From positions 11,278-75,277 of the forward strand of contig DATHBR010000035.1 of the NCBI GenBank assembly GCA_035296065.1: DNA of 64,000 nucleotides, given 5' to 3'. Below, piece after piece: positions 1 to 64,000 of the stretch. The translations under genes were made by a program, and so were the position numbers. This DNA is from Myxococcaceae bacterium (lineage in GTDB: Bacteria > Myxococcota > Myxococcia > Myxococcales > Myxococcaceae). Positions within the stretch are counted from its first letter, which is position 1. Each line of letters opens with the position of its first letter. The notes under the pieces are model-generated. The model ran no database searches. It was not told where the DNA came from and worked only from the letters and a program-made list of their open reading frames with translations.

Positions 1-475
1 CCCGCACCCGAGGCACTGTCACCAACCGCCGCAGCTTGAGTGTCTGGTCGCGCAGCACTCGCTCTACATCTGCGGCAGGCAGGCCCGTTACCACCACGGG
101 CGCCAGGGACTGACTGACGATTTCCTGCACGGCCCAGACCAGATCGAGGCGGCGCTCGAGGCGCTCCTCGATCTGCTGGATCATGCGTTCTGCAAGCCGC
201 CTGACGGCCTCGCCGTCCGACAGGCGGCGCATCTGTGCGTGCCACGCTGCCCGCACGTTCTTCCACGAGACAGGTTCACCCTTGCGGCCCCTCAGCAGAT
301 CCTCGAGCTTGTCCGGAAGCGTCTGATCCGCAAAGTCCAGGGTGTGAATCTTCTGTGCTGCCTCGGGCTCGAACACGCCCAACTGGCCCTCTCTAATCCA
401 GAAGACGCCCCCTTCTGCCTGGCTCCGGGTGCGCATCTCGCGAGCGAAGTCACTCTCCTCGAGTTCGGTAGCCAT
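1..475 (-). CDS. Cytochrome P450, second paralog (N-terminal ~158 aa in window; C-terminal part lies beyond the left edge)
   Basis: Hand-translated from the ATG at 473-475 on the minus strand (not in the ORF track because it runs off the window). The product begins MATELEESDFAREMRTRSQAEGGVFWIREGQLGVFEPEAAQKI. This aligns with the N-terminus of the P450 at 685-1821 (VEFEADPLRFLDQAVQNARDAFWLPGRRLCLVDPEASKAV). A GAGGA-like RBS lies upstream. Confidence 0.5.
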   Translation of the reverse strand, partial: MATELEESDFAREMRTRSQAEGGVFWIREGQLGVFEPEAAQKIHTLDFADQTLPDKLEDLLRGRKGEPVSWKNVRAAWHAQMRRLSDGEAVRRLAERMIQQIEERLERRLDLVWAVQEIVSQSLAPVVVTGLPAADVERVLRDQTLKLRRLVTVPRVR

Positions 476-533
476 ACGTCCTCTGTCCTGCGGGATGGAG
501 GCGGGAGTACCCCGCCCTCACCCATATGTGCTG

Positions 534-623
534 TTACAGATTCTTGTAGTTGAACCAGTACATCTTATTGCCCCCGGGACGAATCGCGAGCGCGGCCATG
601 ACGGCGCGGATCATCTTCTTCAT
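534..623 (-). CDS. Small 29-aa ORF MKKMIRAVMAALAIRPGGNKMYWFNYKNL, candidate RiPP precursor peptide with an aromatic core
   Basis: Strong SD (GGGAGGTG) 7 nt upstream of the ATG at 621-623, and a TAA stop at 534-536. It lies 58 nt upstream of a P450 start and immediately downstream of a paralogous P450. It has a hydrophobic leader and a Y-W-F-N-Y aromatic C-terminus. It was missed by the ORF track because of the size cutoff. Confidence 0.5.
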   Translation of the reverse strand: MKKMIRAVMAALAIRPGGNKMYWFNYKNL

Positions 624-684
624 GTGAGTCACCTCCCTTCCGTTCATGTGTTTCAGTTGTTTCACTGTTTCAACAGTATCACGT

Positions 685-1821
685 TTACTGAGAAAATGGG
701 GAGACCCTATTCATCACGAATTTCGGGGGTGCCAGCGCGGCGGCCACACAGGGGCGCGTGTCGTGAGGGGTAACCCTGAGCTGATGGCCCTCCAGCAGCA
801 GCCGCAGAATGTCTTCGACCAGCTCCAGCGCCAGCAGTGACGCGGGGCAGGTGTGCGGGCCCCAGCCAAAGGGCAGGAACGCCTGAGGATTCTTGAGGGT
901 GGCCCACCGCTCGGGCCGGAACCGGGCCGGCTCGTCCCAGTTGTTCGCGCTGCGCTGCATCGCGTACGGACAGACCACCACGGTGTCCCGAGGCGTGACG
1001 GCGATGCCGGCCACCTCGTGGTTCTTCGCGGGCCTGGCGCCCAGGAACCACGCCACCGGCCACAGCCGCAGCGCCTCGCGCACCACCCAGCCCGGTTGGG
1101 CGTCGGTGGGCGGATGGGTGCCCAACAGGTACACCGACCAGCCCAACAGCAACCCCATCGAGCCCACCACGGCGAACACGAACGACAGGAACACCTCCAC
1201 CAGATCCGCCGCCGGCGCGCCAGGCTCCGCCCCGCTGATCACCACGTCGAGCAGATCCGCGGGCTGGGTGATGCCCCGCGCGCGCCTCCGGGCGATCTCC
1301 TGCTTCAGCTCGCGCCCCACCCGGAAGCGGAACAGCGCGCGGCTGAGAAAGGAGTAGCGCTGCTTGGCTCCGGCGAGCACTCCGCGCCGGACCACTTGCT
1401 CCAACGTGTCGCGCAGCCGGGCCGGGCTGTCGGGCGCGAGCAGCACGTTGCCCAGGTGCCGGTACATGAGCCAGTTGCCCGCATCGGGCCACTCACTGGG
1501 CTGCTCCAGCACCTGTCCCACCGAGCTGGCCAACCTGCTGCCCTGCGCGTCCACGTAGTCGCGCAGCAGCGCGCGGCCCGCTCTGGCAATGCGCACCTGG
1601 GCCTCACGCGGACCGAACAGGCCGCGCCGGGTGTGGAAGAAGTCCCCGTGCTCCTCGTAGAGCCCCTCGCCGTTGGCCAGCACCGCCTTGGAGGCCTCGG
1701 GATCCACCAGGCACAGCCTGCGCCCCGGCAGCCAGAAGGCATCGCGCGCGTTCTGCACCGCCTGATCAAGGAAGCGCAGCGGGTCGGCCTCGAACTCGAC
1801 TGTGGGCTCTTGCGCGGCCAA
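685..1821 (-). CDS. Cytochrome P450
   Basis: Heme-thiolate loop FLPFGWGPHTCPA near the C-terminus and overall P450 length. Preferred start is the TTG at 1819-1821, preceded by AAGGAGG with 8-nt spacing, giving MAAQEPTVEFEADP, which aligns with the start of the paralog at 1-475. The upstream-most alternative is the TTG at 1911. Confidence 0.85.
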   Translation of the reverse strand: MAAQEPTVEFEADPLRFLDQAVQNARDAFWLPGRRLCLVDPEASKAVLANGEGLYEEHGDFFHTRRGLFGPREAQVRIARAGRALLRDYVDAQGSRLASSVGQVLEQPSEWPDAGNWLMYRHLGNVLLAPDSPARLRDTLEQVVRRGVLAGAKQRYSFLSRALFRFRVGRELKQEIARRRARGITQPADLLDVVISGAEPGAPAADLVEVFLSFVFAVVGSMGLLLGWSVYLLGTHPPTDAQPGWVVREALRLWPVAWFLGARPAKNHEVAGIAVTPRDTVVVCPYAMQRSANNWDEPARFRPERWATLKNPQAFLPFGWGPHTCPASLLALELVEDILRLLLEGHQLRVTPHDTRPCVAAALAPPKFVMNRVSPFSQ

Positions 1822-2030
1822 GGGGCACCCCTCCTTAAGGGGTTTCTCCGTCAGTAACGAGGACCACTCATTAACCGCTATCTCCGTTACGCCCGCTAGT
1901 ACTGCAAACAACGTGACAAGGGTCCAATCGCTGCTTTCTTGCCCAGTAAAACAGGTTTAAGCCTTGTTTCAGGTATGAATGAAGCCCTTAGTGTTTCATT
2001 TATGGGACCCAGGTTTTCGATTCCGGGAAA

Positions 2031-2070
2031 ATGAATACGTGAGCAATTGAATGAATACGTGAGCATTTGC
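2031..2070. promoter_or_regulatory. 20-bp tandem direct repeat (ATGAATACGTGAGCAATTGA / ATGAATACGTGAGCATTTGC) inside a ~200-bp AT-rich intergenic region upstream of the P450-peptide-P450 genes
   Basis: Seen directly in the sequence. The 1912-2110 region is far more AT-rich than the surrounding ~70% GC DNA. I infer a candidate operator or promoter. Confidence 0.4.
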
Positions 2071-2110
2071 TGGAGCCTTCGCACACGCTGCTCTGGAGTG
2101 GGGCCAAAGA

Positions 2111-2518
2111 CTACGGGCTGGGCTCCCACCAGGCGTGGAAGTGCACGTCCAGAGCAGGTGCCGCATAGCCGGTGGGAAGCTTTCCGAAGGGGGCCGCCTT
2201 CTTCACCGCCGCCAGCGCCGCCTCGTCCCACGTCTTCGAGCCCGACGAGGTGGTGAGCACCGCGCCCAGCAGTTGGCCATCCTTGCCCACGGTGATCTGC
2301 ACCACCGCGCGATGGCCCGGCTTGGGAGCATGTCTGGCCGCTGGCTGCCGGTACTGCTTGGCCACGCGCTCGAAGAACTTCTTCTGGTAGCTGGCGTCCG
2401 TGAGGGTGGCCTGGAAGAACATGTTCAGCTGCGCGCGCCCTCCCGCGGCCCGGGCCACCGGGGACACGGCGAGCGACAACGCGACAAAGGCGAGCACGAG
2501 GAGATGGAGGCGGGACAT
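2111..2518 (-). CDS. TonB C-terminal domain protein with signal peptide (136 aa)
   Basis: Internal start MSRLHLLVLAFVALSLAVSPVARA is a signal peptide. The C-terminus has the pattern [44 protein letters not shown], typical of the TonB C-terminal fold. The longer ORF (to 2890) would overlap the kinase gene. Confidence 0.6.
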   Translation of the reverse strand: MSRLHLLVLAFVALSLAVSPVARAAGGRAQLNMFFQATLTDASYQKKFFERVAKQYRQPAARHAPKPGHRAVVQITVGKDGQLLGAVLTTSSGSKTWDEAALAAVKKAAPFGKLPTGYAAPALDVHFHAWWEPSP

Positions 2519-2579
2519 GGGCCCAGCTAGATTGCCCCAACCACCACCTCGAGCGCGAGGGACTGGGAACGGGGGGCAA

Positions 2580-4160
2580 GTGCCTACGGCGGGCGGACCA
2601 TTCATCCTGGCCATCGATCTCGGTACCTCGGCCGTCAAGCTGGCAGCCATTGGCCTGCGTGGCTCCATCGTCGCCAGCCAGGTCGAGCCCACCCAGCTGT
2701 CCCTGCTGCCCAACGGCGGCGCCGAGCAGGATCCCGAGGACTGGTGGGCCGCCATCGTCCGGGGCACCCGGAAGCTGCTGGGCAGCGGCGCGGTGGCCGC
2801 CGGGGACTTCATTGGCGTCAACTGCAGCGCCCAGTGGGCCGGCACCGTCGCCGTGGACGAGCAGGGCCGCCCGCTGCGCCCCGCCATCATCTGGATGGAC
2901 TCGCGCGGGGCTTCTCACGTGCGGCGCGCCGCCCATGGCCTGCTGCCCATCGAGGGCTATGGCCTGCGCAAGCTGATGACGTGGATCCGGCTCACCGGCG
3001 GCGCGCCCAGCATGTCCGGCAAGGACTCGGTGGGCCACATCCTGTACCTTAAGCAGGCGCTGCCGGACATCTACCACGCCACCTACAAATTCCTCGAGCC
3101 CAAGGACTGGCTCAACCTGAAGCTGACGGGCCGGTTCGCCGCCTCGTATGACTCGATCAACGTGCACTGGGTCACCGACAACCGGGACCTGTCCCGGGTG
3201 CGCTACGACGAGCGGCTGCTGCGCATCTCCGGGCTGCCGCGCGAGAAGCTGCCAGAGCTGGTGCCCCCCGCCACCGTGCTGGGCCCGCTGAGCCCCGAGG
3301 CCGCGCGGGTGCTGGGCCTGGGCGAGCATGTGCAGGTGGCCACCGGCAGCCCGGACATCCTCGCCGGCGCGGTGGGCTCGGGCGCGGTGCGCGACTTCGA
3401 GGCTCACCTCTGTATTGGCACCTCGGCGTGGCTCAGCTGCCATGTGCCCTTCAAGAAGACCGACCTGCTGCACCAGATGGGCACCATGCCCTCGGCGCTG
3501 CCGGGCCGCTACCTGCTCGTCAACGAGCAGGACTCGGCGGGCGTGTGCCTCACCTCGCTCAAGAACCTGCTCTTCGGAGCGCCTGACGCCAGCGCTCCGC
3601 CGGACGTCTTCGAGCTCATGGAGCGCGAGGCCGAGCGCGTGCCCGCCGGCAGCGAGCAGCTCATCTTCATGCCGTGGCTCAATGGCGAGCGCTCCCCCAT
3701 CGAGGACCGGCTGACGGGGGGCGGGTTCTTCAACCAGACGCTGCAGACAACGCGGGGACACCTGGTGCGCGCGGTGCTCGAGGGCGTGGCCTACAACGCC
3801 CGCTGGCTGCTCAAGTACGTGGAGCCCCTCATCGGCCGGAAGCTGGAGGGCATCCGGCTGATTGGCGGCGGCGCCCGCTCGAAGCTGTGGTGTCAGATCC
3901 TCGCCGACGTGCTGGACCGGCCCATTCACCAGGTGGACGAGCCGGTGATGGCCAACGCCCGGGGCGCCGCGTTCCAGGCGGGCCTGGCCCTGGGGCGCCT
4001 GACGGTGAGCGAGATCTCCGGGCTGGTCCCCATCGCCCACACCTACTCTCCCAACCCCCAGCACCGCGGGCTCTACGATGAGCTGTTCGGCGAGTTCCTG
4101 AACCTCTACAAGAGCAACAAGGCCATCTTCGCGCGGCTCAACCGGGCCCGCGGCACCTGA
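2580..4160 (+). CDS. FGGY-family carbohydrate kinase (xylulokinase-like)
   Basis: N-terminal [12 protein letters not shown] motif, ~527 aa, with FGGY N and C domains. Start is placed at the in-frame GTG at 2580, 9 aa before the IDLGTS motif. The ORF track extends it to 2400. Confidence 0.85.
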
Positions 4161-4200
4161 AGCCCGGCGCACCCGCGCGTCCGCCATTAGGAAGGAAGCC

Positions 4201-5721
4201 ATGGCGCTGCCTGATCTCGACCTGCTGAACCACCTTCCCCCCCGACTGCTCGCGATAGCCGAGCGCTACCTCAAGGCGATTCCCGGTGTGCGCAGCCGCC
4301 TGGACCAGGAGACCGGCTCGCTGCTCGCCGACCTGGAGAGCAGCCTCAAGCCCTACCGCGAGAAGGTGCCCACCTTCGACCGGCTGCCCGCGCAGGGCCG
4401 CCCCCGCGACGAGGTGCTCCGCGAGCTGGCGCACCTGGAGTCCCACGAGCAGGACAAGTGGCGCCAGGGGCGCGTGTCCGGCGCCGTGTACCACGGGGCC
4501 GAGGACCACATCGACTTCGTCAACGAGGTGTACGCGCTGCACTCGCAGAGCAACCCCCTGCACGCGGACCTGTGGCCCAGCGCCACCAAGTTCGAGGCCG
4601 AGGTGGTGGCGATGACCGCCAACATGCTCGGCGCCACCGAGGCCACCGCCGGCAAGCCCGCCGAGGAGCACATCTGCGGCTCGCTCTCCTCGGGCGGCAC
4701 CGAGAGCATCATGCTGGCCATGAAGACGTACCGGGACTGGGCCCGCGCCACCCGGCGCATCACCCGGCCGGAGATGATCGCCCCGGCCAGCGCGCACCCG
4801 GCGTTCGACAAGGCCGCGCACTACTTCGGCATCAAGATGGTGCGCGTGCCCGTGGCCCCGGACTACCGCGCGGACGTGGCCGCCACGCGCAAGGCCATCA
4901 CCCGCAACACCATCGTGCTGGTGGGCTCGGCGCCGTCGTTCCCCCATGGCGTCATTGATCCCATCGAAGAGCTGTCGGAGCTGGCGCGCAAGCGCGGCCT
5001 GGGGTTCCACACCGACGCGTGCCTGGGGGGCTTCGTGCTGCCGTGGGCCAGGAGGCTGGGTTACCCGGTGCCGCCGTTCGACTTCCGGCTGCCCGGGGTG
5101 ACGACGATGTCCGCGGACACCCACAAGTTCGGCTACGCCGCCAAGGGCACCTCGGTGGTGCTGTACCGGGGCACGGAGCTGCGCTCGCACCAGTACTTCA
5201 CCGCCACCGAGTGGCCCGGCGGCATCTACTTCTCTCCCACCTTCTCGGGCAGCCGGCCCGGGGGGCTCATCGCCGCCGCCTGGGCCACCCTGGTGACGAT
5301 GGGCGAAGAGGGCTACCTGGAGGCCTCGCGCCGCATCCTCGAGACGGCCACCGCCATCAAGCGCGGCATCCAGGCGATGCCGGACCTGTACGTGCTGGGC
5401 GATCCCCTGTTCGTCATCGCGTTCGCCTCGCGCACGGTGGACATCTTCAAGGTGATGGAGCGCATGAGCGCCCTTGGGTGGAGCCTCAACGGGCTGCACA
5501 AGCCCTCGGCAGTTCACCTGTGCGTGACATTGCGACACGCACAACCCGGGGTGGCGGACAAGTTCCTGGAGGATCTCCGGGCGGCGGTGGAGCATGTGCG
5601 TGCCCACCCGAGCGAGAAAGGGACGATGGCCCCCGTCTATGGCATGGCTGCCACGGTGCCCTTCCGGGGTCTGTTGAGCGATCTGCTCAAGAAGTACATG
5701 GACCTGCTCTATAAAGTCTAA
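4201..5721 (+). CDS. PLP-dependent group II decarboxylase-fold enzyme, sphingosine-1-phosphate lyase-like
   Basis: 506 aa. Resembles S1P lyase / glutamate decarboxylase family proteins across its full length (N-terminal region ...[32 protein letters not shown]...; I infer the PLP lysine lies in the FGYAAKG region). AGGAAGGA RBS before the ATG at 4201. Confidence 0.85.
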
Positions 5722-5723
5722 CT

Positions 5724-7466
5724 GTGCTCGATCTCCTCTCCCTGGCGAGGGCGGCTCGCGATCTGTCCCGCGAGCAGACCCTCGGTGAACTTCACCAGAC
5801 GATCCTGCGTCTCGTCCGGGAGAGCACGGGAGCCCGGTATACCGCGCTGCTGAGCCTCCACGAGGGCCAGGAGTGGGAAGTCCTTTGCCAGTTGGAGGAC
5901 GCCCCGCGCACCCCCGCGGCGCTGCCCGTGGGCGTGCTGGAGCAGGCCCGCACCACCCAGGTGCCCGTGGTGCAGGCCGAGGCGCAGTGCCATCCCCTGG
6001 TTCATCGCGGCCGTTCGCATGGGCTGCTCTACCTGGAGCGGCCCACGGGCAGCGCGCCCCTGGAGGAGAGGCGTCAGGCGGTGCTGGAGCTGCTGATCAA
6101 CCAGGCCTCGCTCGTGCTGGACAATGCCTACCTGCGTCAGCACGCGACCGCGCACCGGTTGTCCGAGGAGCGCTCGCGCCGCGAGACGCTGGTCGCCAAG
6201 TACCAGCTCCAGGAGCTCATCGAGCACTCCCCCGCCGCCATCTATGTGAAGGATAGCGAGGGCCGCTACCGCGTCATCAACAGCCGCTTCGAGTCCGCCT
6301 ACGGTATCGCTCGCGAGCAGATCCTGGGCCGCACGGACCTGGAGCTGTCGGAGTCCGAGCACGCCCGGCAGCTGATGGAGAATGATCAGCGCGTCCTGGC
6401 CAGCGGCCTCACCTCTCAGTTCGAGGAGAGCCTGGCGGTGCGGGGGGAGCTGCGCACGTACATCTCGGTGAAGTTTCCCCTGCGCTCGGAGGATGGGAGC
6501 ACTCACTCCGTCTGCGGCATCTCCACGGACATCACCGATCGCAAGCGGGCCGAGCAGGCGCTGCAGCAGGCCAATGAGCAGCTGGAGCAGCGGGTGTCCG
6601 AGCGCACCACGCAGCTGCACTCGGCGCAGAAGGAGCTGCTGGATCGCGCCCGGCACGCGGGCATGGCGGAGATCGCCAGCAGCATCCTGCACAACCTGGG
6701 CAATGCGCTCACCGGCATCACCGTGAGCAGCGCGCTGCTGCGCGAGCGCGTTCAGGGGCTGCCCATCGGCTCACTGGAGCGGCTGGCCACGCTGATGGAC
6801 CGCTCGCCCGAGGCGCTGGGCGCGTTCCTGGCGCACGACGAGAAGGGCCGGCACGTGCCGGAGTTCCTCAAGAAGCTGCGCGCGCGGTTCGCCGAGGAGC
6901 GGCAGCTGCTGCTCGAGGAGTGCGCGGCGATGGCGGGCAAGGTCGAGCGCGCCAACAGCGTGATCGCCGCGCAGCAGACGTATGCGCGCAACCGGATCAC
7001 GCTGCGCGAGACGCTGCGGCTCAGTGAGCTGGCCGAGGACGCGCTGCGCCTGGCGGGGATCTCCGAGGGGTTCGACGAAGTCATCCACCGTGAGTACGGC
7101 CCGGAGGAGCCGGGGCTGTACGAGCGCCACGTCATCATGCAGATCCTCGTGAACCTGATCGCCAACGCGAAGAACGCGGTGCGCGAGCGGGGGCAGGGGC
7201 CTGCGGCGCGCATCACCCTGACGGTGCACCAGGACGAGAACCGGACGTCGGTGACGGTGAGCGACAACGGCATCGGGTTCGACGAGCGCGTCAAGGCGCG
7301 CCTGTTCACCTATGGGTTCACCACCCGGCCCAAGGCGCACGGCTTCGGGCTGCACAGCGCCGCGCTGAGCGCGCAGTCGCTGGGTGGGCACATCGACGCG
7401 CACAGTGACGGGCCCGGCAAGGGCGCGCGCTTCGAGCTCATCCTTCCGAGGACCCGGGCGGAGTAG
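5724..7466 (+). CDS. Sensor histidine kinase (GAF - PAS - HisKA - HATPase)
   Basis: N-terminal GAF-like region, PAS (IEHSPAAIYVKDSEGRYRVINSRFESAYGI), H-box (MAEIASSILHNLGNAL), and ATPase G-boxes (GIGFDE, GFGLHSA). Confidence 0.9.
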   Translation: MLDLLSLARAARDLSREQTLGELHQTILRLVRESTGARYTALLSLHEGQEWEVLCQLEDAPRTPAALPVGVLEQARTTQVPVVQAEAQCHPLVHRGRSHGLLYLERPTGSAPLEERRQAVLELLINQASLVLDNAYLRQHATAHRLSEERSRRETLVAKYQLQELIEHSPAAIYVKDSEGRYRVINSRFESAYGIAREQILGRTDLELSESEHARQLMENDQRVLASGLTSQFEESLAVRGELRTYISVKFPLRSEDGSTHSVCGISTDITDRKRAEQALQQANEQLEQRVSERTTQLHSAQKELLDRARHAGMAEIASSILHNLGNALTGITVSSALLRERVQGLPIGSLERLATLMDRSPEALGAFLAHDEKGRHVPEFLKKLRARFAEERQLLLEECAAMAGKVERANSVIAAQQTYARNRITLRETLRLSELAEDALRLAGISEGFDEVIHREYGPEEPGLYERHVIMQILVNLIANAKNAVRERGQGPAARITLTVHQDENRTSVTVSDNGIGFDERVKARLFTYGFTTRPKAHGFGLHSAALSAQSLGGHIDAHSDGPGKGARFELILPRTRAE

Positions 7467-7944
7467 CTTCCGGGACTTCCCGCGTCATCTCCACCATCGT
7501 GGGGCGCCAACCGAGCCTCGCGAAGAAGCGCTGCGCTGGCTCGTTCTTCGCCGCGCTCATGAGGATGACGCGGGGAACGCCCAGCTCGGCGAAGCGCTTC
7601 AGCAGCGCCTGGGCCAGCAGCGTCCCCGCGCCCGTGCCCCGCGCGCCCTCGTCCACCCAGATGTCGTGTAGCCCGCCGTGCCGGTCTCTCAGCGTGGCCC
7701 AGTCGCGCGCTTCGACTCGCCCGTAGACGTAGCCAATCACTTCGCCGTCCCGCTCCGCGACCAGCACCACCGCTTCCTTCGCCCGCAGCTCCTTGCCCAG
7801 CCACCAGCGGTAGCCCGACTCCACGTCCTCCGGCAGCATGAAGCGCCGCGCGTCGAAGCCGTGGTGCTGCCTCACCAGCGCGGCGCCCATACGGCCCAGG
7901 GCCTCCGCGTCCGCGGGTCTGGCGGGACGAACCGTGATCGTCAT
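7438..7944 (-). CDS. GNAT family N-acetyltransferase
   Basis: 168 aa with an acetyl-CoA binding motif (RGTGAGTLL) and GNAT fold length. Converges with the kinase with a 29-nt overlap. Confidence 0.85.
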   Translation of the reverse strand: MTITVRPARPADAEALGRMGAALVRQHHGFDARRFMLPEDVESGYRWWLGKELRAKEAVVLVAERDGEVIGYVYGRVEARDWATLRDRHGGLHDIWVDEGARGTGAGTLLAQALLKRFAELGVPRVILMSAAKNEPAQRFFARLGWRPTMVEMTREVPEATPPGSSEG

Positions 7945-7954
7945 GGCCGACGCC

Positions 7955-9592
7955 CTACGCTCGCGAGAACGCCTCGCTCACGATCGCGCGCGCCTCCTCC
8001 ACCACCGCGTCCAGGTGCGCCTTGTCACGGAAGCTCTCCGCGTAGATCTTGTACACGTCCTCCGTGCCCGAAGGCCGTGCCGCGAACCACCCGTTCTCCG
8101 TCACCACCTTCAGCCCGCCGATCTCCGCGTTGTTCCCCGGCGCCTTCGTCAGCCGCTGGGTAATCGGCTCGCCCGCCAACGTGGTGGCCTTCACCGCCTC
8201 CGGCGACAGCTTCTTGAGCACCGCCTTCTGCGCTGACGTCGCCGGCTGATCGATGCGCGTGTACAGCGGCGCGCTGAACCTCGCCGTCAGCTCCGCGTAA
8301 TGCGCTCCCGGATCCTTCCCCGTGCGCGCCAGGATCTCCACCGCCAGCAGATCCAGGATGATGCCGTCCTTGTCCGTGGACCACACCGTGCCATCCCGCC
8401 GCAGGAACGACGCTCCGGCGCTCTCCTCGCCCCCGAACCCCAGCGAGCCGTCCAGCAGCCCGTCCACGAACCACTTGAACCCCACCGGCACTTCCACCAC
8501 CCGGCGGCCCAGATCCTTCGCCACCCGGTCGATCATGCTGCTGCTCACCAGCGTCTTGCCTACCGCCGCCTCCGCCTTCCACCCGGGCCGGTTGCGGAAC
8601 AGGTACGAGATCGCCACCGCCAGGTAGTGGTTCGGGTTCATCAACCCCACGCTGCGCGTGACGATGCCGTGGCGATCCGAGTCCGTGTCATTGCCGAACG
8701 CGATGTCGTACTTGTCTTTGAGCGCCACCAGGCTCGCCATGGCGTACGGCGACGAGCAGTCCATGCGGATCTTCCCGTCATGGTCCAGCGTCATGAACCG
8801 GAACGTCGGATCCACCTTCGGGTTCACCACCTGCAGGTTCAGCCCGTAGCGCTCCGCGATGGGCTTCCAGTAGTCCAGGTTCGAGCCGCCCAGCGGATCC
8901 GCGCCGATGGACAGCTTCGCCCCCCGGATGACCTCCAGGTCCACCACGTTGCCCAGATCCGCCACGTACGGCGTGATGAAGTCATACGTGCGCAGGTGCA
9001 ACGCGGCCCGCGCCTTCTCGTACGCCAGCCGCTCCACGCCCTTGTTGCCACCGCCGAGCAATTCGTTGGCGCGCTTCTCGATCCACGCGGTGATCTTCGT
9101 GTCCGCCGGGCCGCCGTTGGGCGGGTTGTACTTGATGCCTCCGTCCTCGGGCGGGTTGTGCGAGGGGGTGATCACCACCCCGTCCGCCAGCCCCGTGCTC
9201 TTGCCCCGGTTGTACGTGAGGATCGCGTGCGAGATGACCGGCGTGGGCGTGGCCCCGTCCGTGTAGCGCACCTGCACCCCGTTGGCCGCCAGCACCTCCA
9301 GCACCGTGCGCTGCGCCGGCTCGGACAGCGCGTGCGTGTCCATGCCCAGGAACAGCGGGCCGTCGATGCGCTCCTGCTTGCGGTACTCGCAGACGGCCTG
9401 CGTCACCGCGAGGATGTGCGCCTCGTTGAAGCTGCGCCGCGCCGCCGAGCCCCGGTGGCCCGAGGTGCCGAACGCGACACGCTGCTCGGGCTCCCGGACG
9501 TCGGGTTGCTCCGAGTAGTACTGCGTACGCAGCGTCTCGGGGTTGATGAGGAAGGAGTCAGGCGGGGGCTTGCCAGCGAGAGGATGGGGCAC
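7955..9592 (-). CDS. pgm: Phosphoglucomutase, alpha-D-glucose phosphate-specific
   Basis: GTSGHRG active-site serine loop. The N-terminus ([15 protein letters not shown]) aligns with E. coli Pgm. 545 aa, GTG start. Confidence 0.9.
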
Positions 9593-9755
9593 GAGCCGGG
9601 ATGTTACGTGCCGCCCACCGCCCGTCAGGCGAGAAGTGGCGCTCCGGCAGAAAAACGTCCACTTTCAGGGGGTTGCAAAGCCCTGCAATGGTGGGGCCTT
9701 TCGATCGTAAGGTGGGGGAGGACCTCTCACGGTCCCCGCCAAGGAGCCGCGCGCA

Positions 9756-11336
9756 ATGAAGAAGCTGCTGGTGTTCGTCGTGCTGCTGGCCGTCGGGGCT
9801 GGAGCCGCGTACCACTTCGGCCTCCTGGACCGCCTGGGCCTGGGCGCCAACCGCGTCATCCCCAAGGATCCCAACCTGCTGGCCTACTTCGGGCCGGACT
9901 CCCGTGAGCTGCTGCTGCTGCAGGTCACCGAGCTCGACCTGCGCTTCTCCGACGAGGAACAGCGCCGCTACGAGCAGGACTGGAAGGACTTCCACGCCAA
10001 GACGGGCATCAACGTGGCCAAGGACGTGGACGCCGTCGCCCTGGCTGATGGGCTCGGCGCTGCCCGGGGCCGCTTCGACTGGAAGAAGCTCTCGGCCTAT
10101 CTGCAGACGGAGGGCTACACCCTCACCGAGCTTGCGGGCGTGCCCGGAGCCGTGAAGTCCGCCGCGCCGGATCTGGCCCTGGATGGCAATTACCTGCTCA
10201 TGGGCCCGCGGGGCACGCTGGAGCGGGCCATTGCCCGCAAGCGCCAGGGCGCCGGGCTCAATGACAACAGCGCGCTGGTGAAGGCCATTGATGAGCTGGG
10301 CTGGAAGCACTCGCTGGTGGGCGGCGTGGTGTCCGGCTCGCGCCTGGCGGACGAGAGCACCCCGTCTCAAATGAAGAAGATGCAGTCCGTGCTGGGCGCG
10401 ATTGACTCCACCGAGAGCGGCGTCGAGCTGCGCGCCATCGTCGCCACCGGCAGCAAGGAGGAGAGTGAGGCGCTGCACGCCACGCTGGAGGTGATGCGCA
10501 AGGCCATCATCCTCGAGGCCACCGTGAACCCGCTGTCCGAGACGCGCCCGCTGCGCGACCCGCTGGAGAAGGCCGTGCTGGAGGTGGATGCGCAGGGGCG
10601 CCTGCGCGGCACCATGACCATTCCCTATGCCGCGGTGGGCCAGGCCTCCGCGAACCTCTCTCCCACCCAGCTGGCCAATGCCACGCGCACCCTCGGGATG
10701 GAGAAGGAGGTGGAGTCTCCCGCGCCCTCGGCTCAGCCCTCCGCGCCCTCGCCCTCCGCGCCCTCGCCCTCCGCGCAGCCGGTGACGCCCGTGGTGGCCG
10801 CGCCCTTCACTCCGGACTGGAAGCCGCCCGTGCTGGGCCTGTTCCTGCTCGTGCTCGCGCTGATCACCAAGAGCGCCGCGGAGCGGCCAGGCCTGTTCAA
10901 CGTGCTGCTCCACCCCGTCTTCCTGGTGCCCTTCCTCGTGTCCACCCTGGGCGTGTTCGTGTTCCGGTGGACCGGGCACTCCGGTGGCATGTTCGACATC
11001 TTCTCCATGCCCATGCCCGAGTGGCACCGCTTCCTGTCCCTCGAGGTGGCCCACCCCGTGGGCCTGAGCGCCGCCATTCCCATGGTGTTCGCCATCATCT
11101 CCGGGCCCGTGCCGCTGCTGCGCCGCTTCGCCGCGGGGCTCGGAGTGGGCTTCAGCGCCTACCTCGCCGTGAAGGCGTTCGGTGGCGCCAGCGTGCCGCT
11201 CATTCCCGCCGCCTACACGCTGTATTGGTATGCCGGCAACGCGTTGGCCGCGCTGCTCATGGCCCGCATCACCCTGCCCTCGCGCCGCCGCGCTCAGTCG
11301 GGAGGGGCTGCTCGCCCGGCGCGTCCCGCGCGCTGA
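9756..11336 (+). CDS. Hypothetical membrane protein (N-terminal TM/signal, periplasmic domain, SAPSP tandem repeats, C-terminal multi-TM region)
   Basis: AAGGAG RBS and ATG at 9756. MKKLLVFVVLLAVGAGAAY N-terminus. (SAPSP)n repeat at ~10720-10790. Hydrophobic C-terminal third. Confidence 0.75.
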   Translation: MKKLLVFVVLLAVGAGAAYHFGLLDRLGLGANRVIPKDPNLLAYFGPDSRELLLLQVTELDLRFSDEEQRRYEQDWKDFHAKTGINVAKDVDAVALADGLGAARGRFDWKKLSAYLQTEGYTLTELAGVPGAVKSAAPDLALDGNYLLMGPRGTLERAIARKRQGAGLNDNSALVKAIDELGWKHSLVGGVVSGSRLADESTPSQMKKMQSVLGAIDSTESGVELRAIVATGSKEESEALHATLEVMRKAIILEATVNPLSETRPLRDPLEKAVLEVDAQGRLRGTMTIPYAAVGQASANLSPTQLANATRTLGMEKEVESPAPSAQPSAPSPSAPSPSAQPVTPVVAAPFTPDWKPPVLGLFLLVLALITKSAAERPGLFNVLLHPVFLVPFLVSTLGVFVFRWTGHSGGMFDIFSMPMPEWHRFLSLEVAHPVGLSAAIPMVFAIISGPVPLLRRFAAGLGVGFSAYLAVKAFGGASVPLIPAAYTLYWYAGNALAALLMARITLPSRRRAQSGGAARPARPAR

Positions 11337-11354
11337 AGCGAGGGCAAAAAAAGA

Positions 11355-11397
11355 GCACTGCCCACGTCACCGGTCGGGAGAGCAACGTGGGCAGTGC
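11355..11397. terminator. Bidirectional intrinsic terminator-like hairpin between convergent genes
   Basis: Perfect 12-bp inverted repeat GCACTGCCCACG ... CGTGGGCAGTGC with an 18-nt loop. An A-run lies on one side and a T-rich stretch on the other. Confidence 0.6.
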
Positions 11398-11487
11398 GTA
11401 GGTGCTATAGGTATTGAGATTTTCGCAAGGGCCCGCTCGAAGTTGCGTGCCCCGGAAATCCCCAGGAAGTACCCCGGCTTGGCGCGA

Positions 11488-12645
11488 TCAGCGGTCCACG
11501 CTCCAGGCCTGCTCCACCAGCGCTTCCAGTGAGTGCGGCAGCTCCTGCCAGCCCCTGGCCACCGTGGTTCCCATGGTGCGCCGGCGGATGAAGGTGCGCA
11601 GCACGTCGCGCACCCGGTTGGCCTCCAGCCCCTGGGGCAGCTTCTCCGCCCGGTGCGCCCGATCTCTCAGCCGCTCCCACGCCCCCTCTCCCAGGGGGGC
11701 CGGCTCGTCCGCCTTGTCCGGCCGCAGGGTTCGCCACAGCTCGTGCGCCAGCTCCAGCAGCCCCGCCCTCGCGTCACTCACCGTCGCCGAGGCCGCCAGC
11801 CGCGCCTCCGGCTCCCGCTCCCGCGCGCACAGCCAGCACGCCAGCTCCAGCCGCTCTGCCTCTGACGGCGTCAGCGGGAAGAACTGCGCGCGCACGATCG
11901 CCTCCAGCCGCTTGCGTGCCGCAACGCGCCAATGCTCCGCGTGCACCAGCTGCTCCGGGCCCGTGCGCGGCGGGTGCGCCGGAGCCCACTGCGCCCGCTT
12001 GCGCAGCTCGCCCGCCAGGCCTCCTGTCCGGTCCACCCGCGCCAGCCGGGACCAGGCCGCCGCCAACACCGCCTCTCCCCTCGCCCACTCCCGCCGAAGC
12101 GCCTCTCCCTGCTCGGCCGTCCAGGGCAGCCTCGCCTCCGGATCCACCTCCTGGGCGAAGAGCGACTCCAGCAGCCGGCCAAACCCTGCCAGCTCCCTCA
12201 CCGTGGGCAGCGTCTCCGGCAGCAGCTCCAGCGCCGTGGCCTCGCGCTGCGCCGGCAGCACCTCTCGTGGCATGAGGAGGATCCGCTCCTCCAGCGCCCG
12301 CATCAGCTCGGTGAGCGGCTCGTCCTCGCGGCGGGTGAGCCGCTGGGCCAGGCTCTTCGCCAGCTTCTGCCGCTGCGCCTGCACGTCTTTGAGCCCCACC
12401 ACCGTGGGGCTGCGCGTGGGCCAGCTCTCCGCCTGGGCCCGGCGCAAGGCCGCGCTCAGCGTCTCGTCCACCTTTGGCTGGGCCTCCAGCGCCTGGCGCA
12501 GCAGCCCCAGCTCCTGGCGCGCGCGCTCCTCCCAGCCCCGCGCGCCGAGCCACTCCCACAGCTTGCGGTAGCGCAGCTGCGCGGCCTCCAGCAGCTCCGC
12601 CCGGCCCTCCAGACGCAGCCGGTACTCGTCCACGGGCCGTCCCAT
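11488..12645 (-). CDS. Hypothetical protein (helical, E/R/L/A-rich)
   Basis: 385-aa ORF with protein-like composition. The overlapping plus-strand ORFs are S/R/A-rich shadows. A terminator hairpin lies just downstream. Confidence 0.6.
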   Translation of the reverse strand: MGRPVDEYRLRLEGRAELLEAAQLRYRKLWEWLGARGWEERARQELGLLRQALEAQPKVDETLSAALRRAQAESWPTRSPTVVGLKDVQAQRQKLAKSLAQRLTRREDEPLTELMRALEERILLMPREVLPAQREATALELLPETLPTVRELAGFGRLLESLFAQEVDPEARLPWTAEQGEALRREWARGEAVLAAAWSRLARVDRTGGLAGELRKRAQWAPAHPPRTGPEQLVHAEHWRVAARKRLEAIVRAQFFPLTPSEAERLELACWLCAREREPEARLAASATVSDARAGLLELAHELWRTLRPDKADEPAPLGEGAWERLRDRAHRAEKLPQGLEANRVRDVLRTFIRRRTMGTTVARGWQELPHSLEALVEQAWSVDR

Positions 12646-12669
12646 CTCCGCGCGCTCTTGCCCCGCCGC

Positions 12670-13992
12670 TCAGGGCTGGCCGAGCACCTCCAGCGCCGCG
12701 GCCGTCAGCGCCGTCACCCCGGTGCGCAGCGTGCGCTCCCGGTCCGGCGCGAACACCCCCGAGTGCAGCGAGGGCAGCGTCGCCCCTGCCTTCTGCGCCT
12801 GCTGGTGCTTGGCCGGCTCCACCGTGCCAATCCACAGCAGCGAGGCCGGCACTCCCGCGCGCCCGTACTCGGAGAAGTCCTCTCCGCCCATCACCGGCGT
12901 AGCCTCCTTCACGTTCTGCGGCCCCAGCACCCGGCTCACCGCGCCGACGATGCGCCGCGTCAGCTCCGGATCATTATACGTGGCTGGAGTGCCCTCGATG
13001 ATGGACACCTCGGGCGGGCGCGGCGAGCCGGCCGACAGGGACTCTCCCTTGGCGATGCGCTCGATGGCCGCGAGGATCCGCTCGCGCACCTCGGGCTTGT
13101 ACGTGCGCACGGTGAGCTGCAGCTTCGCCTCGTCCGCGATGATGTTGTGCTTGGTGCCCGCGTGCAGCGAGCCCACCGTCACCACCGCGGGCTCCAGCGG
13201 GTTGCGCTCCCGGCTGACGATGGACTGCAGCGCCACCACGTACCGCGCCGCCAGCAGCACCGGATCCACCGTGGTGTGCGGGTAGGCCCCGTGGCCGCCC
13301 TTGCCGTAGAGCGTCACGTCCACCGAGTCCACGCTCGCCAGGGCGAAGCCCGGCACGTACTCCACCGTGCCAGCGGCCGCCGTGGACGAGTTGTGCACCG
13401 CCAGCGCGAAGTCCGGCTTGGGGAAGCGCTTGAAGAGCCCCGCGTCGAGCATCGCCCGCGCCCCGTCGCCCCGCTCCTCCGCCGGCTGGCCCACCATCAT
13501 CACCGTGCCCTTCCAGCGATCCTTCGACTTCGCCAGCAGCGAGGCCACGCCCACCCACACGGACATGTGCATGTCATGCCCGCAGGCGTGCATCACCGGC
13601 ACCGTCTTGCCCTCGGGATCCTTGGCTGTCACCTTGCTGGCGTAGGGCAGCCCCGTCTTCTCCTCCACCGGCAGCGCGTCCATGTCCGCGCGCACCATCA
13701 CCGTGGGCCCCGGGCCGTTGCGCAACAGGCCCACCACGCCGTGCCCGCCCACCTTCTGCGTCACCTCGAAGCCCAGCGCGCGCAGCTTCGCCGCCAGCTT
13801 CGCCGCCGTCTTCTCCTCGTTCATCGACAGCTCGGGCGTCTGGTGCAGATCCCGGTAGAGCGTGTCCAGCTCCGGGTAGAGGCTCTCCAGTCCCTGGAGC
13901 ACCCGAGGCGCCGAGCCTGCTGGCTCCGCGGCGAGCGCACCACTACCAACCATGAGAACAGTGAGGGCCAACCAGGTAGACCGTCGAGACAC
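12670..13992 (-). CDS. M20 family amidohydrolase (aminoacylase / hippurate hydrolase-like), secreted
   Basis: Signal peptide, MHACGHDMH metal-binding region, 440 aa. Confidence 0.9.
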   Translation of the reverse strand: MSRRSTWLALTVLMVGSGALAAEPAGSAPRVLQGLESLYPELDTLYRDLHQTPELSMNEEKTAAKLAAKLRALGFEVTQKVGGHGVVGLLRNGPGPTVMVRADMDALPVEEKTGLPYASKVTAKDPEGKTVPVMHACGHDMHMSVWVGVASLLAKSKDRWKGTVMMVGQPAEERGDGARAMLDAGLFKRFPKPDFALAVHNSSTAAAGTVEYVPGFALASVDSVDVTLYGKGGHGAYPHTTVDPVLLAARYVVALQSIVSRERNPLEPAVVTVGSLHAGTKHNIIADEAKLQLTVRTYKPEVRERILAAIERIAKGESLSAGSPRPPEVSIIEGTPATYNDPELTRRIVGAVSRVLGPQNVKEATPVMGGEDFSEYGRAGVPASLLWIGTVEPAKHQQAQKAGATLPSLHSGVFAPDRERTLRTGVTALTAAALEVLGQP

Positions 13993-14116
13993 GCTTCCTC
14001 CGTTTGCGCGGCAAGGGGGCGTGATTACACCACAGCGTTCGCCTCCGGGCGCGAGCGGCGCGACACCGCCCCGCCTCTATTTCACCGGTAGTCCGGTTGC
14101 AGTACCGTGTGCGGCC

Positions 14117-15067
14117 ATGCGCCATTGGTGGGTCCTGTGTCTGCTTCCCGTGCTGGCCTGGGCCGAGCCCCTGAAGCTCGCCGTGCCCGGCCTCACCGTC
14201 GTGGACATGAATGAGCAGCAGGCCAGCTTCCTGTCCGAGCACCTGTCGCAGCAGCTGTCCGACGAGGGGGCCGAGGTGGCCAACGCGCAGGATCTCACCG
14301 TGCTGCTGGGCCTGGAGCGCCAGCGCCAGCTGCTGGGGTGCACCGGCCGCAAGTGCGCCACCGCGCTCACCGACGCGGTCGACGTGGACGCCCTGGTGCT
14401 GGGCGATATCGCCAAGCTGCCCAAGGACCGCTACCAGCTCAACCTGCGCATGCTGGACTCGACCAAGGGCACGCGCGTGAAGACCTATAGCCGGCGCGTG
14501 GCGGGCTACGAGGCGCTGCTCGATGAAATCGAGAAGGCGTCCAAGCAGCTGGTGACCGCGGGTAACAAGAAGTTCGGGCGAACCTCCGTTGCGGTGGTGA
14601 AGCCGCCGCCGCCGCCCGTGGAGGAGCCGCCTCCGCCGCCCGTGGTGGAGCAGCCTCCGCCTCCTCCGCCCGAGCCCGTGGTGAAGCCGGAGCCCGCTCC
14701 GTGTCCTCCGCCTTCTGCTCCGGTGAAGTACGAGGTGCGGGGTGGTGGAGCGCGTCGGTGGGCCTGGGTGCCCGCTACCGTGGGGGGCATCGCCCTGGGC
14801 GGCGGGCTCGTGTTCTGGAGCACCTCGGAGGCGAAGTACCAGCAGCTCAAGGATGGCATGTCCCGCCCGCCGAAGGACTCGGAGAAGCTCAAAGTGGATG
14901 GCGAGCGTGAGCAGACCCTGGCCCGGGTGGGCGTGGGCGTGGGTAGCGCGCTGGTAGTGACGGGCGTCGCCATGCTCATCTTCGGAGATCCGCCGGCCGC
15001 GGTGCCACAGGTGGCCGTGGGCAAGGATCAGGTCTCGCTGGGGTTCGCGGGAGAGCTGCCATGGTGA
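14117..15067 (+). CDS. Hypothetical secreted/membrane protein with proline-rich linker and C-terminal TM
   Basis: Internal start MRHWWVLCLLPVLAWA (signal peptide). PPPPVEEPPPPP linker. Its stop overlaps the next start (ATGGTGA). Confidence 0.7.
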   Translation: MRHWWVLCLLPVLAWAEPLKLAVPGLTVVDMNEQQASFLSEHLSQQLSDEGAEVANAQDLTVLLGLERQRQLLGCTGRKCATALTDAVDVDALVLGDIAKLPKDRYQLNLRMLDSTKGTRVKTYSRRVAGYEALLDEIEKASKQLVTAGNKKFGRTSVAVVKPPPPPVEEPPPPPVVEQPPPPPPEPVVKPEPAPCPPPSAPVKYEVRGGGARRWAWVPATVGGIALGGGLVFWSTSEAKYQQLKDGMSRPPKDSEKLKVDGEREQTLARVGVGVGSALVVTGVAMLIFGDPPAAVPQVAVGKDQVSLGFAGELPW

Positions 15068-16743
15068 GTCTCCGGGGCCTGAAACGCGGCGGGTGGTGGG
15101 CAGGAGTGCTCTTCCTGCTGGCGCTCTCGGGCTGCCGGATCTTCGAGGTGCCGGAGCTGACGTGTGAGAAGGACAGCGAGTGGATAGGTCCCTGTCCTGT
15201 TGACCCTGTTGACCCTGGCGATGGGGATGACGGCGGTGGGACGGGCACGGACGGCGGCGGCACTGGCACGGACGACGGTGGCACCGGCACAGACGGTGGT
15301 ACTGGCACGGACGGTGGTACTGGCACAGACGGTGGTGCTGGCACGGACGGCGGTACTGGCACGGACGGCGGTACTGGCACGGACGGCGGCATCACGCCTG
15401 ATGCGGGCACAAGGGTTGATGCGGGCACCGGCGTTGATGCGGGCACCGGCGTTGATGCGGGCACCGGGGTTGATGCAGGCGCCGGGGTTGATGCGGGCAC
15501 CCGCGTTGACGCGGGCACCGGCGTTGATGCGGGCTCAGGCACAGACGGCGGCCCAGGCACAGACGGCGGCCCTGAGACGGACGGTGGCGAGTCGGACGGT
15601 GGCGAAACGGACGGTGGCGAGTCGGACGGTGGCGAGTCGGACGGTGGCGAAACGGACGGTGGCGGACCAGACGGTGGGCTCGGCTTCGACGGTGGCTCTG
15701 TCGTTAGGGACGCAGGTCCTCTGCCCAGCACGAACGACGGTGGACTCATCACTCCCGAGCTTCCTATCGGCGCCTGCGCCGAGGACCTGTGCCTGCGCCA
15801 CAAGTACGCGCTCAGCTCCGCGAGTGACGGCTTCAACGGCCTGTGGATCTTCGATCCTTATGACGTCTACCTGGCCCACACCGAGGGCGCTCAGGTCGTG
15901 AAGTTCAACGACGGCTTCGCGCCCACTGCGCCCATGGGCACCCAGCCCTACCAGCTCCACGGCACCACGCCGGACAACCTCTGGGCCATCAGCCCCGCTC
16001 AATCCGGGCCTGGCCTGTCTCCGGTCTCCCGCTTCGATGGCTACAGCTGGGCCGCCATTCCCGTGCCCAACACAGGCCCGTCCATCCGGCCTCCCGCGCT
16101 CTTCACCGGGCCCGAGGCCACCTGGGTCGCCGGCTCGCACGGTGGCGCCCTGCGCTGGGATGGCGCCACCTGGCGCTCCGAGCCTCCCGCCGGCACCGCC
16201 CGGGGCAACATCCAGGCCTTCTGGAGCAACACCCCCGAGCCGCTGTTCGCCGTGGGCGGCGTCAGCTCCACTGAACTCTCCGCCGAGCTTGGCGCCTACT
16301 GGCAGCGCCTGGCCAATGGCACCTGGGCCGGCCCCACTCCCATCACCTTCGCCCCCACGCTGCGTGCCATCTCCGGCCCGGGCGCCGAGCACCTCTACGC
16401 CGTGGGCGGCCAGGCCGTGCTGCGGTGGACCGGTACCGCCTGGGCTCCCGAGTCCCTGCCCACCACCCTGCCGCCGGACTGCAAGCTCTCCGAGGCCCAG
16501 GACGTGTGGGTAAAGTGGGACGGCAGTGACGTGTGGGTCACCTTCGATACGGCGTGTGTCCTGCGCAAGAAGGACGGTGTCTGGTCCGCGAAGCTGCTGC
16601 CCGTGCCCGCTTCCTTCCAGGCGCGGCAGGTGGAAGGCTTCAACGAGGCGGATGGCACGGTGGACCTGTGGCTCACCGGCTACCAGGCCCAGGGCCTCAC
16701 TCGGGGCGCCGCCGCGTACCACTTCACCCTCACCGTGCAGTAG
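15061..16743 (+). CDS. Lipoprotein with low-complexity tandem repeats ((GTGTDGG)n, (DAGTGV)n, (DGGE[ST])n) and C-terminal W-rich beta-propeller-like repeats
   Basis: Lipobox LLALSGC. C-terminal LRWDGATW / LRWTGTAW repeats resemble those in the ORF at 41131-42966. Confidence 0.8.
15230..15700. repeat. In-frame coding tandem repeats (21-, 18- and 15-bp periods)
   Basis: Repeated ggcacggacggcggtactggc, gatgcgggcaccggcgtt and gacggtggcgagtcg units. Confidence 0.8.
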
Positions 16744-16762
16744 CCGCCTCTCGAGGAGCCCC

Positions 16763-18395
16763 GATGCTCGCAGGCCGGATGATGGACTTTCCGCTCACGC
16801 TGACCCACTTTCTGGAGCGGGCAAGGACGATTCACAGCGCCTCGGAGATTGTCAGCCGCCGGCCGGATCGCTCGCTGCACCGCTATACCTTCGCGGACTT
16901 TCACCGCCGCGCCAGCCGGCTCGCCAACGCCCTGGTCCGGCTGGGGGTGAAGCCGGGAGACCGCATCGCCTCGCTGTGCTGGAACCACCACCAGCACCTG
17001 GAGCTCTACTTCGCCGTGCCCGCCATGGGCGCGGTGATCCACACGCTCAACCTGCGCCTGCACCCGAAGGACCTGGGTTACATCGCCCACCACGCGGGCG
17101 ACCGCATCCTCGTGGTGGACCGCTCGCTGCTGCCGCTGTTCGAGAAGTTCCAGGCGGAGGTGCCCTCCATCGAGCACGTCATCGTCGTGCCTGACGACGG
17201 CCCCGCGCCCAGCGGGCGGCTGGACTACGAGCAGCTGCTGGCGGCCGAGCCGGACACCTTCGACTTCCCCGCGCTCGAGGAGCGCACCGCGGCGATGCTC
17301 TGTTACACCTCGGGCACCACCGGCAACCCCAAGGGCGTGCTCTACAGCCACCGCTCCATCGTGCTGCACACCCTGGCCTCGTGCATGGGCGACGTGCTGG
17401 GGGTGTGTGAGTCGGACGTGGTGCTGCCCGTGGTGCCCATGTTCCACGCGGCCGCCTGGGGCCTGCCCTTCGACGCGCTGGCCACCGGTGCCAGGATCGT
17501 CATGCCCGGGCCGCACCTGGATCCCCCCTCGCTGCTGGAGCTGATGGCCCAGGAGCGCGTCACCCTGGCTGGCGGCGTGCCCACCATCTGGCTGGGCATC
17601 CTGGCGCTGCTGGACCAGAAGCCCCGGGGCTGGGACCTGAGCGCCATGCGCTCGATGATCATCGGCGGCTCGGCGGCGCCGCCCGCGCTGATTGACGGCT
17701 TCCTCAAGCGGCACGGGCTGCTGGTGACGCACGCGTGGGGCATGTCCGAGATGAACCCGCTGGGCACGGTGGCCCGGCTCAAGCGCCACCACGCGGGCGC
17801 GGATGACGCGACGAAGCTGGCCCTGCGCGCCAGCCAGGGCTACCCGGTGCCCTTCGTGGATCAGCGCCACGTGAGCGACACGGGCCAGGTGCTGCCCTGG
17901 GACGGCAAGACGATGGGCGAGCTCGAGGTGCGCGGCCCGTGGGTGGCCTCGTCCTACTTCGGAGACGAGGGCAAGGACCGCTTCACCCAGGACGGCTGGT
18001 TCAAGACGGGCGACGTCGTCACCATCGACGCCGAGGGCTACGTGCGCATCACCGACCGGTCCAAGGACGTCATCAAATCCGGCGGAGAGTGGATCAGCTC
18101 CGTGGCGCTGGAGAACGCGCTGATGGCGCACCCGGCGGTGCTCGAGGCCGCCGTGTTCGCCGGGCGCCACCCCAAGTGGGACGAGCGGCCGCTGGCGGCG
18201 GTGGTGCTCAAGCCGGGGCAGTCCGCCACGCGGCAGGAGCTGACAGCCCACCTGGAGAAGCACTTCGCGAGTTGGTGGCTGCCGGATGCCTTCCTCTTCG
18301 TGCCGCAGATTCCCCGCACCTCCACCGGCAAGTTCCTCAAGACGAAGCTGCGCGAGGACTTTGGCGACCACCTGATGAAGCAGCCGGCGGAGTAG
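16763..18395 (+). CDS. AMP-dependent acyl-CoA synthetase (fatty-acid--CoA ligase)
   Basis: AMP-binding motif [15 protein letters not shown]-terminal GEW...K motifs, ~544 aa. Confidence 0.9.
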
Positions 18396-18404
18396 GAGTA
18401 GCCT

Positions 18405-18626
18405 GTGCCCATGTCCGCGCTCACGGATCACGCGGGGCTTGCCCCGGAGCTGCTCGCCTCGCTGAAGGCCGAGCTCGACGGGCTGTCGATCCTCCAGGAG
18501 GTGCTCCGGTGGGGCTTCTCCCAGTCACCGCCCAGTGACGTGGCTAGCGTCGTCATCCAGGACGAGTTCACCCACGATGTCGTCCTGCCCTGGCGGCACC
18601 TCTACCTGGTGTTCGACACCACCTGA
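18405..18626 (+). CDS. Small hypothetical protein (73 aa); coding-like sequence continues in-frame after its TGA
   Basis: Starts 10 nt after the ligase stop. Unknown function. Confidence 0.35.
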   Translation: MPMSALTDHAGLAPELLASLKAELDGLSILQEVLRWGFSQSPPSDVASVVIQDEFTHDVVLPWRHLYLVFDTT

Positions 18627-18805
18627 CTGGGCGGGGTGAACTCGGTCTCCGTGTGGGACCACCTACCTACCGCGGATGAGCTGCTGGACGCCCGGCTGGC
18701 GGCGGGCTGGGCACCGGTGCCCACCTCCACCCGCGAGGGTGACGTCATCCTGGGCCACGCGGCCTGCCGGGTGCCGGCACGCCGCTAGGCTCTTGCTGCC
18801 CAGGC

Positions 18806-20152
18806 TCAGTTGTTGGGCGCGCCCGCGATGATCCAGGAACGGATGCGGGTGACGAGGCCCGGGTTGGTAACGAAGAAGGTGGGGTTGTTGCGCGGCATCC
18901 GGTTGCCACAGTCCGTGCCGCTGATCTTCCTCACCAGCGACGAGGAGTCCGGCTGGAGGGGCCTCACGCGCCGCAGTGTGTTGCACGTGGCGTTGACGCT
19001 GTTCACGTTGACGAGACTGGCGTAGGAACTGCCCTGCAGCAGGTTCAAGCTTCCACTGGGCGAGGTGGCGCCGTGGCAGCTCGTGCACGCCTGGTTCCAG
19101 ATGGACTGAATGTGCGCACCGTAGGCAGGCACGGTGATGCCCACGTTCAATGTGCGCGTGACGGAGGCCACTCCGTCGGACACCACCACCTGCACCTGCA
19201 CGGTGCGCGTGCTGTTGGCGATGACCTCGCCCGAGCGCCAGCTGGCGGCGGAGGTGGTGCCGTTAGTGAAGGCGCCCACGCCCGTGGGGTTCGTCCTCCA
19301 GGAGTACGTCAGCGCATCCCCATCCGGATCCGTGGCGCCAATGGACACGGCAATGGAGTCACCCGAAACGACCGTGGTAGGCCCGGCAATGGTGGCATCC
19401 ACCGTAGGCGCGCGGTTGGCGGCGGCGACATTGGCCACCGTCAGCTCCACCGGAGACACCGTGGAGCCTCCCCTGCCATCGGTGACGGTGACCTGGAGCG
19501 TGAAGACCGTCTGCGTGGACAGCAGCGGCGCGGTCCACGTGGGGGTGGGCGCGGCCGCATCGTCGAATGCGCCCTGCGGGGAGGCGGGCGAGACCTGGCT
19601 CCAGGCATAGCTGAGCGTGTCTACATCGGGATCGCTCGCCGTCACTTCCAGAGCCGCGCCCTGCCCTTCATTGACGGCCGGGTTGGAGGCCCTCGCGGAA
19701 GCCACGGGCGGCCGGTTGGCCACGCCCACCGAGAAGGCAATGGGCGCCGAGACGCTGGTGTTGCCCGCGCCATCCAGCGCGGCGGCCGTGAGCTGATAGG
19801 ACCCGAGCGGTAGCCGGCTCGCATCCCACACACATGAGAAGGTGGCCCCGGAGTCCCGGGCCTGGTTGTCCGCACACGCCTGCTCGCCTGAGGCATAGAA
19901 GACCACTTTGGCCACGCGTCCGGAGTCATCCTCCGCGATCGCCTCCAGTTTGCGCTGGCCCGAGATGAACTCCCCCGCCATCACCCCGCCGGTGATCTCG
20001 ATGCGCCCCGGCGCCACGAGATCCTCATTCGGCGGAGGCGGCTCTTCCGGATCCGAGCCACAGCTCATCCACCCCAGCCCCAGCACCACCACCGCGCCGG
20101 ACAACATGCGAGCGGCCCACTGAGACAGGGGAGCGCGCCTGGACTCGTGCAT
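18806..20152 (-). CDS. Lipoprotein with PKD/Ig-like repeats and C-terminal cytochrome c (CxxCH) domain
   Basis: Lipobox LGWMSC. Repeated DPDVDTLSYAW / DPDGDALTYSW modules. C-terminal IWNQACTSCHG heme-binding motif. Confidence 0.8.
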   Translation of the reverse strand: MHESRRAPLSQWAARMLSGAVVVLGLGWMSCGSDPEEPPPPNEDLVAPGRIEITGGVMAGEFISGQRKLEAIAEDDSGRVAKVVFYASGEQACADNQARDSGATFSCVWDASRLPLGSYQLTAAALDGAGNTSVSAPIAFSVGVANRPPVASARASNPAVNEGQGAALEVTASDPDVDTLSYAWSQVSPASPQGAFDDAAAPTPTWTAPLLSTQTVFTLQVTVTDGRGGSTVSPVELTVANVAAANRAPTVDATIAGPTTVVSGDSIAVSIGATDPDGDALTYSWRTNPTGVGAFTNGTTSAASWRSGEVIANSTRTVQVQVVVSDGVASVTRTLNVGITVPAYGAHIQSIWNQACTSCHGATSPSGSLNLLQGSSYASLVNVNSVNATCNTLRRVRPLQPDSSSLVRKISGTDCGNRMPRNNPTFFVTNPGLVTRIRSWIIAGAPNN

Positions 20153-20326
20153 GATTCTTCCTCCGTGGAGACACGCAGGCTCTAACACATCCCCGCAGTG
20201 CCCCCCTATGAGGGGGCTCGTTGGGGCTCAAGCCATCCTTCCAGGGATGACGCATCAGGTCACCCCCCGGTCCCCGCCCTGGCACCGGGTGGCCGCGGCG
20301 GCCCGGGTGCTGCACAATCACGGGCG

Positions 20327-21106
20327 ATGAACCTCGAGCAGGCGATGCAGGACTTCATTCAGCGCACCCCCCTGGCGATGCTGGGTGTCATCACCGCGGT
20401 GGGCTTCGCGGGGATCTACTTCGGCCTTGGAGGGCTGGGGTGGCTGATGGCCCGCCGCGTGCTGCCCCGGTGGGGCGTGGGCCGGGTCATCGACGAGCGG
20501 CCCCTGCGCCCCGGCCAGGTGCGCGAGGAGGTGCGCTGGTCGCTGGTGTCCATCGCCATCTTTGGCGGCTATGGCGCGCTCACCCTGTGGCTGGGCACGC
20601 GGGGGTTCGCCACCCTTCGCTGGGAGCTGACGGCGGGCGGGCTGCTGAGGGATCTGGTGGTGCTGGCGATCTGGAACGAGGTGCACTTCTACGTGTGCCA
20701 CCGCCTGCTGCACACGCGGTGGCTGTTCCGGCACGTGCACTCGGTGCACCACCGCTCGCGGGTGCCCACGCCGTTCTCCACCTACGCCTTCCACCCCGTG
20801 GAGGCCACGCTGCTGGGCAGCGTGATGGTGCTGCTGCAGCTGTTCTACGACGTGAGCATCTACGGGGCGATCTTCTACCCGCTGGTGAGCCTGACCATGA
20901 ACACGCTGGGGCACCTGAACTACTCGGTGCTGCCGGGACACTGGTGGTCCGCGCCGCTGCGCGCCAGCGAGCACCACGGGCTGCACCACCGCAAGGTGCA
21001 GGGCAACTACGGCTTCCAGCTGCCCGTGCTCGATCAGGTGCTGGGCACCGAGTTGTCCGCCTCGGGCCCCGCCCCCGCAGCCGCCGAGCCGGCCCGGCCC
21101 GCCTGA
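20327..21106 (+). CDS. Fatty acid hydroxylase / sterol desaturase family integral membrane protein
   Basis: Histidine boxes HFYVCHRLLH, HSVHH, HHGLHH. Multiple TM helices. Confidence 0.85.
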   Translation: MNLEQAMQDFIQRTPLAMLGVITAVGFAGIYFGLGGLGWLMARRVLPRWGVGRVIDERPLRPGQVREEVRWSLVSIAIFGGYGALTLWLGTRGFATLRWELTAGGLLRDLVVLAIWNEVHFYVCHRLLHTRWLFRHVHSVHHRSRVPTPFSTYAFHPVEATLLGSVMVLLQLFYDVSIYGAIFYPLVSLTMNTLGHLNYSVLPGHWWSAPLRASEHHGLHHRKVQGNYGFQLPVLDQVLGTELSASGPAPAAAEPARPA

Positions 21107-21221
21107 GCCCTGCGTCCCGCGGTCCTTGACATGCCGCGTCAAACCGGGGCTGGGGGGCGGGGTTCGTTTTGAACCCCAGCAGCTTGCATCCCACCGGGGG
21201 TCACGTGGATAAGAGGGCGCC

Positions 21222-22649
21222 ATGAACAACACCACCGTACTTGCCTCCTCCGATCGCATCTGGGAGCAGGAGATCGTCCCGCAGCTGAAGCGCTACATCC
21301 GCATCCCCAACAAGTCGCCCTCCTTCGAGCCCGACTGGGTGAAGAAGGGCCACATGGAGCAGGCGGTGAAGCTCATCGCCGACTGGGCGCAGGGCCAGGC
21401 GGCCCACATTCCTGGGCTGAAGGTGGAGGTGGTGCGGCTGCAGAACGAGAAGGGCGAGCCGCGCACGCCGGTCATCTACATGGAGATTCCGGGCGAGGGG
21501 AAGGACACCGTCCTGCTCTACGGCCACCTGGACAAGCAGCCGGAGATGACGGGCTGGCGGCAGGGGCTGAGCCCCTGGGAGCCGGTGCGCGAGGGCGACA
21601 AGCTGTACGGGCGCGGCGGAGCGGATGATGGGTACTCGGCGTTCGCGTCGCTGGCGGCCATCCGGCTGCTGCGCGAGCAGAAGATCTCCCACTCGCGCTG
21701 CGTGGTGCTGATCGAGGCGTGCGAGGAGAGCGGCTCGTACGACTTGCCGGCGTACATCGAGGCGCTGGCGCCGCGCATCGGGCAGCCCAGCCTGGTGGTG
21801 TGCCTGGACTCGGGCTGCGCCAACTACGAGCAGCTGTGGATGACGACGAGCCTGCGCGGCCTGGTGTCGGGCAACCTGCGGGTGGACATCCTCACCGAGG
21901 GCGTGCACTCGGGCGATGCGAGCGGGCTGGTGCCCTCGTCGTTCCGGATCCTGCGCCAGCTGCTGGACCGGGTGGACGACGTGGCCACGGGGCGGGTGCG
22001 CGTCGAGGGGCTGCACGTGCAGATTCCGCAGGCGCGGCAGGAGCAGGCCAAGGCGGTGGCGAAGGTGCTGGGCACGGAGGTGTATGACCGCTTCCCGTGG
22101 GTGCAGGGCTCGCGGCCCGTGAGCAATGACGGCACGGAGCTGATCCTCAACCGCACGTGGCGGCCGGCGCTGTCGGTGACGGGCGTGGACGGCCTGCCGC
22201 CCCTGGGCAGCGCGGGCAACGTGCTGCGCCCCTACACCTCGGTGAAGCTGAGCATGCGCATTCCTCCGCGGCTGGACCCGGTCGCGGCGACGAAGGCGCT
22301 GAAGGAGACGCTGGAGAGCAACCCGCCGTACGGGGCGAAGGTGACGTTCGACGGCGAGAAGGCGAGCGCGGGCTGGGACGCGCCGGCGCTGTCTCCGTGG
22401 CTGGAGAAGGCGACGGCGGAGGCGAGCCAGGCGTTCTTCGGCAAGCCCTTCATGGCGATGGGCGAGGGCGGCACGATTCCGTTCATGGAGATGCTGGGCA
22501 AGCGCTTCCCCGAGGCGCAGTTCCTGATCACCGGCGTGCTGGGGCCGGGCTCCAACGCGCACGGGCCGAACGAGTTCCTGCACATCCCGACGGGCAAGAA
22601 GCTCACGGCCTGCGTGGCCAGCGTGGTGTCCGCGCACTTCAAGCGCTAG
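21222..22649 (+). CDS. M20 family dipeptidase
   Basis: LYGHLDKQP and GRGGADDGY motifs, 475 aa. Confidence 0.9.
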   Translation: MNNTTVLASSDRIWEQEIVPQLKRYIRIPNKSPSFEPDWVKKGHMEQAVKLIADWAQGQAAHIPGLKVEVVRLQNEKGEPRTPVIYMEIPGEGKDTVLLYGHLDKQPEMTGWRQGLSPWEPVREGDKLYGRGGADDGYSAFASLAAIRLLREQKISHSRCVVLIEACEESGSYDLPAYIEALAPRIGQPSLVVCLDSGCANYEQLWMTTSLRGLVSGNLRVDILTEGVHSGDASGLVPSSFRILRQLLDRVDDVATGRVRVEGLHVQIPQARQEQAKAVAKVLGTEVYDRFPWVQGSRPVSNDGTELILNRTWRPALSVTGVDGLPPLGSAGNVLRPYTSVKLSMRIPPRLDPVAATKALKETLESNPPYGAKVTFDGEKASAGWDAPALSPWLEKATAEASQAFFGKPFMAMGEGGTIPFMEMLGKRFPEAQFLITGVLGPGSNAHGPNEFLHIPTGKKLTACVASVVSAHFKR

Positions 22650-22735
22650 CGCCGCAGCTCATGCAGGATGGCACCGTGCTCCGGGTTGGCCGGGGCACGG
22701 TACGACGGACCATTCAAGACCTCCGGTGGCCCACC

Positions 22736-24178
22736 TTAGCGCGGCTGCCGCCGCTTGAAGCGCAGGCGCACTCCCTCGGGCTGCACGGTGAACGCGTTGA
22801 CTTCGCGCACCGGCGCGGACGGGTCCACCGCCTCCACCTCGAAGTGCCGCAGCACCATGCCAGTGACGAGCGCGCACTCGATGAGCGCCAGGCTGCGCCC
22901 GGGGCACACCCGGCTGCCAGCACCGAAGGGCATCATCAGCCGGGCCGAGTGCGGCAGCGTGTCGGGCGGAGGCTGGGGTAACCAGCGCTCCGGGCGGAAG
23001 CGCTCCGCGTCACCGAAGTAGGCGTTGTCCAGGCACGGCAGCCGGGTGAGCACGATGATGCCGCGGCCCTTCGGCACCGCCACTGCCTCCACCACCGTGT
23101 CCGCATTGGCCTCGAAGTACATCAGCGGCACGGGCGAGCGCAGCCGCAGCGCCTCCTGGGCAACGCCCGCCACATAGTGAAGCTGCTTGAGGTGCGCCAT
23201 CGTGGCAATGGCCTCGGCGCCCAACACCGCGTCCACCTCCTCCCGCGCCCGGGCCTGCACCGCTGGCATCACGCTCAGGAAGTGCAGCATCCAGGTGAGC
23301 GTGTTGGCCGTGGTGTCCTCGCCGGCCAACAGCAGCGTCACCACGTTGGAGTACACCTCCGAATCGGACAACCGCGCCCCACCCTCTTCATCCTGCGCCA
23401 CCAGCATCGCGTCCAGCAGGGTGCGCGGCTTGACGGCCCGCTCGGGCTCGCGCTCCAGCGTGCGGCGCGCCTCATCGATGATCTCCAGGAGCACCTTGCG
23501 CGTGGCGGCCAGGGCCTGATCCACCCGCCGGGCGCTGGGCAGAAGCTTCCAGTAGGGGAACGGCGCCACCACCCGCTGTTGAATCGCCGGGAAGATGACT
23601 TCCAGGTGGCGCTGCAGAGCGTCCGGGCCTTTCAGCTGCGTGTCGATATCCTTGCCGAAGGCCACGATGGAGGTGACGTCCACCGTGTAGCGCATCAGCA
23701 TGGAGAGCATGTCCACGGAGCTGCTGTCCTGGGCGGCGCGCTCGAGCAGGCCCTGCAGCCGTTGAGTCAACGTGACCAGCGCGGGGTAGAAAGTCTCCAG
23801 GTGCGCGGCCTGAAAGCCGGGGTTGAGCAGCTTGCGCTGGCGACGCCAGTTCTCCCCCTCGGCGCCGAAGACGCCCAGCACGCCCATGTCCGCCATGGTC
23901 GCTTCGATGCTCCGGATGCGCCGGAAGGCCGCCGGCCGGTCCACCAGTACCTTGCGGATCGCCTCGGGGTTGGAGAGGACGAGCGTGGGACTGGGGCCGA
24001 GGTTGCACCGATAGACCGGACCGTAGCGCCGCGCCCAATCCTCGAGCGTCAGGTGAATCGTCTCAGGCCGAATCGCCAGGGCATTGCCCAGCAGAGGCAG
24101 TGGACGCGGCCCCGGGAGGGTCTTCAGCGCGCGGGGCGTAGAGGTGGCTTGGGCAGGGGCAGCAGTGGGTTCCATACG
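22736..24178 (-). CDS. Cytochrome P450
   Basis: FGAGSRVCPGRSLA heme loop and AGEDTT I-helix. Start at internal MEPTAAP (ATG at 24176-24178). Confidence 0.9.
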   Translation of the reverse strand, partial: RMEPTAAPAQATSTPRALKTLPGPRPLPLLGNALAIRPETIHLTLEDWARRYGPVYRCNLGPSPTLVLSNPEAIRKVLVDRPAAFRRIRSIEATMADMGVLGVFGAEGENWRRQRKLLNPGFQAAHLETFYPALVTLTQRLQGLLERAAQDSSSVDMLSMLMRYTVDVTSIVAFGKDIDTQLKGPDALQRHLEVIFPAIQQRVVAPFPYWKLLPSARRVDQALAATRKVLLEIIDEARRTLEREPERAVKPRTLLDAMLVAQDEEGGARLSDSEVYSNVVTLLLAGEDTTANTLTWMLHFLSVMPAVQARAREEVDAVLGAEAIATMAHLKQLHYVAGVAQEALRLRSPVPLMYFEANADTVVEAVAVPKGRGIIVLTRLPCLDNAYFGDAERFRPERWLPQPPPDTLPHSARLMMPFGAGSRVCPGRSLALIECALVTGMVLRHFEVEAVDPSAPVREVNAFTVQPEGVRLRFKRRQPR

Positions 24179-24212
24179 TGCAGAGCTTACCTTCCCTGCC
24201 CACCCCAGGGAC

Positions 24213-26270
24213 CTACCCCCGGGGGCGGCGCAGGCGGGTGAGTGCAAGCAGCAGTAGCAGCGAGCCCCACCCGAGCGCGCTGCCCGGGTGCGCGCCACAG
24301 CCACAGCCCACGTCCTCGGGGGTAGGCAGGGGCTCCACCGTCACGTTGAACTGGCACGTGGACTTGTTGCCCCCCTGGTCCGTGGCGGTGACGGTGACGC
24401 GCGTGCTCTCTCCGGCTGGGAAGAGCGTTCCCTCGGGCGGCTCGTACACCAGGGACACCTGCGAGGCCGTGTCCAGGACCTTGACCTCGGGGTAGTCCAC
24501 CACGGTCCCCTCGGCGCTGGCGGCGTCGACCAACAGGCCGCGGGGACAGGTGAGCGCGGGAGCCGCGGAGTCGCGCATCGTCACCTGGAAGGTGCACACC
24601 GACACATTGCCCGCCTCATCGCGCGCCTGGACGCTCACCGCGGTGCTGCCCACCGGGAAGGCCGTGCCCGGCGGGTGGCTGTACTCGAGCTGGGGCTCGT
24701 CGGTGAGATCGTCCGTGGCGGTCACCGAGTACCGCACGGGCGTGCCGGGGAAGCTCGTCGCCTCGAACACCATGTCCGAGGGACACTCCAGCAGCGGCGG
24801 CTCCCGATCGCACAGATCCACCGACCACAGCGCTTCGCCGGCACTGGGGCTCCAGGCGAAGAAGAAGAGCCTCAAGCCCACGCGCGTCAGGCCGTGCGGA
24901 GCCGAGTTGGCGGGGCCCGGGGCAATGTCCATCACCTGTACGGTGCCCTCCGGCGTCCCATCGCTCTTCCAAAGTTCCTGGCCACTCAACCCGTCACTGG
25001 CCGCGAAGTAGAGCGAGTTGCCCACGCCGCGCAGGTTGGACAGCTCCGCGCCCCCGTCCCCGCGGAAGATGTCCTTGACCAGGTAGGTGCCTGCATCCCC
25101 CTCCCTGCTCACCCACAGCTCGGAGCCTGTGACGGGATCGAACGCCTCGAAGAAGACCTTCTTGCCGGCCGCCGTCAGCTTCTGTCCTCCCTCGAGGTTG
25201 GGCCCGGGGAAGGCGTCACGGATGAGGCCCGTTCCCCCGGGCGTCCCGTCGCTCACCCACAGCTCGCGGCCCGTCTTCCCATCATCCGCGATGAAGTACA
25301 GCCTGCCCTGGGCGATGATCAGCTCCGTGGGCGACGAGTCGGCGAAGCCCTCCCAGATGTCCTTCACCCGGGTGGTGCCCTCGAGCGTCCCGTCGCTCGT
25401 CCACAGCTCGCGTCCCAGCGGCCCGTCATCCGCGGAGAAGTAGAGCCTGCCGTTCATCACCACCGGCGAGCCGGGGGAGGAGCCATTGCGGACCACGGGC
25501 CAGATGTCCTTCACCATCGCGGTGCCCGACGGGGTGCCGTCGCTGCGCCACAGCTCCTCGCCGCGGAAGCCGTCTTCCCCCACGAACAGGACGCTGTCGC
25601 CCAGCGCCCTCATCCGAGAGATGGAGCCGCCGACCTGCCCGGGCAGCACGTCCTTCAGGAACGTCACGCCGCCGTCGGTGCGCTCGTACTTCCACAGCTC
25701 CCTGCCGCTCGTGCCGTCGTTGGCGGCGAAGAAGACCCGGTCACCCGCGATGGTGATCTCCTCCGGGCTCGAGCTGCCCGCCCCCGCGAGCACGTCCGTC
25801 ACCCTCACCGTGCCCTGCTCCGTCCCGTCACTGCGCCACAGCTCTCTTCCGGACGTCCCATCGTTGGCGGCGAAGTAGAGGCCTCCATGGCCCACCACCA
25901 GTTGCTGGATGTCCGAGCCCCCGGGGCCTGGCCGGATGTCCCTCACCCGCTGCGTGCCATCCGGACCGCCGTCGCTGCGCCACAGCTCTCTGCCAGCATC
26001 GTCGCTGCCGACGAAATAGAGCGTCCCGTTGGCGGCCGCCGTGAACCCCGTCACCGTGGGGCCGGCGTCAGGTGCCGGGCCCGCGGGCCGCGGATCCAGG
26101 TCTTTGACGAGCATGGGCGACGAGCACTGGTTGTCCAGGCCCGCGCGCTGGTGTGCTCCCGGCCAATCCCCTTCCATGCCGGACTGTGGGCCGCAGCCCA
26201 TCGTGCCTGCGTAGAAGTACCCGCCCATGCACAGCACGAACACGGCGAGACCAAGGGCCCTGGAACGCAT
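24213..26270 (-). CDS. ELWxxDGT-repeat beta-propeller protein with HYR-like domains and MYXO-CTERM-like sorting tail
   Basis: Repeats of RELW[RKT]SDGT (more than 8). CTFQVTM / STCQFNVTV HYR-like modules. C-terminal GCGCG + hydrophobic + RLRRPRG tail. Signal peptide. Confidence 0.85.
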   Translation of the reverse strand: MRSRALGLAVFVLCMGGYFYAGTMGCGPQSGMEGDWPGAHQRAGLDNQCSSPMLVKDLDPRPAGPAPDAGPTVTGFTAAANGTLYFVGSDDAGRELWRSDGGPDGTQRVRDIRPGPGGSDIQQLVVGHGGLYFAANDGTSGRELWRSDGTEQGTVRVTDVLAGAGSSSPEEITIAGDRVFFAANDGTSGRELWKYERTDGGVTFLKDVLPGQVGGSISRMRALGDSVLFVGEDGFRGEELWRSDGTPSGTAMVKDIWPVVRNGSSPGSPVVMNGRLYFSADDGPLGRELWTSDGTLEGTTRVKDIWEGFADSSPTELIIAQGRLYFIADDGKTGRELWVSDGTPGGTGLIRDAFPGPNLEGGQKLTAAGKKVFFEAFDPVTGSELWVSREGDAGTYLVKDIFRGDGGAELSNLRGVGNSLYFAASDGLSGQELWKSDGTPEGTVQVMDIAPGPANSAPHGLTRVGLRLFFFAWSPSAGEALWSVDLCDREPPLLECPSDMVFEATSFPGTPVRYSVTATDDLTDEPQLEYSHPPGTAFPVGSTAVSVQARDEAGNVSVCTFQVTMRDSAAPALTCPRGLLVDAASAEGTVVDYPEVKVLDTASQVSLVYEPPEGTLFPAGESTRVTVTATDQGGNKSTCQFNVTVEPLPTPEDVGCGCGAHPGSALGWGSLLLLLALTRLRRPRG

Positions 26271-26321
26271 CGCGGATCCTCCACTGGCTGGATGCGCCAA
26301 GCATAGCCAGCCAGCGGGGGA

Positions 26322-28697
26322 TCAGGCCGCTCCCTCTTCGAATGCAGAGGGCTTGAAGTACAGCTCGAACAGTCCTCCGAGGAAGAACCGCCCGAAGCGG
26401 CCCACCGCCTCCAGCTGCTCCTTCACGCTGGGTGCGTGTGTCACCCGGAACGTGGAGCACTGGCGGGCGAAGTCATCGACGGAGATCTTCAGCATGCCCT
26501 TGTAGGCCTCGGAGGCCTCAAGCCCCTCGCCGCGCCACACGGTGACGAACAGGGTGGTGGTGTCCTCCCAGAAGTCGATGCCCGGATCGTCCGTGAGCCG
26601 CTTGAAGCCCTCGAGGAAGAAGCGCTCGCCCTCGCGCGACAGCAGGTGCAGCTTGTAGCGCAGCTGCTCGTAGGTGGGCCGCTCGGGGTCCGGCACCAGC
26701 ACGTGGAGCACGCCGTGCGTCACCGTCAGCGAGTGCGCGGACAGCGCGGGCGCCATCACCACCCCTGTCACCTCCATGGGGTGCTCGGAGTCGGCCAGCA
26801 TGCCGTTCAAGTCGTCCACCAGCACGGTGATGACGAAGCGCAGCTCCGAGGCCCCGGGCCGATCCGGGTGGGCGGCCTGGCGGTAGTCCAGGTCCACCGC
26901 GTCCGAGACGAAGCCCTTGAGGCTCTCGGTGAAGCGGATGCCAATGGGCAGCGGCGCCTCGGGGGACGGCAGCTCGGACAGGGGCGAGTAGTCGATGCGC
27001 CACCCCTGGCGCTGGGCCAGCTTGGCGCTGAAGCGCTCGGCCACGGCGGAGATGGTGAGCAGGGGGTTGGCGCCCAGCGAGCGCGGAATGGCGGCCCCAT
27101 CACACACGTAGAGGCCCGGGTGCACGCCGGTGCCCTCGTCGCCGGAGAAGACGCGGCCCTCGTCGTCCACCACGCCCTGGGTGGCGTCATCGCCCATCAC
27201 GCAGCCCCCCAGCGGGTGGGTGACGAGCAGGGCGTTGTCCAGCAACCGGGCCCCCACCGGGTTGCGCACGAAGGTGCCGCCCAGCGCGGCCACGGCCTGG
27301 CGAATCTTCGCCTCGGCGCGCAGGAAGCCCTCCTGCCGGCCCGCACCGGGCCACACGGCGCGCAGCGAGTCTCCCTCCAGCCGCAGCTCGCCGTCGCCCT
27401 CGTCGTGCGTCATGGCGAACAGCGTCTGCGTGTTGTGGATGGCGCCATGGTAGGGCCCGCGCACCAGGCTCTCCGCGACACGGGCCTGCTCCTGCATGGC
27501 GTCGATGACGCCATCGTCCGTGTCCTCGCCGATCAGCGGAGACATGGCGGCGAACAGCGCGGGCAGGTAGCCGGCCAGCGCCGCGGGCACCACGCCCTCC
27601 TCGATCACCATGCCCTCGTCCACGTTCGCCGCGTCGCGCGTGTCGATGATGCCGGTGATGGTGGGGCCCACGGGCTCGGGGTCCTTCAGCTCGTGGTCGC
27701 CGTGGGCAACGGCGTTCACCGGCACGTCCAGGTTGTACCCGAACGCCATCACGTCCCCGTTGCCGGAGAAGTGCTTGCCCAGCTGGGAGGACGTCCTGAG
27801 CCCCGCCTCGCGCGAGCGCAGCAGCAGCTCCGTGGTGCCCAGCGTGCCGGCGGCGAGGATGACGCGATCGGCGGTGAGGAACTGCAGCGGCGCGTCGAAC
27901 AGCTCTCGCCCCACGCCCACCAGCCGGTAGTACACGCGCCAGCAGTCCCCGGCGCGCTCCACGTGGTGCACGGCCACCTGGGTGAACAGGTCAGCGCCAT
28001 GGCGCTGAGCGTCCGGCAGGTAGTTCATCTGCATCGTGTTCTTGGCGCCCACGTTGCAGCCGCTGGCGCAGTCGCCGCACAGCGTGCAGGCGCCCTGCCG
28101 CACCCCCGCGGGGTTGACGCCCGAGGTGAAGTTCACCGCCAGGGGTGGGCGGTAGAACCTGCCCCCCGTGGCCTTGGCCGAGAGCTCCAGCGCATCCAGC
28201 TTGCGCAGCCGCGGGTGCTTCTGCGGGTAGGCCTGCACGGCGAGCATCCGCTCGACGTGGCTGAAGCAGTCCTCCAGCATGCCCCCCACGTCCTCGCGGA
28301 AGCGGGCGGGCCAGCTCTCCTCCCGCAGCACGCGCGGATCCGGCCGCAGCGCCACGCTGGCGTTGATCAGCGAGGTGCCGCCCAGGCCGCACCCGGTGAC
28401 GACGGCCAGGTCTCCCAGCAGGTGCAGCTGGAGCAGGCCCGTGGGAGAGCCCACCTTCAGCTTGCCGAACATCGAGCCCCCAGGCCCCGTCACCTGCGTC
28501 TCGCGCAGGAACTGGGTGCTGTTCTTGGGGAACTCTCCGGGCAGCCGCTCCTTCCCTCGCTCCAGCACACAGACTTTCTGGCCCGCCCGAGCCAGCCGCG
28601 AGGCGGCAATGGCTCCTCCGTAACCAGAACCAACGACAACCACGGGCCAGTGCCCGCTCAACCTACCGAGGGAAGAAGACAGCGGTCTCATTGTCAC
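26322..28697 (-). CDS. GMC family FAD-dependent oxidoreductase (cholesterol-oxidase-like) with ~250-aa C-terminal extension
   Basis: Rossmann motif VVVGSGYGGAIAASRLA, 791 aa. Confidence 0.85.
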   Translation of the reverse strand: MTMRPLSSSLGRLSGHWPVVVVGSGYGGAIAASRLARAGQKVCVLERGKERLPGEFPKNSTQFLRETQVTGPGGSMFGKLKVGSPTGLLQLHLLGDLAVVTGCGLGGTSLINASVALRPDPRVLREESWPARFREDVGGMLEDCFSHVERMLAVQAYPQKHPRLRKLDALELSAKATGGRFYRPPLAVNFTSGVNPAGVRQGACTLCGDCASGCNVGAKNTMQMNYLPDAQRHGADLFTQVAVHHVERAGDCWRVYYRLVGVGRELFDAPLQFLTADRVILAAGTLGTTELLLRSREAGLRTSSQLGKHFSGNGDVMAFGYNLDVPVNAVAHGDHELKDPEPVGPTITGIIDTRDAANVDEGMVIEEGVVPAALAGYLPALFAAMSPLIGEDTDDGVIDAMQEQARVAESLVRGPYHGAIHNTQTLFAMTHDEGDGELRLEGDSLRAVWPGAGRQEGFLRAEAKIRQAVAALGGTFVRNPVGARLLDNALLVTHPLGGCVMGDDATQGVVDDEGRVFSGDEGTGVHPGLYVCDGAAIPRSLGANPLLTISAVAERFSAKLAQRQGWRIDYSPLSELPSPEAPLPIGIRFTESLKGFVSDAVDLDYRQAAHPDRPGASELRFVITVLVDDLNGMLADSEHPMEVTGVVMAPALSAHSLTVTHGVLHVLVPDPERPTYEQLRYKLHLLSREGERFFLEGFKRLTDDPGIDFWEDTTTLFVTVWRGEGLEASEAYKGMLKISVDDFARQCSTFRVTHAPSVKEQLEAVGRFGRFFLGGLFELYFKPSAFEEGAA

Positions 28698-28706
28698 TTC
28701 CGAGCC

Positions 28707-29423
28707 TCAGCGGCTCGTCCACCAGTTCTTGAATTGCTTCCAGGAGATCTTCCCGGTGCGCTCGGTGTCGATGATGTCGAACGCGATGGCCAGCTCGTCG
28801 TCGGTGATGTTCTGGCCCAGCGCCTCGAGCAGCCGTGCGAAGCCGGGGGCCTCGATGTAACCCGTGCGGTTGCGATCATACTTCTGGAAGATATCCAGCA
28901 GCTCGTTGCCAGAGCTGGTCAGGTCATCCACGGCGGCATGCTCGGGCGCCAGCGGCTGGGTGCCGGCGGAGGTCGTCTCCACCACCTCGACGAGCGGCTG
29001 GGCGGACTGGGAGCTCGCGTGGGAGGACCCACGCAGGCTGCGGATCGCCTGGCCCACCGTCTGCTCGGACTGGGCGCTGGGCTGAGGCTCGGCCGCCTTG
29101 GGGCTGCTGGGCGGCGGCGTCTTGCGGGCCTGGGTGCTGGGGGCCTTGCGGGTGGACTTCCGTGCGGCGGCCTTCTGCGGCGCGGCCCTGGCAGCCGTCT
29201 TCGCGGCGCCCTTCTTCGCGGCGGCCTTCTGCGGCGCGGCCTTCTTTGCGGCGGCGGCCTTCTTCGGCGCGGCCTTCTTCGGCGCGGCCTTCTTCGCGGC
29301 GCTCTTCTTCGGCGCGGCCTTCTTCGCGGCGGCCTTCTTCGGCGCGGCCTTCTTCACGGCGGCCTTCTTCGCCGGCTTCTTCTTGGCGGCAGCGGCCTTC
29401 TTCGTCGGCTTCTTCTTCGCCAT
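28707..29423 (-). CDS. Histone H1-like lysine/alanine-rich protein fused to a C-terminal EF-hand-like pair
   Basis: N-terminal (KKAAP/AKKAA)n repeats over ~95 aa. C-terminus carries DRNRTGYIE and DTERTGKIS loops. Confidence 0.8.
29130..29410. repeat. Coding tandem repeat (15/30-bp period, gccttcttcggcgcggc units) encoding the KA-rich tail
   Basis: Seen in the sequence. In-frame, so not CRISPR. Confidence 0.8.
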
Positions 29424-29556
29424 TCGTTATTCCCCTCCGAGGGTGGGGCGCATCGTATATGTCCGGCCGCCAACACGTCAGCGATTCGATGACGGAGGCC
29501 CCCGGCTGGCTGCTCGGCGCCCCTGTTGCGCGTCGCGTCGCGGTGTGATCCGCGCT

Positions 29557-29955
29557 ATGAGCGGGGGGATGAGAATCCTGCACACCATGCTGCGCGTGGG
29601 GGACCTGGAGCGCTCTCTGGACTTCTATACCCGCGTGCTGGGTATGAAGCTGCTCAGGCGCAAGGACTACCCAGACGGTAAGTTCACCCTGGCCTTCGTG
29701 GGCTATGGCCCCGAGGACAGCCACCCGGCGCTGGAGCTCACCCACAACTGGGGCACGGAGAAGTACGAGTTGGGCAACGCGTACGGTCACATCGCCCTGG
29801 GGGTGCAGGACATCCGCGCCACGTGCGAGGCCATCCGCCAGGCGGGCGGGAAGATCGTCCGCGAGCCGGGGCCAATGAAGCATGGCACCACGGTGATTGC
29901 CTTCGTCGAGGACCCGGACGGCTACCGGGTGGAACTGATCGAGCAGCGGAACTGA
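29557..29955 (+). CDS. gloA: Lactoylglutathione lyase (glyoxalase I)
   Basis: [30 protein letters not shown] is near-identical in pattern to the E. coli GloA N-terminus. The alternative start is 12 nt downstream at 29569. Confidence 0.9.
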
Positions 29956-29970
29956 GAAAAGGAGCTCCCC

Positions 29971-40141: not shown

Positions 40142-41110
40142 ATGACTGTGATTCAGCGCTTGCTGTTGCTGAGCGTGTTGCTGTGCTGGGCGCCCGGGTG
40201 CAAGAACGACGGCCAGGACTCCGTTCCGGATGGAGGAATGACGGAGACTCCTGACTCGGGAGCTCCAGTCGATACAGCTCCCGATGAGGGGCCCATCTCG
40301 GCGTTCCAGTGTGAGGGGGTACCGGCTCCCGCGGATGTGTTCAGAGCCACCCGCGCTCAATGCCGGCGCCCAGGGGACGGCGGCGTTGGCATGGGCCTCA
40401 TCCAGCTGAGCGGCGATCCCACCCAATGGTTCGCGCGCCAGCAGCTCTGGCCCGCGAATGTCGTGGACGCCTACCTGAGTGTTCGCTGCGGCGAATGCGA
40501 GGTGCGCTCGGAGGAGTTCTTCATCTGTGGAGGGGCCGACCGAGGCGACGACTACCACGCTGGGGACATCACGCTCGCGACGGACGCTGGCAGCACCGCC
40601 ACGCTCGTTTACATAGAGAGGCACCCGAACGTCTATTCGAATGCTTCCGGAGCCGGTCCCTTCTTCTCAGGCGGGGAGACGCTGCGGGTCTCCGCCCCAG
40701 GCGGTCGCCACATCGCCGCTTTCTCGCATGAGATGACGCTGCCATCCCCGGTGAGCGTCACGGAGCCCACGCCGTCGTCGCTCCCCCTGCCACTGCGGCG
40801 AGGAGCGGACGTGGACGTTCGTTGGGCGGGAGCCGGGGCCGGCCACGTCATGGTGCGCCTGTCCCGGCCCCTGCCACGGGGCAGCGGCCGGGAGATCGTG
40901 TGCCGCTTCCCGGCAGACGCAGGTGCCGGAATCATTCCAGGAGATCTGCTCCGGACGTATGAGCCTGGAGAGGGCTCGCTCTTCATCTGGCGGGAGAACA
41001 CCGAGCAGATCTACCCCTCCAATTTCGAGCTGTACATCCGGACGACCCTGGGGTTGACCCGGCCTGACGGAGGCAACGGTTACTCCATGTCCGTGCAGTT
41101 GCACGACTGA
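40142..41110 (+). CDS. Hypothetical lipoprotein
   Basis: Lipobox LLCWAPGC, acidic linker, cysteine-rich mature domain. Confidence 0.7.
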   Translation: MTVIQRLLLLSVLLCWAPGCKNDGQDSVPDGGMTETPDSGAPVDTAPDEGPISAFQCEGVPAPADVFRATRAQCRRPGDGGVGMGLIQLSGDPTQWFARQQLWPANVVDAYLSVRCGECEVRSEEFFICGGADRGDDYHAGDITLATDAGSTATLVYIERHPNVYSNASGAGPFFSGGETLRVSAPGGRHIAAFSHEMTLPSPVSVTEPTPSSLPLPLRRGADVDVRWAGAGAGHVMVRLSRPLPRGSGREIVCRFPADAGAGIIPGDLLRTYEPGEGSLFIWRENTEQIYPSNFELYIRTTLGLTRPDGGNGYSMSVQLHD

Positions 41111-41130
41111 GCCACGCTTCCGAAAGACCC

Positions 41131-42966
41131 ATGACCCTTCAGCGTCTTCGTTTGCTCGCGATCTGCTTCGCCGCCGTCTGTGCCTGCCGTGAGCCCAAGG
41201 AGGACCCCGAGCCGAAGCCGCCGGAGAGCGTGCCCTTCGAAATGCTCGAGGTCCAATCCACCGGGCCCCTGGCTTCTCCCAGCCGGCCGGTGCCCTTGTG
41301 CGAGGTGCTGCCCGCCGGCCTTCCGGAAGCGCCTCTGCTGGATGTCTGGGGCGCTTCCCCCCAGGATGTCTGGGCCGCGGGGGAGGCAGGAACCCTGCTC
41401 CACTGGAACGGCAGTGAGTGGTCGCATGTCCAGAGCGGCGTGCAGGGCGCCATCCGCACCCTGTGGGGCAGTGGCTCCAACGACGTGTGGGCCGGCGGAG
41501 ATTTCCCCTTCCTGCTGCGTTGGAATGGCAGTGAGTGGACACGCTGGCAGCTGCCCGACATCACCCGGGGTGTCTCCGACATTCACGGCAGCGGGCCGAA
41601 CGACGTGTGGGCCGTCAGTGATGGCCGCACGCTGCACCATTTCAACGGCGTTTCCTGGTCGTCTCAGCCAGCGGTTGAACGGGGGGACACCGTGTGGGCC
41701 AGCCCGGAGAACCTCTGGCTGTCGGGCTTCCCAGGCTACGCGTATCACCGGACGAGCTCGAGCTGGGCGTGGTTCGAGCAGGGCCCCCTGAACGTCCGGT
41801 CCATCTGGGGCAGCGGGCCGGAGGACGTGTGGCTCGTGGGCGCCAACATCCACCGATGGCATGAGGCCTCGCTGGTGCAGGTCCCCCGCCCCGGAGCAGA
41901 GGGCTTCCTGCATGAGGTGCACGGGGCTGGGCCGAACGACGTCTGGGCCGTGGGGAGCAAGGGCCAGAGTCTGCACTGGGAGGGAACCCGCTGGGTGGAG
42001 GTGCCCACCGGCGTGAGCTGGGACCTGAACGGTGTCTGGGTGCCAGCCTCCGGCAATGCCTTCGCCGTGGGCCAGAGGGGCCTGGAGATCCTCCGCTGGG
42101 ATGGAAGCTCCTGGCGTGCGGTACCCACTCCCCTTGGCTACTTCTTCCAGGACCTGGGCATGACGGCCCAGGGGCGTGGGTGGTTGGTGGGAGAGACCGG
42201 GCGGCTGCGCCGCTTCGACGGCACCACCCCGATGAATGCCGAGAGCCCCACGAGCAACGCGCTCCGGGCGGTATGGGTTCAGAACGAGACCGAGATCTGG
42301 GCCGTGGGAGACGCCGGTACGATCCTGCGATGGGATGGAAGCGCCTGGCAGGTGGAGCAGAGCACCACCAGCCAGGTGCTCCGCGGTGTCTGGTCCGACG
42401 GCGCGGGTGAGGTCTGGGCGGTTGGGGAGGGAGGTACGCTGCTGCGCAGGGCCGGTGGGGCCTGGAGCTCCGTGCCGAGCGGCACGCAGTCCAATGTCCA
42501 CGCCCTCTGGGGAGTCAGCGCCTCGGATCTCTGGGCGGCGACGGAGAGCGAGATCCTGCATTGGGACGGAAGGACCTGGAACACCGTGGTCCAGGGTGCA
42601 CCGCCCCTGTGGTGGATTGGCGGCTCGGGAGCCAACGACGTCTGGATCGCGGGCCGCACCCCGGGCTCGCTCCTGCACTGGGATGGCTCGAGCTGGCGCC
42701 GGATGTCCCTACCCCTGGACGGACCCGCTGGCCGGCTCAACGGGCTCACGGAGCTCGCGGTGAGAGGGCCGGGTGATCTCTGGCTCGGAGCCTCTTACTT
42801 TGGCGGCGGGGAAGTCGCGAGCCAGGGGCACTCGCTGCTCCATTGGAATGGCCAGGAGTGGAACAGCGTAGCGCTGGGCAGGGACGGGGCGCGCGCGCTC
42901 ACTCTGCGCGGCGCGGAAGTGTGGCTCCTGAGATCGAATGGGAGCGTTGTCCGTACCTGCCCCTGA
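41131..42966 (+). CDS. Lipoprotein with more than 12 W-rich ~45-aa repeats (beta-propeller-like)
   Basis: Lipobox AAVCAC. Repeats of the form DVWAVG..GT[IL]L[HR]W[ND]GS.W. Confidence 0.8.
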   Translation: MTLQRLRLLAICFAAVCACREPKEDPEPKPPESVPFEMLEVQSTGPLASPSRPVPLCEVLPAGLPEAPLLDVWGASPQDVWAAGEAGTLLHWNGSEWSHVQSGVQGAIRTLWGSGSNDVWAGGDFPFLLRWNGSEWTRWQLPDITRGVSDIHGSGPNDVWAVSDGRTLHHFNGVSWSSQPAVERGDTVWASPENLWLSGFPGYAYHRTSSSWAWFEQGPLNVRSIWGSGPEDVWLVGANIHRWHEASLVQVPRPGAEGFLHEVHGAGPNDVWAVGSKGQSLHWEGTRWVEVPTGVSWDLNGVWVPASGNAFAVGQRGLEILRWDGSSWRAVPTPLGYFFQDLGMTAQGRGWLVGETGRLRRFDGTTPMNAESPTSNALRAVWVQNETEIWAVGDAGTILRWDGSAWQVEQSTTSQVLRGVWSDGAGEVWAVGEGGTLLRRAGGAWSSVPSGTQSNVHALWGVSASDLWAATESEILHWDGRTWNTVVQGAPPLWWIGGSGANDVWIAGRTPGSLLHWDGSSWRRMSLPLDGPAGRLNGLTELAVRGPGDLWLGASYFGGGEVASQGHSLLHWNGQEWNSVALGRDGARALTLRGAEVWLLRSNGSVVRTCP

Positions 42967-42967
42967 G

Positions 42968-44971
42968 TCAGAACTGGATGACGGGGGTGCCCTGGCCCGT
43001 GGAAGACAGGAAGTAGTTGAAGCGCGGAGGCTCCGTCCAGGTGAAGGGCGTCTCCGCCCTGCCCTGCGCGTCGATGTAGTCCGTCCCCGAGAGCGAGAAG
43101 GGCTTGCGGATACGGCCACAGGCGCCGTCCTGCGTGGTATCCGCGTAGTCGTTGCCCGTGGGTGGGTTCCAGCAGTTGCCCACGGCCGTGACCGACTCGC
43201 TGGAGTTTCCGTCGATCCGGAGGTTGATGGCGTTGTCCTGGAGCGTGTTGCCCCCCGGGGCTGCCACCGTACCCAGGTTCGCACCGGACATGAAGGCCCA
43301 CACCCCGGGGCCCGCGTTCCCTTGGAAGATGGAATCGCGGGCAGTGAGATAACGGGCCTTCATCCCCGCGCCCTGGTTGTGGCTCGCCACCAGGTACTCG
43401 GCGGTGACGTTCGCCACGGCGATCACGCCGCCGGCTTCAGGAGATCCGTCCCCATTGTGGATGACTTCCACGGGCCGGGTCGCCGAGCCCGTGAGCGTGA
43501 AGCGCCCGTTGCAGTGGATGCCCGCGATCCGATTGTGCGAGATGCGCACGGGGGCCTTCACCGCTCGCACAGTCACCCCTTCACACACGGAGAGGCCGTA
43601 GTCCCCCCCGGTCAGCCACACGTCCTCGACGACAGGGTAGACGGGGACACGCTGCAACTCGTCTCCCAGACGGTAGCCCGCGAAGGCCTCGAGGCCCTGC
43701 TTGTAGCCGGAGAGCTTCAGGTTACGGACCTCGCTCCCGTATATCCGGAAGGAGTGCGTTTCCGCCGTGGCTTCAAGAGTGCTCGGGTTGCCGCCGTAGA
43801 GCTCCCCCGTACCCACGAGAGTGACGGCGCGGCCCATACCCACCGAGCCAGCCCGGTGGATACCCGGAGCGAGCGTGATGGGACACCACCAGCACGAGAT
43901 TCCGAACCCACCTTCCACGCAGGGTGGGCAGGCACCCAGGGCGCGCGAGAGCGAGGCGAAGGGCCGCGGGACGGCACCCGTGCCCGTGGTGTCCGAGCCT
44001 GTAATGGGGTCCACATGGATGTTCGAGACGGTGACGGGAAACGTCGCCTCCGCCGTGGAGGTCCGCACGAGCAGCGTGGCAGGGAACACCCCCAGGGAAT
44101 GGCTCATGTACATCCTCAGATCGGCTTGGATCTCGGTGGAGGTGGCCGACAGGATGGTGACGGTGCCAAAGCCCGCCGCCACCACGGCGCGGGTATCGCT
44201 CAGGCCCGTGCCCTTCAGGGTCAAACGGTAACTCGTGCCACGGATGTACGCGGAAGGCTCGACCGAGGTGAGCTGGGGAGGGGCTTCGGGAGGAGTGATG
44301 ATCTCGCCCACCAGCTCCCCGCTGCCCGAGCGCGAGCCGGAGGTGAGCTTCAGCGCCAACGAGATGCCTCCTACCGGCCGGGGCTCGTCCACCTTCACCC
44401 GAAGGGTGAAGCCGGTGGCATCGTAGGGAACCGAGACGGGCTCGAAGGAGATCCAGGGCGGAAGCAGCCCCTCGGGCTCTACGCGGAAGCTGCCGCTGAA
44501 GCCCCCGGAGCGATCCACCTGGAAGGAGACGTCGGTCGTCCCGCCCTTCACCAGGACAGGGGTCTGCTGCTCGGTGACCACGACCATGGGCGCGCTCGCC
44601 GGGATGTCCTTCACCTGCAGGAGGATGCTGTCCGTATCGTCTCGGCTGAAGCCCCTGGCGATGACGTCCAGGGTGTAGTCCCCCACGGCCGTCTGGTCAG
44701 AGGCATGCACGTGCAGGACGCCGGAGTCCTGGTCGGCGCGCACGTTGATGGGCTCGACGCTCACCCCGTCGGGAGGGTCCCGCAGGAAGACCTGCACCGG
44801 CTGCGCAGGGCCAGAGCGGTCGATGTGAAAGGGGATCTCCGTCGAGGTGCCCCGCTGCACCGCCGGGGCGGGCACATCGACTTGAAGGGTGAAGACAGGC
44901 AGGGGGTGACCATCACACCCCAGGGCCGCGAGCAGCGACAGACACAGCAGAGGCAGAAGACGCACGTTCAA
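42968..44971 (-). CDS. Right-handed parallel beta-helix (pectate-lyase fold) lipoprotein
   Basis: Lipobox LAALGC. NxIxxN-type beta-helix coil repeats. Convergent with the previous gene with a 1-nt gap. Confidence 0.8.
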   Translation of the reverse strand: MNVRLLPLLCLSLLAALGCDGHPLPVFTLQVDVPAPAVQRGTSTEIPFHIDRSGPAQPVQVFLRDPPDGVSVEPINVRADQDSGVLHVHASDQTAVGDYTLDVIARGFSRDDTDSILLQVKDIPASAPMVVVTEQQTPVLVKGGTTDVSFQVDRSGGFSGSFRVEPEGLLPPWISFEPVSVPYDATGFTLRVKVDEPRPVGGISLALKLTSGSRSGSGELVGEIITPPEAPPQLTSVEPSAYIRGTSYRLTLKGTGLSDTRAVVAAGFGTVTILSATSTEIQADLRMYMSHSLGVFPATLLVRTSTAEATFPVTVSNIHVDPITGSDTTGTGAVPRPFASLSRALGACPPCVEGGFGISCWWCPITLAPGIHRAGSVGMGRAVTLVGTGELYGGNPSTLEATAETHSFRIYGSEVRNLKLSGYKQGLEAFAGYRLGDELQRVPVYPVVEDVWLTGGDYGLSVCEGVTVRAVKAPVRISHNRIAGIHCNGRFTLTGSATRPVEVIHNGDGSPEAGGVIAVANVTAEYLVASHNQGAGMKARYLTARDSIFQGNAGPGVWAFMSGANLGTVAAPGGNTLQDNAINLRIDGNSSESVTAVGNCWNPPTGNDYADTTQDGACGRIRKPFSLSGTDYIDAQGRAETPFTWTEPPRFNYFLSSTGQGTPVIQF

Positions 44972-45129
44972 GAAGAGGCTCCCCCTGTGCCCACCGGCCC
45001 GGTCTGGCGCACGAGGAAAGTCTCATTCTCCGCGTCTCGGACAGAACCCGCAAGGCACTGCCGCTGCGCTGTCCAGCAGGGCATATGGCAAGCTGCATCT
45101 TCCACCGCCGTGGACTGCACTGGCTCTCT

Positions 45130-47259
45130 ATGCGCATCTGTTTCGTCTCCCGGGAACTTGCCCCCTTCCATGGTGGAGGCATCGGCACCTACGTGACGCA
45201 GGCTTGCCGTGCCTTCGTCGCGGCGGGGCATGAGGTCCACGTCATCACCGCGGCGCATCCGGGCCTCGAGCGGGCGGACACGGTCCTTCCCGGTGTGCAG
45301 GTGCATGTCGCGGCGTGCAATGAAGGGCCTGGCCGGATGGGCGCAGCCCGCAATGAGCCCATGCAGCGCGCCCTTGCCGTCCACCACACGCTCGAGCGGC
45401 TCCACGCGCGCCTCCCCTTCGACTTCGTCGAGTTCCCCGAGTTCGGAGGCGAGGGTGCCTTTGCGCTCCGAGCCCAGAGGACACTGGGGCAGTTCGGCTC
45501 CGCCGTGCTCGCCGTACGGCTGCACACCCCCAGCTTCGAGCGCCGGGAGCTCAACCGTCTCTCCGCGCTGGATCTGGACGTCGCCTCCCAGGAGTACGCG
45601 GAGGAGGTGTCTCTCAGAGAGGCGCACGTCATCGTGTCTCCTACGGGCTCCCTGTTGGACCGGGTGACGCGGCGGTTGAGGCTTCAGCAACCAAGCTCGG
45701 TCATTCCCCATCCCTTCGTCGCCGAGCCCTCCGCGGCACCCCACGCGGAGCCCCCGGGCACTCGGCCGGGCCGGGCGTGCATCCTCTACTTCGGCCGCAT
45801 CGAGTACCGGAAGGGCGTCCACCTGCTCATCGAGGCGGCGCAGCGGCTGCTGGAGAAGCAGCTCGACGTGGAGGTGCGGCTCGTCGGGGACGACACCTCC
45901 ACCGGCCCCTTTGGCCAGTCCATGCGGGGGTGGCTCGAGCGCCGCATCTCCGCTTCGTGGCGCGAGCGCTTCCACTTCGAGCCGGCCCGCCCCCGCGGCG
46001 AGCTGCGCGGCCTCATCCGCGAGGCGGCCGTCTGCTGCTTCCCTGCGCTCTGGGACAACTTCCCCAACGCGTGCCTGGAGGCCATGGCGCAGGGTGCCCT
46101 CGTCGTTGGCGGCGATGCAGGGGGCATGGGGGAACTCATCGAGGACGGAAAGAGCGGGCTGCTCTTCCCTTCAGGGGATGCCGGGCAGTTGGCCCAGCGG
46201 CTGGAGCGGGCCCTGACGGATGAAGCCCTGCGGCAGAGCGTGCGCCAGGAGGCACCGCGGCGCATCAGCAGCTACTGCGCCCCCGAGCGCTTCGTCGCGG
46301 AGACCGAGGCGCTCGTGAAGCGAGTGGCCAGCTCCCGCCAGCTTCAGGAGCCGAGCCCCGCTCCCCGCCTGGGCCCGGCGGGCGCGCCAGCGGTGTCCAT
46401 CATCGTTCCGTACTACAACATGGGGCGCTACCTCCCGGAGACGCTGCGCTCGCTGAGGGCGCAGACCTTCGAGGACTATGAGATCCTCCTCGTGGATGAC
46501 GGCTCGACGGAGCCCGACAGCCAGCGCCTCCTGCGCGAGCTGGAGGGCACGCCGGGGCTGCGCATCATCCACAAGCCCAATGGCGGGCTGAGCTCGGCGC
46601 GCAACGAGGGCCTCCGCCATGCACGGGGGCGGTGGATCCTCCCGGTGGATGCGGATGACCTGCTGTCGCCCACGTTCCTTGGCAAGGCCGTGGAGGTGAT
46701 GAGCCGCTCGCCGAAGCTCGGCTACACCACGTCCCTGGTGTCCTATTTCACCGAGGATCCGGGCAAGCCGGTGGGCGGCTGGGTCCCCTGGGGCCTGGAG
46801 CGCGACGCCCTCTGCCTGGAGAACGTGGCCTCCACCTGCACCGCGCTCATGGAGCGCCGGCTCCTCGAGGAGCTCGGCGGCTATGACGAGTGGCTGACCT
46901 CCTTCGAGGACTGGGACGTCTTCTGCTCCATGGCGAAGCGCGGCTACGAGGGAATGGTCATCCCCGAGTTCCTCTTCCACTACCGCGTGCGCCTGGACTC
47001 GATGACGCGCACGGTGGCCACCCAGTCCCGTCACCCGCTCATCGCCTACCTGCTCCAGAAGCACCCGGAGCTCCCAACGGGAGCCAACCGCGCCCTGCGC
47101 ATCCAGCTCGGGGAGTTGCAGCGGCAACACGAGCGCCTGGCCCAGGCGCTGGACAAACCCCTGCGCTACCGGCTGGCGGACAAGGTGAACGATGCCGTCA
47201 AGCAGCGCCTGGGCTTCCTCCACCGTGCGCTGCGCGGCACGGTGAGGTTGGGGAAGTAG
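45130..47259 (+). CDS. Bifunctional glycosyltransferase (N-terminal GT4, C-terminal GT2)
   Basis: MRICFVSRELAPFHGGGIGTY (GT4). VSIIVPYYNMGRYLPETLRSL...VDDGSTE and ED motifs (GT2). Confidence 0.85.
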   Translation: MRICFVSRELAPFHGGGIGTYVTQACRAFVAAGHEVHVITAAHPGLERADTVLPGVQVHVAACNEGPGRMGAARNEPMQRALAVHHTLERLHARLPFDFVEFPEFGGEGAFALRAQRTLGQFGSAVLAVRLHTPSFERRELNRLSALDLDVASQEYAEEVSLREAHVIVSPTGSLLDRVTRRLRLQQPSSVIPHPFVAEPSAAPHAEPPGTRPGRACILYFGRIEYRKGVHLLIEAAQRLLEKQLDVEVRLVGDDTSTGPFGQSMRGWLERRISASWRERFHFEPARPRGELRGLIREAAVCCFPALWDNFPNACLEAMAQGALVVGGDAGGMGELIEDGKSGLLFPSGDAGQLAQRLERALTDEALRQSVRQEAPRRISSYCAPERFVAETEALVKRVASSRQLQEPSPAPRLGPAGAPAVSIIVPYYNMGRYLPETLRSLRAQTFEDYEILLVDDGSTEPDSQRLLRELEGTPGLRIIHKPNGGLSSARNEGLRHARGRWILPVDADDLLSPTFLGKAVEVMSRSPKLGYTTSLVSYFTEDPGKPVGGWVPWGLERDALCLENVASTCTALMERRLLEELGGYDEWLTSFEDWDVFCSMAKRGYEGMVIPEFLFHYRVRLDSMTRTVATQSRHPLIAYLLQKHPELPTGANRALRIQLGELQRQHERLAQALDKPLRYRLADKVNDAVKQRLGFLHRALRGTVRLGK

Positions 47260-47260
47260 C

Positions 47261-49552
47261 CTACGCGCGGCGCGCGGAGCTCATCACCTTCTTGAGGACC
47301 GTGTGTACGGCGGGCACGCGCTTGAGCGTGCTGTTCACCCGATCCACCATCGCATGGCGAAGCGGCTGATTCGGGGCCAGCTCCCCCGCCAGCGCCGTGT
47401 TGACGCGCAGCGCGACATGCTTGAGCAGCGGGTGGACGACCGGCATCCGCTTGAGCGTCGCGTTCATCATGTCGATCACCCCGTGGCGCAGCGTGCGCTC
47501 CGCGGAGTGGGACGCGGGCGCCGGGGCTGGCTCCGCGGGCCTCACCTGATTCGATGGGGGCGGGCCCAGCGTGATGAAGGTGTCCATCAAGACGGTATGG
47601 CGCAGCGGCTGCGGCAGCGAGCGATAGAGCTGGTTGACGAGCTCCAGGTGCCGACGCGGGCTCACCCCGGTGATCATGGATTGCTGACGGCGCCGGTAGT
47701 GGAATTGGATCTGGTTGGTCACCAGGAAGCGGTGCCCCGCATGGGCCAGCCGCAGGTACAGCTCCCAGTCCTCGTAGCTCGTCAGCCGCTCGTTGTAGCG
47801 CCACTGCTCGAAGAGGCTGCGGCGCATCAGCGAGGTGGCACAGGAGAACCGGTTGGCCACCAGGCCCAACGAGGGCACATCTCCCAGGAAGAGCGCGTAG
47901 TCACAGAACTGGCGCGCATCCAGCGCCTCGTCCGTCAGGAAGTAGCCCGTCGCGGGCGCCACCACGTCGAACTCCGGGTGCCGCTCCAGCGCCGCCACGG
48001 CCCGCTCGAGGAAGGCCGGAGCGATGCAGTCATCCGCGTCCAGCGGGAGCACATACTCGCCCGTGGCCGCCCGGATGCCGATGTTGCGCGACGCGGGCAG
48101 CCCCCGGTTGACCGGGTTGCGGACAAGCCGGATGGGCACCCGCTCGTCACCGGACTGCTGCTCGATGCGCGCCAGGAGCTGGTGATCAAAGGGCTCGGTC
48201 GAGGCATCGTCCACGAGGACGACCTCCACCTCGGCATGACTGCTGGCGGCCACGCTCGCCAGCGTCTCCGGGAGGTAGCGCCCCAGGTTGTAGTTGGTGA
48301 TGATCACCGAGACGCGGGGCGGACGCTGCCGGGCGGCCGGCGCGGGAGCGGCACGTGCCTCGCCCCGCTCCCAGTAGGGGGCCGCCACCTTCCAGGTGAC
48401 GGGCCGCGGAGCGGGAGTCCGCCAGGCGCGCTCCACCGCGGAGGCGAGCCCCTCGACGCTGCCGTCGAAGCCGTAGCAGTTCTCTCCGTCCACGAAGGGC
48501 GTCCCCGGCGCGAACGCGGGGCAAGCGGTGTTGAGCACCAGCGTGGCCCCGGCCGCGGAGGCCTCGTAGGCGGTGAGGTTGAGCGCCTCGTGGTCGGACG
48601 CGATGACCACGATCCCCCGCGCCATCAGCGCTTCCCGGTCCTGGCTGGGGCCGCTGAAGACGAAGCGCTCGCGCAGGTCCGCGGGCACCATCCGCTGGAG
48701 GGCCGCCGTGTACTCGGGGAACGGAGCATGGCAGGCCAGCACCGCCCGGCCTTTGTACTCGGGGTGCCGGCGCATGAAGAGCGCCACGCCGCGCACGAAC
48801 AGATCCGGCCGTTTGATCCACTGCACCTTGGTGAGGAAGAGCAGATCCCGCTCCTTCACCTCACCCACCCCGGAGGGCGCGGCAGGGCCCTCGAGCACCG
48901 GAGGGAACTCCAGGCTGACCTTGCTCAGCCATGAGTCCGGAAAGCCGTAGAAGCGCTGGTTGGCCTCGGCGATGCCCGGAATGTGGGCGATCACCCGCTC
49001 GGCATCCAGCAGCGCCTTTCGCTCCAGCTCGAAGCGCCCCAGGTGCTCGCGGCTCATCACGGGCGGCTCGAACTGGGAGATGATGCCCATGGTGGAGTGG
49101 AGCCGGACCGCCACCTCCGTCCCGGCGAACGCCAGGCCCAGGTACTTCTCCTGGAGCGTGCAGAACGCCCAGCCCCTGTAGTCGCCGAACTCGATCACGT
49201 CGAAGCGGTAACCCTCCCGCGCCAGCTCCTTCAGGCGCAGCATCAGGTCCATGGACTCCGCATGCCAACGCGAGTCGGTGAAGGCGCCAGGGGGCGGGTA
49301 GATGCCGTCCTCGTCAAGGGAGGTGCTCCACTCGGGGCGCGCCTCGGCCACGTGCAGCCGGACTCCAGGGCCGAAGTAGGCCTCGACCTTCGCCGCCTCG
49401 ATGCGCGCGTACGCGGGCACCAGCAGGTGAAACTCCACCGGCGCCTGCCGGGTGAGCGAGTCCCGGATGAGGTTATGCAGCAGCCGGCCGATACCCCCCG
49501 CCGTGAAGGGGTAGAGCTCGTCCGTGACGAGGCAGACGCGTTTGTGGCTCAT
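47261..49552 (-). CDS. Bifunctional glycosyltransferase (GT4 + GT2), paralog of 45130-47259
   Basis: VCLVTDELYPFTAGGIGRL (GT4). VSVIITNYNLGRYLPETLASV...VDDASTE (GT2). Confidence 0.85.
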   Translation of the reverse strand: MSHKRVCLVTDELYPFTAGGIGRLLHNLIRDSLTRQAPVEFHLLVPAYARIEAAKVEAYFGPGVRLHVAEARPEWSTSLDEDGIYPPPGAFTDSRWHAESMDLMLRLKELAREGYRFDVIEFGDYRGWAFCTLQEKYLGLAFAGTEVAVRLHSTMGIISQFEPPVMSREHLGRFELERKALLDAERVIAHIPGIAEANQRFYGFPDSWLSKVSLEFPPVLEGPAAPSGVGEVKERDLLFLTKVQWIKRPDLFVRGVALFMRRHPEYKGRAVLACHAPFPEYTAALQRMVPADLRERFVFSGPSQDREALMARGIVVIASDHEALNLTAYEASAAGATLVLNTACPAFAPGTPFVDGENCYGFDGSVEGLASAVERAWRTPAPRPVTWKVAAPYWERGEARAAPAPAARQRPPRVSVIITNYNLGRYLPETLASVAASSHAEVEVVLVDDASTEPFDHQLLARIEQQSGDERVPIRLVRNPVNRGLPASRNIGIRAATGEYVLPLDADDCIAPAFLERAVAALERHPEFDVVAPATGYFLTDEALDARQFCDYALFLGDVPSLGLVANRFSCATSLMRRSLFEQWRYNERLTSYEDWELYLRLAHAGHRFLVTNQIQFHYRRRQQSMITGVSPRRHLELVNQLYRSLPQPLRHTVLMDTFITLGPPPSNQVRPAEPAPAPASHSAERTLRHGVIDMMNATLKRMPVVHPLLKHVALRVNTALAGELAPNQPLRHAMVDRVNSTLKRVPAVHTVLKKVMSSARRA

Positions 49553-51570
49553 GAGTGGATGAAGTCCTCGTAGCGCTGAATGGCCTCGGAGCAGAGGCGG
49601 GCCTCATAGCTGTCCATCATCTCCCTCAGCTTCTGGGGCGAGCTCTCCTGCAGCTCCAGCACGCGCTCGATGGCATCGCGCACGGCGCCCACCTGGTCCA
49701 CGCGGGCGATCTGGGTGAGCTGCTGGAACGGATGCTCATCCAACGCGCCCAGCCCCAGTGGGCCGGTGATGCAGGGCACGCGCAGCGCGAGCCCCTCCAA
49801 CGCCGTCATGGGCTGGCACTCGGACAACGAGGCATTGAGCACCACGTCCACCTTGCGCATGAACTGGAACAGCTCGCCGCGGCCCATGCTCTTGAGGCGG
49901 TGAACGGGCTTGGAGACGAGCTCCAGGCTCTCGGGCTGGCTGAACTGGGCCGTCACGTACACCTGGCCCACGCGCGGGGCCGCCATGCAGGCGTAGAGGT
50001 TGGTGTGGAAGTTCTTCCGCCAGTCATTGGGCGTGGGGATGAGGGCCGCGTCCGACCGGGCGCCCAGGGGCCTCATCATCCGTGCATCCACCCGGGGCGG
50101 GAGGTTGAGCAACGTCTTGGGGGAGATGTGGCTGGACACCAGGTGCATGTCCGGCTTCACGCAGGCCACGCCATTGATGATGCCCCGCGCGCGCAGCTCC
50201 ACCAGGCTGGCGAACGTCTCGTACTCGTGGGGGTAGTGGAACTGGGCCGACGAGCCGTGCCAGACGCCCAGGATGCGCACCGAGCGCTTGAGCGCCTTGC
50301 GCAGCGCCAGAATCAACGCGTGCGCATTGGCCGAGAAGCTGTGGATGACGACGACCGGTGAGCTCGAGTTGGCGCAGAACTCCACGGCCTGGCGCAGCTC
50401 CTCGGTCGAGAGCGGGCGCTCGGCGGTGATGGCCAGCTTGCGCCCGGGAGAGTAGCCCGCGGCCGCACGGATGCCGTACCACTGCTGGTGGAAGACGTGG
50501 AGCACTCCGGCCAGGCTGGGCGCGTGATGCGCCCACGTGATGTCCAGCGGCGCGTTGAAGAGCACGCCCGGCTGCGGTGCCTGCGCGGGGGCGGGCTCGG
50601 ACACCCGCGGGGGCTTCACCGACCGGTTGCGCAGCTCCGCCAGGTCCTCCGCCAGGGCGAACAGCCGTTGGCGGCGCTGGGTGCGCTCGGTCTCCACCTG
50701 GAGCCGCTCCTGCAGCTCATGGACCCGGTCCTCGACGCTGGTGGCCGCGTGCTGCAGGGCGTGCGCGGCCCCGGACGCCCACTTCGACAGCCGCGGCAGC
50801 CCCTGGAGCTTGAGGGCTTCCAGAGTGAGGGGCTGGGACTCGTCGCGCGCCTGCTCCGGCCCCCGCAGCTTGAAGTAGCGGCGGGCCTCGTCCCCATTGC
50901 GCTTGAGGACGTAGATGTCATGGGTGTCGATGAACTGCGCGCCGTGGTGGAGATCCCACCCCGGGGCCATCGCCTCGGCGAAGGACTGCAGCCAGCACCC
51001 CTGGTGCCTGGCGTTCTCCCAGACGCCAAAGGGGACGAGTTGGTTCTCCACCAGGCACATGAGCCCTTCGGGCCGTACCAACCGGCCCAGGTTCTCCATC
51101 ACCCGGGAGATGCTGTCCGAGGGGTTGTGGATCAGCACGGACACCGTGAACACCAGGTCGAACCGGCGGGAGCCCAGGGTGGTGAGCGGGTCATCGCCGA
51201 CGAACAGCCGCTCGTCCAACGGGCTCATGCCCGCCGGAGGCGCCTGCCGCAGGGGCGCCACCATGGGCTCGGACATGTCGAACCCGTGGTAGCGCACCCC
51301 CTCCAGCCCCGCGAGGTAGGAGGCATGGCGGCCAAAGCCACAGCCGAACTCGAGCACGTCCAACGGGCGGCCCAGACGCCGCTGCTCGGCCTGGATGAGC
51401 GCGGTGAGAAACTGCTCCTGCTGGCCGTAGGCGCGGTTGCCCTGTCCCATCCGGGTGCGGCTCATCTCCTGATAGACGGAGCCATCGAGGCTCTTCCAGT
51501 AGTGGAGGCTGCCGGGCTCCGGCGGGGGTTCCGATGACGACGTGACGGAGGGAATGATGGGTTCGCTCAT
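49549..51570 (-). CDS. Class I SAM-dependent methyltransferase fused to glycosyltransferase-like C-terminal domain
   Basis: VLEFGCGFGRHASYL SAM motif. The C-terminal half has a GT1/GT4-like fold. 4-nt overlap with the downstream GT. Confidence 0.8.
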   Translation of the reverse strand: MSEPIIPSVTSSSEPPPEPGSLHYWKSLDGSVYQEMSRTRMGQGNRAYGQQEQFLTALIQAEQRRLGRPLDVLEFGCGFGRHASYLAGLEGVRYHGFDMSEPMVAPLRQAPPAGMSPLDERLFVGDDPLTTLGSRRFDLVFTVSVLIHNPSDSISRVMENLGRLVRPEGLMCLVENQLVPFGVWENARHQGCWLQSFAEAMAPGWDLHHGAQFIDTHDIYVLKRNGDEARRYFKLRGPEQARDESQPLTLEALKLQGLPRLSKWASGAAHALQHAATSVEDRVHELQERLQVETERTQRRQRLFALAEDLAELRNRSVKPPRVSEPAPAQAPQPGVLFNAPLDITWAHHAPSLAGVLHVFHQQWYGIRAAAGYSPGRKLAITAERPLSTEELRQAVEFCANSSSPVVVIHSFSANAHALILALRKALKRSVRILGVWHGSSAQFHYPHEYETFASLVELRARGIINGVACVKPDMHLVSSHISPKTLLNLPPRVDARMMRPLGARSDAALIPTPNDWRKNFHTNLYACMAAPRVGQVYVTAQFSQPESLELVSKPVHRLKSMGRGELFQFMRKVDVVLNASLSECQPMTALEGLALRVPCITGPLGLGALDEHPFQQLTQIARVDQVGAVRDAIERVLELQESSPQKLREMMDSYEARLCSEAIQRYEDFIHS

Positions 51571-51709
51571 GCTCGGCTCGCTGGACCTTACGAACGCCCT
51601 GGATACACACCCCCCTGGGCGGCCCATGGCGCGGCCTATATACCGCATTCCTTGCTAGAGGGAGAGGCAGCCGCCAGGCTTGGGCCCTCGGTTGCCTGCT
51701 CCCTCTGCG

Positions 51710-51735
51710 CGCCTGCCGTTTCAGGCAGCTGCCCT
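51710..51735. terminator. Hairpin (CTGCC-N-GGCAG) immediately downstream of the minus-strand peptidase gene
   Basis: Short inverted repeat. Weak evidence. Confidence 0.3.
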
Positions 51736-51738
51736 GGC

Positions 51739-52980
51739 CTACTTGTGGCCGTACTTGCGCATCGCCTCCTGAAGCCGGTCGTGCGGCAGGGCGAAGACGC
51801 GAATGCCGTCGGCTCCCGTCATCGTGTCCGCGGCGAGCATGGAGTTGAGGATGGCCTCCTGCGTGGCCTGCACCGTGGCCTCGAAGAGCGGCGTGATGTG
51901 ATCATTGGACAGCATGGACACGTTGGCCACCTTGCTCTCGCCGGCCGACTGGGTGGGCTGCGTCGAGAAGGCCAGGAAGATGTCGCCCGAGGAGTCCTCC
52001 CCCAACCCGCCCATCTTGCCAATGCCCAGCGGAACGCGCCGGGCCAGCCGGCCCAGCTGGTGCGAGAGCAGCGGCGCGTCCGTGGCCACCACGACGATGA
52101 TCGAGCCCATGCCCTCGGGGAAGGAGGGCAGCGAGGCCCCCTTCGGCGTGCACGCGCTTATCCGCTTGATGAGCGGATTGGACGGGGGCTGATCCCGCGT
52201 GGTGCACGACTGCAGATCGGTGATCTCCTTGCCCACCGGAACCCCCGCCACGCTGAGCAGCCTGCGCTGGCCGTAGTTGCACTGCACCAGCACGCCCACC
52301 GTGTAGCCCCCGTGTGCCTCTGACAGCTTGCGCGAGGCCGTGCCGATGCCACCCTTGAAGCCGTGGCAGAGCATCCCCGTGCCTCCGCCTACCGAGCCCT
52401 CCGCCACCGGGCCCCCGCTGGCGCCATCCAGCGCACGGAAGACGTGCTCGGCCTTCACGTGGAAGCCCTCCACGTCGTTCAGGATGCCGTCGTAGGTCTC
52501 CGCCACCACCGGCAGGCCCAGCTCCCACGCCCGGTTGCGCTTCGAGGCCCAGGCGATCACCGCCTGGTGCACCGTGCCCACGCTGAACGTGTTGGTGAGC
52601 AGCAACGGGCCGTGGAGCAGCCCGGACTCGTTCACCCAGTGCGCGCCTGTCATCTCTCCGTTGCCGTTGAGCGCGTACGTCGCCGCGAAGACAGGCGCCG
52701 TGCCCGCCTTGCCCCGGGGCCAGAGGGCCGTCACGCCGGTGCGCACCGGCCCCTTGCCCTTCACCAACTGCCCCTCGCCTCCGGAGATCAGCGTGGTGTG
52801 GCCCACCTCGATGCCTGGCACGTCCGTGATGGCATCCAGCGGTCCGGGCTGCCCACCCAGGGCAATGCCCAGCTCCCGGGCCCGGGGCTTCGCGGGAGTT
52901 GGCTGAGCCGCGCTGCCCTGGGGCAGCACCAGGAGGCAGAGCACGGCGAACGGAAGGAGCATCGGCTGGCGTGAAGTCAT
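51739..52980 (-). CDS. P1/S58 family peptidase (DmpA / L-aminopeptidase D-Ala-esterase-like), secreted
   Basis: Signal peptide, then GGGTGMLCHGFKGGIGTAS with the self-processing nucleophile region. Confidence 0.85.
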   Translation of the reverse strand: MTSRQPMLLPFAVLCLLVLPQGSAAQPTPAKPRARELGIALGGQPGPLDAITDVPGIEVGHTTLISGGEGQLVKGKGPVRTGVTALWPRGKAGTAPVFAATYALNGNGEMTGAHWVNESGLLHGPLLLTNTFSVGTVHQAVIAWASKRNRAWELGLPVVAETYDGILNDVEGFHVKAEHVFRALDGASGGPVAEGSVGGGTGMLCHGFKGGIGTASRKLSEAHGGYTVGVLVQCNYGQRRLLSVAGVPVGKEITDLQSCTTRDQPPSNPLIKRISACTPKGASLPSFPEGMGSIIVVVATDAPLLSHQLGRLARRVPLGIGKMGGLGEDSSGDIFLAFSTQPTQSAGESKVANVSMLSNDHITPLFEATVQATQEAILNSMLAADTMTGADGIRVFALPHDRLQEAMRKYGHK

Positions 52981-53037
52981 GGCCGCGCCTCCTAACACGC
53001 CTCGCGGCCAGGCGCGGTGCTAGGGTGCGCGCCCCAT

Positions 53038-54396
53038 ATGCTCCCCGAGCCGATCCGCAAAGCCATCTTCTGGGCCAGTGACGTCGTGTGGGGTCCGTGG
53101 ACCCTGGCCCTGCTCCTGGGCACTGGCTTGTACCTCACCCTGCGCTACCGCTTCGTGCAGGTGACGCGCTTCCCCGAGGCCGCGCGCACCCTCATCCCCG
53201 CGCAGCAGGAGGGCGCGCGCGGAGCGCTGTCTCCCTTCCAGGCCTTCATGACGGCGTTGGGCGCCTCCATCGGCACCGGCAACATCGCCGGCGTGGCCAC
53301 CGCCGTGGTGTCCGGCGGCCCCGGCGCGGTGTTCTGGATCTGGTGCTACGGCTTCTTCGCCACCGTCATCAAGCTCACCGAGGCCGTGCTGGGCATCCGC
53401 TACCGGCAGATCAAGGACGGGCACCTGTCGGCTGGGCCCATGCACTACCTGCGCGACGGGCTGCGCTCGCCCACCCTGGCGTGGATCTACGCGCTGGTGG
53501 CGGGGATCGCCGCCCTCACCACCACCCCCTTCACTCAGCCCAACTCCATCGCGGTGGTGCTCAAGAGCCAGTTCCAGATTCCCACCTGGGCCTCGGGCAT
53601 CGGCATCGCCGTGCTGGCCTGGCTCGTCATCATCGGCGGGGTGCGCTCCATCGGCCGGGTGGCCGAGAAGCTCGCTCCGCTGAAGGTCGGCCTCTATCTG
53701 GTGGGCGGCCTGTGGGTCATCCTCTTCCACGCGGGCGAGGTGCCCGGCGTCTTCGCCCTCATCTTCCGCGAGGCCTTCTCCATGGAGGCGGCCGGAGGCG
53801 GCGCGGCGGGCGTGGGCATCATGGTCGCCATGCGCTACGGCATCGCGCGCGGCATCTACGCCAACGAGGCCGGGTACGGCACGGCGGCGGTCGCCTACGG
53901 CACCGCGCGCAGCGAGCAGCCCATGCAGCAGGGGCTCAACGCCGTGATGGAGGTGTTCATCGTCTCCTTCGTCACCTCGTCGATCAGCGCGCTCACCATC
54001 CTGGTGAGCGGCGTGTGGCGCTCGGGAGAGACGAGCACGGCGCTGGTGGCCACCGCCTTCAACACCGCGCTGCCCACGGTGGGCGGCTGGGTGGTGGCCT
54101 TCTGCTCGTTCCTGTTCGGCTACACCACGCTCATCGGCTGGGCGTACTACGGCGAGCAGTTCCTCGAGTACGTGGTGGGCGTAAAGGTCACCAAGCCGTA
54201 CCGCTGGGTGTACTGCGGCCTCATCTACTTCGGCGCCGTGGGCAAGCCCGAGACGGTGTGGGCGTGGGGCGATCTGATGAACGGCCTGCAGATCTTCCCC
54301 AACCTGGTGGGCATCATCGGCCTGTCCGGAGCGGTGGCCGCCATGCTGCGCGAGCGCAAGGCGTCACCGCCCGCGCCTCCCACGGCGCCGGGCTGA
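53038..54396 (+). CDS. Alanine/glycine:cation symporter (AGCS family)
   Basis: GALSPFQAFMTALGASIGTGNIAGVATA signature. ~11 TM helices. Confidence 0.9.
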   Translation: MLPEPIRKAIFWASDVVWGPWTLALLLGTGLYLTLRYRFVQVTRFPEAARTLIPAQQEGARGALSPFQAFMTALGASIGTGNIAGVATAVVSGGPGAVFWIWCYGFFATVIKLTEAVLGIRYRQIKDGHLSAGPMHYLRDGLRSPTLAWIYALVAGIAALTTTPFTQPNSIAVVLKSQFQIPTWASGIGIAVLAWLVIIGGVRSIGRVAEKLAPLKVGLYLVGGLWVILFHAGEVPGVFALIFREAFSMEAAGGGAAGVGIMVAMRYGIARGIYANEAGYGTAAVAYGTARSEQPMQQGLNAVMEVFIVSFVTSSISALTILVSGVWRSGETSTALVATAFNTALPTVGGWVVAFCSFLFGYTTLIGWAYYGEQFLEYVVGVKVTKPYRWVYCGLIYFGAVGKPETVWAWGDLMNGLQIFPNLVGIIGLSGAVAAMLRERKASPPAPPTAPG

Positions 54397-54400
54397 GGGC

Positions 54401-55735
54401 TCAAGCCTGGGGGCCTGGCACCACCGGGCCCTCGTAGCGCAGGGGCACTCCGTCCTCCGGGGCCAGGGTGACGTTGCGGCGCACGGGCTTGATGGGCCGA
54501 TCATGCGCCAGCGAGAAGCGGTGGGCCGCCAGCAGCGTGCCCAGCACCACCTTCATCTCGTAGAGCGCGAAGGCCGCGCCCAGGCACCGCCGGGCGCCAC
54601 CGCCAAAGGGCAGGTACTCGAAGGGCGAGTACTTGCGCTCCAGGAAGCGCTCGGGCCGGAAGCGCTCCGGCTCCGGGAAGGTGGTGGGGTTGTGGTGGGC
54701 CAGGGTGATGGCCGCCATCACCCCCATGCCCTCGGGCAGCGGGTGCCCGCGCACCGTGAGCGGCGCGCGCAGCTTGCGCGTGACGAGCCCCACCACCGGG
54801 TACAGCCGCAGCGTCTCGTCGCACACCGCCGACAGGTAGGGCAGCTTCGCCAACGCCTCGGGCTCGGGCCGGGGCCCCAGCGTGCTCAGCTCCTGCTCCA
54901 GCCGCTGCTTCGCCTCTGGTGTGCGCAAAAGCCAGTACAGCGCCCACGCCATGCCGATGGCCGTCGTCTCGTGGCCCGCGATGAGCATCGTCAGCAGCTC
55001 GTCCTTCAGCTCGCGCTCGGACAGCGGCTGGCCCTCCTCGTCCCGCACGGACAGCAGCAGGGTGAGGATGTCCTCCCCTCCCCGGCCGTCCGCGCGTCGG
55101 CGGGCGAGCTGCTCGTTCAGCAGCGCATCGAGCGCCTGGGAGTGCCGCTCGAAGCGGGCCCACGGCCCGATGCCGCCAAACGAGCGCCGCAGCGGCACCA
55201 GCAGCATGAGCAGCGGGGTGTACGCGTCGGCATAGACCCCGATCGCCTCCATGAAGCGCCGCACCCGCTCTGGCTCCTCCACGCCGAACACGGCGCGGAT
55301 GATGATCTCCAGGGACATGGCCTGCGTCCGCTGCAGCGCCACCAGCGGCTCGCCCACGCGCAGCCCCTGCACGGCCTCCAGGGCGGCCTGCTGCATCAGC
55401 GTGCCGTAGGCGCGCATCCGCTCGCCATGGAACGACGGCATGAGCAGCCGGCGCTCGCGCTTGTGCCGCTCTCCGGAGAGCAGCAGCATGGAGTTGGCGC
55501 CCACCACCGGCTCGAGCACCACGCGCGACAGCGGCTCGAAGATGGACGGGTCCGCGGAGAAGATCTCCCGGATGCCGTCCGGCTCCCCGGTGGCCACGAT
55601 GGTGCCCATGGGCAGCTTGGCGATGAAGGGATCTCCGTAGCGCTGGGAGTTCTCGCGAAAGAACACCGCGGGGCTCTTCATGAAGCTCAGCGTCTGCAGC
55701 GGAGAGAAGCGCGGTCCTCGAAGTGGCTCGGGCAT
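54401..55735 (-). CDS. Cytochrome P450
   Basis: FGGGARRCLGAAFA heme loop. AGHETT I-helix. Confidence 0.9.
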   Translation of the reverse strand: MPEPLRGPRFSPLQTLSFMKSPAVFFRENSQRYGDPFIAKLPMGTIVATGEPDGIREIFSADPSIFEPLSRVVLEPVVGANSMLLLSGERHKRERRLLMPSFHGERMRAYGTLMQQAALEAVQGLRVGEPLVALQRTQAMSLEIIIRAVFGVEEPERVRRFMEAIGVYADAYTPLLMLLVPLRRSFGGIGPWARFERHSQALDALLNEQLARRRADGRGGEDILTLLLSVRDEEGQPLSERELKDELLTMLIAGHETTAIGMAWALYWLLRTPEAKQRLEQELSTLGPRPEPEALAKLPYLSAVCDETLRLYPVVGLVTRKLRAPLTVRGHPLPEGMGVMAAITLAHHNPTTFPEPERFRPERFLERKYSPFEYLPFGGGARRCLGAAFALYEMKVVLGTLLAAHRFSLAHDRPIKPVRRNVTLAPEDGVPLRYEGPVVPGPQA

Positions 55736-55825
55736 GAAGCTCCTTGGCCAGGGAGAATATCCTCGCCCGGGAAGGCGGGTAACCCGAGAATGGGTTCATC
55801 CGTAGTAGCTCGTGGAGGTAGCGCC

Positions 55826-56518
55826 ATGAAGCCCGCCCTGTCCCAGAATGGATCGCCCGCCCGGCTGCTGCCCCTGGATGCCCAGGCTCCCACGGGGGTG
55901 GAGACGGCCACCTTCGCGTTGGGTTGATTCTGGGGCCCTGACGCCCGGTTCGGGTGTCTACCTGGAGTTATCCGCACCCGCGTGGGCTACACCGGCGGCA
56001 CGCTGCCGGATCCCACGTATGAGCACCTGGGAGATCACACCGAGTCCTTGCAGATCGACTTCGATCCCCAGCGCATCTCCTACGCGGAGCTGCTGAAGCT
56101 CTTCTGGGAGGATCATGATCCCAGCGAGCAGCCCTACAACGTCCAGTACATGTCCGCGGTGTTCTACGCGGACACGACGCAGTGGGCGCAGGCGCTCGAG
56201 ACGGGCAAGCAGCGCCTGGCGGGCAAGACGGTGACGTTGCGCACGCCGATCCGGCCGCTGGCCACCTTCTACCGGGCCGAGGACTACCACCAGAAGTACT
56301 ACCTGCGCCGGTACTCGAATCTGATGAGCGAGTTCGAAGGCTACGGCGAGCAGTCCTTCACGGACTCCACCGTCGCGGCGCGGCTCAACGGGTACGTGGG
56401 CGGCTACCGCCCGGTGGAGTCGCTGGCGGCGGAGCTCGAGCCGCTCGGGCTGTCCGAGCGGGGCCGCAAGCAGCTCCTCTCCCTGGTGACGGAGACCCTG
56501 GCGCGGCGCCGGTACTAA
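55826..56518 (+). CDS. msrA: Peptide methionine sulfoxide reductase MsrA, probable selenoprotein (in-frame TGA at 55925-55927 at the catalytic Cys position)
   Basis: The frame reads ATFALG-TGA-FWGPDARFGCLPGVIRTRVGYTGG..., matching the MsrA consensus AtFAgGCFWG...pGV...vGYTGG. GGAGGT RBS 7 nt before the ATG at 55826. A hairpin at 55940-55958 lies 12 nt after the TGA. Conventional calling gives only 55982-56518 (GTG start), which lacks the catalytic motif. Confidence 0.6.
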
Positions 56519-56523
56519 AGCCT

Positions 56524-57552
56524 TTAGCGCACCGCGCGCGCCAGCTCGCGGCCTCCCAGCAGCACGCTGCCCACCAGCCCCAGCCCCGCGGCGAGCACTC
56601 CGGCCGTCATGCCCGCGCGCACCCAGCGCGGCGTGGGCGGCACGCTGCCGTACTGGCCCACGCCCTCGGGCGTGGAGTGGAACAGGTTGCCGTCCGGCCG
56701 GGAGATGGGCTCGGGGCGCTGCTGCATGGGCACACCCCAGCGGGCCATGATGGCGTTGCCCACGAAGGGCACCACCGTGTCGGCGAACAGCATCAGCCAG
56801 CCCTGGAGGAACACCGGCACGCGCGTGCGCCCCGGGTACAGCGCGCACCGCACCACGCAGCGCGCGGCCACGTCCGGCTCGTAGACCGGAGGCAGGGGCT
56901 TCGGCGCCCGCACCAGCTGCGTGGGCGCGTGATCGAACATTGGCGTGGACACGCTGGGCACCAGGACGCCCGACACCTGGATGCCCGAGCCCTTCAGCTC
57001 CAGCGTGAGGCTCTTCTGCCAACCCAGCAGCGCGTGCTTGGCCGCGGCGTAGACGGACAGCAGCGGCGCGGCGCCCTTGGACAGCATGGACAGGACGTTG
57101 ATGATGTGGCCGCCACGCTGGCTGCGAAAGTGCGGCAGCACCGCGCGGGCAAAGCGCATGTAGCCGAAGCACGTCACATCGAAGGTGCGGGTGATGTGCT
57201 CCCAGGGCAGCTCCTCGAAGAGGCCATAGGACTGCACCGCCGCGTCATTGACGAGGATGTCCACCCGGCCATAGCGCTCGACGCACTGGCGCACGACGTT
57301 GTCCACGTCCTCCTGCTCGGACACGTCTCCGGCCACCACGAGACACTCGGCGCCCCGGGCCTCCAGCAACTGACGCAACTCCTCGAGCGCCTCGTGACGC
57401 CGCGCCGTCACGCACAGGCGCACGCCCTGCTCCGCCAGCCGGACCGCGCACTGCCAGCCCACCCCGCTGGATGCCCCCGTCACGATGGCCACCTGTCCGC
57501 GCAGTTCTTGCTTTCCCACGTTGGCTCCTTTGAGCCCTCCAAGGCTGGGCAT
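56524..57552 (-). CDS. SDR family oxidoreductase with C-terminal membrane-associated extension
   Basis: VTGASSGVG, NDAAV and YAAAKHA motifs. Confidence 0.8.
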   Translation of the reverse strand: MPSLGGLKGANVGKQELRGQVAIVTGASSGVGWQCAVRLAEQGVRLCVTARRHEALEELRQLLEARGAECLVVAGDVSEQEDVDNVVRQCVERYGRVDILVNDAAVQSYGLFEELPWEHITRTFDVTCFGYMRFARAVLPHFRSQRGGHIINVLSMLSKGAAPLLSVYAAAKHALLGWQKSLTLELKGSGIQVSGVLVPSVSTPMFDHAPTQLVRAPKPLPPVYEPDVAARCVVRCALYPGRTRVPVFLQGWLMLFADTVVPFVGNAIMARWGVPMQQRPEPISRPDGNLFHSTPEGVGQYGSVPPTPRWVRAGMTAGVLAAGLGLVGSVLLGGRELARAVR

Positions 57553-57681
57553 TCCCGCCTTCCCGGCCCACTGGAGCACGCTCTCCTGCCTGCTCAGGGG
57601 GCAGGCCCATCACAGGTTCCCGGGCCTTGCCTCCATCCATATGCAGTTTCACGAACAGCGGCCTCACCAAGGCGGGTGTGA

Positions 57682-58128
57682 ATGAGTCGACTTCCAGATG
57701 AGCTGAGTCGCGGAGCACGGGCGGGAGCCCTGGGGGCACTGGCCGTGGCGGCAGCGGCGGCGCTGCGCAACCGGCTGCTGGGGAGGCTTCCCCCCTACTC
57801 GTCCCAGCGCTTCGTCTCGCGCCTGGCCCGGCACGCGGGCTGGAGGCTCTCGCCGGGCGGCGCGCGCGTGGCCGGAGCCCTGTTCCGCCTGGCCTACGGC
57901 ACGACACTGGGCGTGCTGTTCGCGCGGCTCGGCGGTCCACTGGCCGGGCGGGGGCCTGGCGCCACGGGCGTGGTGCTGGGCGCCTCGGTGCTGCTGCTGG
58001 AGCGCCTGTCCTTTCCCCGGCTGGGTGTTACTCCGCCCGCCCGGCGCTGGACCCGGGCCGAGCGGGCGCTGCTCACCGCCCAGACGGCGCTCTATGGCCA
58101 GGTCGTCGCCCGTGCCTATGCGTCGTGA
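57682..58128 (+). CDS. Hypothetical membrane protein
   Basis: 148 aa, A/L/G-rich with hydrophobic segments. The opposite-strand ORF looks like a shadow. Confidence 0.4.
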   Translation: MSRLPDELSRGARAGALGALAVAAAAALRNRLLGRLPPYSSQRFVSRLARHAGWRLSPGGARVAGALFRLAYGTTLGVLFARLGGPLAGRGPGATGVVLGASVLLLERLSFPRLGVTPPARRWTRAERALLTAQTALYGQVVARAYAS

Positions 58129-58165
58129 GCCAGCCACCCGCCATCTCGGGTAGGCTTGCGGGCAC

Positions 58166-59011
58166 ATGAACCACACGCAAGATGCATTCGAGGGTGCCGG
58201 TGGCCTGAAGCTGTGCTCCCAGAGCTGGCGGCCCGAGGGCACTGCCCAGGCGGTGCTGGCCATCGTCCACGGCTTCGGAGAGCACAGCGGCCGGTACACG
58301 AATGTGGTGCGGCACTTCGTCCCGCGCGGCTACGCGGTCCACGGCTTCGACTTGCGAGGCCACGGGCGCTCTCCGGGCCAGCGTGGCCACATCAACTCGT
58401 GGGCCGAGTACCGCGAGGACGTGAAGGCCTTCCTCGGCCACGTGGCCAGGCAGGAGCCCGGCCGGCCCGTGTTCCTGCTGGGCCACAGCCTGGGCTCGAT
58501 CATCGCGCTGGACTACGCGCTGCACCACCCGCTGGGGCTCAGCGGGCTGATCCTCAGCGGGCTGGCGGTGGATCCGGTGGGCGCGGCCACGCCGCTGCTG
58601 GTGGCCACCGCGCGGCTCATGTCTCGCATCTGGCCCACCCTGTCCATGGCGGTGAAGCTGGACAAGGCGGCGCTGTCGCGCATCCCCGAGGTGGTGTCCG
58701 AGTACATCGCGGATCCGCTGGTGCACGGCCTGGGCTCGGCGCGCTGGGGCACCGAGTGTCTGGATGCCATCGCCTGGTGCAAGGCCCACGCCTCGCGGCT
58801 GCAGCTGCCGCTGCTGGTGGTGCACGGAGACTCGGACCGCATCAACACCGCCGCGGGAGCGCGCCTGGTGTTCGAGGCGGCCCGCTCCCAGGACAAGCGC
58901 CTGGTGCTGGTGCCCGGAGGCCACCACGAGCCTCACAATGATCTCGGTCGCGAGCAGACCTTCCAGGCGTTGGAGGAGTACCTGGGCAAGCGGCTGTCCG
59001 CCGCGGCCTGA
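58166..59011 (+). CDS. Alpha/beta hydrolase (lysophospholipase / monoacylglycerol lipase-like)
   Basis: HGFGEHSGRY and GHSLGS nucleophile elbow. 281 aa. Confidence 0.85.
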   Translation: MNHTQDAFEGAGGLKLCSQSWRPEGTAQAVLAIVHGFGEHSGRYTNVVRHFVPRGYAVHGFDLRGHGRSPGQRGHINSWAEYREDVKAFLGHVARQEPGRPVFLLGHSLGSIIALDYALHHPLGLSGLILSGLAVDPVGAATPLLVATARLMSRIWPTLSMAVKLDKAALSRIPEVVSEYIADPLVHGLGSARWGTECLDAIAWCKAHASRLQLPLLVVHGDSDRINTAAGARLVFEAARSQDKRLVLVPGGHHEPHNDLGREQTFQALEEYLGKRLSAAA

Positions 59012-59084
59012 CGACGCCCACCCTCGCGGCGCAGACCCGGGTTCAGCTCGACAGGTTGTAACCGCGCTCGCCCACGGGGCCCCC

Positions 59085-59113
59085 AGAAACGACGACACCC
59101 GGACCGATGAGGC
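59085..59113. terminator. Convergent-gene terminator hairpin (9-bp stem GACACCCGG/CCGGGTGTC)
   Basis: Perfect inverted repeat between the 3' ends of 58166-59011 (+) and 59156-59725 (-). Confidence 0.55.
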
Positions 59114-59155
59114 CCGGGTGTCAGGGACTTCAGAGCGCTGTGAGCGCCAGCGTGC

Positions 59156-59725
59156 TTACGGGCACGTCACGCGGGAGTTCCACGGGGCGAACAGGCCGGC
59201 CGGGTTGTACCGGAAGAGCCACACGTGCAGATCGTAGTGGACCGGCATCTGGGGGTTGTGGCCGGGCATCGGGCCATCGAACGCCTGGCCAATCGCGGTG
59301 GGACGGGCCTGGCCCGCATCGGCCTGGAAGTACTCGGGCCCCAGCAGATCGAGGCCGCCCCGGCTGTTCGGCGCGTACAGCAGGATCTCCGGCTTGAAGG
59401 GATCGGTCACCAGATCGCTGGCCAGTCCCGGGTGCAGGTAGTGGAAGCCCATGCCGCCCTGGCCCGGCAGCGCCTCACAGCCGCTCACGGGGATGTAGCC
59501 ATCCGCCAGCGCCTTGTTGACGTCCTTGTACTTCGCCAGCGCGAAGAGGACCTTGGTCCACTGAATGGCCTGCTGGCCCGTCAGCGCGTCAATCTCCGCG
59601 GCAATCTGCTCCTCTTCCGTCAGCTCCACCTGTGGTTGCGTGTCCTCCTGAGTCGCACCACAGCCCACGCTAAACATCGCGACGGCGGCCAGGCTGAGGG
59701 TCAAGCGGCGAGAGAGCATCTTCAT
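59156..59725 (-). CDS. Hypothetical lipoprotein
   Basis: Lipobox AMFSVGC. 189 aa. Confidence 0.75.
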   Translation of the reverse strand: MKMLSRRLTLSLAAVAMFSVGCGATQEDTQPQVELTEEEQIAAEIDALTGQQAIQWTKVLFALAKYKDVNKALADGYIPVSGCEALPGQGGMGFHYLHPGLASDLVTDPFKPEILLYAPNSRGGLDLLGPEYFQADAGQARPTAIGQAFDGPMPGHNPQMPVHYDLHVWLFRYNPAGLFAPWNSRVTCP

Positions 59726-59846
59726 CCGGTATCTCCGAGGGGGGGGTTCAGCGAGTTGTAAGCTCAGAGGTTATCGCCAGAGCCCCGCTTAAGTTGCCTT
59801 TTCCGGAACAAAAGGCCCCGCCCTTGCTCGGCCAGAGGAAGACGCA

Positions 59847-60887
59847 ATGCACCAGAGCGTGGCCTTCACCCCCGACGACACCCGGAGCTGGGGCCTGCCG
59901 GTGGCGGGCCCGGGCCTGCTGCTGGACGTTCCCCGCGAGGGGCACTGGCTGCGGCGGCCAGCGCTGCACTTCGAGGCAGCCCCGCCGTACCGGCTCCGGC
60001 TGACGAGCGGCGGGCAGCCGCTGCTCTGGGTGCGCATCGACAGCTATTGGGATCAGAGTGGCTTCCTTCGAGGCACCTCCGGCGCGCCCTGGGCACTGCC
60101 TCCGGTGTCAGCGGCCGAGCTTCGCGACGTTGCCCACGAGCCGGCAACGGAGCGTTGGTGGGAAGCCTGGACGTGGCGCCTGGGCCGGGCGCTCGCGGAG
60201 TCGTCCCATCCCCTGCTCTACGCGGGCCGCTGGTGCCTGCGGCCAGTCCAGTCCATCGATGCGAGCAAGGCGACGCGGTATCCCATCAGCACCATGGAGT
60301 GGGGGTTCGGCGAGCTGCCCTCGTCACCCCACTCGCTCGACGGCGTCTTGCGCTTCGAGCCGTTCTGGACCGAGGGCTGGGGCTATGAGGAGGTGAAGCA
60401 GGGCGCGGTGCTCCCGCTGCGAGCCCCTTCTCCCGAGGACGATGGCCGGGTGAAGAGCTGGCGCAAGCGTGCACGCGACAGGACGTTGCCCCCGGTGCTG
60501 CTGCTCTATGTGGACCTGCTGGCGAAATGGTTGGTGCTCGATGGGCACGACCGCCTGCAGGCCGCCCTGCTCGAAGGGGTGGCGCCGCCCCTGCTGGGGC
60601 TCTGGCCCGTCATCGAGGTGGTGCCCCCCTCCAGCACCGTGTCGCAAGAGGGAGCCCTCTTCGCCGCCGAGTTCAGCCTGCGCGCCGATGAGACTCCGCA
60701 ACGCATCGACCAGGTCAACCGCATGCTGCTGCACAGCTTCGCGGGGGGACGGCGCGGCACCGTCACGCGCGCCTGGCCCCTGAGAGGCTCTCTCGAGGCC
60801 TGGAGGGCCGAGGTGCTGGCCTGGCACAAGAGGAACGAGCCTCCGGCAGACCCCACGTCCTGGGATTGGTTCGTCTCCCCGAAGTGA
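59847..60887 (+). CDS. Hypothetical protein
   Basis: 346-aa W-rich ORF with protein-like composition. Confidence 0.6.
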   Translation: MHQSVAFTPDDTRSWGLPVAGPGLLLDVPREGHWLRRPALHFEAAPPYRLRLTSGGQPLLWVRIDSYWDQSGFLRGTSGAPWALPPVSAAELRDVAHEPATERWWEAWTWRLGRALAESSHPLLYAGRWCLRPVQSIDASKATRYPISTMEWGFGELPSSPHSLDGVLRFEPFWTEGWGYEEVKQGAVLPLRAPSPEDDGRVKSWRKRARDRTLPPVLLLYVDLLAKWLVLDGHDRLQAALLEGVAPPLLGLWPVIEVVPPSSTVSQEGALFAAEFSLRADETPQRIDQVNRMLLHSFAGGRRGTVTRAWPLRGSLEAWRAEVLAWHKRNEPPADPTSWDWFVSPK

Positions 60888-61023
60888 CGAGCCCCGAAAG
60901 AAACAGGCCCGCCAGGGTGTTCAGGCGTGGGTCTCAGGTGCCGCCAACAGGGCGGCCACGGGAGGCTCCAATCTGGAGCCGCCTCTCTGCTTGGCGTCCA
61001 TACAGGCCAGAACCCCACGCATC

Positions 61024-63252
61024 ATGGCGCACGCCCCTTCTCCAAAACCCTCCGCCTCCCTTGCCCGCTCGACGCTCATCAACATGGGCGTGCGCATCGC
61101 GGTCATCATCGCCCTGGCCACCCTCTTCAGCTACCTCCATATCTTCCACTCCATGCGCGCCCAGGCCCTTGCGCAGTTGGAGCGGCATGTCTCGGATCGC
61201 AGCCAGCGGGAGCAGGAGATCTTCCTGCTGGCACAGGACAACCACGTGGCGCTCAAGCAGGCCCTGCGCGAGCGCATCGAGGCCTGGCGCCAGAAGGATC
61301 CCCAGCCCCACTTTGACACCCTGTTCGCGCGGATGCCGGATGGGACGATCCGCAATCAGTTCCAGGGCTTCGATGGGACGCGGCTGCCGCAGGTCTTCGT
61401 CGCCAGGGATGTGCCGGTGGATGACGACTTCCGCCGCCGGCTCATCGCCGCGTACGAGGTGACCGCCCAGTACGGGCCCCCGTTGCATGTCCGCTTCACG
61501 GACACCTACGTCATGCTGCCGGAGGGGGCGCTGGTGATGTACTGGCCCAAGGCGCCCAACTGGAGCCGGGACGTCGAGGCCACCTACTCGTTCGTGACGG
61601 TCGACTACTTCACCAACTCTCTCGTCCAGAACAACCCCCGGCGGGAGACGACCTGGACGGGTGTCTATGAGGATGCGCCCAGCAAGGTGTGGCTGTCCTC
61701 GTCCACCACGCCGCTGGACATTGACGGCCGCCATGTCGCCTCGGTTGGCAGTGACGTGCTCCTGGATGAGCTGATGAGCCGGACCCTCAGCAACCACCTG
61801 CCCGGCTCCTACAACATCCTCTTTCGCGACGATGGCCAGCTCATCGCCCACCCCGACATGGAGATGAAGAGCGGGGCGGCCATCTACAACATCCTGAGTC
61901 CTCCCCGTCAGGAGGGGGACGCCAGGCAGCAAGCCCACCTGCGTGGCATCTTCGACCAGGTGAAGGCCCGCACGCCGGGCCAGAGCGTGCTGGAGTTGCC
62001 GAAGCACGGCGAGTACCTCGCGGTGGCGCGGCTGGAGGGCCCGGGCTGGAACCTGGTCACGGTGATGCCCGAGGCGGTGGTGTCCTCGGCGGCCTTCGCG
62101 GCCTCGCGCTATGTGCTGTTGTTCGGCCTGGTGTCGTTGCTGCTGGAGCTGGCCATCATGTACTGGGTGCTCAAGCAGCAGATCACCCGTCCGCTCTTGA
62201 CCTTCACCCAGGCCGCGGCCCAGCTGGCCGCTGGCGACTTCAAGGTCACCCTGAAAGCCTCGCGCGATGATGAGCTGGGGCGGCTGAGCGCTGCCTTCCA
62301 GCACATGGCCCAGGAGCTCCAACAGCGCGAGGAGGCGCTGCGGCAGGCCAACGAGGGCCTGGAGCAGCGCGTCGAGGAGCGCACCCGCGAGCTGAAGGAG
62401 GTGCACCGGCAGCTCGTGCACAGCGCCCGGCAGGCAGGCATGGCGGAGATCGCCACCAACGTGCTGCACAACGTGGGCAACGTGCTCAACAGCGTCCAGA
62501 CGGCCGCGGTGCTGGCCAAGGAGCGGGTGACGGGGCTGAAGCTCGAGCAGGTGGGACGGGTGGCGAACCTGCTGGAGCAGCACCGCGAGAACCTGGGACA
62601 CTTTCTCACCCAGACCGACCGGGGCCGCAAGACGATGCCCTTCCTGAGCCAGCTGAGCCAGAACCTGGTGAATGAGCGCAAGGGTCTGCTGGTACTGCTG
62701 GAGGACGTCAACCGCTACACCGCGCACATCAGCAGTGTCGTGAAGCTGCAACAGAACTATGCCCGGCTGCCCCGGCTGCACGAGCCGGTGCTCATGGAGG
62801 AGCTGGTGCAGGATGCGCTTCGCATCAACGCCGCGGGGCTGGGGCGCCACCATGTGCAGGTGGAGCAGCACCTGAACGCGGTGCCGCCAGTGCACACCGA
62901 CAAGAACAAGGTGTTGATGATCCTGGTCAACATCATCAGCAACGCCAAGTACGCCCTGGATGCATCGCCCCAAGAGGAGCGGCGCCTCACGGTGCGGCTG
63001 GAGCCTCCCGTCGGCGATCGGCTGCGCGTCGAAGTCCGTGACACCGGGGTGGGCATTGCACCGGAGATGCTCACCCGCATCTTCCAGTACGGCTTCACCA
63101 CCCGCGAGGAGGGGCACGGCTTTGGCCTGCACTCCAGCGCCCTGGCGGCCCAGGAGCTGGGCGGCTCACTTACCGCCTACAGCGAGGGGCTGGGGCGCGG
63201 AGCCACTTTCGTGCTGGAGCTGCCGTATCGTGCGCCCACGGGGACATCGTGA
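61024..63252 (+). CDS. Sensor histidine kinase (TM - Cache-like periplasmic domain - TM - HAMP - HisKA - HATPase)
   Basis: H-box MAEIATNVLHNVGNVL is paralogous to the kinase at 5724-7466. G-boxes GVGIAPE and GFGLHSS. Confidence 0.9.
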   Translation: MAHAPSPKPSASLARSTLINMGVRIAVIIALATLFSYLHIFHSMRAQALAQLERHVSDRSQREQEIFLLAQDNHVALKQALRERIEAWRQKDPQPHFDTLFARMPDGTIRNQFQGFDGTRLPQVFVARDVPVDDDFRRRLIAAYEVTAQYGPPLHVRFTDTYVMLPEGALVMYWPKAPNWSRDVEATYSFVTVDYFTNSLVQNNPRRETTWTGVYEDAPSKVWLSSSTTPLDIDGRHVASVGSDVLLDELMSRTLSNHLPGSYNILFRDDGQLIAHPDMEMKSGAAIYNILSPPRQEGDARQQAHLRGIFDQVKARTPGQSVLELPKHGEYLAVARLEGPGWNLVTVMPEAVVSSAAFAASRYVLLFGLVSLLLELAIMYWVLKQQITRPLLTFTQAAAQLAAGDFKVTLKASRDDELGRLSAAFQHMAQELQQREEALRQANEGLEQRVEERTRELKEVHRQLVHSARQAGMAEIATNVLHNVGNVLNSVQTAAVLAKERVTGLKLEQVGRVANLLEQHRENLGHFLTQTDRGRKTMPFLSQLSQNLVNERKGLLVLLEDVNRYTAHISSVVKLQQNYARLPRLHEPVLMEELVQDALRINAAGLGRHHVQVEQHLNAVPPVHTDKNKVLMILVNIISNAKYALDASPQEERRLTVRLEPPVGDRLRVEVRDTGVGIAPEMLTRIFQYGFTTREEGHGFGLHSSALAAQELGGSLTAYSEGLGRGATFVLELPYRAPTGTS

Positions 63253-63410
63253 ACGCGCGCGTGAGCAAGAAGCGGATTCTGATCATCGATGATTCGGAGG
63301 CCATCCATCTCCCCGGACAGCGGGACGCTGGCCGAGCTGAGAAAACCCGTCAACCGGGGCCAGTTGCGAGAGCTGGTGAGCACCTTTCTCACCGGGGCAA
63401 CCCGGCAGTG
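63249..63410 (+). pseudogene. Response-regulator receiver domain remnant (internal deletion/frameshift)
   Basis: Starts VNARVSKKRILIIDDSEAIH (beta1 plus the acidic pair) and overlaps the kinase stop (ATCGTGA). The +1 frame continues as ISPDSGTLAELRKPVNRGQLRELVSTFLTGATRQ*, which is the receiver C-terminus with the KP motif. About 80 aa of the middle are missing. Confidence 0.45.
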
Positions 63411-63468
63411 AAGGTTGACCCCTGTCGCGCATCCCGGTAGCCCGCGAGCTACACTGGTCGGCACTCAC

Positions 63469-64000
63469 GTGCTCAGGTTCCTGCTGCCCATCCTTGCTGT
63501 CCTGGCCGTCCGGCATGGGGCCTCCATCCCGGGTCCTGTGACCCGGGCGCGGCTGCGCAAGCTGCGAGAGCGGCCCCTTCCGCCCGAGCTGGCGGTAGCG
63601 CCTCCCCGGCCGGATGTGTGGGGCGAGCGCGGCTACCTGGCCCAGCCCCGCTATCAGAGCCAGTACAAGCCCCTGCTCACCCATGGCTTTGCCACCTGGG
63701 GCTTCGTCTATCAGTACTCCAGCTCGGCGGGTGGCGAGGACTATGACTTCACCGCCAGCTACGCGTGGCTCGACGCCGAGGGGAAGCTCCAGGTCCGGCA
63801 CCTCCAGGACGGCTACGACGCCATCCACGCGGCCTACGGCCGCGGCCTGGGCAGCATCGTCGTGGACATGGACGCCGAGCTCGGCCAGGACGTGGAGCTG
63901 GTCATCCTCCACGATCTGAAGACGGGAGAGCACATCCCCTATCGAGCGCTGCGGGCCCACCCGGGGCTCGACAAGCCCCCGCCTTCGTCCCCACCGCGCG
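63469..64000 (+). CDS. Hypothetical secreted protein (3' end beyond window)
   Basis: GTG start, then a signal-peptide-like LRFLLPILAVLAV. Open to the window end with coding-like composition. Confidence 0.4.
   Translation, partial: MLRFLLPILAVLAVRHGASIPGPVTRARLRKLRERPLPPELAVAPPRPDVWGERGYLAQPRYQSQYKPLLTHGFATWGFVYQYSSSAGGEDYDFTASYAWLDAEGKLQVRHLQDGYDAIHAAYGRGLGSIVVDMDAELGQDVELVILHDLKTGEHIPYRALRAHPGLDKPPPSSPPR

Follow-up and report, generated by a model that had tools for sequence, protein, structure and literature searches.

The genes at the left edge of the window (the whole 64,000-nucleotide stretch of Myxococcaceae DNA that was analysed) are best explained as a minimal gpe-type RiPP cassette of the GpeA/GpeB/GpeC family, a reading to which we assign a probability of roughly 0.8 and in which a GpeC-like P450 would form a crosslink in a WxxY core and a GpeB-like P450 would perform a second oxidative step. 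As judged by homology, the comparative analysis showed that each of the three genes of the window is orthologous to one of the three core gpe genes and that the precursor and the two P450s travel together across five phyla. The name GpeB is a label coined in this analysis for the P450 encoded beside GpeC; the GpeB-like and GpeC-like enzymes of the window are referred to below as P450-1 and P450-2, respectively.

Organization of the cassette

The three genes are situated on the minus strand in the order GpeC-like P450, 29-aa GpeA-like precursor, and GpeB-like P450. The gene for P450-2 (685..1821) encodes 378 aa from a TTG start at 1821 and is preceded by the Shine-Dalgarno site AAGGAGG (1830..1836), which lies 8 nt ahead of the TTG and is also found in L004, a related MAG. 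Its stop codon (685-687) is separated by 61 nt from the precursor gene (534..623; ATG at 623, TAA at 534-536), whose product is MKKMIRAVMAALAIRPGGNKMYWFNYKNL, and this gene is in turn followed, after 58 nt, by the ATG of the P450-1 gene at 475. The window holds the 5′ 158 codons of the latter (1..475), as the gene leaves it at the left edge; the full product has 409 aa. The first-pass annotation had already placed a 29-aa ORF between two P450 genes, 58 nt before the downstream one; its coordinates and sequences agreed with our re-reading, the gap was the same when measured again, and an independent gene caller returned both the 29-aa ORF and the same 378-aa P450-2 product. The near-perfect Shine-Dalgarno site described there is indeed a strong one (GGGAGGTG, 630..637, minus strand), with a spacer of 6 nt to the ATG instead of the 7 nt first given, and the relatives carry a matching arrangement, AAGGAGGT-N5/6-ATG. 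A 43-aa version of the ORF with a GTG start was rejected, since its upstream 'KEV' is the Shine-Dalgarno site read in frame, which also accounts for the apparent conservation upstream of the ATG. The neighbours of the cassette are a TonB_C gene on one side and a patatin gene in convergent orientation on the other, with no adjacent methyltransferase. An Rfam scan of positions 1-8000 returned zero RNA families, and a scan of positions 1-2500 for sigma-70 promoters and intrinsic terminators found none.

Between the precursor stop codon and the GpeB-like gene, a GC-rich stem-loop was predicted on the minus strand (494..522). Of the 26 loci that were folded, almost all had a predicted perfect or near-perfect stem of 10-15 bp in the corresponding position, and the consensus from 21 loci comprised 12 pairs, seven of them with compensatory changes; the z-score for the window alone was modest (-1.3). 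The hairpin is not a canonical terminator because it is not followed by a T-tract. Its probable role is to stabilise the short precursor transcript or to attenuate read-through in part, and either effect would yield more precursor than downstream enzyme.

The precursor peptide and its relatives

A total of 37 related loci were found in Myxococcota, Acidobacteriota, Chloroflexota, Actinomycetota, and Gammaproteobacteria, and the conservation of the small ORF at syntenic P450 loci, on which the first-pass annotation had made its proposal depend, was observed in 37/37. The family considered here consists of 42 peptides (39 tabulated plus three more, the window's own counted), and all of them have the leader M(A/K)KIxRAVMxALxIR in common and carry WxxY at positions -7 to -4 followed by exactly three tail residues. 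At some loci the peptide gene is present in two copies, and the gene order varies. Cultured myxobacteria with related loci include Corallococcus coralloides, Pyxidicoccus parkwayensis, and Myxococcus sp. RHSTA-1-4.

In the window peptide, a leader of about 20 residues that is conserved in the family (MKKMIRAVMAALAIRPGGNKM-) precedes the core Y22-W23-F24-N25-Y26 and the tail K27-N28-L29, the operative motif being W23-F-N-Y26 and not Y-W-F-N-Y as a unit. Its C-terminus, M-Y-WFNY-K-N-L, departs from the family logo W/Y-x-WxxY-H/N-H/N-I in that the upstream aromatic residue stands at -1 instead of -2, Met occupies -2, and the tail begins with Lys. Among the family peptides, Tyr at -1 also occurs in L004, L015, and L017, and the KNL tail is confined to the window and L004. 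Three peptides, one from Myxococcus (L006) and two acidobacterial (L008 and L031), end in the same nine residues, YRWYLYHHI. Compared with the peptide gene of L004, that of the window differs over residues 1-16 by four synonymous changes and one conservative change, with W, Y, and the KNL tail identical, a substitution pattern that reveals purifying selection on the protein. The leader is also homologous to those of GpeA1 and GpeA2 in the gpe cluster itself (L083), which was recovered via a protein 98% identical to GpeC and comprises GpeA1, GpeA2, a 406-aa P450, GpeC, and an ABC exporter. Both GpeA leaders follow the pattern MKKMxxAVMxxLxxR, and the segments compared were MKKMIRAVMAALAIR in the window, MKKMKNAVMRTLGLR in GpeA2, and MKKMKNAVLRKLGLR in GpeA1.

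On this comparative evidence, the 29-codon ORF is a genuine gene and a RiPP precursor. That it might instead be a chance ORF or an upstream leader ORF that regulates the downstream P450, with both P450s acting on a small molecule, is hardly credible. The ORF does lie at the lower size limit of gene calling, it is much poorer in GC (52%) than the window (69%), and the hairpin that follows it is attenuator-like. However, the low GC content is explained by the Lys, Asn, Tyr, Phe, and Met codons used by the core, the conservation of the leader, WxxY motif, and three-residue tail extends over five phyla, and the variable gene order, the duplicated peptide genes at some loci, and the purifying selection also speak against such an ORF; moreover, a homologous peptide has been proven to be a substrate of GpeC.

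The GpeC-like P450 and the predicted Trp-Tyr crosslink

The best PDB match of P450-2 was GpeC (9ULW_A; E 1.3e-78, query residues 5-371 on chain residues 4-371), which ranked ahead by about 65 orders of magnitude, with 38.9% identity over 365 aa, that is, over the full length. The haem ligand C325 of GpeC and the pocket residues identified by mutagenesis, namely H57, D59, F60, R160, F214, A256, and W257, are all kept in P450-2 (8/8), and the two enzymes part at R152K, Y163F, and N258F. The Pfam family PF00067 was matched in the C-terminal part of the protein only. GpeC is a characterised enzyme that couples Trp-C7 to Tyr-C3 in a WxxY core, and the product fragment of the gpe system carrying this biaryl link was named 'gpertide' (Liu et al., bioRxiv 10.1101/2024.10.06.616194). 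The homology to GpeC agrees with the earlier expectation that the P450s would not prove unrelated to peptide-crosslinking clades. The further claim that the core was unlike any known one was wrong, because the WxxY core already defines the Gpe family (bioRxiv 10.1101/2024.10.06.616194).

By analogy with GpeC, P450-2 would bind the C-terminal nine or so residues of the precursor, MYWFNYKNL, and as a first step would oxidatively couple Trp23 to Tyr26 with the loss of 2 H. The predicted product is a four-residue biaryl macrocycle over W-F-N-Y; a C7-to-C3 bond is predicted on the same analogy, C6-C3 or C-N linkages being the alternatives. In the supplement of the preprint, the peptide YRWYLYHHI was converted by GpeC; some variant cores, W1F and YIWIMYNNI, were rejected by the enzyme (bioRxiv 10.1101/2024.10.06.616194). 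Since some variant cores are rejected, the substrate fit in the window rests on the co-evolution of P450-2 with its peptide.

The first-pass annotation had likened the locus to the citA-citB and bytA-bytO pathways, in which a CitB- or BytO-type P450 crosslinks Tyr, Trp, or His of a short C-terminal core, and had expected a new scaffold from Y-W-F-N-Y. The RiPP assignment itself stood, with a precursor whose leader is conserved and whose aromatic core varies and with both P450s in the unit, and the kinship to cittilin and biarylitides was reduced to an analogy. These systems have in common a small precursor gene beside a P450, the aromatic character of the core, and a host among the myxobacteria, and cittilin (citA-citB-citC, Myxococcus xanthus) in particular shares a precursor of about 27-29 aa, aromatic crosslinking, and a cluster without a protease. 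Nevertheless, the cittilin precursor has an unrelated leader and carries Pro-YIYY as its extreme C-terminus, whereas the window peptide ends in ...KMYWFNYKNL with three residues beyond the core; in cittilin a single P450 makes both bonds, and citB is followed by an obligatory methyltransferase gene, citC, which has no counterpart adjacent to the window cassette. The biarylitides (bytA/bytO, P450Blt; myxarylin) follow the same P450-only minimal RiPP logic and carry an aryl crosslink, but their MxYxH precursors are 5 aa long, in contrast to 29 aa here, and give a three-residue ring. Biarylitide P450s were absent from the best 60 of the 150-221 PDB sequence matches of either window P450, and GpeC is akin to P450Blt only at the level of the fold (bioRxiv 10.1101/2024.10.06.616194). 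Considering also the distance by which GpeC leads the solved relatives of P450-2 and the GpeA-type leader, a cittilin- or biarylitide-like cluster is very improbable.

The gpe-type cassette that we favour resembles the published system in the full-length P450 homology (39%), the pocket residues, the homologous leader, the WxxY core followed by exactly three residues of which the last is aliphatic, and the adjacent second P450 of the same family. It differs in its gene order (C-A-B versus A1-A2-B-C-ABC exporter), in having one precursor copy and no linked exporter, and in its myxobacterial host, the named relatives closest to GpeC being gammaproteobacterial. The core is also distinct, with Tyr immediately preceding Trp, Met at -2, and the His-free KNL tail. 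The cassette has no genes for leader removal, export, or redox partners, which would have to be supplied from elsewhere.

The GpeB-like P450 and the conserved three-gene unit

The two P450s had been described as paralogues on the basis of their aligned N-termini, which was overstated, as this alignment is weak (27% identity over 37 aa, E 0.049). When the complete proteins were compared, the alignment was confined to the C-terminal 128 aa (24% identity, E 4e-10), and by these comparisons P450-1 and P450-2 are members of two different P450 families and not close paralogues. The 158-aa window fragment of P450-1 had no Pfam match, so the full gene was taken from the source contig (L001:11347-12576), and its product matched PF00067. 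Its 37% identity (E 2e-85) to the 406-aa P450 encoded beside GpeC in L083 indicates that P450-1 is the orthologue of that undescribed enzyme. The ExxR motif, the haem loop FGWxPxxC358xG, and the I-helix TAIAGPPGAA are kept, the last presenting GPPGAA where the acid-alcohol pair usually stands. This pair supports O2 activation for hydroxylation and is often lost in P450s that couple phenols. An AlphaFold model had the P450 fold (pLDDT 83), and a Foldseek search of the PDB with this model gave no functional clue, as it returned generic P450s only (CYP17A1, CYP11B, CYP97, and CYP184A1; TM about 0.7, identity 15-20%).

No WxxY locus lacks either P450, the genes being arranged as C-A-B, A-C-B, or A(-A)-B-C, and in every locus of the WxxY clade the GpeB-type gene comes after the peptide gene or the GpeC-like gene. 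The pairwise identities within the two P450 families are correlated across 31 loci (r = 0.96), and clustering of the neighbouring ORFs at 35 loci revealed no further universally conserved gene. Sporadic neighbours at other loci were limited to an O-methyltransferase (4 loci, acidobacterial variants) and an ABC ATPase (6 loci), neither of which adjoins the window cassette. This strict co-occurrence is what suggests that P450-1, apparently an intact haem-thiolate enzyme, acts on the same peptide in a second oxidative step, and it is plausible that two P450s mean two modifications.

Our best guess for that step is a second aryl crosslink through the aromatic residue that is always present just upstream of Trp (Tyr22 here). 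The GpeB-type P450 may thus be a second peptide macrocyclase that links this residue to the Trp-Tyr ring, the native products of the family then being bicyclic, a proposal that we put forward tentatively and hold at less than even odds. The best mechanistic precedent, by analogy, is provided by the atropopeptide clusters tsu/oli (TsuB/C, OliB/C) and lau (LauB1/B2), in which one short precursor is likewise served by two different P450s and the second (TsuC/OliC, LauB2), acting after the first, installs a further aryl C-C or ether bridge. These clusters are from actinomycetes and differ in their core, WYxWY (or WxxW) at the C-terminus, and in a KSLK leader motif; an assignment of the window peptide to the atropopeptides (tryptorubin type) was rejected on these motifs, as it lacks KSLK and has a WxxY core plus a tail. 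Recognition by GpeC needs the upstream aromatic residue (bioRxiv 10.1101/2024.10.06.616194), and its conservation alone therefore does not point to the second P450.

Alternatively, the GpeB-like P450 might oxidise the peptide without closing a ring, by hydroxylation of Trp, Tyr, or Asn or by oxidative tail processing, or might act on the leader or tail for maturation; we regard this as unlikely. Strict co-occurrence places the enzyme in the pathway and leaves its reaction undefined, the O-methyltransferase of some variant cassettes would suit a phenolic OH that is free or has been newly introduced, and the fold search yielded only generic neighbours such as CYP17, CYP11B, and CYP97. The replacement of the I-helix acid-alcohol pair by GPPGAA argues against a hydroxylase, as does the chemistry of the second P450s in the RiPP precedents. 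In the searchable literature, no function has been reported for any GpeB-type enzyme and nothing was found on the mature natural product of Gpe-type loci; searches on the core sequences, on 'GpeB', and on Pseudoalteromonas P450 RiPPs returned only bioRxiv 10.1101/2024.10.06.616194.

There is a demand for P450 peptide macrocyclases as biocatalysts that make biaryl-bridged cyclic peptides, and GpeC has been promoted as a general one. The present comparison shows that the GpeC system is a conserved three-gene unit, composed of the precursor, a GpeC-type P450, and a GpeB-type P450. Among soil Myxococcota and Acidobacteriota this unit is widespread, with further occurrences in Chloroflexota, Actinomycetota, and marine Gammaproteobacteria. 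The window contributes a distinct core variant to this family and opens no new class. If the GpeB-type enzyme were a second macrocyclase, the monocyclic 'gpertide' of the preprint would be no more than a half-matured intermediate, and the core YWFNY-KNL, with Tyr next to Trp and no His, would give a ring system that has not yet been described. The related loci in cultured myxobacteria would make the question of the second P450 genetically testable in those organisms.

Organization of the cassette

Three co-directional genes occupy positions 1-1911 of the window on the minus strand. The first, P450-2, encodes a cytochrome P450 of 378 aa (1821 to 685; TTG start, AAGGAGG 8 nt upstream) and is followed by a 29-codon ORF (623 to 534; GGGAGGTG 6 nt upstream) with the product MKKMIRAVMAALAIRPGGNKMYWFNYKNL. 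After a 58-nt gap, a second P450 gene, P450-1, starts at an ATG at 475 and continues past the window edge. On the 43-kb source contig, from a soil metagenome, an independent gene caller gave the same 378-aa gene and 29-aa ORF, followed by a full 409-aa P450 gene, so that the coordinates and sequences of the first-pass annotation, also borne out by reading the window, are correct. An NCBI entry of a Myxococcaceae MAG matches the 409-aa protein at 100% identity. The full protein belongs to PF00067; the 158-residue window fragment alone gave no Pfam match. The previously claimed likeness of the two P450 N-termini is weak (E 0.049); a full-length comparison aligned only the C-terminal haem-binding region (24% identity, E 4e-10).

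A TonB_C gene and a convergent patatin gene border the cassette both here and in L004 (the closest relative, a syntenic Myxococcaceae MAG); neither an O-methyltransferase nor an ABC transporter gene adjoins the window cassette. This cassette is the only one in the window, where a window-wide scan returned the ORF at 534 as the sole Gpe-like peptide ORF. Two more P450 genes, at 54404-55735 and 22739-24304 (both minus), match Pfam strongly along their full length (E 3e-78 and 3e-86), share just ~27% identity with the cassette P450s and are probably unrelated to the cassette.

Several noncoding elements accompany these genes. Fold prediction places a GC-rich hairpin at ~494-522, directly after the precursor stop codon, and a perfect or near-perfect 10-15 bp stem at the same site in nearly all of 26 folded loci; its consensus has 12 pairs, 7 with compensatory changes, and there is no T-tract. 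We read the predicted hairpin as a probable stabiliser of the precursor message or attenuator of read-through. At 1903-1920 (minus), 82-99 nt before the start codon of the GpeC-like gene, lies the motif CTTGTCACGTTGTTTGCA, conserved in L004 as CTTGTCACGCCGTTTGCA. It is spaced as a sigma-54 -24/-12 element (TGGCAC-N5-TTGCA), but with GT replacing GG, and is a possible promoter. Upstream of the cassette, where the intergenic DNA is AT-richer, lies a 20-nt tandem direct repeat (2030-2069; perfect-to-95%, AATGAATACGTGAGCA(A/T)TTG). The repeat is present in two identical contigs (L002 and L003), is absent from L004, and might either bind a regulator or reflect a lineage-specific duplication.

P450-2 and its precursor belong with GpeC and GpeA

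When P450-2 was compared with all PDB sequences, a single entry stood out, 9ULW chain A (full-length alignment, E 1.3e-78; runner-up ~1e-12). This protein is GpeC, the P450 of a RiPP pathway, which joins Trp-C7 to Tyr-C3 inside a WxxY core; it acts on two precursors, GpeA1 (...WRWVMYHHM) and GpeA2 (...WFWMLYHHM), whose last nine residues suffice, and the clade precursor logo is W/Y-x-WxxY-H/N-H/N-I (bioRxiv 10.1101/2024.10.06.616194). At 38.9% identity, P450-2 retains the haem cysteine together with seven of the pocket residues that mutagenesis had probed in GpeC (H57, D59, F60, R160, F214, A256, W257), and departs from the pocket at R152K, Y163F, and N258F.

One scan of reference genomes, queried with an alignment of P450-2 homologues, yielded 79 loci. 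A 28-31-aa ORF adjoins the P450 in every close-clade locus, with the consensus M(A/K)KIARAVMAALSIRRKD..Y.W..Y(H)(H/Q/N)(I/M/L), across Myxococcus, Corallococcus, Hyalangium, Myxococcaceae MAGs, many Thermoanaerobaculia and other Acidobacteriota, Herpetosiphonaceae, and Actinophytocola; in five loci seemingly without it, the ORF was found upstream of the P450, at times in two copies. The gpe cluster was recovered via a protein 98% identical to GpeC, and relatives from Pseudoalteromonas, Thalassomonas, and Saccharothrix were added. All tabulated peptides (39/39) place W-x-x-Y at -7 to -4, leaving a tail of exactly three residues, and have an aromatic residue at most three positions before the Trp (39/39). 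Three further peptides (two from Thalassomonas, one from Pseudoalteromonas SMS1) show the same pattern, bringing the total to 42, and the Saccharothrix locus encodes one more of the WxxY-plus-tail kind. The window peptide shares its leader motif, MKKMxxAVMxxLx(I/L)R, with GpeA1 and GpeA2 as translated from the DNA.

Compared with L004, four synonymous substitutions and a single conservative one fall in leader residues 1-16, and variation is also seen in the spacer and at both x positions of WxxY. The W and the Y stay the same, as does the KNL tail, whose N28 and L29 codons differ synonymously. Such a pattern is the hallmark of a RiPP precursor; the 29-codon ORF is real, with its start at ATG 623. 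Several MAGs bear two separate cassettes with differing cores (L004 and L058; L018 and L021; L022 and L025), for example AYWWAYKNL and YGWYHYRSM in Myxococcaceae SMAG_U3340.

All Gpe membership features that can be checked are present save the exact logo around the core, where the upstream Tyr stands at -1, not -2, and the KNL tail is common to L004 only. The first-pass annotation was right in kind in proposing a P450-tailored RiPP. Its kinship with cittilin and biarylitide does not hold, as the defining features of both are missing and P450-2 is a GpeC homologue, nor is the core unprecedented, a WxxY core having been described for GpeC. The locus lacks the Pro-preceded, C-terminal YIYY of cittilin as well as its methyltransferase citC, the five-residue precursor of biarylitides, and the KSLK leader of atropopeptides. 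A sister clade (L034-L057; Nonomuraea, Streptosporangium, and one Streptomyces), with P450s ~37% identical to P450-2, differs in having a 21-aa ORF after the P450, M(R/K)KLLRRVTGRR(I/V)NRQAW(F/Y/H)IW, that ends directly in WxxW; its Nonomuraea and Streptosporangium peptides (...NRQAWFIW) lack a tail and an upstream aromatic residue, and the clade has no second P450. It has the look of a distinct RiPP family with a single P450 and may be atropopeptide-like.

A second P450 family and a three-gene unit

An orthologue of P450-1 (47-81% identity) follows the peptide or GpeC-like gene in every WxxY-clade locus of the genome scan. In the gpe cluster, a 406-aa P450 directly before GpeC is 37% identical to P450-1 (E 2e-85), and P450s of this type also lie beside the GpeC homologue in Pseudoalteromonas, Thalassomonas, and Saccharothrix. 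We named them GpeB by position; the type is absent from the text and supplement of bioRxiv 10.1101/2024.10.06.616194. The family retains ExxR and the FGWxPxxCxG haem loop. Its I-helix, TAIAGPPGAA, is invariant and without the usual acid-alcohol pair, which is consistent with coupling chemistry. The P450-1 AlphaFold model (pLDDT 83) has a P450 fold with distant structural neighbours only and therefore gave no functional clue.

Pairwise identities of the two P450 families over 31 loci are correlated (r = 0.96), the trio stays together despite varied order (C-A-B, A-C-B, A-A-B-C, for GpeC-, GpeA-, and GpeB-like genes), and neighbour clustering found no further conserved gene around the cassettes, which together argue that the three genes are one unit. 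All three window genes are orthologous to the gpe core and co-inherited. Extras are sporadic: ABC transporter genes occur in several loci, including the gpe cluster, and an O-methyltransferase in four acidobacterial ones (L010:2801-3808, L019:6308-7324, L021:7568-8626, L022:3755-4921), with PF00891 confirmed in the first three and the L022 gene placed only by BLAST clustering with those. The cores of these four cassettes are of the W-R/I-W-x-x-Y type or Y-R-W-Y-W-Y, and in L019 the O-methyltransferase gene lies between two precursor copies. The actinomycete cassettes of an Actinophytocola MAG (L033) and Saccharothrix sp. 6-C (L086) encode peptides (...YRWYVYHHI) nearly acidobacterial in style, with both P450s nearest each other and then acidobacterial versions, which suggests horizontal transfer of the entire unit.

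Proposed chemistry and relation to published work

By analogy with GpeC biochemistry, P450-2 would couple Trp23 to Tyr26, giving a biaryl-bridged W-F-N-Y ring (-2 Da). Co-occurrence and precedent suggest that P450-1 would perform a further oxidation of this peptide; the extra P450 of other two-P450 RiPP clusters adds a further aryl C-C or ether bridge (TsuC/OliC, LauB2). Our preferred guess is a second crosslink via Tyr22, which would give a bicyclic scaffold, with hydroxylation by the GpeB-like P450 a live alternative. An upstream aromatic residue is also required for GpeC recognition (bioRxiv 10.1101/2024.10.06.616194), and its conservation is therefore ambiguous evidence for a second crosslink.

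The preprint authors had already mined 'Gpe-like' precursors and found that GpeC converts YRWYLYHHI (bioRxiv 10.1101/2024.10.06.616194). Three of our peptides, one from Myxococcus (L006) and two acidobacterial (L008, L031), end in precisely these nine residues. In the searchable literature, we found nothing on the role of GpeB-type P450s, the mature product of any member, or the cross-phylum breadth of the three-gene unit. The GpeA1 35-mer and GpeA2 27-mer of the preprint begin at internal Met codons (L083:3121-3285 and L083:3541-3705, in the gpe cluster), and the family-wide leader starts at MKKMKNAV, 3 and 8 residues upstream, respectively; the published substrates may therefore be missing part of the native leader. 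This could bear on the preprint's 'leader-independent' conclusion and on any activity of the second P450.

Follow-up and report, generated by a model that had tools for sequence, protein, structure and literature searches.

Myxobacterial CarD reportedly contains a histone H1-like DNA-binding domain, described by García-Heras and colleagues in 2009 (PNAS 106:13546; cited in PMC8156234); this K/A/P-rich region lies at the C terminus and is joined to the RNA-polymerase-interacting CarD_CdnL_TRCF domain. In eukaryotes, the EF-hand protein DREAM/KChIP3 binds DNA in a Ca2+-dependent manner, its four EF-hands directly contacting a specific DNA element. Streptomyces DdbA (SCO2075) consists of an N-terminal Lys/Ala-rich, H1-like tail followed by a small structured regulatory domain, and in vitro this H1-like domain has been shown to bind DNA and to condense it (PMC3643593). 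In Pseudomonas, KPAA-type tails allow AlgP and PhaF to anchor polyphosphate granules and PHA granules, respectively, to the nucleoid, and the number of algP repeats varies between clones (PMC11894788).

We analysed a 64,000-nt stretch of DNA from a Myxococcaceae bacterium, referred to as the window, and identified a gene whose product joins an N-terminal H1-like tail to a C-terminal EF-hand pair. CarD offers a parallel in that an H1-like region is the DNA-binding end of a modular regulator, but there it is the C-terminal end. DREAM is comparable in concept, as an EF-hand protein with Ca2+-controlled DNA binding, but has no polycationic tail and is of unrelated origin. DdbA shares the order of parts and comes, likewise, from a high-GC soil bacterium with complex development; its C-terminal module, however, is a DksA-like zinc-finger/coiled-coil acting on RNA polymerase, and the two proteins have no homology beyond the low-complexity tail. 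AlgP and PhaF likewise combine a long A/K/P repeat tail with a structured module for targeting or oligomerisation, and variable repeat number is common to AlgP and the EF-hand family. In contrast to the window protein, they have the tail at the C terminus, where it is much longer (54 repeats in AlgP), the module is a coiled coil or a phasin domain, and neither has a metal-binding domain.

Results

The features of the locus are listed in Table 1. GC3 is 0.94 over the EF-hand gene and high in each part (tail 0.96, linker 0.96, EF 0.90; window GC, 0.69), and because of this and the GGAGGGG ribosome-binding site the gene looks real. Its product is 100% identical to HLL01613.1, entered as 'MAG TPA: EF-hand domain-containing protein [Myxococcaceae bacterium]'. 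We conclude that the 238-aa gene is genuine, myxobacterial and conserved. A promoter scan found no sigma-70-like promoter, and terminator-like matches in the scan were not above the shuffled expectation.

Table 1 Positions in the window of the EF-hand gene, its parts and the adjoining gene
Feature	Position	Strand	Basis or remark
Complete gene, 238-aa product	28707..29423	minus	ORF list; ATG start
Stop codon	28707-28709	minus	ORF list
Shine-Dalgarno-like GGAGGGG	29432..29438	minus	8 nt 5' of ATG; upstream sequence read directly
Polycationic Ala/Lys/Pro tail, residues 1-102	29118..29423	minus	composition; AlphaFold2 disorder
Tandem 15-bp / 30-bp repeat DNA encoding the tail	29164..29420	no strand	Tandem Repeats Finder and repeat search
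Ser/Pro/Gln-rich neutral linker, residues 103-147	28983..29117	minus	composition
Conserved motif ending (D/E)LTSSG, residues 149-172	28908..28979	minus	family alignment
EF-hand pair, residues 172-238	28710..28910	minus	Pfam, PDB sequence search, AlphaFold2, Foldseek
EF loop 1, residues 183-194, DRNRTGYIE...	28842..28877	minus	position 12 Gly; ancestrally Glu
EF loop 2, residues 219-230, DTERTGKIS...	28734..28769	minus	position 3 Glu, position 12 Gln; ancestrally Asp and Glu
GMC-family FAD oxidoreductase, 791 aa	26322..28697	minus	start 9 bp past EF-hand gene stop

The repetitive tail might instead be untranslated, with a 91-aa EF lobe made from an internal GTG (Val148), and several database entries are indeed 91 aa long and start 'METSSAG...'. 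We dropped this truncated product on codon statistics and N-terminal conservation and give it next to no credence. The GC3 of tail and linker is maintained in-frame, and the ribosome-binding site lies ahead of the upstream ATG. Among relatives the N-terminus is conserved and all length differences are in-frame, and distant relatives have basic tails too.

Protein database searches recovered about 100 homologues with the layout of basic tail plus EF lobe. Those with a genus-level name are all Myxococcaceae, except for one record labelled Comamonas. These hosts have multicellular development and sporulation, with nucleoid remodelling. In distant relatives a short basic tail and a single EF lobe are still present, and the most distant relatives carry a short basic tail plus a PPMH motif. 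M. xanthus MXAN_2316 is the probable orthologue. Scanning a genome collection with the full-length protein gave no more than two loci, from MAGs of Bryobacterales and Alphaproteobacteria; these matched just the KA tail (residues 10-89) and were set aside as compositional matches and not relatives. The peptide patterns of that scan were too specific to pick up the Myxococcus orthologues recovered by the protein searches.

Within the searchable library, a literature search found no paper on a bacterial fusion of an H1-like tail to an EF-hand, nor MXAN_2316 in main text. The combination had been flagged as unusual in the first-pass annotation of this DNA. This holds for the literature; the fusion itself is not rare, being family-wide in Myxococcaceae, and members are already auto-annotated as 'EF-hand domain-containing protein' in databases.

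Because the GMC oxidoreductase gene starts so close behind the EF-hand gene (Table 1), the two may be co-transcribed. The oxidoreductase gene is also adjacent in Hyalangium and one gene away in Stigmatella, and is absent beside the M. xanthus gene, which is flanked by a RIO1-type kinase and a hybrid histidine kinase. The order EF-hand, GMC oxidoreductase, HYR protein is common to the window and Hyalangium, and nearly so to Stigmatella. We considered this neighbourhood as a functional operon signal and dropped the idea, reading it as ordinary synteny among close relatives.

Inspection of the N-terminal sequence of the 238-aa protein revealed no signal peptide, lipobox or Tat motif, and hydropathy over 12 residues peaks at -0.18 within the first 60 aa. 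A secreted linker, the alternative reading of the KA tail that had been raised earlier, was thus dropped, as the N-terminus has no hydrophobic segment. The protein could still be a surface or matrix adhesin that is exported without a signal peptide and whose tail binds extracellular DNA or sulfated glycans. Loops of low affinity would be suited to the millimolar Ca2+ outside the cell, but this type of EF-hand lobe is usually found in the cytoplasm and no secretion genes were found nearby. The proposed likeness is to mycobacterial HBHA and laminin-binding protein, and HBHA, which has a lysine-rich tail, has been considered a surface adhesin and also a nucleoid-associated protein (PMC10665949). 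Taken with the lack of any export signal, we consider an adhesin very unlikely.

We then characterized the tail. Residues 1-102 comprise 41 Ala, 34 Lys and 9 Pro (82% Ala/Lys/Pro), with no Asp or Glu, a net charge of +38 and a pI of 12.0, and they include eleven KK[AGS]A[APV] pentapeptides. In the full-length AlphaFold2 model the tail has a pLDDT of 47-53 and no secondary structure, and disorder is predicted throughout residues 1-170. Tandem, acid-free, strongly basic and disordered, with a repeat number that differs between strains, it has the properties of the H1-like A/K/P-repeat tails of modular bacterial proteins such as AlgP, PhaF, DdbA and the CarD of some myxobacteria. On the basis of its composition and of the precedents described above, the tail is the presumed binder of DNA or another polyanion.

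A tail that is Lys/Ala/Pro-rich and acid-free is likewise found in histone H1, chlamydial Hc1/Hc2 and the H1-like proteins of Burkholderia/Bordetella, and the first-pass annotation had likened the tail to H1 and Hc1. The likeness is compositional only, and common descent is not indicated. The window protein scored below the cut-off for HC2 (PF07382; 33.5 bits, cut-off 40), for the NCBIfam Hc2 model NF038052 (17.9 bits, cut-off 135) and for the Burkholderia H1-like model NF038053 (37 bits, cut-off 80). Unlike histone H1 and Hc1, it has no winged-helix globular or Hc1 domain: Pfam returned no match to Linker_histone or Hc1 even at E <= 10.

The tail is encoded by tandem repeats, for which Tandem Repeats Finder reported a period of 15 with 15.0 copies (29190-29420, score 222) and a period of 30 with 8.2 copies (29164-29409); a second repeat search found 11 in-register copies at 15-bp spacing. 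Two copies of the 24-nt direct repeat GCGGCGGCCTTCTGCGGCGCGGCC, whose ends are at 29187 and 29241, are set 54 bp apart and flank the 18-aa indel that distinguishes the 220-aa from the 238-aa variant. Protein comparison of the 220-, 227- and 238-aa variants showed that their C-terminal 148 aa are identical. Within the M. xanthus group, lengths of 187, 192, 197 and 202 aa differ in 5-aa steps (overall range, 187-208 aa). Tail length would drift between strains via slippage or recombination in the 15-bp repeats, and the length variants are as anticipated from the repeat DNA at the outset. This repeat-length polymorphism makes the tail a marker for strain-level variation.

The comparison with AlgP and PhaF suggests a further role, that of a tether for granules or condensates as opposed to a general chromatin protein, in which the tail would bind nucleoid-embedded polyphosphate granules, spacing or anchoring them as AlgP does, while the EF lobe reads or uses divalent cations at the granule surface. 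AlgP, which has KPAA repeats, is located at polyphosphate granules and sets their spacing, and PhaF acts likewise on PHA granules (PMC11894788). Polyphosphate granules are enriched in Mg2+/Ca2+ and were first described as nucleoid-embedded in M. xanthus (PMC11894788). The layouts are alike in principle, each combining a structured module with a KA tail, but the structured modules are unrelated. Moreover, no polyphosphate or PHA genes adjoin the EF-hand gene in the four genomes compared, and we regard a granule tether as decidedly unlikely.

Next, we considered the C-terminal domain. The window protein exceeds the gathering cut-offs of Pfam EF-hand_6 (5.1e-12, 44.8 bits, cut-off 25), the EF-hand_7 pair (PF13499, residues 174-235; 1.5e-10, 41.7 bits, cut-off 30), EF-hand_1 (1.3e-08, 34.2 bits, cut-off 25.4) and EF-hand_8 (5e-07, 29.8 bits, cut-off 28). 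In a PDB sequence search the C-lobe of calmodulin (residues 80-148) aligned at about 1e-11. AlphaFold2 predicts helices at residues 174-182, 192-201, 208-218 and 228-237 and strands at 189-191 and 225-227, with a pLDDT of 79-92 over the lobe, and Foldseek superposes the predicted lobe on the calmodulin N-lobe 3uct_B with a TM-score of 0.88 and an rmsd of 1.3 Å. Residues 172-238 are thus modelled as a single calmodulin/troponin-C-like lobe of four helices with a short beta-bridge between the loops. Profiles, sequence match and predicted fold all agree with the EF-hand assignment in the first-pass annotation and, together with the tail composition, bear out the proposed architecture, in which an EF-hand pair follows an H1-like KA tail.

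The lobe shares 25-33% identity with calmodulin/troponin C and, in the prediction, their four helices, two 12-residue loops and short beta-bridge. It differs in being the only lobe of its protein, in having a non-acidic position 12 in both loops and in being fused to a 170-residue disordered region. It terminates in an invariant F..WW..R, and residues 148-238 are acidic (net charge -6, pI 4.56). Over the C-terminal 91 codons dN/dS is 0.08-0.20, which points to strong purifying selection on the EF domain despite the changes in its loops. Such low values despite the loss of Glu12 argue that the constrained function goes beyond high-affinity Ca2+ binding.

The Ca2+-binding loops were compared with PROSITE PS00018, applied as D at position 1, D/N/S at 3, D/E/N/S/T/G at 5 and D/E at 12. 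The number of matches is 0 for the window protein and for 15 of the 102 homologues, and 2 for M. xanthus orthologues. Both loops are ancestrally canonical, the window lineage having lost the bidentate Glu at position 12. The outgroups fit the pattern at both loops, the 12 homologues furthest removed have an acidic residue at position 12 of each loop, and G12/Q12 occupies a nested place in the family tree. Within the family, position 12 was replaced independently several times, by Gly in loop 1 and by Gln, Ala, Lys or Gly in loop 2, and members differ in having two, one or no canonical loops.

Gly offers no side chain for ligation. Among 1324 background loops, position 12 is Glu or Asp in 94.6%, Gln in 1.5% and Gly in 0.2%. 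This position supplies two of the seven Ca2+ ligands, and natural Glu-to-Gln loops are reported to be degenerate (PMC12609707). Because neither loop has the bidentate Glu at position 12, the window copy is predicted to have little or no affinity for Ca2+. Residual or altered metal binding (e.g. of Mg2+) is possible, since loop 1 retains Asp1, Asn3, Thr5 and Glu9 and loop 2 retains Asp1, Glu3, Thr5 and Ser9 along with Gln12, whose amide oxygen can still ligate.

Alternatively, the window copy could be a true Ca2+ switch on the nucleoid, in which Glu9 of loop 1 and Glu3 and Gln12 of loop 2 compensate for the lost ligand and Ca2+ neutralises or opens the acidic lobe, altering DNA compaction by the tail. 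In favour of this, the profile scores of the EF-hand pair are good and the majority of its ligand positions are retained, the loops are also under strong purifying selection, and there are orthologues with canonical loops. In addition, loop-2 Glu3 occurs solely with a non-acidic position 12 (32 of 32 sequences), a hint that it could be a compensating ligand. However, Gly12 and the rarity of both position-12 residues in background loops speak against a switch, as does the failure of either loop to fit PS00018. The best TM-score matches in Foldseek (3uct, 2pq3 and 3ucw) are closed, apo-like or Mg/Zn-bound calmodulin N-lobes, which is weak evidence in the same direction. We therefore consider a Ca2+ switch unlikely in the window copy, and the first-pass description of the protein as Ca-responsive is doubtful for this copy in view of Gly12, Gln12, loop-2 Glu3 and the lack of PS00018 matches, of which M. 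xanthus orthologues have two.

Finally, we assessed the region between tail and lobe. In the linker, a short helix at residues 123-132 (window 29028-29057) is weakly predicted by AlphaFold2, in a block with a pLDDT of about 59, and its conservation is limited to close relatives. The 24-residue motif that follows (residues 149-172) falls within the C-terminal 91 codons of low dN/dS, and S152, L158, H162, A163, V165, D166, T169, S170 and G172 are invariant. In two AlphaFold2 monomer runs the motif was predicted to be disordered (pLDDT about 48-50) and was neither structured nor docked onto the EF lobe. From its conservation, we propose it as a candidate short linear motif for partner binding, self-association or phosphorylation.

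Discussion

The explanation that we favour, and to which we give about an even chance of being right, is a cytoplasmic tail-tethered protein in which the EF lobe serves for partner binding or dimerisation and Ca2+ sensing has been lost in the window lineage. Three of its parts are inferred, namely that the protein binds a polyanion, that it binds a partner or dimerises, and that its Ca2+ affinity is reduced. The disordered cationic tail would bind DNA, or some other polyanion in the cell (polyphosphate or RNA, for example), irrespective of sequence. The C-terminal end, composed of the EF lobe and the 24-residue motif, would be the specificity part and contact a partner protein or a second copy, so that the protein would either hold a partner at the nucleoid or bridge DNA and condense it. 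In the ancestral form and in M. xanthus, the canonical loops probably bind Ca2+, and this would modulate the contact with partner or self. The window lineage would have kept fold and function with weak or no Ca2+ binding.

If this is just one more basic nucleoid protein, with an EF-like domain that is degenerate and serves for dimerisation, the finding is modest and adds one more fusion partner of H1-like tails. A more far-reaching proposal, which we hold to be unlikely, is that the family represents a chromatin protein, or a tether of polyphosphate granules to the nucleoid, that is under the control of calcium, and of which the window lineage is a 'calcium-blind' variant. If so, Ca2+ on the single EF lobe in species with canonical loops, such as M. 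xanthus, would alter partner binding or self-association, and thus nucleoid compaction in growth and development. This would directly link Ca2+ signalling to nucleoid architecture in a bacterium, with natural loss-of-ligand controls.

Few cytoplasmic effectors of bacterial Ca2+ signalling have been identified, and little is understood of how small ions control nucleoid-associated proteins. With a tail presumed to bind DNA or another polyanion and a predicted calmodulin-type lobe, the protein is a candidate, and one that is easy to clone, for connecting these two areas. The occurrence of two, one or zero canonical loops under purifying selection provides the family with a built-in comparative test of whether function depends on Ca2+ binding.

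A real gene joins a KA tail to an EF-hand pair

The ORF encoding the tail and EF-hand pair begins with ATG, 8 nt 3' of a ribosome-binding site (GGAGGGG). GC3 reaches 0.96 in both tail and linker and 0.90 in the EF part (window GC, 69%), and the window protein is 100% identical to HLL01613.1, which is in the public databases as "EF-hand domain-containing protein [Myxococcaceae bacterium]" from a 231-kb MAG contig. These three observations show that the ORF is a real gene. Long opposite-strand ORFs, e.g. 26436..29492 (+), were dismissed as usual high-GC artefacts.

Features of the EF-hand protein and of its neighbourhood in the window
Feature	Position	Strand	Description
EF-hand gene	28707..29423	-	238 aa
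Tail	residues 1-102		41 Ala, 34 Lys, 9 Pro; net charge +38; pI 12; acidic residues 0
Linker	residues 103-147		neutral, Ser/Pro/Gln-rich; one weak helix 123-132 (AlphaFold2)
Conserved motif	residues 149-172		ends (D/E)LTSSG; near-invariant across family; predicted disordered
EF-hand pair	residues 172-238		Pfam, calmodulin alignment, AlphaFold2
GMC-family FAD oxidoreductase	26322-28697	-	791 aa, C-terminal extension ~230 aa
HYR/PQQ-repeat protein	24213-26300	-	after GMC oxidoreductase
Cytochrome P450	22736-24304	-	after HYR/PQQ-repeat protein
Fatty-acid-hydroxylase/sterol-desaturase-family protein	20198-21106	+	
Vault-like protein	30857-33145	-	762 aa

Pfam detected EF-hand_6 (5.1e-12) and EF-hand_7 (1.5e-10, residues 174-235), both exceeding gathering scores, and the calmodulin C-lobe (residues 80-148) aligned to the pair at ~1e-11. 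AlphaFold2 predicted four helices, with a short beta-bridge linking the two loops (pLDDT 79-92); this model fits the calmodulin N-lobe with a TM of 0.88 and an rmsd of 1.3 Å, and troponin C superposes too. Profile scores, alignment and predicted fold thus confirm the C-terminal EF-hand assignment of the first-pass annotation. Its broader observation, an H1-like KA tail fused to an EF-hand pair, is upheld by the ORF, GC3, ribosome-binding site, tail composition and Pfam scores.

The tail resembles linker histones in composition and varies in length

The tail contains eleven KK[AGS]A[APV] units and has a pLDDT of ~50 without secondary structure in the full-length AlphaFold2 model. The window protein lacks a signal peptide: over its first 60 aa, 12-residue hydropathy peaks at -0.18. 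The proposed H1/Hc-like character of the tail holds for composition and does not show common descent: tail profile scores against H1, Hc2 and Burkholderia H1-like proteins were all under cut-offs, and profile searches returned no globular H1 or Hc1 domain for the window protein. Going by these searches, the likeness to such tails is one of composition only. Tail-only matches were also found in KA-repeat coding stretches of a Bryobacterales MAG (L001 6001-6156) and an Alphaproteobacteria MAG (L002 6001-6141), with 60-63% identity to tail residues 10-89; they illustrate the breadth of H1-like tails and the false relatives they create.

The tail is encoded by 15 tandem copies of a 15-bp unit (8.2 copies if the unit is taken as 30 bp), and slippage in this DNA had been predicted. 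Tail length was indeed found to vary. The homologues P0001 (220 aa) and P0002 (227 aa) share an identical C-terminal 148 residues with the window protein (P0003, 238 aa) and differ in the tail alone; the 18 residues absent from P0001 are exactly those bracketed by a 24-nt direct repeat whose copies are set 54 bp apart. M. xanthus group proteins range from 187 to 208 aa, with 187/192/197/202 aa forms in five-residue steps. The same repeat-number behaviour is recorded for algP (PMC11894788).

A basic tail and one EF lobe form a conserved layout

A search with the non-repetitive half of the window protein yielded 102 proteins, whose genus-level names are Myxococcus, Corallococcus, Pyxidicoccus, Stigmatella and Hyalangium. 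In nearly all, a basic tail precedes the EF pair, and lengths run from ~187 to 258 aa; one is named "histone H1-like repetitive region-containing protein" by NCBI. Searching 1.84 billion representatives exhaustively with HMMER brought in a few additional, more distant relatives (P0110, P0121, P0198, P0252-P0258). Most of them combine a shorter Lys/Arg/Pro/Ala tail and a related element, "P.H..V", with an EF pair whose loops are canonical; P0258 is nearly tail-free. The remaining strong matches were unrelated multi-EF-hand proteins, mostly of several hundred to several thousand residues. Given the shape of the distant relatives and the unrelatedness of the other matches, the conserved layout consists of one EF lobe behind a disordered basic tail, and the long KA expansion is the Myxococcaceae version of this layout. 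On a 20-kb metagenomic contig (L007 8001-8462), the 153-aa distant member P0100 combines a short K/A/P tail with a canonical loop 1 and with Asp at position 12 of loop 2; its gene adjoins a cytochrome c gene and PSD/PSCyt-domain genes.

Public gene calls in the family disagree on starts. P0073, P0079, P0080, P0020 and P0031 are called as 91 aa from an internal GTG (Val148, 'METSSAG...'), dropping the tail, and P0063 and P0075 carry a 26-aa N-terminal extension ('MGWGA...REGFI') ahead of the conserved MATKSRK start; gene callers seem confused by the GC-rich, low-complexity 5' ends. A Myxococcus-type member of 214 aa (P0269, in the cluster of P0094), with loops DRDRTGTIDRAE and DTDRTGKISWNE, is deposited as 'Comamonas sp. 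JC664', an assembly that is probably mislabelled or contaminated.

The calcium loops of the window copy are substituted

A bidentate carboxylate at position 12 is a general feature of EF-hand loops. This position, its normal source (PMC12609707), is occupied by Gly in the first loop of the window protein and by Gln in the second. Glu takes up position 12 in 90.4% of 1324 EF-type loops drawn from 141 unrelated library proteins; the shares of Asp, Gln and Gly there are 4.2%, 1.5% and 0.2%. PROSITE pattern PS00018 fits 0/2 loops of the window protein and is unmatched in 15 of the 102 homologues; M. xanthus-type proteins, with loops DRDRTGTIDRAE and DTDRTGKISWNE, match it twice. Neighbour-joining, with the distant relatives as root, makes the doubly substituted state derived: a clade including Stigmatella and Hyalangium is marked by Q12 in loop 2, and G12 in loop 1 arose inside this clade, in the window lineage. 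Comparable position-12 losses elsewhere in the family are independent.

Loop 2 of the window protein also has Glu at position 3. Across P0001-P0102, this residue occurs only with a non-acidic position 12 (Gln or Ala; 32/32), and Asp there is seen with acidic or non-acidic position 12. The pairing, which may reflect ligand compensation or shared ancestry (a phylogenetic artefact), cuts against a loss of calcium binding. "Ca-responsive", as first proposed, is nevertheless doubtful for the window copy, given G12/Q12, Glu3 in loop 2 and no PS00018 match; judged by its loops, this copy is the family member least likely to respond to calcium.

Gene neighbourhood and a candidate M. xanthus orthologue

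The GMC-family oxidoreductase starts 9 bp downstream of the EF-hand gene on the same strand. The oxidative-enzyme run it belongs to (window 20198-28697), with an M20 peptidase set among the enzymes, is a possible gene cluster for lipid or sterol modification. The EF-GMC-HYR order is common to Hyalangium, near-identical in Stigmatella and absent at the M. xanthus locus, and we treat it as lineage synteny rather than a functional link. The vault-like gene, 1.4 kb from the EF-hand gene, encodes the full eukaryotic Major Vault Protein architecture (MVP_shoulder 2.3e-45, Vault_2 1.6e-32, Vault 2.2e-30, Vault_3 1.6e-21, also Vault_4). Stigmatella, Hyalangium and M. xanthus have no MVP gene in the 6 kb around their EF-hand orthologue, and our literature search found no paper on both major vault protein and myxobacteria.

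In M. xanthus (region L003 3637-9456), the orthologue has a divergently transcribed RIO1-family kinase of 659 aa on one side. On the other, beginning 43 bp downstream of it, is a hybrid histidine kinase of 944 aa with PAS, HisKA, HATPase, receiver and Hpt domains. In a developmental RNA-seq data set, MXAN_2316 is a "calcium-binding protein" of 675 bp at 2.69 Mb, in developmental group 5, with expression of 533.5, 346.6, 531.2, 465.4, 224.1, 172.7 and 178.4 in the seven series samples (PMC6791715 supplement). In another M. xanthus strain the family orthologue maps to 2.64 Mb, and MXAN_2316 fits as candidate orthologue by name, size and map position.

Proposed function

The last 91 codons have a dN/dS of 0.08-0.20 (window, Hyalangium, Stigmatella, M. 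xanthus). This strong constraint despite repeated Glu12 loss is our main argument that the conserved job of the lobe exceeds high-affinity Ca2+ binding. We infer the functional steps for tail and lobe as follows. The tail would anchor the protein to DNA or another polyanion, by analogy with DdbA, AlgP and PhaF, in which such tails are likewise fused to structured modules: DdbA condenses DNA via its N-terminal H1-like domain (PMC3643593), and AlgP tethers polyphosphate granules, and PhaF PHA granules, to the nucleoid (PMC11894788). The EF lobe and conserved motif would make protein-protein contact with a partner or their own second copy, with Ca2+ as modulator in species with intact loops and of little or no role in the window species. 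The conserved motif, being rich in Ser and Thr (ETTSAG...LTSSG), is a possible target of phosphorylation.

The fusion is already in public annotation under generic names, and our literature search found no paper describing or testing it. The family adds one more structured partner for the bacterial H1-like tail and places the bacterial EF-hand lobe in a new setting; for experiments on a possible Ca2+-chromatin link in myxobacteria, it is a good candidate.

Follow-up and report, generated by a model that had tools for sequence, protein, structure and literature searches.

The closest characterised relative of the gene described here is the methionine sulfoxide reductase A (MsrA) of Clostridium (Alkaliphilus) oremlandii OhILAs, hereafter CoMsrA, a natural selenoprotein with a catalytic selenocysteine (Sec16) which belongs to the 1-Cys type, devoid of a resolving Cys, and is reduced by glutaredoxin and not by thioredoxin (PMC4479559). 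CoMsrA carries a helical domain that is absent from other characterised MsrAs and essential for active-site formation, and its Sec form exceeds the Cys form 20-fold in activity (PMC4479559). In a 2026 review, MsrA, with the motif GUFWG/H, is on the list of experimentally verified bacterial selenoprotein families (PMC13188914), and a Sec-MsrA had been predicted in Syntrophobacter fumaroxidans by Zhang et al. 2006 (PMC1794560 Table 3). In Eukarya, for example in Chlamydomonas and other algae, Sec replaces the catalytic Cys of MsrA as well (PMC13188914, PMC1088965), but the SECIS is located in the 3'-UTR and has a different architecture. The bacterial SECIS (bSECIS) model is defined by an apical loop of 3-9 nt, an upper stem of 4-16 bp, a distance of 16-37 nt from the UGA to the loop and an MFE <= -7.5 kcal/mol, with G in the first two loop positions, usually followed by G or U (PMC13188914 Fig. 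2). Selenoprotein genes are routinely mis-annotated as truncated proteins (PMC13188914).

The window analysed here is a stretch of DNA of 64 kb, and the region 55826-56518 of its forward strand is very probably an intact gene for a functional Sec-MsrA. It is a mis-annotated representative of an already known and characterised selenoprotein family and does not define a new one, because every testable feature of the known Sec-MsrA family was found in it. The elements of the gene are the following:

55826..56518, forward strand: full-length msrA coding sequence, 230 codons plus TAA, with the predicted selenocysteine as codon 34.
55814..55818, forward strand: ribosome-binding site GGAGG, read directly, 7 nt before the ATG at 55826 and invariant, with the same spacing, in 14 orthologues.
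55925..55927, forward strand: UGA selenocysteine codon at the catalytic position of G-U-F-W-G, placed by alignment to CoMsrA Cys16 and to the Cys of full-length homologues.
55982..56518, forward strand: 178-aa ORF starting with GTG, an annotation artefact corresponding to the 3' three-quarters of the real gene.

The coding sequence is one frame with a single internal stop, the TGA, and a terminal TAA at 56516-56518; its translation reads MKPALSQNGSPARLLPLDAQAPTGVETATFALG up to the internal stop and resumes with FWGPDARFGCLPGVIRTRVGYTGG, the residues TATFALG being the last before the TGA. The initial annotation, made from the sequence alone, had placed the start at ATG 55826 behind a GGAGGT ribosome-binding site, had noticed that the annotatable ORF lacks the catalytic motif, which is recovered by reading upstream in the same frame, and had located the TGA exactly at the catalytic Cys codon; translation of the region agrees with this description on every point, the stop being flanked by G and FWG. 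The mechanical ORF list of the msrA region contains only the 178-aa piece, and each of the three public assemblies, from JGI, ENA and Logan, has msrA called as two pieces of 33 aa and 178 aa. Among database proteins, the nearest ones (60-94% identity) all have a length of about 178-183 aa and start at or near the same internal GTG, a pattern typical of a conserved stop codon.

In a genome scan with one genome per species, 386 loci were found to encode a relative, and the best 80 of these 386 were examined at the catalytic codon, which is TGA in 75/80 and TGT in 5/80. The TGT carriers are five Microcoleus cyanobacteria, none of them with a hairpin that passes the SECIS criteria. Within the same best 80, the motifs at the TGA loci are GUFWG, GUFWT, GUFWH and GUFWE, and the carriers belong to at least ten phyla (Myxococcota, Desulfobacterota, Planctomycetota, Chloroflexota, Acidobacteriota, Gemmatimonadota, Actinomycetota, Spirochaetota, Firmicutes and Alphaproteobacteria), many being Desulfobacterota or Syntrophales. 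The initial annotation had regarded Sec-MsrA as a rare form, a view that does not hold for the subfamily with the helical domain, in which, on these counts from the best 80 of 386, Sec looks usual. It had also proposed to ask whether orthologues carry TGA or a Cys codon and whether the hairpin is kept; as stated above, TGA prevails, and the hairpin is retained in the Sec forms. Among myxobacteria, TGA carriers include Archangium, Vitiosangium and Hyalangium, with two genomes of A. gephyra (L010, L015), and in the 14 myxobacterial orthologues the ATG, the GGAGG at fixed spacing, the 33-codon N-terminal arm and the TGA are all kept. The closest relative in the best 80 of 386 is found in a Myxococcaceae MAG (87% amino-acid identity), and the flanking P450 and SDR genes are common to both loci.

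For protein searches, Cys was substituted for the internal stop, and two domains were recognised:

55904..56314, forward strand: MsrA catalytic (PMSR) domain, PF01625, residues 27-163, Pfam 6.5e-38, profile positions 1-148 of 153.
56360..56458, forward strand: helical domain, PF20939 (MsrA_helical), Pfam 1.1e-8, aligned with CoMsrA up to residue 208 of 209-217.

The description of PF20939 in Pfam is [quoted passage not shown], and the TIGR00401 msrA score (113.5 bits) is above the cutoff of 108.1. The best solved relatives are the C. oremlandii MsrA structures 4LWJ, 4LWK, 4LWM and 4U66 of the PDB (E 2e-54, residues 26-224). The two proteins align over about 200 residues, sharing G-U-FWGPDA, the catalytic Glu and the Tyr-Tyr pair: in the alignment, Sec34 of the window protein corresponds to Cys16 of CoMsrA (natural Sec16), E73 to the catalytic E55, and Y158/Y159 to Y140/Y141, with E73 and Y158/Y159 invariant throughout the family alignment. 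Full-length homologues containing Cys also exist (P0008-P0020), and their Cys aligns with the TGA codon of the window. As in CoMsrA, a C-terminal helical domain is present and a conserved resolving cysteine is absent, which is the configuration of the 1-Cys type; the sole cysteine of the window protein, C44, stands at a position where relatives have Arg, Ser, Val, Ala or Leu.

The window protein differs from CoMsrA in its 25-residue N-terminal extension and in the non-conserved C44, which is encoded in the 3' arm of the SECIS stem. The hosts differ too, CoMsrA coming from an anaerobic Firmicute and the window gene from a high-GC soil myxobacterium, in a clade whose cultured members are mostly aerobic. 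The Sec-MsrA of Deltaproteobacteria such as S. fumaroxidans (PMC1794560) belongs to the same selenoprotein family and has the same motif, but those organisms are selenoprotein-rich anaerobes, whereas the window gene lies in the Myxococcaceae/Archangiaceae, whose selenoproteomes are tiny (PMC5029168).

In the proposed mechanism, translation would begin at ATG 55826, selenocysteine would be inserted at the UGA 55925-55927 instead of termination, and 55826-56518 would encode one 230-residue peptide-methionine (S)-S-oxide reductase of the 1-Cys type (1-Sec in this case), with selenocysteine as residue 34. The selenolate would attack methionine-S-sulfoxide, giving methionine and a selenenic acid. 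Since a conserved resolving cysteine is absent, the enzyme would probably be recycled by an external thiol reductant, which, by analogy with the C. oremlandii enzyme, may be of the glutaredoxin/glutathione type; a selenoprotein Grx gene was not seen near msrA.

The insertion of Sec at a UGA would be directed by an RNA element within the coding sequence, for which msrA offers a candidate:

55925..55970, forward strand: predicted bacterial SECIS element, with lower stem 55925-55934/55961-55970, upper stem 55940-55946/55952-55958 and apical loop GGUUC 55947-55951.

The hairpin had been described in the initial annotation as a 7-bp stem with a 5-nt GGUUC loop at 55940-55958, having the spacing and loop character of a bacterial SECIS, and both the structure and the resemblance were recovered. 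The upper stem, GACGCCC/GGGUGUC with one G-U pair, begins 12 nt past the TGA. In the RNAfold prediction it has 8 bp, an additional G-C pair closing the loop to GUU, and is accompanied by a 10-bp lower stem which contains the UGA itself. With a loop of 3-5 nt, an upper stem of 7-8 bp, a distance of 19-20 nt from the UGA and an energy of -12.1 kcal/mol, the hairpin lies within all four published bSECIS constraints. Folding of 61 nt gives -27.2 kcal/mol (z = -2.0 versus dinucleotide shuffles) and folding of 48 nt gives -23.8 kcal/mol. In a control with 2000 sequences encoding the same peptide with the codon usage of the window, 1.6% fold as well (z = -2.4). At 2280 other in-frame positions of the same genes, the SECIS criteria are passed at all by 7.4%, and a SECIS-type hairpin of equal stability (-12.1 kcal/mol) is present in 21 (0.9%).

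Like the SECIS of the E. coli fdhF type, the window hairpin lies within the coding sequence, starts at the UGA and has a small apical loop with G followed by G/U; it differs in that its primary sequence is unrelated, its register and bulges vary between lineages and its role as a SECIS is predicted. In the loop, the G of column 24 and the U of column 26 do not vary among 76 Sec forms, and the U of column 25 is conserved in more than 90%. A strict SECIS test that does not allow bulges is passed by 50/76 Sec forms, 49 of these 50 with a spacing of 18-20 nt, and the stems of the remaining 26 are apparently bulged or shifted; the test is passed by 0/5 Cys forms. Over 48 nt, the Sec forms fold with a mean energy of -19.0 kcal/mol versus -8.8 to -11.0 for the Cys forms. 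A permissive Rfam scan of 55700-56200 returned chance lncRNA matches (E > 4) and no SECIS family, a negative that counts only if Rfam contains a model for this type of SECIS.

Selection on the hairpin as RNA was examined in an ungapped alignment of the 76 Sec forms (A3). The window structure pairs 76% of the cells of the alignment, versus 39-60% when the register is slid, and its covariation score is reached by 0/500 shuffles; these fixed-register counts are underestimates, since in several lineages the stem is shifted or contains a bulge. The clearest exchange is seen at pair 19-31 of the upper stem, which is U-A in 22 sequences, G-C in 18, G-U in 13 and U-G in 8. Both bases of this pair are non-synonymous, and therefore the pairing appears as covariation of amino acids: in 20 sequences Ser(UCC) at +6 is accompanied by Ser(AGY) at +10, and in 22 sequences Ala(GCC) at +6 is accompanied by Cys(UGU) or Arg(CGU) at +10. 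Codon choice in the Sec forms follows a similar pattern:

Gly codon at +9: GGG in 68 and GGA in 8, never GGC or GGT; other Gly codons in the same genes prefer GGC.
Arg codon at +7: CGG in 38 and AGG in 8, never CGC; other Arg codons in the same genes prefer CGC.
Ala codon at +6: GCC in 44/46.

These synonymous choices fit base pairing rather than codon usage, and the alignment as a whole shows the upper stem to be under selection at the RNA level. For the lower stem, two-sided covariation was not found in the 76 Sec forms, so that this stem is predicted only, and it may simply mirror the conserved peptide.

As to the selenocysteine machinery, ARAGORN detected no tRNA in the 64-kb window and no tRNA-Sec in 83 loci; one "tRNA-???" call, at locus L012, overlaps the 3' end of msrA and looks like a false positive. 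A tblastn search with E. coli SelA, SelB and SelD gave no selA, selB or selD at E <= 1e-3 in the window or in any of the relatives' loci, and no selenium-metabolism gene was recognised among about 40 annotated genes of the window (about 30 further ORFs by Pfam). The case for Sec decoding in this organism therefore rests on relatives and on the literature. Myxococcus xanthus, M. fulvus, M. stipitatus, Corallococcus coralloides, Cystobacter fuscus and Stigmatella aurantiaca are listed as Sec users (PMC5029168, 2016, Table S2), the published selenoproteomes of the host clade (Myxococcaceae/Archangiaceae) comprise 1-3 genes (PMC5029168 Table S2), and a tRNA-SeC is reported in the genome of Archangium gephyra DSM 2261 (PMC5441343). 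Decoding of the msrA UGA in this organism would be SelB-dependent.

The window was also scanned for other genes interrupted by TGA, with five candidates and none carrying a redox motif; the filter missed msrA itself because its N-terminal arm is short. Two of the candidates, at 29953 and 12672, are clearly pairs of consecutive genes that share a frame, the first of them ending at the TGA. Pfam also assigns Major Vault Protein (MVP) domains, a family best known from eukaryotic vault particles, to a 762-aa protein encoded at 30857-33145 on the reverse strand of the window.

Low-level read-through of UGA occurs in bacteria, and the Sec machinery of this genome is deduced from relatives; an msrA whose UGA is decoded otherwise, either by near-cognate read-through to Trp or Cys or by local reassignment of the stop, to give a Cys- or Trp-MsrA, has then to be considered. 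This is very unlikely. As an ordinary stop, TGA is used more than any other codon in the window (20/34 long genes), and therefore UGA is not globally reassigned. Simple read-through leaves the conserved hairpin, with its G/U apical loop and SECIS spacing, without a role, relatives of the host are on the published lists of Sec users, and the closest characterised homologue is a proven selenoprotein which is, as mentioned, far more active than its Cys form (PMC4479559).

Insertion of Sec, with a single product, has also to be weighed against an arrangement of two products, in which the 33-residue peptide and a truncated 178-residue MsrA-like protein, initiated at GTG 55982, would be made separately and the latter would have a non-catalytic role. 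This would match the automated annotation, including the 182-aa NCBI entry from Vitiosangium named "peptide methionine sulfoxide reductase", but is extremely unlikely. The truncated form would be deprived of the catalytic residue and of the first PMSR strands, the Pfam match starting at residue 27; nothing like GGAGG is found just upstream of GTG 55982, whereas ATG 55826 has the conserved one; and the residues encoded from the TGA to the GTG, FWGPDA[RQ]FG..PGV[IV]RTR, are conserved at the protein level in every relative, the Cys forms among them.

The splitting of msrA by gene callers and the absence of visible Sec machinery from the 64-kb window would also be compatible with a pseudogene, in which a nonsense mutation changed the catalytic Cys codon (TGT or TGC) to TGA and left the downstream ORF to decay. 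The initial annotation had considered decay improbable, and comparative data bear it out to the point that this explanation is barely credible and may be taken as effectively refuted: the same TGA is shared by the 75/80 species-level genomes (best 80 of 386) in at least ten phyla, the msrA frame contains no frameshifts or further stops, the start codon and ribosome-binding site are conserved, nucleotide differences from the closest orthologue (L004) fall mostly at third codon positions (2/2/10 by codon position), and the hairpin is selected at synonymous sites. A sequencing or assembly error at the TGA, finally, has a negligible probability and is already refuted, because the three independent public assemblies, from JGI, ENA and Logan, agree throughout a 900-nt region around msrA and TGA recurs in 75 other genomes (best 80 of 386). 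Judged from the sequences compared, neither a pseudogene nor a truncated protein nor an error can account for the comparative pattern, and the proposal of a selenocysteine-containing MsrA with a bacterial SECIS, put forward in the initial annotation, is supported by the conserved TGA, by covariation and codon choice in the hairpin, by the conserved start and ribosome-binding site and by membership in the Sec-MsrA subfamily.

Upstream of this Sec-MsrA gene, in the 14 myxobacterial orthologues, the blocks GGGAAG..GTAAC and GGTTCATCCGTAGA are near-invariant, and the sequence farther upstream is not alignable. A promoter may be drawn from these blocks:

55779..55804, forward strand: candidate ECF-sigma-type promoter GTAAC-N17-CGTA, suggested by the conserved upstream blocks.

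Promoters of ECF sigma factors have the consensus AAC (-35) and CGT (-10), separated by 16-17 nt. GTAAC-N17-CGTA has a single match in the 64-kb window (0.01 expected), and no sigma-70-like promoter was found in 55600-56700, which points to a possible stress-type (ECF) promoter upstream of msrA. ECF control of msrA/msrAB is documented in Neisseria, including Neisseria gonorrhoeae, and in Haemophilus.

A wider reading, which could equally well hold or fail as a whole, combines these observations: Sec would be the default in the MsrA subfamily with the helical domain (75/80 of the best 80 of 386, at least ten phyla, including soil myxobacteria), its members would be stored in databases as dead fragments of about 178 aa, the SECIS would shape residues +6 (Ala/Ser) and +10 (Cys/Arg/Ser/Val) purely via pairing, and in myxobacteria an ECF-type stress promoter may drive the gene. 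No new mechanism and no new family are revealed. Mildly new are the scale, with Sec dominating the closest 80 species of the subfamily (best 80 of 386), and the host clade, that of soil myxobacteria with tiny selenoproteomes. The locus offers a clean and well-sampled case in which a SECIS in the coding region constrains both codon choice and amino-acid sequence. The practical value is for annotation: dozens of orthologues, including the 182-aa RefSeq protein of Vitiosangium, are recorded without the catalytic residue, and because msrA is recorded as truncated fragments, metabolic and stress inferences miss a functional and probably highly active repair enzyme. For the soil myxobacteria, presumed users of very few selenoproteins, the gene adds one more, and the ECF-type promoter, if true, would tie the use of selenium to oxidative-stress repair in these predators.

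At the base-paired columns 19 and 31 of A3, the ungapped alignment of 76 Sec forms of msrA, which correspond to 55943-55957 (+) in the window, residues +6 and +10 (counted from Sec) covary: Ser(AGY) at +10 is accompanied by Ser(UCC) at +6, while Cys(UGU) or Arg(CGU) at +10 goes with Ala(GCC) at +6. The SECIS pairing thus forces an amino-acid covariation in the MsrA enzyme. C44, the sole cysteine of the window MsrA, is there as the 3' arm of the SECIS stem and not as a resolving Cys.

Selenoprotein MsrA is systematically mis-annotated, as loci L007 and L001-L003 show. The window gene is cut into products of 33 and 178 aa by the JGI, ENA and Logan gene calls, and in public annotation, NCBI included, the orthologues are fragments of about 178-183 aa without the catalytic residue, as in the Vitiosangium sp. 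GDMCC 1.1324 record (protein P0065; locus L007, NZ_PZOX01000003.1). In Archangium (L012, 6653-6726), the msrA 3' end is overlapped by an ARAGORN call of 'tRNA-???' with a two-base anticodon (cc), probably a false positive.

A scan for TGA-interrupted genes returned five further in-frame TGAs in the window, with high-GC3 sequence on either side:

18624 (+), in-frame TGA
11863 (+), in-frame TGA
29953 (+), in-frame TGA
12672 (-), in-frame TGA
41585 (-), in-frame TGA

A redox motif was found at none of these five sites, and those at 29953 and 12672 are each clearly the end of one gene followed by the next in the same frame.

The window also holds three cytochrome P450 genes, the last a divergent neighbour of msrA, and two other proteins of note:

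685-1911 (-), cytochrome P450
22736-24304 (-), cytochrome P450
54401-55735 (-), cytochrome P450, 90 nt from msrA
30857-33145 (-), MVP homologue, 762 aa, strong Pfam matches
28707-29423 (-), EF-hand protein, 238 aa, EF-hand pairs at the C-terminus

The P450-msrA pair is likewise adjacent in the closest MAG (L004), and in the remoter relatives L033 and L009 a P450 homologue lies about 2 kb upstream of msrA. Major Vault Protein (MVP) is chiefly known from eukaryotic vault particles; the 762-aa product, matching MVP_shoulder (2e-45), Vault_2 (2e-32), Vault (2e-30), Vault_3 (2e-21) and also Vault_4, is an MVP homologue of bacterial origin, encoded here by a myxobacterium. The N-terminal part of the EF-hand protein resembles histone H1-like HC2 and is of low complexity.

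In five Planctomycetota relatives (L045, L059, L061, L073 and L079), the Sec-MsrA motifs are GUFWH, GUFWE or GUFWT, and the N-termini are hydrophobic with a Cys at the end, e.g. MKLWPWGLLSGASALLVGCDQ. They look like lipoprotein signal peptides which, if real, suggest that these forms are exported.

Upstream of msrA (55769-55805, +), the blocks GGGAAG..GTAAC and GGTTCATCCGTAGA are conserved in 14 myxobacterial orthologues and together read GTAAC-N17-CGTA, a pattern with a single match across the 64-kb window. No sigma-70-like promoter was found near msrA (55600-56700). The pattern resembles the ECF-sigma consensus (AAC-N16/17-CGT), making it a candidate ECF-type promoter; if so, this suggests that the selenoprotein MsrA is expressed under stress regulation.
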